Program-made: the position numbers and the translations under genes
The notes under the pieces: model-generated
Told to the model about the DNA's origin: nothing
The model's input: the letters and a program-made list of their open reading frames with translations, nothing else
The model's database searches: none
In this document: piece after piece, positions 1 to 20,000 of the stretch
Numbering within the stretch: position 1 is the stretch's first letter
Layout of the letters: the number at the start of each line of letters is the position of its first letter
Assembly: GCF_024521635.1 (NCBI RefSeq)
Contig: NW_026250417.1
Span: 857,126-877,125, forward strand
DNA: 20,000 bases
Source of the DNA: Tricharina praecox
Lineage: Eukaryota
Direction: 5' to 3'

Positions 1-3000
1 CAGTATGTACAGCCGTTTCTAACCATTTCTTCTTGAGCACCAGAAACATCGGCCATGGCTCCCGAAGTCAAATCATGTCGACGTTTTCACCTGGCGACAT
101 TTCCAACATGGTAAATTAGTCGGTCCAAACCATTCATCTTAGCGAGAGAAGTCGAGTCGTGCAATATTCGACAGCTTTTGGGCTACATATGTACCGAACG
201 GCCATCACCGGAAGCTTCCGCCATGCATGACAAGATACGCTAAACATCCAGAATACCCCAGCATCAGCCGTAGAGGCTCCGTCTCATCATTATCGATTTG
301 AGCGTCTCGAGGTGCTCGCCTCTGCACGCACATTTACAGAGCCAGTCCGTGCACCTTGCGGCCCTTTTCACGGTCTCGAATAACCCGGTCTGTGCAGCTT
401 CAGGATGAATCACGAATCACGCTCATTTAATTTACTCACGCAACACGACCGCAAAGCTGACTCTTCCTAAAGCCACGATCGGTACGAAACCGCAACGGTT
501 TTCATCCGTCCCTCCACCAAATCTAGAATATGCGGAAATTTTTATCAAAGGCCAACAAGGCGTGCACGGCATGAAGGACGTGGCTTTCGGTTGCACCGCA
601 GAAGTGATGTTTATGTACGCCGTACTTGGCCGGCGCCATGTATCGATACCAAATTACCAATATCACGAATCAACGATATCCCCAGACAGACCGGCTGCTC
701 CCCTATTACATACCCAAGTACGTTCCTGCAGATTGCAGGATGGGACGAGGACCTCCGTCAATGCCATGCAGGGAATGGGGACACGATACTGTCGTCCGCG
801 TGCTTGGAGCCCGTATGTGCGCCGCCATTTTTCACGATGCCAACGCGACGTCGGGGGGAGGGACGGACTCGGCGATGCTGCCTGCCTGCGAGTTGGTAAT
901 ACAAGTTCTGGGAGGTCTGAATCACACAGCGAATTGCACTGGATCGTTTGTTCCAACTCGGTGCTGCAGACGACTACGGTAGCTACCACCCCAGCTACAT
1001 ACTCACGCCGGCTGCTGGCGCCCCGTGAAGACTATGCCTTGGCCAGCCTAACGCACTAAATTTGCCTACTCAGGGGGCTTTTGTGGGTGGCTTTAATCTC
1101 ACACCATGCCACATGGCCTTGCGGAGGTCAGATCTGTTCTCGGGCGCTAACTACCGCCGATCATACAAGCTCGTCCGCACTAGCACTAGGGAACTGCCGA
1201 GTGAGAAGGCATGATCGTCGTTCTCCTCCAGTGACGAATCCGCATCGTAGACTAAGTACCGCTGCTCAACAGAAGATTCAATAGCAGTTAATCGTCGCAC
1301 CAGGTCCAGCTGATAGGTACCGACGTCCACATCCTCGCTCTGCTCCTTAGTAATAAAAAGCCGTTGCTACCCGCTCCGATCCAAGTCCACAAGTGCATTC
1401 CGATCTGCTGTCTCTTCAGGCTTCAGTAGATACCGCGGGCTACGGTACCTACATATGGCGACTACAATTCCAAGGGCTGATAGTGCATACTAGTAACTAC
1501 TTGGGCATGGGGGCTCGAGAAGAATCCCGGCTAACCGCACAAAACACGCGACTTCCGTTTCCCTCCCTCCCTCCCGAACCCACAGACAAGGGGGGACGGC
1601 GATCATTTTCTCGCTTGCCCGTGTCATGGCGGAGCCGGCGTCGTACACTCGGAAGGCTGGGTTGCCGCTTACACGGAGGAGCACATAGTAGTGCACATAC
1701 CGTATCAGCTTATATACGCCGACACAGCTGGGCAACGGGCATACATAGGAAGGTAGCATGGTAACCGCACGGATCAAGGATTCGCGTCGAGTCCTCACCG
1801 ACGCACGGATGGATGGCTTGGATATAGGTACATACCACTGAGCGAAACTCGAATTCCCGCCCGTGTCACGCAGGAATACGGGGTGCCTATGTACGTAGCT
1901 ATCCAGTGCGATGTTCCTAGCCACTGAGAAGCGAGTTTAGTGCGTGCGCGACCGGCTCGCCATCGTCCACCGTGCGACCTGGACCGGTGGTGCGTAAGTT
2001 GCCCCCCTCCCCCACCCCGCCCGTGCGAATACGGGAGAGGAGAGGCCTTCGAATCTCGAGTCTCGACCGTTGGGGCGGCATGAGCATGAAGACACAGCAT
2101 ATGTAGAGTGGAGTGGAGTAGCTAACAATGTAGCTAGCATATCCGAATGCCTGCCGCAAACGGTTATAGGTGCGATGCGATGTGATGGAGGCTGACTGCT
2201 CTACATAGCTTACGCGAGGACATCTGGCATGAATGAGCAGTGGATCAATTGTGGTTGGCAGGCGGGCGGGTGGGGGCCGAGTGACGACGCCTTTGCATCA
2301 TGACACCTGCGCTGCACGGAGCTGAAGACTACGGTACCTGCTTACTCCAGTTACATACAGCCTCCAGATCAGATGCTAGATAACTAACGTCTCCAACCAG
2401 TCCGTCGCCAGCAGTGGGACCAACCCCTAACTACGGTACTACGTCGGCGAATGCGCCGAGATGGCTTGGATCACGGATGCACATTCCACATCCCACAGAA
2501 GCGCGGATGCGATGCGTACTTCCGAGGCAGTGTCAGTGCCAGTGCGCGCTGTGTGGCTGGCCGCTGGCCGACGACCAAGCCCCGGCCGTATGCACCATGT
2601 ACTGCGTACTGGTATACGGTATACCCACGCTGGCGATGGCCCGATGGGAGAGGCTGTGTGGAATGCCTAGGTATGTATCAGTACATGCATGAATGGAACA
2701 TAAAGCACCGTGAGACATAACTATGCTAACAGGAAAAGCAGGAATATAGTAGGGCTGCGATGGCCCTGATTGAAGGCGTATGTACATACCGGCCCATTGC
2801 CGGAACAGTGGCATATTCCCGCACGGAGCATGCACGCATGGGCGTCTCTGTTGATATTCATACCGGTATGTATGTTTGAACACACGATGGGAAGGCACGT
2901 GGAACTGTCGGCCAGGGCGGGCGCCAATACATACCGGTAGTTGGAACTTGGTCTCGGCCGTCCAGTATTGTACCAGGAACAGCTGATAAGTCGTGCCTCA

Positions 3001-3945
3001 CCACCATTACGAATTATAAGCGCCAGGTTAGGCACCACTTACTCATACACCCGAGTGCAAGTAAGTCGTGACCACCTCCATTTCGTCGTAAGTGCTAACA
3101 AACAAGAGCTCACACGATATCACTCATATAACCACATTGGGACCAGTTGCCTATTACTCATGGAGGTGGTAACGACTCAAGGCTCCCTCCTTGTACTCTA
3201 CATAACTACAGGCTACCGATACTGCACTGGAAAAGCTCGACTTGTATCATTGTATCATACCTATGGTACCTACTCGTACACAGATACCGGTGGGCGCGTC
3301 TCCTTCCCCCGTCTCAGGCTCTCAGCTCGAACTATCAGGAGGGGGCACCAACAAACAAATCACGAACGAGCAAGTCGCTACCTATCGCCATTCATTCATA
3401 CCGCCATGCGGAGTGGAGCAGAGACCGTCCGCGAGACCGTCCGCGAAACCTGCCGCAAGCAGGCTCGGAGCCTCCCCCGAAAGCGGCTGCCCGCCGAACA
3501 CCACGGTTGCACCGAGTGACACAACTTCGCATATTGCCCCCCTCCCCTGGAATAATCAAACCTTGAAACCTCTTGTCACTGGTTAATATCGAGCAGTATC
3601 TGCGGGCGTATGTACATATGTGTCTATGCAGCGTACGGGTATCGTCGTTATCGCGGGTATGTACTAGGTAGTAGGTACTCTACTATCCTGTTGCTCGGCC
3701 GTTAGCAATCATCGTGCTTGCGGAAGGTGCTTCAGACCTGGGGCAGTGGCGCTTGCGATACGATATCTATGGCGTTTCAACTTTCGAGCACACTTGTTCA
3801 ACCTGCGCCTAGAAAAACGGGAGTAGAGTGGCCCGTGAAAGGCCTGTATGAGGTGTCACGGATGTTGAGTGGCAGGGCTGGGCTTGTACCATACACACTA
3901 CAAACTCTAATCTTCCCGCTCAGAAACAGACAGTCTCACAGACGT

Positions 3946-4351
3946 GGAGGAGGAGGAGGGGGAGGAGAAGAAAGAGGGGAAAGAGGTGTGCGGCCAGCGA
4001 ACCGCGACTCGGGACACTGGCCCCCTCCCCCCCACCCCCGCTCTGTGCACGCGCGATGGCTGGCGCCGGGGGGATCATTTGGGCTGGAATTGTAGAGATG
4101 GATGGATGTATGTATGGATGGATGGATGGATTGATCGACGGCTCCCTCCCTACATAACTGCCTCCCACTCCCGCCCTTTTGGAAGCTTTCATCGTGCCCC
4201 ATCGATCGGCTCGGGTTTGGTTTGGTTTGGTCTCGGCAGCACTCAATCTCGACTCTCGAGCGGCTTCCGGTTTGGTCTCGGCAACACACTCAATCTTGAG
4301 CGAATTTCGTCCAGAAACAAAGAAAGAAGAAGAAGAAAGAAAAAGAAAAAG
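3946..4351. repeat. Cluster of simple repeats in the permease promoter/5' region
   Basis: (GGA)n at about 3946-3968, C-tracts 4021-4039, (GGAT)n at about 4097-4131, (GGTTT)n 4214-4230, (GAA)n/A-rich 4318-4351. Confidence 0.8.
4224..4296 (+). repeat. Imperfect direct repeat (about 26-28 bp x2) upstream of the permease
   Basis: GGTTTGGTCTCGGCAGCACTCAATCT (4224-4249) and GGTTTGGTCTCGGCAACACACTCAATCT (4269-4296). Confidence 0.85.
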
Positions 4352-4401
4352 ACATAAGAACAGGCAGGCTCATTCAAAGACGGTTCCATACAACTGCGAC
4401 C

Positions 4402-7075
4402 ATGGGTATCGAGGAAAAATACACGCACGACGCTGGTAGCTCGGATCCCGAGCGCGCTCCGGACTCCGTCAAGTACGATGAGACCACCATGTACACTGGC
4501 AACCTGAACCCGGATGAATACGGGACGCTGAAGCGGGAGTCCGTTTCCCTGATGCCGCCATCGTGGTCGTGAGGAAATCAATTTCGCCCGTGTGCTGACC
4601 AGTGCGTGCGTACATCAAAAAAGGTTGAAGAGTCGGCATGTACAGTTCATCGCCATCGGTGGAATGATCGGTGTGTACATACCCACTTCTTACTCACATA
4701 TATCCCACGGGATGATGCCCCTCTCAGCGAGGTGAGGTGAGCTCATCGAGTGTTGCAGGTACCGGCTTGTTCCTCGGCACCGGCGTTGCCTTGCAGAGGG
4801 CCGGCCCCTTATCGATATTCTTGGCATTCACGATTGTTGGTATGTTTTTGCGCTTCCGGAGCCTTATTTACTAGGCAGCCAGACAGGAAGCGCTGCCCGG
4901 GTACTAACTCCAGCGGTCCAGGAACGGTGGTCTTCGCCATGGTGCAGAGCTTGGGCGAAATCGTAACTTGGCTGCCCATCAGCGGTGGATTGACAGTATA
5001 CGCTTATCGTTACGCCGACCCGGCCCTCGGATTTGCTATGGGATGGAACTACGCCTTGAGTGCGGGCGTGGTGTTGTGTGCTGAAATATCAGCAGCTTCG
5101 GTAAGTACGAGTGCGCGGCTCATGAATCATGATTGCACTCATGATGATGGCCATCGAGAGTCGAGACTGATGGCTTGCAGGTTATTATAGGATACTGGGA
5201 CGATACCATACACGTCGGTGTCTGGATAGCAATCATATTGATCGTCATAATAGCTCTGAACAGTTTCGTCGTCGGTGGATACGGAGAAGCAGAGTTCATA
5301 TTTGCCAGTACGTACTTCTTCTTCTCCCGCTAGAGAAAGCAGCCAATCGAACTGGCTGACCGTGTGCTCTTCCCCCAGGCTTCAAGATCATAACAATCAT
5401 CGGACTGCTCATTCTAGCGCTGATCCTTAATTTGGGCGGAGGACCGTTAGTCGAACCCAACAGAGATCCCACCTCCGGCGTGTATACTGATATTCTATAT
5501 TTACCAGTGACAAGGACCGCAAAGGCTTCCGATACTGGAATAGTCCAGGAGCAATGAAGCCCTATCTGGCCACCGGAGACAGTGGAAGATTCTGTGGCTT
5601 CCTGAAGAGTTTCGTCAATGCTGTCTTCTCATTCTTGGGAGCAGAAGTTATCGCAGTGGCTGCCTGGTCCGAGCTCACCTCCGTTGCAGGCTACTACATA
5701 CTATCTTGCTAACGTTCTCCGATCATGTACCGATAGTGAAACGAAGTATTATCCTCCTGGATTCAGTTACTCTTGGTTTTTTGACTTACCGGCGGCAACA
5801 GGCATCCCCGAAGGAACATTCCGAAGGCTGTTCGACGTGAGTGACTGTTGACGACTGTTGCGAATCGCCCCCAAGAATGCTAACCGACTTGCACTGCTAC
5901 AGGAACATTCTGGCGGTAAGAATCACTGCAGCAAAGCACCGTGCGGCGTATCTGGCTGACGGGCAGATAGCATACTCTTCTTTTACGTCTTTGGAGTTCT
6001 AGCCATCGGTGTGCTCGTTCCGTACAACGACCCCAGTCTCGCGAAGGCCCTCGAGGATGGAGAAAAAGGCGCCGCTGGATCACCATGGGTCATTGCGATC
6101 AAGAATGCGGGCATCCAAGGCCTTCCGCACATCATCAATGCGGTTATCCTGAGCTCCGCGTGAGTGAACATCCCCCTTTTTCGATGGGGAGTTGGCAGAC
6201 TAACACGAAGGTTTCAAGTTGGTCTTGCGGAAACTCCTTTGCATATGCAGGAAGCCGAAATCTTTATGCGTTGGGTATAAAACTTATGCTATAACCACGA
6301 TCCGATGGAATGGGGAATCATGCTGATGTGCATCGCAGCAATCTCCGGAAGTGCACCCAAGATCTTCGCCAAATGTACCAAGCGCGGTATTCCACTCTAC
6401 GCGGTGATGGCAGTCTGCGCATTCGGCCTGCTCTCTTTCTTAAACGTCGGCCGAAGCAGTGCGGAGGTCTTCAACTGGTTCGTCAACATCGTAAGTGATC
6501 GGCCTCCCGTCCCTACACGACGTCAACCTGATCTTCCTCCCAGACCACGGTCAGCGGCCTCTTCAACTGGCTCACCCTTGGTATCTCATACATCCGCTTC
6601 AGCAAGGGTCTTGCAGCCCAAGGTATCTCCCGCGACCAGTTACCGTTCAAAGGGTACTTCCAACCATATGCCGCGTATTACACCGTCGGAATGAGTGCAT
6701 TTTTCATCCTGATAACTGGCTTCGATGTATTCTTTCCTGAAAAACGCACGGCGAGGGAATTCTTTGGGGCGTATTCTGGAGTCTTGATGTTCGCGATTCC
6801 ATAGTAAGTGCCTGCCTACGCTTCGCCGGATAGGCGGTGTTGACTGACGAGGTGAACAGTATCTTCCACAAGCTGTATTACAACCTCCCGGCAATTCTGT
6901 ATGAAGAAATGGATTTCTTCACCGGAAAGGCCGAGGTCGATAGGGACGAGATCGAGAATATACCACCGGAGCCGAGGAACGTCTGGGAAAGTATGAGATC
7001 GAACGTTCTCCCCGTGTATAATAAAGTACGGTGTGCTAACCGCCATTCTCAGAAATCTGGTCCGCGATCGCATAA
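4402..7075 (+). CDS. Amino-acid permease, fungal YAT/APC family (possibly Put4/PrnB/Dip5-like); 16 exons, 554 aa
   Basis: Hand-spliced exons: 4402-4538, 4624-4670, 4759-4839, 4922-5100, 5181-5307, 5379-5445, 5508-5666, 5737-5745, 5802-5836, 5903-5915, 5971-6159, 6219-6274, 6339-6490, 6544-6803, 6860-6990, 7053-7075 (1665 nt, one open frame, all introns GT-AG). The translation carries YAT-family motifs: [137 protein letters not shown], and a C-terminal PRNVWEKIWSAIA. Substrate not determinable from sequence alone. Confidence 0.95.
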
Positions 7076-7837
7076 GTGCGAGAAGGGGAAAGTCGTAGGA
7101 AATTCAGGTAATATGTAGGACGGGAAAGATGTGATAATTACATAAAATCGAAGGGTTGTTTCCGTGATCACTCAACCGCTGGTCCGTATCCGCATGTAAA
7201 AGCACTTGGTCGTCTTGTAGGACTTAAATGTGAAATTCCCATTGAAAACCGGACTCGGCGAAGTGAGCAAGCCAAAAGTCGTCAATAGCTGTTATGAGTG
7301 ACCACAGTGGCTTCGTGGAGCGGAGCGGCGATCTCAGCCTCGGGCAACCAGCTCACCCGCGGACCACGTGACATCACCGGCCGCAACCCGCTCGAGCCCG
7401 CGACGTGCTTTATATTTTATACATGCCTAGACGCCCAGACTCGCCACACCACGCACCGGTCTATGCCACCTTGAATTCTGGCGCCGTTATCGCCAGAAAT
7501 TTTACCTCTCCGCTCTCTCTAGTACATGACTTGTATCACTCGGTGAATGTCATCGTTCGCTCACAGGTTTCCGTGAGCTCTAGCCATTGATCTTTGCCAA
7601 AGAAATTCCACTGAGGCGCCACTCTCTTAAAACAAGTAAAGAAATCCACTAAATACTATGCAGTTGAATGAAACATCTATCCAGCTCACCCCCAAATCCG
7701 TAAATACCCAAAGCAAAAACTTCCATCCACCTCACCAGGAAGGTCCGCACCAAAAACAAAAACAAAAAACAAAAACTTAGATGATAGATCCACCTCACCC
7801 GCAAAACCCAATGCTAAACCTAAACTTCCATCCAACC

Positions 7838-8813
7838 TCATCGGCGCTGCCTATTCTCGGAATCCCGGTGCTTCCGCCCGCCGTGGTGCCGCTGCATCTC
7901 AACATCCTGCAAGCCCGCCTCGCCACCTGTGTAACCCTTCCGATCCTCCGACAGGATAACATTAGACGGGTGCACGAGGTTGAACAGGAACACCGCGGCG
8001 GCCATCAAGACAGCGTCGAAGATGTACAGCCAGACCTCGTTGCGCATGAGGTAGCCCTTATTGCCCTGGATATACTCGACGACCCTGAAGATGCTCCTGA
8101 CCATGATGAGGGCGGAGGCGCCATAGAGCACTCTCAGCAGGGTCAACCACCCGTTCTTCCCGCCGGTCTGCAGCGAGCTGGCGAGCACCGTCGGCTCGCG
8201 CACGATCTGCGTGTGGAACCGGATTGCGACCACCACGAACCCGCCAAAAAACAGCAGCTGCACGAATAGCCCGCCGAGAATCAGCTTCTGCCCCAGGTCC
8301 GCGGACTCCTCTGTCGCTTTGGCCATCATCCCGCCACCCCCGCCTTGCATCATGAACGAGAGCACGTCGCCAAGAACGAAGAATTTCGTCAGCCAGTTGA
8401 GCCGGATCATCGAGTGGTGCGCCGCATCGAGGTAGGCTATCAGGCGCCCTAGAACCATGTAGATCGAGGCTGCGAAGAGGGCCGGTGCTACGAGGAGGAG
8501 CAGCGATTGCATGATGTACGGCCCGAGATTCTCTTTGTCACTGTGCGACATTATCCGCCCAACGTATCCGATTGCCTCCACTGCGGTGGTGTTAGCCCTT
8601 TCACACATATACTCCATCGTGATGTTGAGGAGGGACCGGCGTACTCAAGGCGCCGATAAACATCGGTATGAAGTACCATGTCCGTGACCGGATAAGTTGG
8701 AATCCATGGGCAATTGTGGTAAGGGCGAAGATGACAGCGAATATCGCTGCAGCAACGATTGATGGTGTGTAGTAATAGAAGACGTATTTTTGTGGGACGA
8801 CTTCGGTGGACAT
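7838..8813 (-). CDS. RTA1-like (lipid-translocating exporter family) multi-pass membrane protein; 2 exons, 303 aa
   Basis: Exon 1 8813-8645, intron 8644-8581 (GTACGC...GCTAAC...CAG), exon 2 8580-7838. The spliced protein has RTA1-family motifs: YYYTPSIVAAAIF, GALMEAIGYVGR, PYIMQSLLLLVAPALFAASIYMVLGRLI, WLTKFFVLGDVLSFMMQGGGGG, GLFVQLLFFGGF, RSIFRVVEYIQG, EVWLYIFDAVLM, HP. Confidence 0.95.
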
Positions 8814-11294
8814 CGTGCCTTCGTCGGGTTGGGGTCGGAGCTGGAGCTGGAGACGGATGTATGGACGTATGGACGGGGGTGCGGCCGGGGGTGAAGGAAT
8901 GGGAGCAGCGAGCAGCTGTGGTTCGGTGGAGTATTGCTTATCGGATTCGAGGTGTCTGGTCTGCCAAATAATTGCGGGTGTACAGCGGCCTTAAGTACGG
9001 ACAGTGATCACCGTGAATGGTTTTGGGCGTCATATAACCAAGCACTTCGTATTCGCTGAACTGCGTGCCCGGTTCTTTCTCCTCCCTTTCGTTTGTGCGA
9101 AGCACCCTCTCCGCACTAGTTGGTTCAGAATACCCGTCTAGAACCTTGCGTGTTCGTTCGGAGCCCACCGCGCAGACAGGCCCGAGGAACCGTAGGTAGC
9201 TGTCGGTACGAATACGATGGGCCGCCACTAAACTGCGGAAAATCTGACGTGACGCTAGATAGACAATCCCCCGGCCGGCCCAAACGTCGCCACGCCGTAC
9301 CGCTTGCGCGGATAACTAGGGGCGACAACGTAAGCTGTTCCGCAATTGGCTGCGACGGAAGCTGCCGGGCTCGTCTTCGTTCATGCGGAGTACTACGCTA
9401 GCTACTATCTAGTGCGAGGCATCCATTCGGACCCGAGATTCTCACTAAGTAGAGTACCCTGCTGGTAGGGCCAACGCTTGTTCGGACCACCGCCGGAACA
9501 AATTAAAGCGCCCTGGCTTCGAGTACGAAAACGAAAACGATACGGTACCAAACGTAGCCTAAACGTCGCCAAAATAAAGCTTGGGCTAATAGATGTGCTT
9601 ATGGAGAGCGAGGGCGCAGTTACTATATGGCATGTACCAGGTACTCCATCTACTTACACAGTCCTACAAAAGGGGCATGATGGCATGGCATGGAATACGT
9701 CAGGGTTTGTGGCTTAGATATGTACTCCACATAGGTAAACGGAAGGCGAACATCCCGAATCACAGGTAGGCGTGTACCTAGCCATGTTCTAGAAGTCCTT
9801 CCATTGCGTGTAATAAGGTTCCTTAAAGTTAAGCTAGAGTTCGAGCTCGGTTGGTAAACGAATACATTGAACTGCGGTGATTCGTTTAACTTCAACTCAC
9901 CAAAAGGCGGGTTGAAGGTTGAAACCAGGCTGAAAACCAGCAGAATTACCGCCCTCGGAAGGATCACACGGTACTCACCATCCAACCTCAGGCCAGACTG
10001 TTTCGTGAGGTTTTTTGGTATTTCTTGGAACGTCCCAGAAAGGTCACTCCGAGGTGCTGGCGGCGATCTCCAGAAAATCTTCTCCAACACACCTCAACTC
10101 GCCTAATTTAACCTCGAGGAGTCAAGGAGTCGAGGAGGCGAGGACCCTAAATAAATTGCGAACAGCAGAGAGTTGGCCGATCGAGTATGTCCTAGGTAGT
10201 ATGTAACGTCAATGCGGATACGAGCTAGCTAGGTGGACCAGATATTTAGAGTATGATGGATATCATTCTACAGAGCGTACGTACCCTCGTCGTCGCAGCA
10301 AAGCTGAGCATCCGCAGCCTTGGCCATTCGATACGTCGAGGCGCTGTGCAGCGGTCCAACTTCTCCCCGAGCCTGGCTCAGCTGTTGGTAGACAGTAGAT
10401 TGACACCGAACCGATTGTAGACTGGACTGGTCACTTTTGTGGTGGGTCGTTGGTAGGAGCGGTTCCCCTGAGCTGAAGATGATACCACTGCTAGGTAACG
10501 GATTGATCTACGAACGCGAAACACAGACGATACGGTGGGCTCCTCTGGCGACGTTTGCGAAGCGCTGAGCGAGTCTAATCGGATCCGTCTCGATTCTCGA
10601 ACGCGGATACATGTCTGCCCGTTTGTCTGGCGCTTCAGGATCGGCGACGAGCCTAATTCACAATAATCCCCCGCCACACGATGCATTTATGCTCAAAGTC
10701 GGTCCATGCCTCGATAAACCCGGCGAAAACAACTTCTGCCCACGGGCCACGGCGGTTTCTGCACGGGTGCGTGTCATAGGAACTCACTCGGAGAACGCCT
10801 GTAAACGCACGTCAGAACGAGCAAGTTGATTCCGTGATCGTAGCCCATTCGCCAGTATACTGTGGTACCTCAAATGGACGGCCAGCCGACAGGAAACTGG
10901 AAGACCAGTGCTAGTGGGTGGGGCTGCGGGATAACGCTGTCCCGAGGATACCTTTTCGAGCAATACAGGGTGGGGTGTCGAGAACCAAGCAGAAGCAGAA
11001 GACGTTGTGACTGGATGCTAAACAGAAAAGAATGTTCACCAACAGGATAGCCAGCTCGGATGGGAGGGAGGCGGGGAAGTGGATTGCTGCCACGAAATAC
11101 ACAGTAGTTATCCAGACGGCGGACAGGATACTCGGAGCGCGCGTGTCTTGTTCTGGATGGGCCTGATACACCATGATGAACCAATCCAGACCGCAACACA
11201 AACGGTGAAATCATCCAAGTATCGTACGCATTTGACATTCTCTCTGCACCCACTGAAGGATCTAACAGGATCCAACGGGCTGGCCTGCACCCTA

Positions 11295-11324
11295 AGTCCA
11301 AGTCCAAGTCCAATTCCAAGTCCA
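11295..11324. repeat. (AGTCCA)n hexamer microsatellite, imperfect
   Basis: agtccaagtccaagtccaattccaagtcca. Confidence 0.75.
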
Positions 11325-13083
11325 CGGAGCTGAAGACTCCCACCACCACCAAATCATCAAACCAGCAAATCAAGACCCACCCACTGCAGCAGTTTCCAAT
11401 CACATTTGGGAAAGATTCCACTAGTAAACGCTCGGTCGAACCCCCCGAAATGATAAAACTCGTGGCCTCGCAAAGGGGGTGCTCCTTTGAGGACTAAAAG
11501 GGAGGATGGCTTCAGCCTTCGGCGGTAAACGACAGGGCTTCGGATACGGACGGAAACTAGGAGGTAGGTAGTTATTCCCCAAGGGCTAAGGTAGACCTGG
11601 TATGTATGGGCTATCGCCGGCGCTGTCCCCTGGATCTTTTCAGCTGTGCCTCCGCGCTCGTTGAGTAGCCGTCGGGCACTTTCGCCGCAACGGCTAATGC
11701 CGCCGCCCGGGCCCCAAGCAATGGTCGAACCGGCAGATAAACCGGTTCTCCCTACTGCTCGATTCGTCCGGTGCATGGTGTGGAGGAGGGATGAGCAGCT
11801 GTCGGCGAGAGGAAACGGATGTAGTTAGTGTAGATGGTCAAGGCAGCCAGCGGGGAGGGAGCGAACTTGAGTGGCCTCTCTCGCTCTCTCTCTGTCTCTC
11901 ATCATCATCTACAGAATAGACCATCAACCTCTACCTCCTCTTTCTCCCTGTGGGTTCTCCTTTTCTCGACCGCTTTCCAGCCTGGGGAGGCATTGGCGAA
12001 AGAGCCCTCGCAAAAGTGGAACCAGCACAGAGCTACCTAGTCCATTCATCAGATACGGGCTCGAATTCGGATGGCTATGCCCCCACGATCGGTCCAGTTC
12101 AGTTTCGACTGAAAAATGAAGTTACTGAACCAGTATGCACCAAATTTAAGCAGTTGCGGCGATCTCGTCGGGCGTCTAGTCTGGTCTTCCGCCTCGACTG
12201 CGTTCAAGCTCCATTCTGTAGGTGATGGTTGTCGTCTTACATGCCCGATGCCGCTGAACCAACGCTCGAACGCAGGAACAGCCACAGTGCCAAGTGTACA
12301 CGATCCTCGGACCTCAAGGAAGAAGCCTGCCCCCTCTACCCCTTCTACTCCTAAGATTCAAGATCGACCCTTCCGTAGTTTCAACTTCAGAGACGACGCG
12401 GCGGCCCGTCTTGCGCGGTGAGCCCTGGGGTGGCCTTATGGTATTCATGTAAGCCACGGAAAACACCCTCAACTTCGCAACTTCACCACAGCGTCTCGGC
12501 CTCGCAACCGGCCAAAACGGTGACCGAGTTCTACCGTATTGAAACCCCCTCTCCGACTCCGAGCTCTTGACTCTTCGCGCGCGATATATCCTCCACAACC
12601 TCCCGGCACAGGCACGACTTAGCCGTCCTCCCCGCACCTCCCCGCTGCGGCGATGTGACGGCAACAAAACCGTCGGCCCTAGCTACCAGTGGTCTATGCC
12701 CGCCGCACGCCGCCGCACTCGGAAGGTTCTCTAAAGGAAGCTTCAACGTCATCGTTACGTTGCGTTCATTTTGAGGTAAAGTTACAGAGTTATAGTTTTC
12801 ACAAAGTTACCGTTTCACAAAGTCCAGAAGTTTCGATCCGACGCTGAGATTTAACTCGAGAAAACGTATGCCTAACCGTCTGGGCATATTTATGAAAGGC
12901 TATAACTCTCTCCAACTCCTTCCACTGTCCCCACCAACTGCTCTCACTGCTTCCACCCGCTGCTCCTCGCACCTGTACCCGCACCGACTCGCACCCGCAC
13001 CCGCAGCCGCACCCACTCACACTCGCACCCGCGCACCGTCACAATCCGTCCACGCCGCCCCGCATCCACGCCGCAACTCCGCA

Positions 13084-13560
13084 ATGAAGACGCCCACCCT
13101 CCTCTCGCTCCTCTCCCCACGGCGATGCGTGGCCGCTGCCAAGGCGCGCAGACGGAGCTCGAAGCCATGCAAACCATGCAACTCGTGCGTATCGTGCGTT
13201 TCGTGCGTTTCGTGCCCACCGTGCCCACCGTGCCCAGATTGCAAGCCGTGCAACCCATGCAACCCGTGCCAACCGAGCAAACCGAGAAACCCGTGCAAGA
13301 GCTGCGACCGCCCGTGCAACGTGCGCGACAGCGGCTACACAGTGATCCCCGAGGAGTATGTGGGCCAGGCAGGCGATGTCCCCGCTAGCTGGTGCAAGTG
13401 CTGCTTTGAGTGCGTGCTCATGCAGTCGATTGAGCTGGAACTGAGGATGGAGGATTTAAAGCTGGAGAGGGAGGGGCGAGAGGGGCGAGAGGGGCGAGAG
13501 GATGTCCAGACGGTTAAGAGGAGGATTACTGAGGCGGGGTGGGTGGAGGTGGAGGTGTAG
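13084..13560 (+). CDS. Cysteine-rich hypothetical protein with (XXC)n repeat, about 158 aa (the frame is open from the ATG at 12868, giving 230 aa)
   Basis: Single ORF with GC-rich third codon positions. It contains 12 consecutive XXC triplets (KPC KPC NSC VSC VSC VSC PPC PPC PDC KPC NPC NPC), further CxxC, a WCKCCFEC cluster and an acidic/charged tail. The 12868-13083 portion is low-complexity and UTR-like, so the second ATG is preferred; the start is uncertain. Confidence 0.6.
   Translation: MKTPTLLSLLSPRRCVAAAKARRRSSKPCKPCNSCVSCVSCVSCPPCPPCPDCKPCNPCNPCQPSKPRNPCKSCDRPCNVRDSGYTVIPEEYVGQAGDVPASWCKCCFECVLMQSIELELRMEDLKLEREGREGREGREDVQTVKRRITEAGWVEVEV
13162..13317 (+). repeat. 9-bp-period coding tandem repeat (NNNNNNTGC) within the Cys-rich ORF
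   Basis: Units such as AAGCCATGC, AAACCATGC, GTTTCGTGC x2, CCACCGTGC x2, AACCCATGC and AACCCGTGC; the period is a multiple of 3 and in frame. Confidence 0.9.
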
Positions 13561-13954
13561 GTTGGGATTGGGGTTGTAGGGGGGAAAGGCGATGGAGGTG
13601 GAGTGATTTGGCGCGTGGGATGAAGTGTCTATAGATGGTGATGGCTCTGCGATTTTTGCAATGAGTGTTGGAAGTTTGGTGTTCTTGTGATGATCAAGTA
13701 TTGGTCGAGATGGGAAGATGTTTGATGACAGACCATTGACGAGTCAATTCATATGTACAAATAAACAAAAGCAAACAAAGTCGAAAGCAATTAGTCTGAA
13801 GAAAAGACTAAACACACCCCAAACAAGAACATCAAATCGACCGCTCTCCTTGACAATGTCCCATACCACACTGCAACTCCCCACGAGCGCAGAAACGATG
13901 AATTGACCTAGTCATGCCACATCTCCCATTACTCACAGCGCCATACAAAGTTCC

Positions 13955-14377
13955 GGGACACACGAGGCCCCTTTCGTATCCACCGTAGAGCACACGAGGC
14001 CCTCCCATGGCTGAGCAACACGAGGCTCTCCCTGAGCACACGAGGCTCCCCACCAGAAGCAACACGAGGCTTCTACCATCCCAGGGCACACGAGGCCCCT
14101 GGAGCGCACGAGGCTCCGCACATCCCAGAGCTCACGAGGCTCTCCCTACTCGAGTCCACGAGACTCTCCCCGGGCAACACGAGGCCCGAAACCCTAAAGG
14201 GCAACACGGGGCCCTTCTTTCCTGAAGATCACGAGTCTCCGGAGCTCACGGGGCTCCCCACAACTTTGGCCGCTCGGGCTCACGGGGCCCGACGCGGCGT
14301 GAGCAGCACGGGGCTCGGATGGAGCAGCACGGGGCTCCGGTGGAGTTCACGAGACTCCATGGTGGCAACACGAGGCC
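13955..14377 (-). ncRNA. Candidate structured ncRNA (or ssDNA element): array of 18 stem-loops with conserved loop CYCGUG-N1-2 (N1-2-CACGRG on +)
   Basis: CACGRG cores at 13961, 13993, 14019, 14039, 14063, 14089, 14107, 14133, 14157, 14178, 14205, 14230, 14247, 14281, 14307, 14328, 14348, 14369. Each is flanked by a 3-6 bp inverted repeat whose sequence covaries, and spacing is irregular (17-34 nt). The repeats and hairpins are directly visible; transcription and strand are inferred. Confidence 0.65.
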
Positions 14378-14458
14378 GAGGTACAACCCGAAAGCAAGCT
14401 GTAGAGAGCACATCAGCATGAGCTCGAGCGCGATATCGAGGAGGGCATACCGCAAAAC

Positions 14459-14464
14459 TATATA
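14459..14464 (-). promoter_or_regulatory. Possible TATA box for a minus-strand transcript covering the hairpin array
   Basis: TATATA lies about 80 bp beyond the rightmost hairpin, with a CCAAT at 14496-14500 nearby. Short motifs, weak evidence. Confidence 0.25.
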
Positions 14465-17400
14465 CATGGCTCCTTAAAAACCGAATCGGATCGACCAATA
14501 ATAATTGACGACGTGACCTAGTGTCCATTAGCGTTGTTACCATCTTCCCCGCACCGAATCAACGAGTCACCTACAACTTTGCGTTCCACCACTCTTCCGT
14601 TCAACGGGATGCATCGAGTACTATCTCATTTAGTGGGCTTCCCTGGGGGGTCCACCACCTTTTCCTCCGCCGAGCACAATTATTTCGAAGGCGAATGCGA
14701 CGCGGATTGGATGCGGTTTCTGAAGCCGCGCCGCCAACAGTCAGTTCTGTTCCACAGTCATAGACCGTTTCACCATTCGCATCTGAGACTCACCGATGAA
14801 AAAGGATGAATGCGCCAACACAAATGAGAAAAGAGAGGGATATCGACAAATGCGGAGTCCAGCTCTGAAGGGTATCAGCTATTTCGCGAGTATCACAAGT
14901 ACTCGGACGTCCTAAAGATGGTATCGAAGCGACGGGGATCCATGCGTGGTATCGGTACGGTACGGTAAAGGCCTAGCAATGAAAGGGTATAGGTATGGTA
15001 CAGTCGAAATTATGAGGGTGATTACGGTGGACTCCGGAAGATAGGCCAGGTATTATTGCGGTAGAGGATCGCGAAAGTATAGCACGTCGAAGGAGTGGAA
15101 TGGCAGACGATCGGAAAGCTACGAAAGGGACATCGATCGAGTGCGCGGCGGTACGAATTAAACCTTAACTGGAAACCATTAGCCAACGAAAGAGGTCAGG
15201 AACACGACACGAACATACCTTTTTGCACGACTCGGTCGGCCCATGGCATCAGGTGCTCGGACGGGCATCAGTCGGTAATGATTTACGGGGAAGGCATTGG
15301 CGATACGGGGGGAGTGGGTTTAGCCGGGATGGCGATACCGATCAATCAGGGCGCGGCATTGGCAATTTACGTCTGGCAACGTTAGCGATACTGCGAAAAC
15401 AGCCGATGGGATGTCCGAGATTAAGCCTTACCAGGGTCACATTGTGCGAACGTAAGCCGGTCAGGGGTGTGGGGAGCTCGCTCGTCCGGGTTCGCTGCCG
15501 AACTTGCCGCCGCATACGAACAGCATCTTTACAGCGTCCTTGGTTCATCGGGCTTCGGAGGGCTCCTACATGTATCCCTAGAACATCGATTAGTCATAAA
15601 GCAATGCATGGAAAGGAATCAGCATACAAACTCGGTTGAGTGTCGTTGTACAGATCCGGAATGCACACATCGAATGTCGAAAGGCGGATTCACACATGGA
15701 CGAAAGCAAAACACACATGCTGCGGCAGTCATTAGTACCCCGTGAGGATACATACCAACGCTGCATCCGTGGTCAAGCATGGCGGCCCTCCTTGTCGATC
15801 CGACATTCTTTCCGACATCGAACCTATACAGTCAGTAGGCGGAGACCTACCGGGCATAGCCTCAATGGATGACCGGTGCGTTGGGTGGCAATGTCAGAGT
15901 CCAGTAGAACAGCCTTCGATTCGGCGTTGTCCATCCGGGATGGTACTGTGCTTCCAAAGTCAACGTAGAGAGGGTTTCATACGTTTCTCGCTCTTCCGTT
16001 CGGTGTTGAGTGTTGAACTGATCCCGAGCAGACAGCACGAAGATGTTAGTATATGATCCCGCGCCCAACACTGCACAGCTATCGCATCGCACCCCACTCC
16101 AGGGAACACATACGGATTTGGCCGGCGAAGACGAACACCTTTCCATGGGTGATAGGATTTGATGTGGTTCTCATTCGTAATCCTAAGAGCTCGAGCGTGT
16201 TTATCTAATACGTCTCAGCAACCGCTAACGTCGTGGACCTCCTGGCACTCCGCATGAGTGTGTCAACATACGCAAGTCCTTTAATTCCAATGCATGTCGC
16301 AATGCAGCTGACGATCGCGTGAACAGGTGAATCGAATGACGTCGATCCGGCAAGGGGGCGTATGGCTATCAAAGCCATCGCGAGAAACGAAGCGGGACAT
16401 GACGAGACGACAAAGGAGAATGAGAAGAAGAGGAAGAGGAATGCCTGCGAACGTGATAGGAAGGTGAAGGGAAAGTAAACGAGTGATGGAGAGTCTGTCG
16501 GGATGGTGGTTCACAACCCGCAGTTTTATACTGCTGGAAGCCCACCGCTTTCCACTTGCTACGAAACAATTATCACATCGCCCACCACCACCAGCAGCAG
16601 CACATGGTGCAGCGCATCATTCCCACGGAGGCGTCAGTCCTGGTGATGATGATGCCGATACCACACCACACGTGAGCCAAGAGCCAACCGCGGCACTGTG
16701 GTGGTGGTGTGAGGAGTGCGGTGCGACGTAATTCGTGCACATCCCACAGCTTCGCCAAAAGATGCCGCACGAGCTGGCCAATTGCAGCCGGCGCAAAACA
16801 GGGTTCTCCACTCGGATGCATCACGTAACGGGAAGTGGGTGTCGAGCGGAAACACGCTGATGAGCAAATGTCGTTGCTGCGATCGAGATTGCAACCTCAG
16901 GGGGTTTCTATTTTATTTTATTTTTGCCGAATTTCGGTGCCGTCACGCGATGACCACCCCACCTCGATTCTCGGCACAACCACCATCCTCGCAGCGGCGG
17001 CCGCTCAATGCGATGCCTTTCCGTCTCGCTGCCGACGGTGGCCGTTCCACTCAATGCGTCTCCTTCAACCCACAACCGCTATTGGTACAGTCAAGGTACG
17101 CATATAGTACCTTCGACAGCTAGGTACGTATAACCGGTACCAGAGCTGCGATGAGCTATAGCTCCACAGCTCCCAATCGACCCAAGACAAGCTTCGTGCT
17201 GCAGCCAAGACATACCAGCTTTTACCGCATCCGGTGCTCGCGGCCCCGGATTCTGCAACTGCGAACGATCGGCAGATGGGATCACCTCTCCTTGGTGGCA
17301 CCAGTTGTGCAAAGTCGGAACAGGTTTTGTGCGGCGACCAAGGCGCTACCCCGCATTTTGTCACACGACCCGTGCAGCGGAAGTGTGGGTCGCTAGTGGC

Positions 17401-17794
17401 CAACTGCCTGGATGGGCACGGACTGCATTCCGCCGCCCGACTCCGTCCACCGTCCAGTCACCCCACCATCACCACCACCATCAGCCCAATTTCCAAAATG
17501 CACCACTCGGCGCATTGGCACACCACCCCATCATGAGTTGCGCCTTGGCCGTTGGGGGCGCACCACATCCCCCGGAGAAGGATATCGCACTCACCATAGA
17601 CTCGACGTTGCCGAATTCCCTTTTATACCAAACAGCATCCACCCACTGTTGTCATTCCCCTTCTCTCCCATCACTCTTGATCTCTGACAGAGGAAGTACG
17701 TACTGCCTTCAAAACCCATTCATCAGACCACTCGCGCATCTATATTTCCCCGTTCCGAAATCAATTCCTACACCCACCCACCCACAATCCCAGA

Positions 17795-18550
17795 ATGCCT
17801 TCTAAGAAGAACGCAAAGGCGGCCACCGCCGTAGAGACACCAGCTCCCGCCACCACCGAAGCTAAGGATGCCACCACATCCGACATGCCCGAGGGCCCCG
17901 CAGACGGGAAGAAGCATCGCCGCGGAAGCTCCGTCTCGGAGAGTGTAGCCTTCAAGGCCGAGGAATTGGGTACGCACATCAATTCGACCGAGTCGATTGA
18001 ATTGCCGTCATCACGGACCTGCCGCTGACGATCGTCTTCCTATGTAGCTGCCAATAAGACGCAAATAACAATACACAAGGACGTTCCAAGACTCAATTGG
18101 TTAGTCGAGCTTCACTTCACCAATGCGCTTCCAGATCAGCGTGTGCTGATACATAGCTTGGATTGTAGGAAGATGAACACCTCTCTCACAACAATCGACG
18201 AGTTCAACCTCGACGTGCCACTCACCAACCCACCTCTGAAGGCTGTCTACATCTGGTTCCCCAGCGGGATTAAGATTACTGCCCGGAACCTGAAGCATGG
18301 CGTCACGATAAAGGACGCCTTGAAAGCCATCTACAAGCTCTACCATAAGAAGGTAAGAGAATGCATTACCCCTGCCCGATGAGCTTCCGGCTGATTGGAC
18401 TTGAAGGCCGACGACGAGCTGGACTTGCCGGTGCTGGACACCATCGAGTGGACGCAGTTCTTCGCCGAAGACAGAGAGAACTGGGGGGCCGTCTTGGTGA
18501 AGCAGAAGAAGGAGCAGGCCCCTGTCACCAAGAAGAAGGCCAAGAACTGA
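17795..18550 (+). CDS. Small hypothetical protein, 4 exons, 184 aa
   Basis: Exons 17795-17969, 18048-18099, 18169-18352, 18407-18550 (555 nt, in frame). Introns: GTACGC..GCTGAC..TAG, GTTAGT..GCTGAT..TAG, GTAAGA..GCTGAT..AAG. Protein: disordered Lys/Ala/Thr-rich N-terminus, HRRGSS, then WKMNTS...PPLKAVYIWFPSGIKITARNLKHGVTIKDALKAIYKLYHKKADDELDLPVLDTIEW and a Lys-rich C-terminus. From memory it resembles an uncharacterised Pezizomycotina protein family; not verified. Confidence 0.88.
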
Positions 18551-18796
18551 GCATGCTCAGGTCCCATTTGTGATGACCAATGTTGTCACTGAGACATTGT
18601 TGATGCTTGCATCACGTTTCTCTACTTTACCACGTGTGATCGATGGTCACTTTGGTTTTTGGGAGTTTTGGCTTTTGGTGTTTTTTCTCTTTCATATCTC
18701 TACTCTGCTCTGTTGGAATAATCCTTGGAATATATTCCTCCAATATACATCGGCTGCGGTTCTCGAGCATTCGTTTCCCTCATGCACTCCAAAATC

Positions 18797-20000
18797 TCAT
18801 AGTGTGTCTTGCCGTAGAGACTCCTCCGCGTCGATATCCTCCGTGAGTTGCCTCGAGATGCGGACCAGCTCCCCCTCCAGCTCCACCAACTTGTCGGCAT
18901 CCAACACTGGTATAGCCGGCGTATTCTCCATCCACAGCTCGCGCTCGGGACCTCCCCAAAACACCACATCCTTCTCCAGCGGCACCTCGATCTCCCACGG
19001 CTCATGCACCTTCCTGAACTTGACATCCGCTAGCTCCTTGATCTCCCTCCGCAGCCTCATGCGCGACTCCGACGCCTTCAACGCCGCCAGCGTCGTCTCC
19101 AGCGCCATCAATATCTCCTCCCTTAAGCGCTTCCCCTCGTCGCCCTCCCAGTCAAGTGCGTAGTACTCATCCGCGGCCTCATCGTGATACCTCCACCCGT
19201 CCTCACCCCGATGCACGCGTTTGCACCGCCCATCGAGCCTATCCTCCAGCGCGCGGCGACACCCGGCAATCTCTTGTGCATCGCCGAGCCCAGCCACGAC
19301 CAGGCACGCGCACAGCGAATGCATCAGCTCCCTCCACGCGTCCATCGTGAACGCGGTGCAGTCCTTACACGGCGCCCAGTTGCAGCGCTCGATGTTGTTC
19401 GCCAGCAGGCGGGCCGCGAACGCCGAAGACTCGGGTTCGTTCTTGGTGGCGAGCAGCGGGGAGAGCTGCAGGCGGCGGCGCCGGAGGTTTTTGGAAACCA
19501 TGTGCTCCATCCCCTTGTCGGCGGGAGTCGTGGGGTCCGCGCAGAAGCGCGCGAGGTAGGTTAGGTATTGCGAGGTGCGGCCGGACGCGGACATGGCGAG
19601 CTGCAGACGGGCGAGGTACTTGTTTACGAAGCCTGAGGTGGTGAAGCCAGAGGGGGCGATGCGGAGGAGGGAGAAGTCGTTGATCAGGACGCGCTCGATG
19701 CGAACGTGGTCGTCGAGGCGAGTGAGGGAGTCGAGGAGCCCATCAAGGCACTCTCGGACGAGGTCGTAGGTGCGGGATTTTCCGGCTTCGAGGTAGAGCT
19801 GGATCGCACGTTGGAAACAGTGCGCAGCGGGTCCAGGCTCTGAATGGTCGTTCAATAGGGTGACGCCAAATTCGGCATGGAAGGCGGCAGAAAGAAGCGA
19901 GTAGTTTTTGGAGACGAAGGAAGTGGGTTTGCGGAGGACATAGATGTAGTGCCACCAAAGCTCTTTGGAGAGGTGCTCGTGATCAGTGTTCGGGAATATT
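18797..20000 (-). CDS. Hypothetical protein, 5'-truncated by the window edge (about 400 aa visible), possibly helical/TPR-like
   Basis: The 352-aa ORF-track frame stays open upstream of 19855 to the window end (IFPNTDHEHLSKELWWHYIYVLRKPTSFVSKNYSLLSAAFHAEFGVTLLNDHSEPGPAAHCFQRAIQLY...). The segment AAFHAEFG...AAHCFQRAIQL looks TPR-like. The stop is at 18799-18797, convergent with the 184-aa gene. Confidence 0.8.
   Translation of the reverse strand, partial: IFPNTDHEHLSKELWWHYIYVLRKPTSFVSKNYSLLSAAFHAEFGVTLLNDHSEPGPAAHCFQRAIQLYLEAGKSRTYDLVRECLDGLLDSLTRLDDHVRIERVLINDFSLLRIAPSGFTTSGFVNKYLARLQLAMSASGRTSQYLTYLARFCADPTTPADKGMEHMVSKNLRRRRLQLSPLLATKNEPESSAFAARLLANNIERCNWAPCKDCTAFTMDAWRELMHSLCACLVVAGLGDAQEIAGCRRALEDRLDGRCKRVHRGEDGWRYHDEAADEYYALDWEGDEGKRLREEILMALETTLAALKASESRMRLRREIKELADVKFRKVHEPWEIEVPLEKDVVFWGGPERELWMENTPAIPVLDADKLVELEGELVRISRQLTEDIDAEESLRQDTL

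Follow-up and report, generated by a model that had tools for sequence, protein, structure and literature searches.

The array and its gene

The window (the whole stretch of 20,000 nucleotides that was analysed) contains on its minus strand a gene for a long non-coding RNA (lncRNA) at positions 13815..16483, which comprises nine exons and eight introns and yields a mature RNA of approximately 2.16 kb (about 2,164 nt). A TATA-box block (CAGTATAAAAC in the RNA sense; 16523..16533, minus strand) is located approximately 40 nt upstream of the 5' end of this RNA and is conserved in L060, one of three homologous loci (L031, L060 and L078) described below. The terminal exon carries an array of 18 predicted hairpins (13955..14377, minus strand), which we numbered U1 to U18 along the plus strand, so that their order in the RNA runs from U18 to U1; each consists of a stem of 3-6 bp, a loop of the form C-N-Y-G-U-G and 1-2 spacer bases. 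An upstream nineteenth hairpin, H0, is predicted in exon 6 (14887..14905, minus strand), where a 6-bp stem with the arms CGAGUA and UACUCG (RNA) encloses an array-type loop, CUUGUG, and a single A. Directly 3' of the array is a 26-nt block (13893..13918, minus strand) with a short palindrome inside it, which is identical in the window, L060 and L078 and differs by one change in L031.

The array sits between convergent genes. Among the surrounding open reading frames, the one at 7838-8644 encodes an RTA1-like protein with 100% identity to one recorded at NCBI under Tricharina praecox, and the nearest named relatives after it come from other Pezizales (such as Wilcoxina, Pyronema, Tuber, Sphaerosporella and Geopyxis). 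Pfam searches of the neighbouring open reading frames named only an RTA1-like and an amino-acid-permease family, and a Protein Atlas look-up of the open reading frame at 18797-19999 returned no family.

On the plus strand, the array is visible as 18 CACGRG cores spanning 13961-14374 (414 bases, all on one strand). The whole window holds 39 CACGRG words on both strands, relative to an expected 25.3 +/- 5.1, and 18 of the 39 fall within the array stretch. Inverted arms border all 18 cores, set off on one side only by 1 or 2 spacer bases. The minus-strand units, each followed by its limits, its core start and the length of its contiguous Watson-Crick run, are U1 (13955-13971; 13961; 1), U2 (13987-14003; 13993; 2), U3 (14013-14028; 14019; 4), U4 (14034-14048; 14039; 4), U5 (14055-14074; 14063; 6), U6 (14084-14098; 14089; 4), U7 (14101-14117; 14107; 5), U8 (14127-14143; 14133; 5), U9 (14152-14166; 14157; 4), U10 (14171-14188; 14178; 5), U11 (14197-14216; 14205; 6), U12 (14224-14240; 14230; 3), U13 (14241-14257; 14247; 5), U14 (14274-14292; 14281; 6), U15 (14301-14316; 14307; 4), U16 (14321-14338; 14328; 5), U17 (14341-14359; 14348; 6) and U18 (14364-14377; 14369; 3). 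In units 1, 2 and 12, the stem is broken by a single A.C (plus strand), beyond which pairing resumes. The Watson-Crick runs sum to 78 over the 18 units, whereas permutations that set the 5' arm of one unit against the 3' arm of another gave sums of 38.0 +/- 5.4 with a maximum of 63. As none of 20,000 such permutations reached 78, the array is real and far from a chance observation.

An earlier note, made from the letters of this DNA alone, had listed the 18 cores and the spacings between them, both of which we reproduced exactly, and its statement that every core is enclosed by its own stem was borne out by the permutation above. The limits it gave, 13955 and 14377, coincide with the outer limits of the hairpins that we found, and our recount agreed with it both on the loop-closing pair (A-T in unit 12, T-A in units 9 and 17, and C-G in the other 15) and on a unit spacing that is mostly not a multiple of three. 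The linkers, which it had called unrelated to each other, do drift and are the least constrained part of the array, but they are not featureless: they are pyrimidine-rich on the plus strand and hence purine- and G-rich in the RNA. Units U15 and U16 form a 21-bp tandem pair in the window.

Transcription, splicing and abundance

Parts of the region 13300-15000 were found in 23 public sequencing runs from 20 studies, with 14 of these runs on record as RNA. We placed the contigs of four runs (X1, X3, X4 and X6) on positions 12000-16500, and the locus was present in all four. Contigs of 2113, 1740 and 2166 nt from the metatranscriptomes X3, X4 and X6, respectively, join nine exons, and X1 gave thousands of pieces together with joints. 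All eight main joints read CT..AC on the plus strand and hence GT..AG on the other, so that the RNA is of the minus strand. The eight introns are 50-96 nt in length, start mostly with GTATGT, GTAAGG or GTGAGT, and contain branch sites resembling CTAAC, CTAAT or CTGAC.

In the order of the RNA, and all on the minus strand, exon 1 (16272..16483, from contig pieces) is joined at 16204/16272 to exon 2 (16114..16204), around which L078 also lacks intron sequence, and exon 2 is joined at 16017/16114 to exon 3 (15627..16017), the best conserved exon (0.71 identity to L060), which includes an unspliced intron-like block at 15720-15756. The joint 15576/15627 leads to exon 4 (15432..15576), 15372/15432 to exon 5 (15219..15372) and 15168/15219 to exon 6 (14794..15168), which contains H0. 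Exon 6 is joined at 14719/14794 to exon 7 (14573..14719, from spliced contigs), and exon 8 (14451..14515), bounded by the joints 14515/14573 and 14398/14451, is 65 nt in length, and the contigs show 65 letters between the pieces on either side of it. The array lies in the terminal exon, exon 9 (13815..14398; 584 nt; 0.67 identity to L060).

The 5' limit of the lncRNA is given by contig ends at 16431-16481 and by the start of the homologous transcript L078. At the other end, adapter remnants abut 13815-13818 in X1, X4 and X6, with no run of A between, and we placed the 3' end at these positions for this reason. The contigs span the whole array, and none is cut within it. The array thus belongs to a spliced minus-strand transcript, in which it takes up most of the 3'-terminal exon. 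The earlier note, for which silence of both strands would have spoken against a non-coding RNA, had supposed this transcription, and the spliced contigs from four runs confirmed it. Its reading of the locus as transcribed and non-coding stood, but it had left the strand open and missed the context of a terminal exon in a gene with eight introns.

The summed word depth in X1 was 2.0x10^5-8.1x10^5 per bin over 13812-16500 (11,336 contig pieces), and that over 12000-13660, in the neighbouring spliced transcript (12000-13749), was 106.7 in most bins and 65.7 in one. The lncRNA is apparently very abundant, far above the neighbouring gene, although summed contig depth is a poor measure of abundance. 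The identical transcript (0-2 differences) was present in libraries from soil, decaying wood and seawater, and this occurrence may reflect carry-over between libraries and not independent biology.

Homologous loci

A two-unit pattern scan of metagenome contigs identified at least 121 stretches, and we compared 120 loci with that of the window. Among the blastn matches listed, three of the 120 (L031, L060 and L078) were homologous, so that there are at least three homologues, and 117 were unrelated; the other CACGRG-dense loci of the scan proved to be period-9 collagen-like coding repeats and were set aside. L060 is genomic, and its alignment begins in the promoter (window position ~16846), covers the array and extends into the flank beyond it. 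The transcript contig L078 comes from another taxon and is 81-97% identical to L060 per block (3-19% difference); none of the eight introns is present in it, and its first base coincides with that of the contigs of the window. The introns are poorly conserved (0.39-0.65 identity). The alignment of L060, the splicing of L078 and the conserved TATA block indicate that the splicing pattern, the promoter and the array are common to at least four taxa.

The number of hairpins per locus varies from 15 to 22 in the homologues, relative to 19 in the window, with L060 and L078 carrying 2-3 extra units and L031 fewer. In L031, the pairing of U13 and U16 is lost, and several orthologous units depart from the pairing or the loop consensus; L060 and L078 include the variant loops CUUGUG, CCUGUG, CACGUG or UCCGUA. 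Individual units are, as judged from these sequences, dispensable.

Conservation of the stems and the loop

MAFFT alignment of the 18 units placed their length difference at the end and not in the spacer, and we consequently built a covariance model from the 11 units with a one-base spacer only, with which the two-base-spacer units score low. Searching both strands of 30,066 bases, this model gave 40 matches at E<=0.02 (9 in the window, 11 in L060, 12 in L078 and 8 in L031), all 40 of which fall within the four arrays, in the orientation of the RNA; the highest score elsewhere in the window was 9.0 bits. H0 is present in all four taxa, and the matches of the model at the homologous places in L078, L031 and L060 are weak. 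In an alignment of the pooled 40 units, which was fitted to the model and whose rows are related, 95.8% of 165 cells paired, relative to 79.9% when shuffled (0 of 500 shuffles) and at most 62% in slid controls, and all five pairs changed on both sides.

We also aligned orthologous units between taxa, using 15 of the 18 units, as U15-U17 are misaligned by unit gain and loss and were left out; U6, which sits one column off in L060 and L078, was kept, and this counts against pairing. In the 87 pairs of this alignment, 96.8% of 347 cells were paired, and eight pairs had changed on both sides, as compared to 2.4 +/- 1.2 in shuffled alignments (0 of 500) and 0-1 in slid ones. Because only four taxa were available and their units are related by duplication, these shuffle controls overstate the independence of the changes. 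The changes on both sides included G-C/A-U at pair 3 of U14 and pair 2 of U7, G-C/U-A at pair 3 of U11, A-U/G-C at pair 3 of U1 and, in U8, G-C/C-G at pair 4 and A-U/G-C at pair 5. Three pairs contained a wobble intermediate in the RNA: pair 2 of H0 is U-A in the window and L031, U.G in L060 and C-G in L078; pair 5 of U14 is C-G, U.G or U-A; and pair 6 of U5 is A-U, G.U or G-C. Read in the sense of the RNA, each of these three two-step paths has G.U as its middle stage.

A rival pairing, between the 3' arm of each unit and the 5' arm of the next, fared worse: 81.4% of its cells paired, from the shared consensus, with no double changes and with substitutions that break it. Internal cells that are not Watson-Crick showed a weak strand bias, with 6 G.U vs 2 A.C in a hand count of genuine units and 6 vs 6 in an automatic count that included spurious hairpins. 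Taken over the four taxa, compensatory and wobble changes preserve the predicted hairpins. This extends to orthologues the covariation of the arms that the earlier note had seen among units, and a covariance model, which it had recommended building from all 18 units, matched only the four arrays at E<=0.02, on the RNA-sense strand; sequence kept without pairing, which it had named as a contrary outcome, was not what the orthologues showed.

In the window, the RNA loop is C-Y-C-G-U-G, and the consensus over the taxa is C-N-Y-G-U-G followed by 1-2 unpaired bases. Over 60 cells, the loop letters were C57 at the first position, U43/C14/A3 at the second, C53/U7 at the third, and G60, U60 and G59 at the fourth to sixth. 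Invariant columns made up 79% of the stems, 80% of the loop core, 61% of the spacers and 56% of the linkers, where 113 of 202 columns were gapped. Across the four taxa, positions 1 and 6 of the U6 loop read C-G, C-G, U.G and U-A, and this one unit suggests that these positions may pair to leave a C-G-closed N-Y-G-U tetraloop with a 3' bulge of 1-2 bases. A closed tetraloop with a 3' bulge is a shape typical of hairpins recognised by proteins.

Folding predictions

Folded singly, each of the 18 units was predicted to form a hairpin, which used the unit's own arms in 17 cases (U2 was shifted), at -3.5 to -10.1 kcal/mol with a mean of -7.0. The minimum free energy of the whole 584-nt exon on the minus strand was no better than that of shuffled sequences (z = +1.06), 85 of 100 of which folded at least as well, and global folding of the exon failed to recover the hairpins: the mean probability of the proposed stems was 0.16 globally and 0.40 when the span of a pair was limited to 40 nt.

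Proposed function and its alternatives

Because the stems are kept by compensation and the apex is invariant, and because the linkers and the number of units drift, we propose that each hairpin is a candidate site for one trans-acting reader, likeliest an RNA-binding protein, and that the RNA would be a high-capacity decoy or scaffold. We put the probability of this reading at roughly 0.6. The transcript, which runs from 16483 to 13815 on the minus strand, is made from a TATA-box promoter and loses its eight short introns. Its terminal exon presents 18 short GC-rich hairpins, and exon 6 the nineteenth, with the same apex C-N-Y-G-U-G; in the proposed mechanism, each would offer one predicted site for the same trans-acting factor, most probably a sequence- and shape-specific RNA-binding protein. 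From this it would follow that the RNA acts as a multivalent platform that either titrates the protein away from other RNAs, as a sponge, or concentrates it, as a scaffold, with a capacity of ~19 sites per molecule multiplied by a very high copy number.

The hairpins could instead be functional RNA elements other than a protein sponge, whose loops pair with another RNA (through the complement CACRNG), or which serve as a stability or localisation module or as sites of modification or cleavage. A conserved structure with an invariant loop would fit any trans-acting reader, whether RNA or enzyme, and the defined 3' end, where adapter abuts 13815-13818 and a run of A is absent, hints at unusual end formation. 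However, a loop of 6 nt would pair weakly, and its position 2 varies freely; Dicer-type processing would need stems longer than 3-6 bp, and contigs cross the array uncut. An Rfam family match was also absent, and we regard this alternative as unlikely.

We also considered that the array might be a neutral palindromic minisatellite in a functionless transcript, with its arms renewed by unit duplication and by hairpin-templated repair or conversion of quasi-palindromes. The duplication and loss of units (the U15/U16 tandem of 21 bp, the 2-3 units more in L060 and L078, the fewer in L031) and the unremarkable global folding energy would agree with this. Duplication, however, cannot explain the pairing, because orthologous units at fixed positions change both arms in single lineages (eight pairs), and conservation is far stronger in the asymmetric loop core than in the linkers. 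Neutrality is likewise at odds with the conservation of the host RNA in its intron positions, its promoter and its exon blocks, and with the G.U stage that three of three two-step paths show in the sense of the RNA; a minisatellite of this kind therefore seems improbable.

The host RNA is non-coding. If it were a protein-coding or small-peptide mRNA, with the array as a regulatory region in its 3' UTR, its coding part might be one of its short ATG open reading frames, the longest of which are 96, 62 and 58 aa in the spliced lncRNA, and hairpin arrays in a 3' UTR would act as cis-regulatory sites just the same. However, no reading frame is conserved between the lncRNA of the window and its homologues: the first ATGs of the window differ from those of L060 and L078, an indel of 19 nt follows a shared ATG, and the orthologues differ by indels whose lengths are not multiples of three. 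Stop-free runs reach at most 99 codons in the spliced lncRNA (2,162 nt) and 94 codons in the L078 transcript, and a tblastn comparison of the two showed similarity alike in all three frames. Introns downstream of a short open reading frame normally trigger nonsense-mediated decay, and eight of them would predict decay here, yet the RNA is apparently very abundant, as judged by summed contig depth. In addition, two independent contig sets, together with the conserved TATA box, fix the 5' end. An mRNA is accordingly a very improbable identity for this transcript. Two other candidate coding frames were discarded: a plus-strand frame at 13912-14421 (169 stop-free codons), which is antisense to the exon and in which most units are not spaced by multiples of three, and minus-strand frames through the array, which meet stops inside it.

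That the array is a DNA element, either a transposon subterminal repeat or a cluster of sites bound by a dimeric transcription factor, is hardly credible. The units are near-palindromic and lie between convergent genes, but dimer sites would conserve the half-sites and leave the spacer free, whereas in this array the invariant part is the asymmetric centre and it is the arms that change together. All 18 units have the same orientation in an exon of an abundant RNA at the same place in four taxa, and neither terminal inverted repeats nor a transposase, signs of the known transposon repeat that the earlier note had raised against itself, were found nearby among the open reading frames or by Pfam.

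Comparison with known families and systems

Rfam gave no match at the gathering threshold over the whole window, none at E<=1 on 12500-17000 and none on the three homologues, in line with the earlier note, which had not recognised a described fungal RNA family here. A literature search on fungal and Pezizomycetes lncRNAs, repeated stem-loops and the loop motif found no description among the titles listed, and the available parts of PMC8216456, PMC5863371 and PMC3778014 describe no such RNA. On these searches, the lncRNA of this pezizalean cup fungus is previously undescribed, and we read it as a new structured family with a known multivalent logic.

As expected of a multivalent decoy or scaffold, the transcript is non-coding, abundant (by summed contig depth only) and holds many copies of one element, namely 19 hairpins at this locus and 15-22 at the homologous ones, with the loop letters G-U-G in 59-60 of 60 cells. 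RNAs of this design include the bacterial small RNAs CsrB and RsmZ, which present GGA loops on many hairpins and bind CsrA/RsmA. They share with the lncRNA many short hairpins with one conserved loop on interchangeable stems, a number of units that varies among relatives, and high abundance, from which the capacity for titration comes. The lncRNA differs from them in being a spliced eukaryotic RNA of 2.2 kb with a CNYGUG loop and a TATA-box promoter, owing to which it is presumably a product of RNA polymerase II, and it has no sequence or Rfam relation to them; membership in the CsrB/RsmZ families was rejected, as the GGA loop motif was absent from the 60 cells and the curated covariance models were unmatched.

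Among eukaryotic lncRNAs, NORAD in mammals and meiRNA/sme2 in fission yeast titrate Pumilio and Mmi1, respectively, and meiRNA places the titration principle in use in fungi. Like the lncRNA, these are abundant, contain ~15-25 copies of one element and are proposed decoys or scaffolds for one RNA-binding protein. Their elements are linear (UGUANAUA and UNAAAC), whereas that of the lncRNA is a covarying hairpin in a gene with eight introns; the Pumilio UGUANAUA and Mmi1 UNAAAC motifs occur once each in the lncRNA. The A-repeat of Xist, with 7-9 units and U-rich linkers at the 5' end of a 17-kb RNA, also resembles the array in its tandem GC-rich, hairpin-forming cores and variable linkers within an lncRNA, and it is read by one protein; there is no sequence likeness between the two, and the lineage and the partner differ.

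Short stem-loops with a conserved apical loop starting with C are also found in the IRE, which has a six-base CAGUGN loop and, five pairs further down its 5' arm, a bulged C, and in the Vts1/Smaug element, which has a CNGG(N) loop on a stem. The IRE contains a C-G pair inside its loop, as is possible between loop positions 1 and 6 of the array. The array loop is one base longer than that of the IRE and lacks the 5' bulged C, and we rejected an IRE identity given loops of 7-8 bases, stems of 3-6 bp without a 5' bulge, a single CAGUG located outside the array and the absence of an Rfam IRE match. A Vts1/Smaug recognition element was rejected because CNGG requires G as the third loop base, where the 60 cells had C in 53 cases, U in 7 and G in none. 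The earlier note had already judged the loop to be unlike either element. Two other non-coding identities fared no better: a snoRNA host gene does not suit introns of 50-96 nt with 0.39-0.65 identity and an absent snoRNA or other Rfam match, and for a fungal telomerase RNA, CCCTAA, as the template for the telomere repeat assumed in this lineage, occurred 0 times in the mature RNA and Rfam was unmatched.

The decoy or scaffold reading is best phrased as a new structured lncRNA family in Pyronemataceae with ~19 putative binding sites. More tentatively, the lncRNA might be the first known member of a lineage-specific family of abundant, intron-rich lncRNAs of the Pyronemataceae or the wider Pezizomycetes that serves as a eukaryotic counterpart of CsrB, soaking up an RNA-binding protein and thereby setting a post-transcriptional regulon; were this so, the same hairpin would be expected on target mRNAs.

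To our knowledge, lncRNAs whose structure shows evolutionary covariation are seldom seen in any eukaryote, and we know of very few fungal lncRNAs that come with a mechanistic handle. The present locus offers several, in the form of one motif in 19 copies, compensatory support for the stems, conserved splicing and apparently very high expression, and this combination makes the titration or scaffolding hypothesis directly testable. A partner, if found, would establish CNYGUG on a short stem as a new RNA-recognition code and would show that hairpin-array sponges, known from bacteria, had an independent origin in fungi. Independently of its function, the transcript is a possible marker of carry-over where it appears in unrelated metatranscriptomes.

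Conserved blocks in and around the lncRNA

The region upstream of the lncRNA (16484-16900, minus strand) contains three blocks that are conserved with the genomic metagenome locus L060: a TATA block (16523-16533), a block containing CACGTG (16666-16678) and a 23-nt block (16808-16830), all on the minus strand. Conservation of these promoter blocks hints that expression of the lncRNA may be regulated.

Within exon 3 we identified a 37-nt intron-like block (15720-15756, minus strand) with the arrangement GUAUGU ... UACUAAU ... CAG, which is conserved near-perfectly in both L060 and the homologous transcript contig L078. Despite this conservation, mature RNA contigs from both species keep the block unspliced, and it could either act as a decoy signal for splicing or be a very short intron that is subject to regulation. 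Shortly after the hairpin array lies a 26-nt conserved block with a small palindrome (13893-13918, minus strand), identical in three of the four taxa and with one change in the fourth, which could serve as an end-formation signal or as an additional binding site.

Composition and evolution of the array

The terminal exon (13815-14398, minus strand) is G-rich in the RNA sense (G 211, C 148, U 144, A 81). As the array linkers in this exon are mostly purine runs containing GGG or GGGG in the RNA sense, the hairpins might face competition from G-quadruplex formation or from a factor that binds G-tracts. Units U15 and U16 (14301-14345) are a recent 21-bp tandem duplication found only in the window's lineage, and the extra array units in L060 and L078 differ from this duplication. 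Evolution of the array proceeds through gain and loss of units.

Occurrence of the transcript and its neighbour

The spliced lncRNA transcript (13815-16481) was present with 0-2 differences in the metatranscriptomes X3, X4 and X6, which are labelled wood decay, soil and seawater. At one and the same transcript end, X4, X6 and a further RNA sequencing run, X1, carry remnants of Illumina adapters. The presence of the lncRNA in these libraries is more suggestive of a super-abundant RNA carried over from one library to another than of ecology.

A convergent neighbour gene produces a spliced plus-strand transcript (12000-13749), with an intron at 12218-12275 in an X1 contig; in the RNA contigs, 66 bases separate its contig end from the lncRNA 3' end. 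Its cysteine-rich open reading frame (12868-13560, plus strand), which matched no Pfam family, is made up of 9-bp tandem repeats (CxxC-type runs).

Specificity of the motif scan

The two-unit pattern used to scan metagenomes for CACGRG units also matched GC-rich coding repeats of period 9 in unrelated contigs, where they form collagen-like Gly-X-Y tracts (among the matches listed, L011, L096, L066, L090, L001, L021, L039, L101 and others). Such repeats constitute a false-positive class for later scans using this motif.
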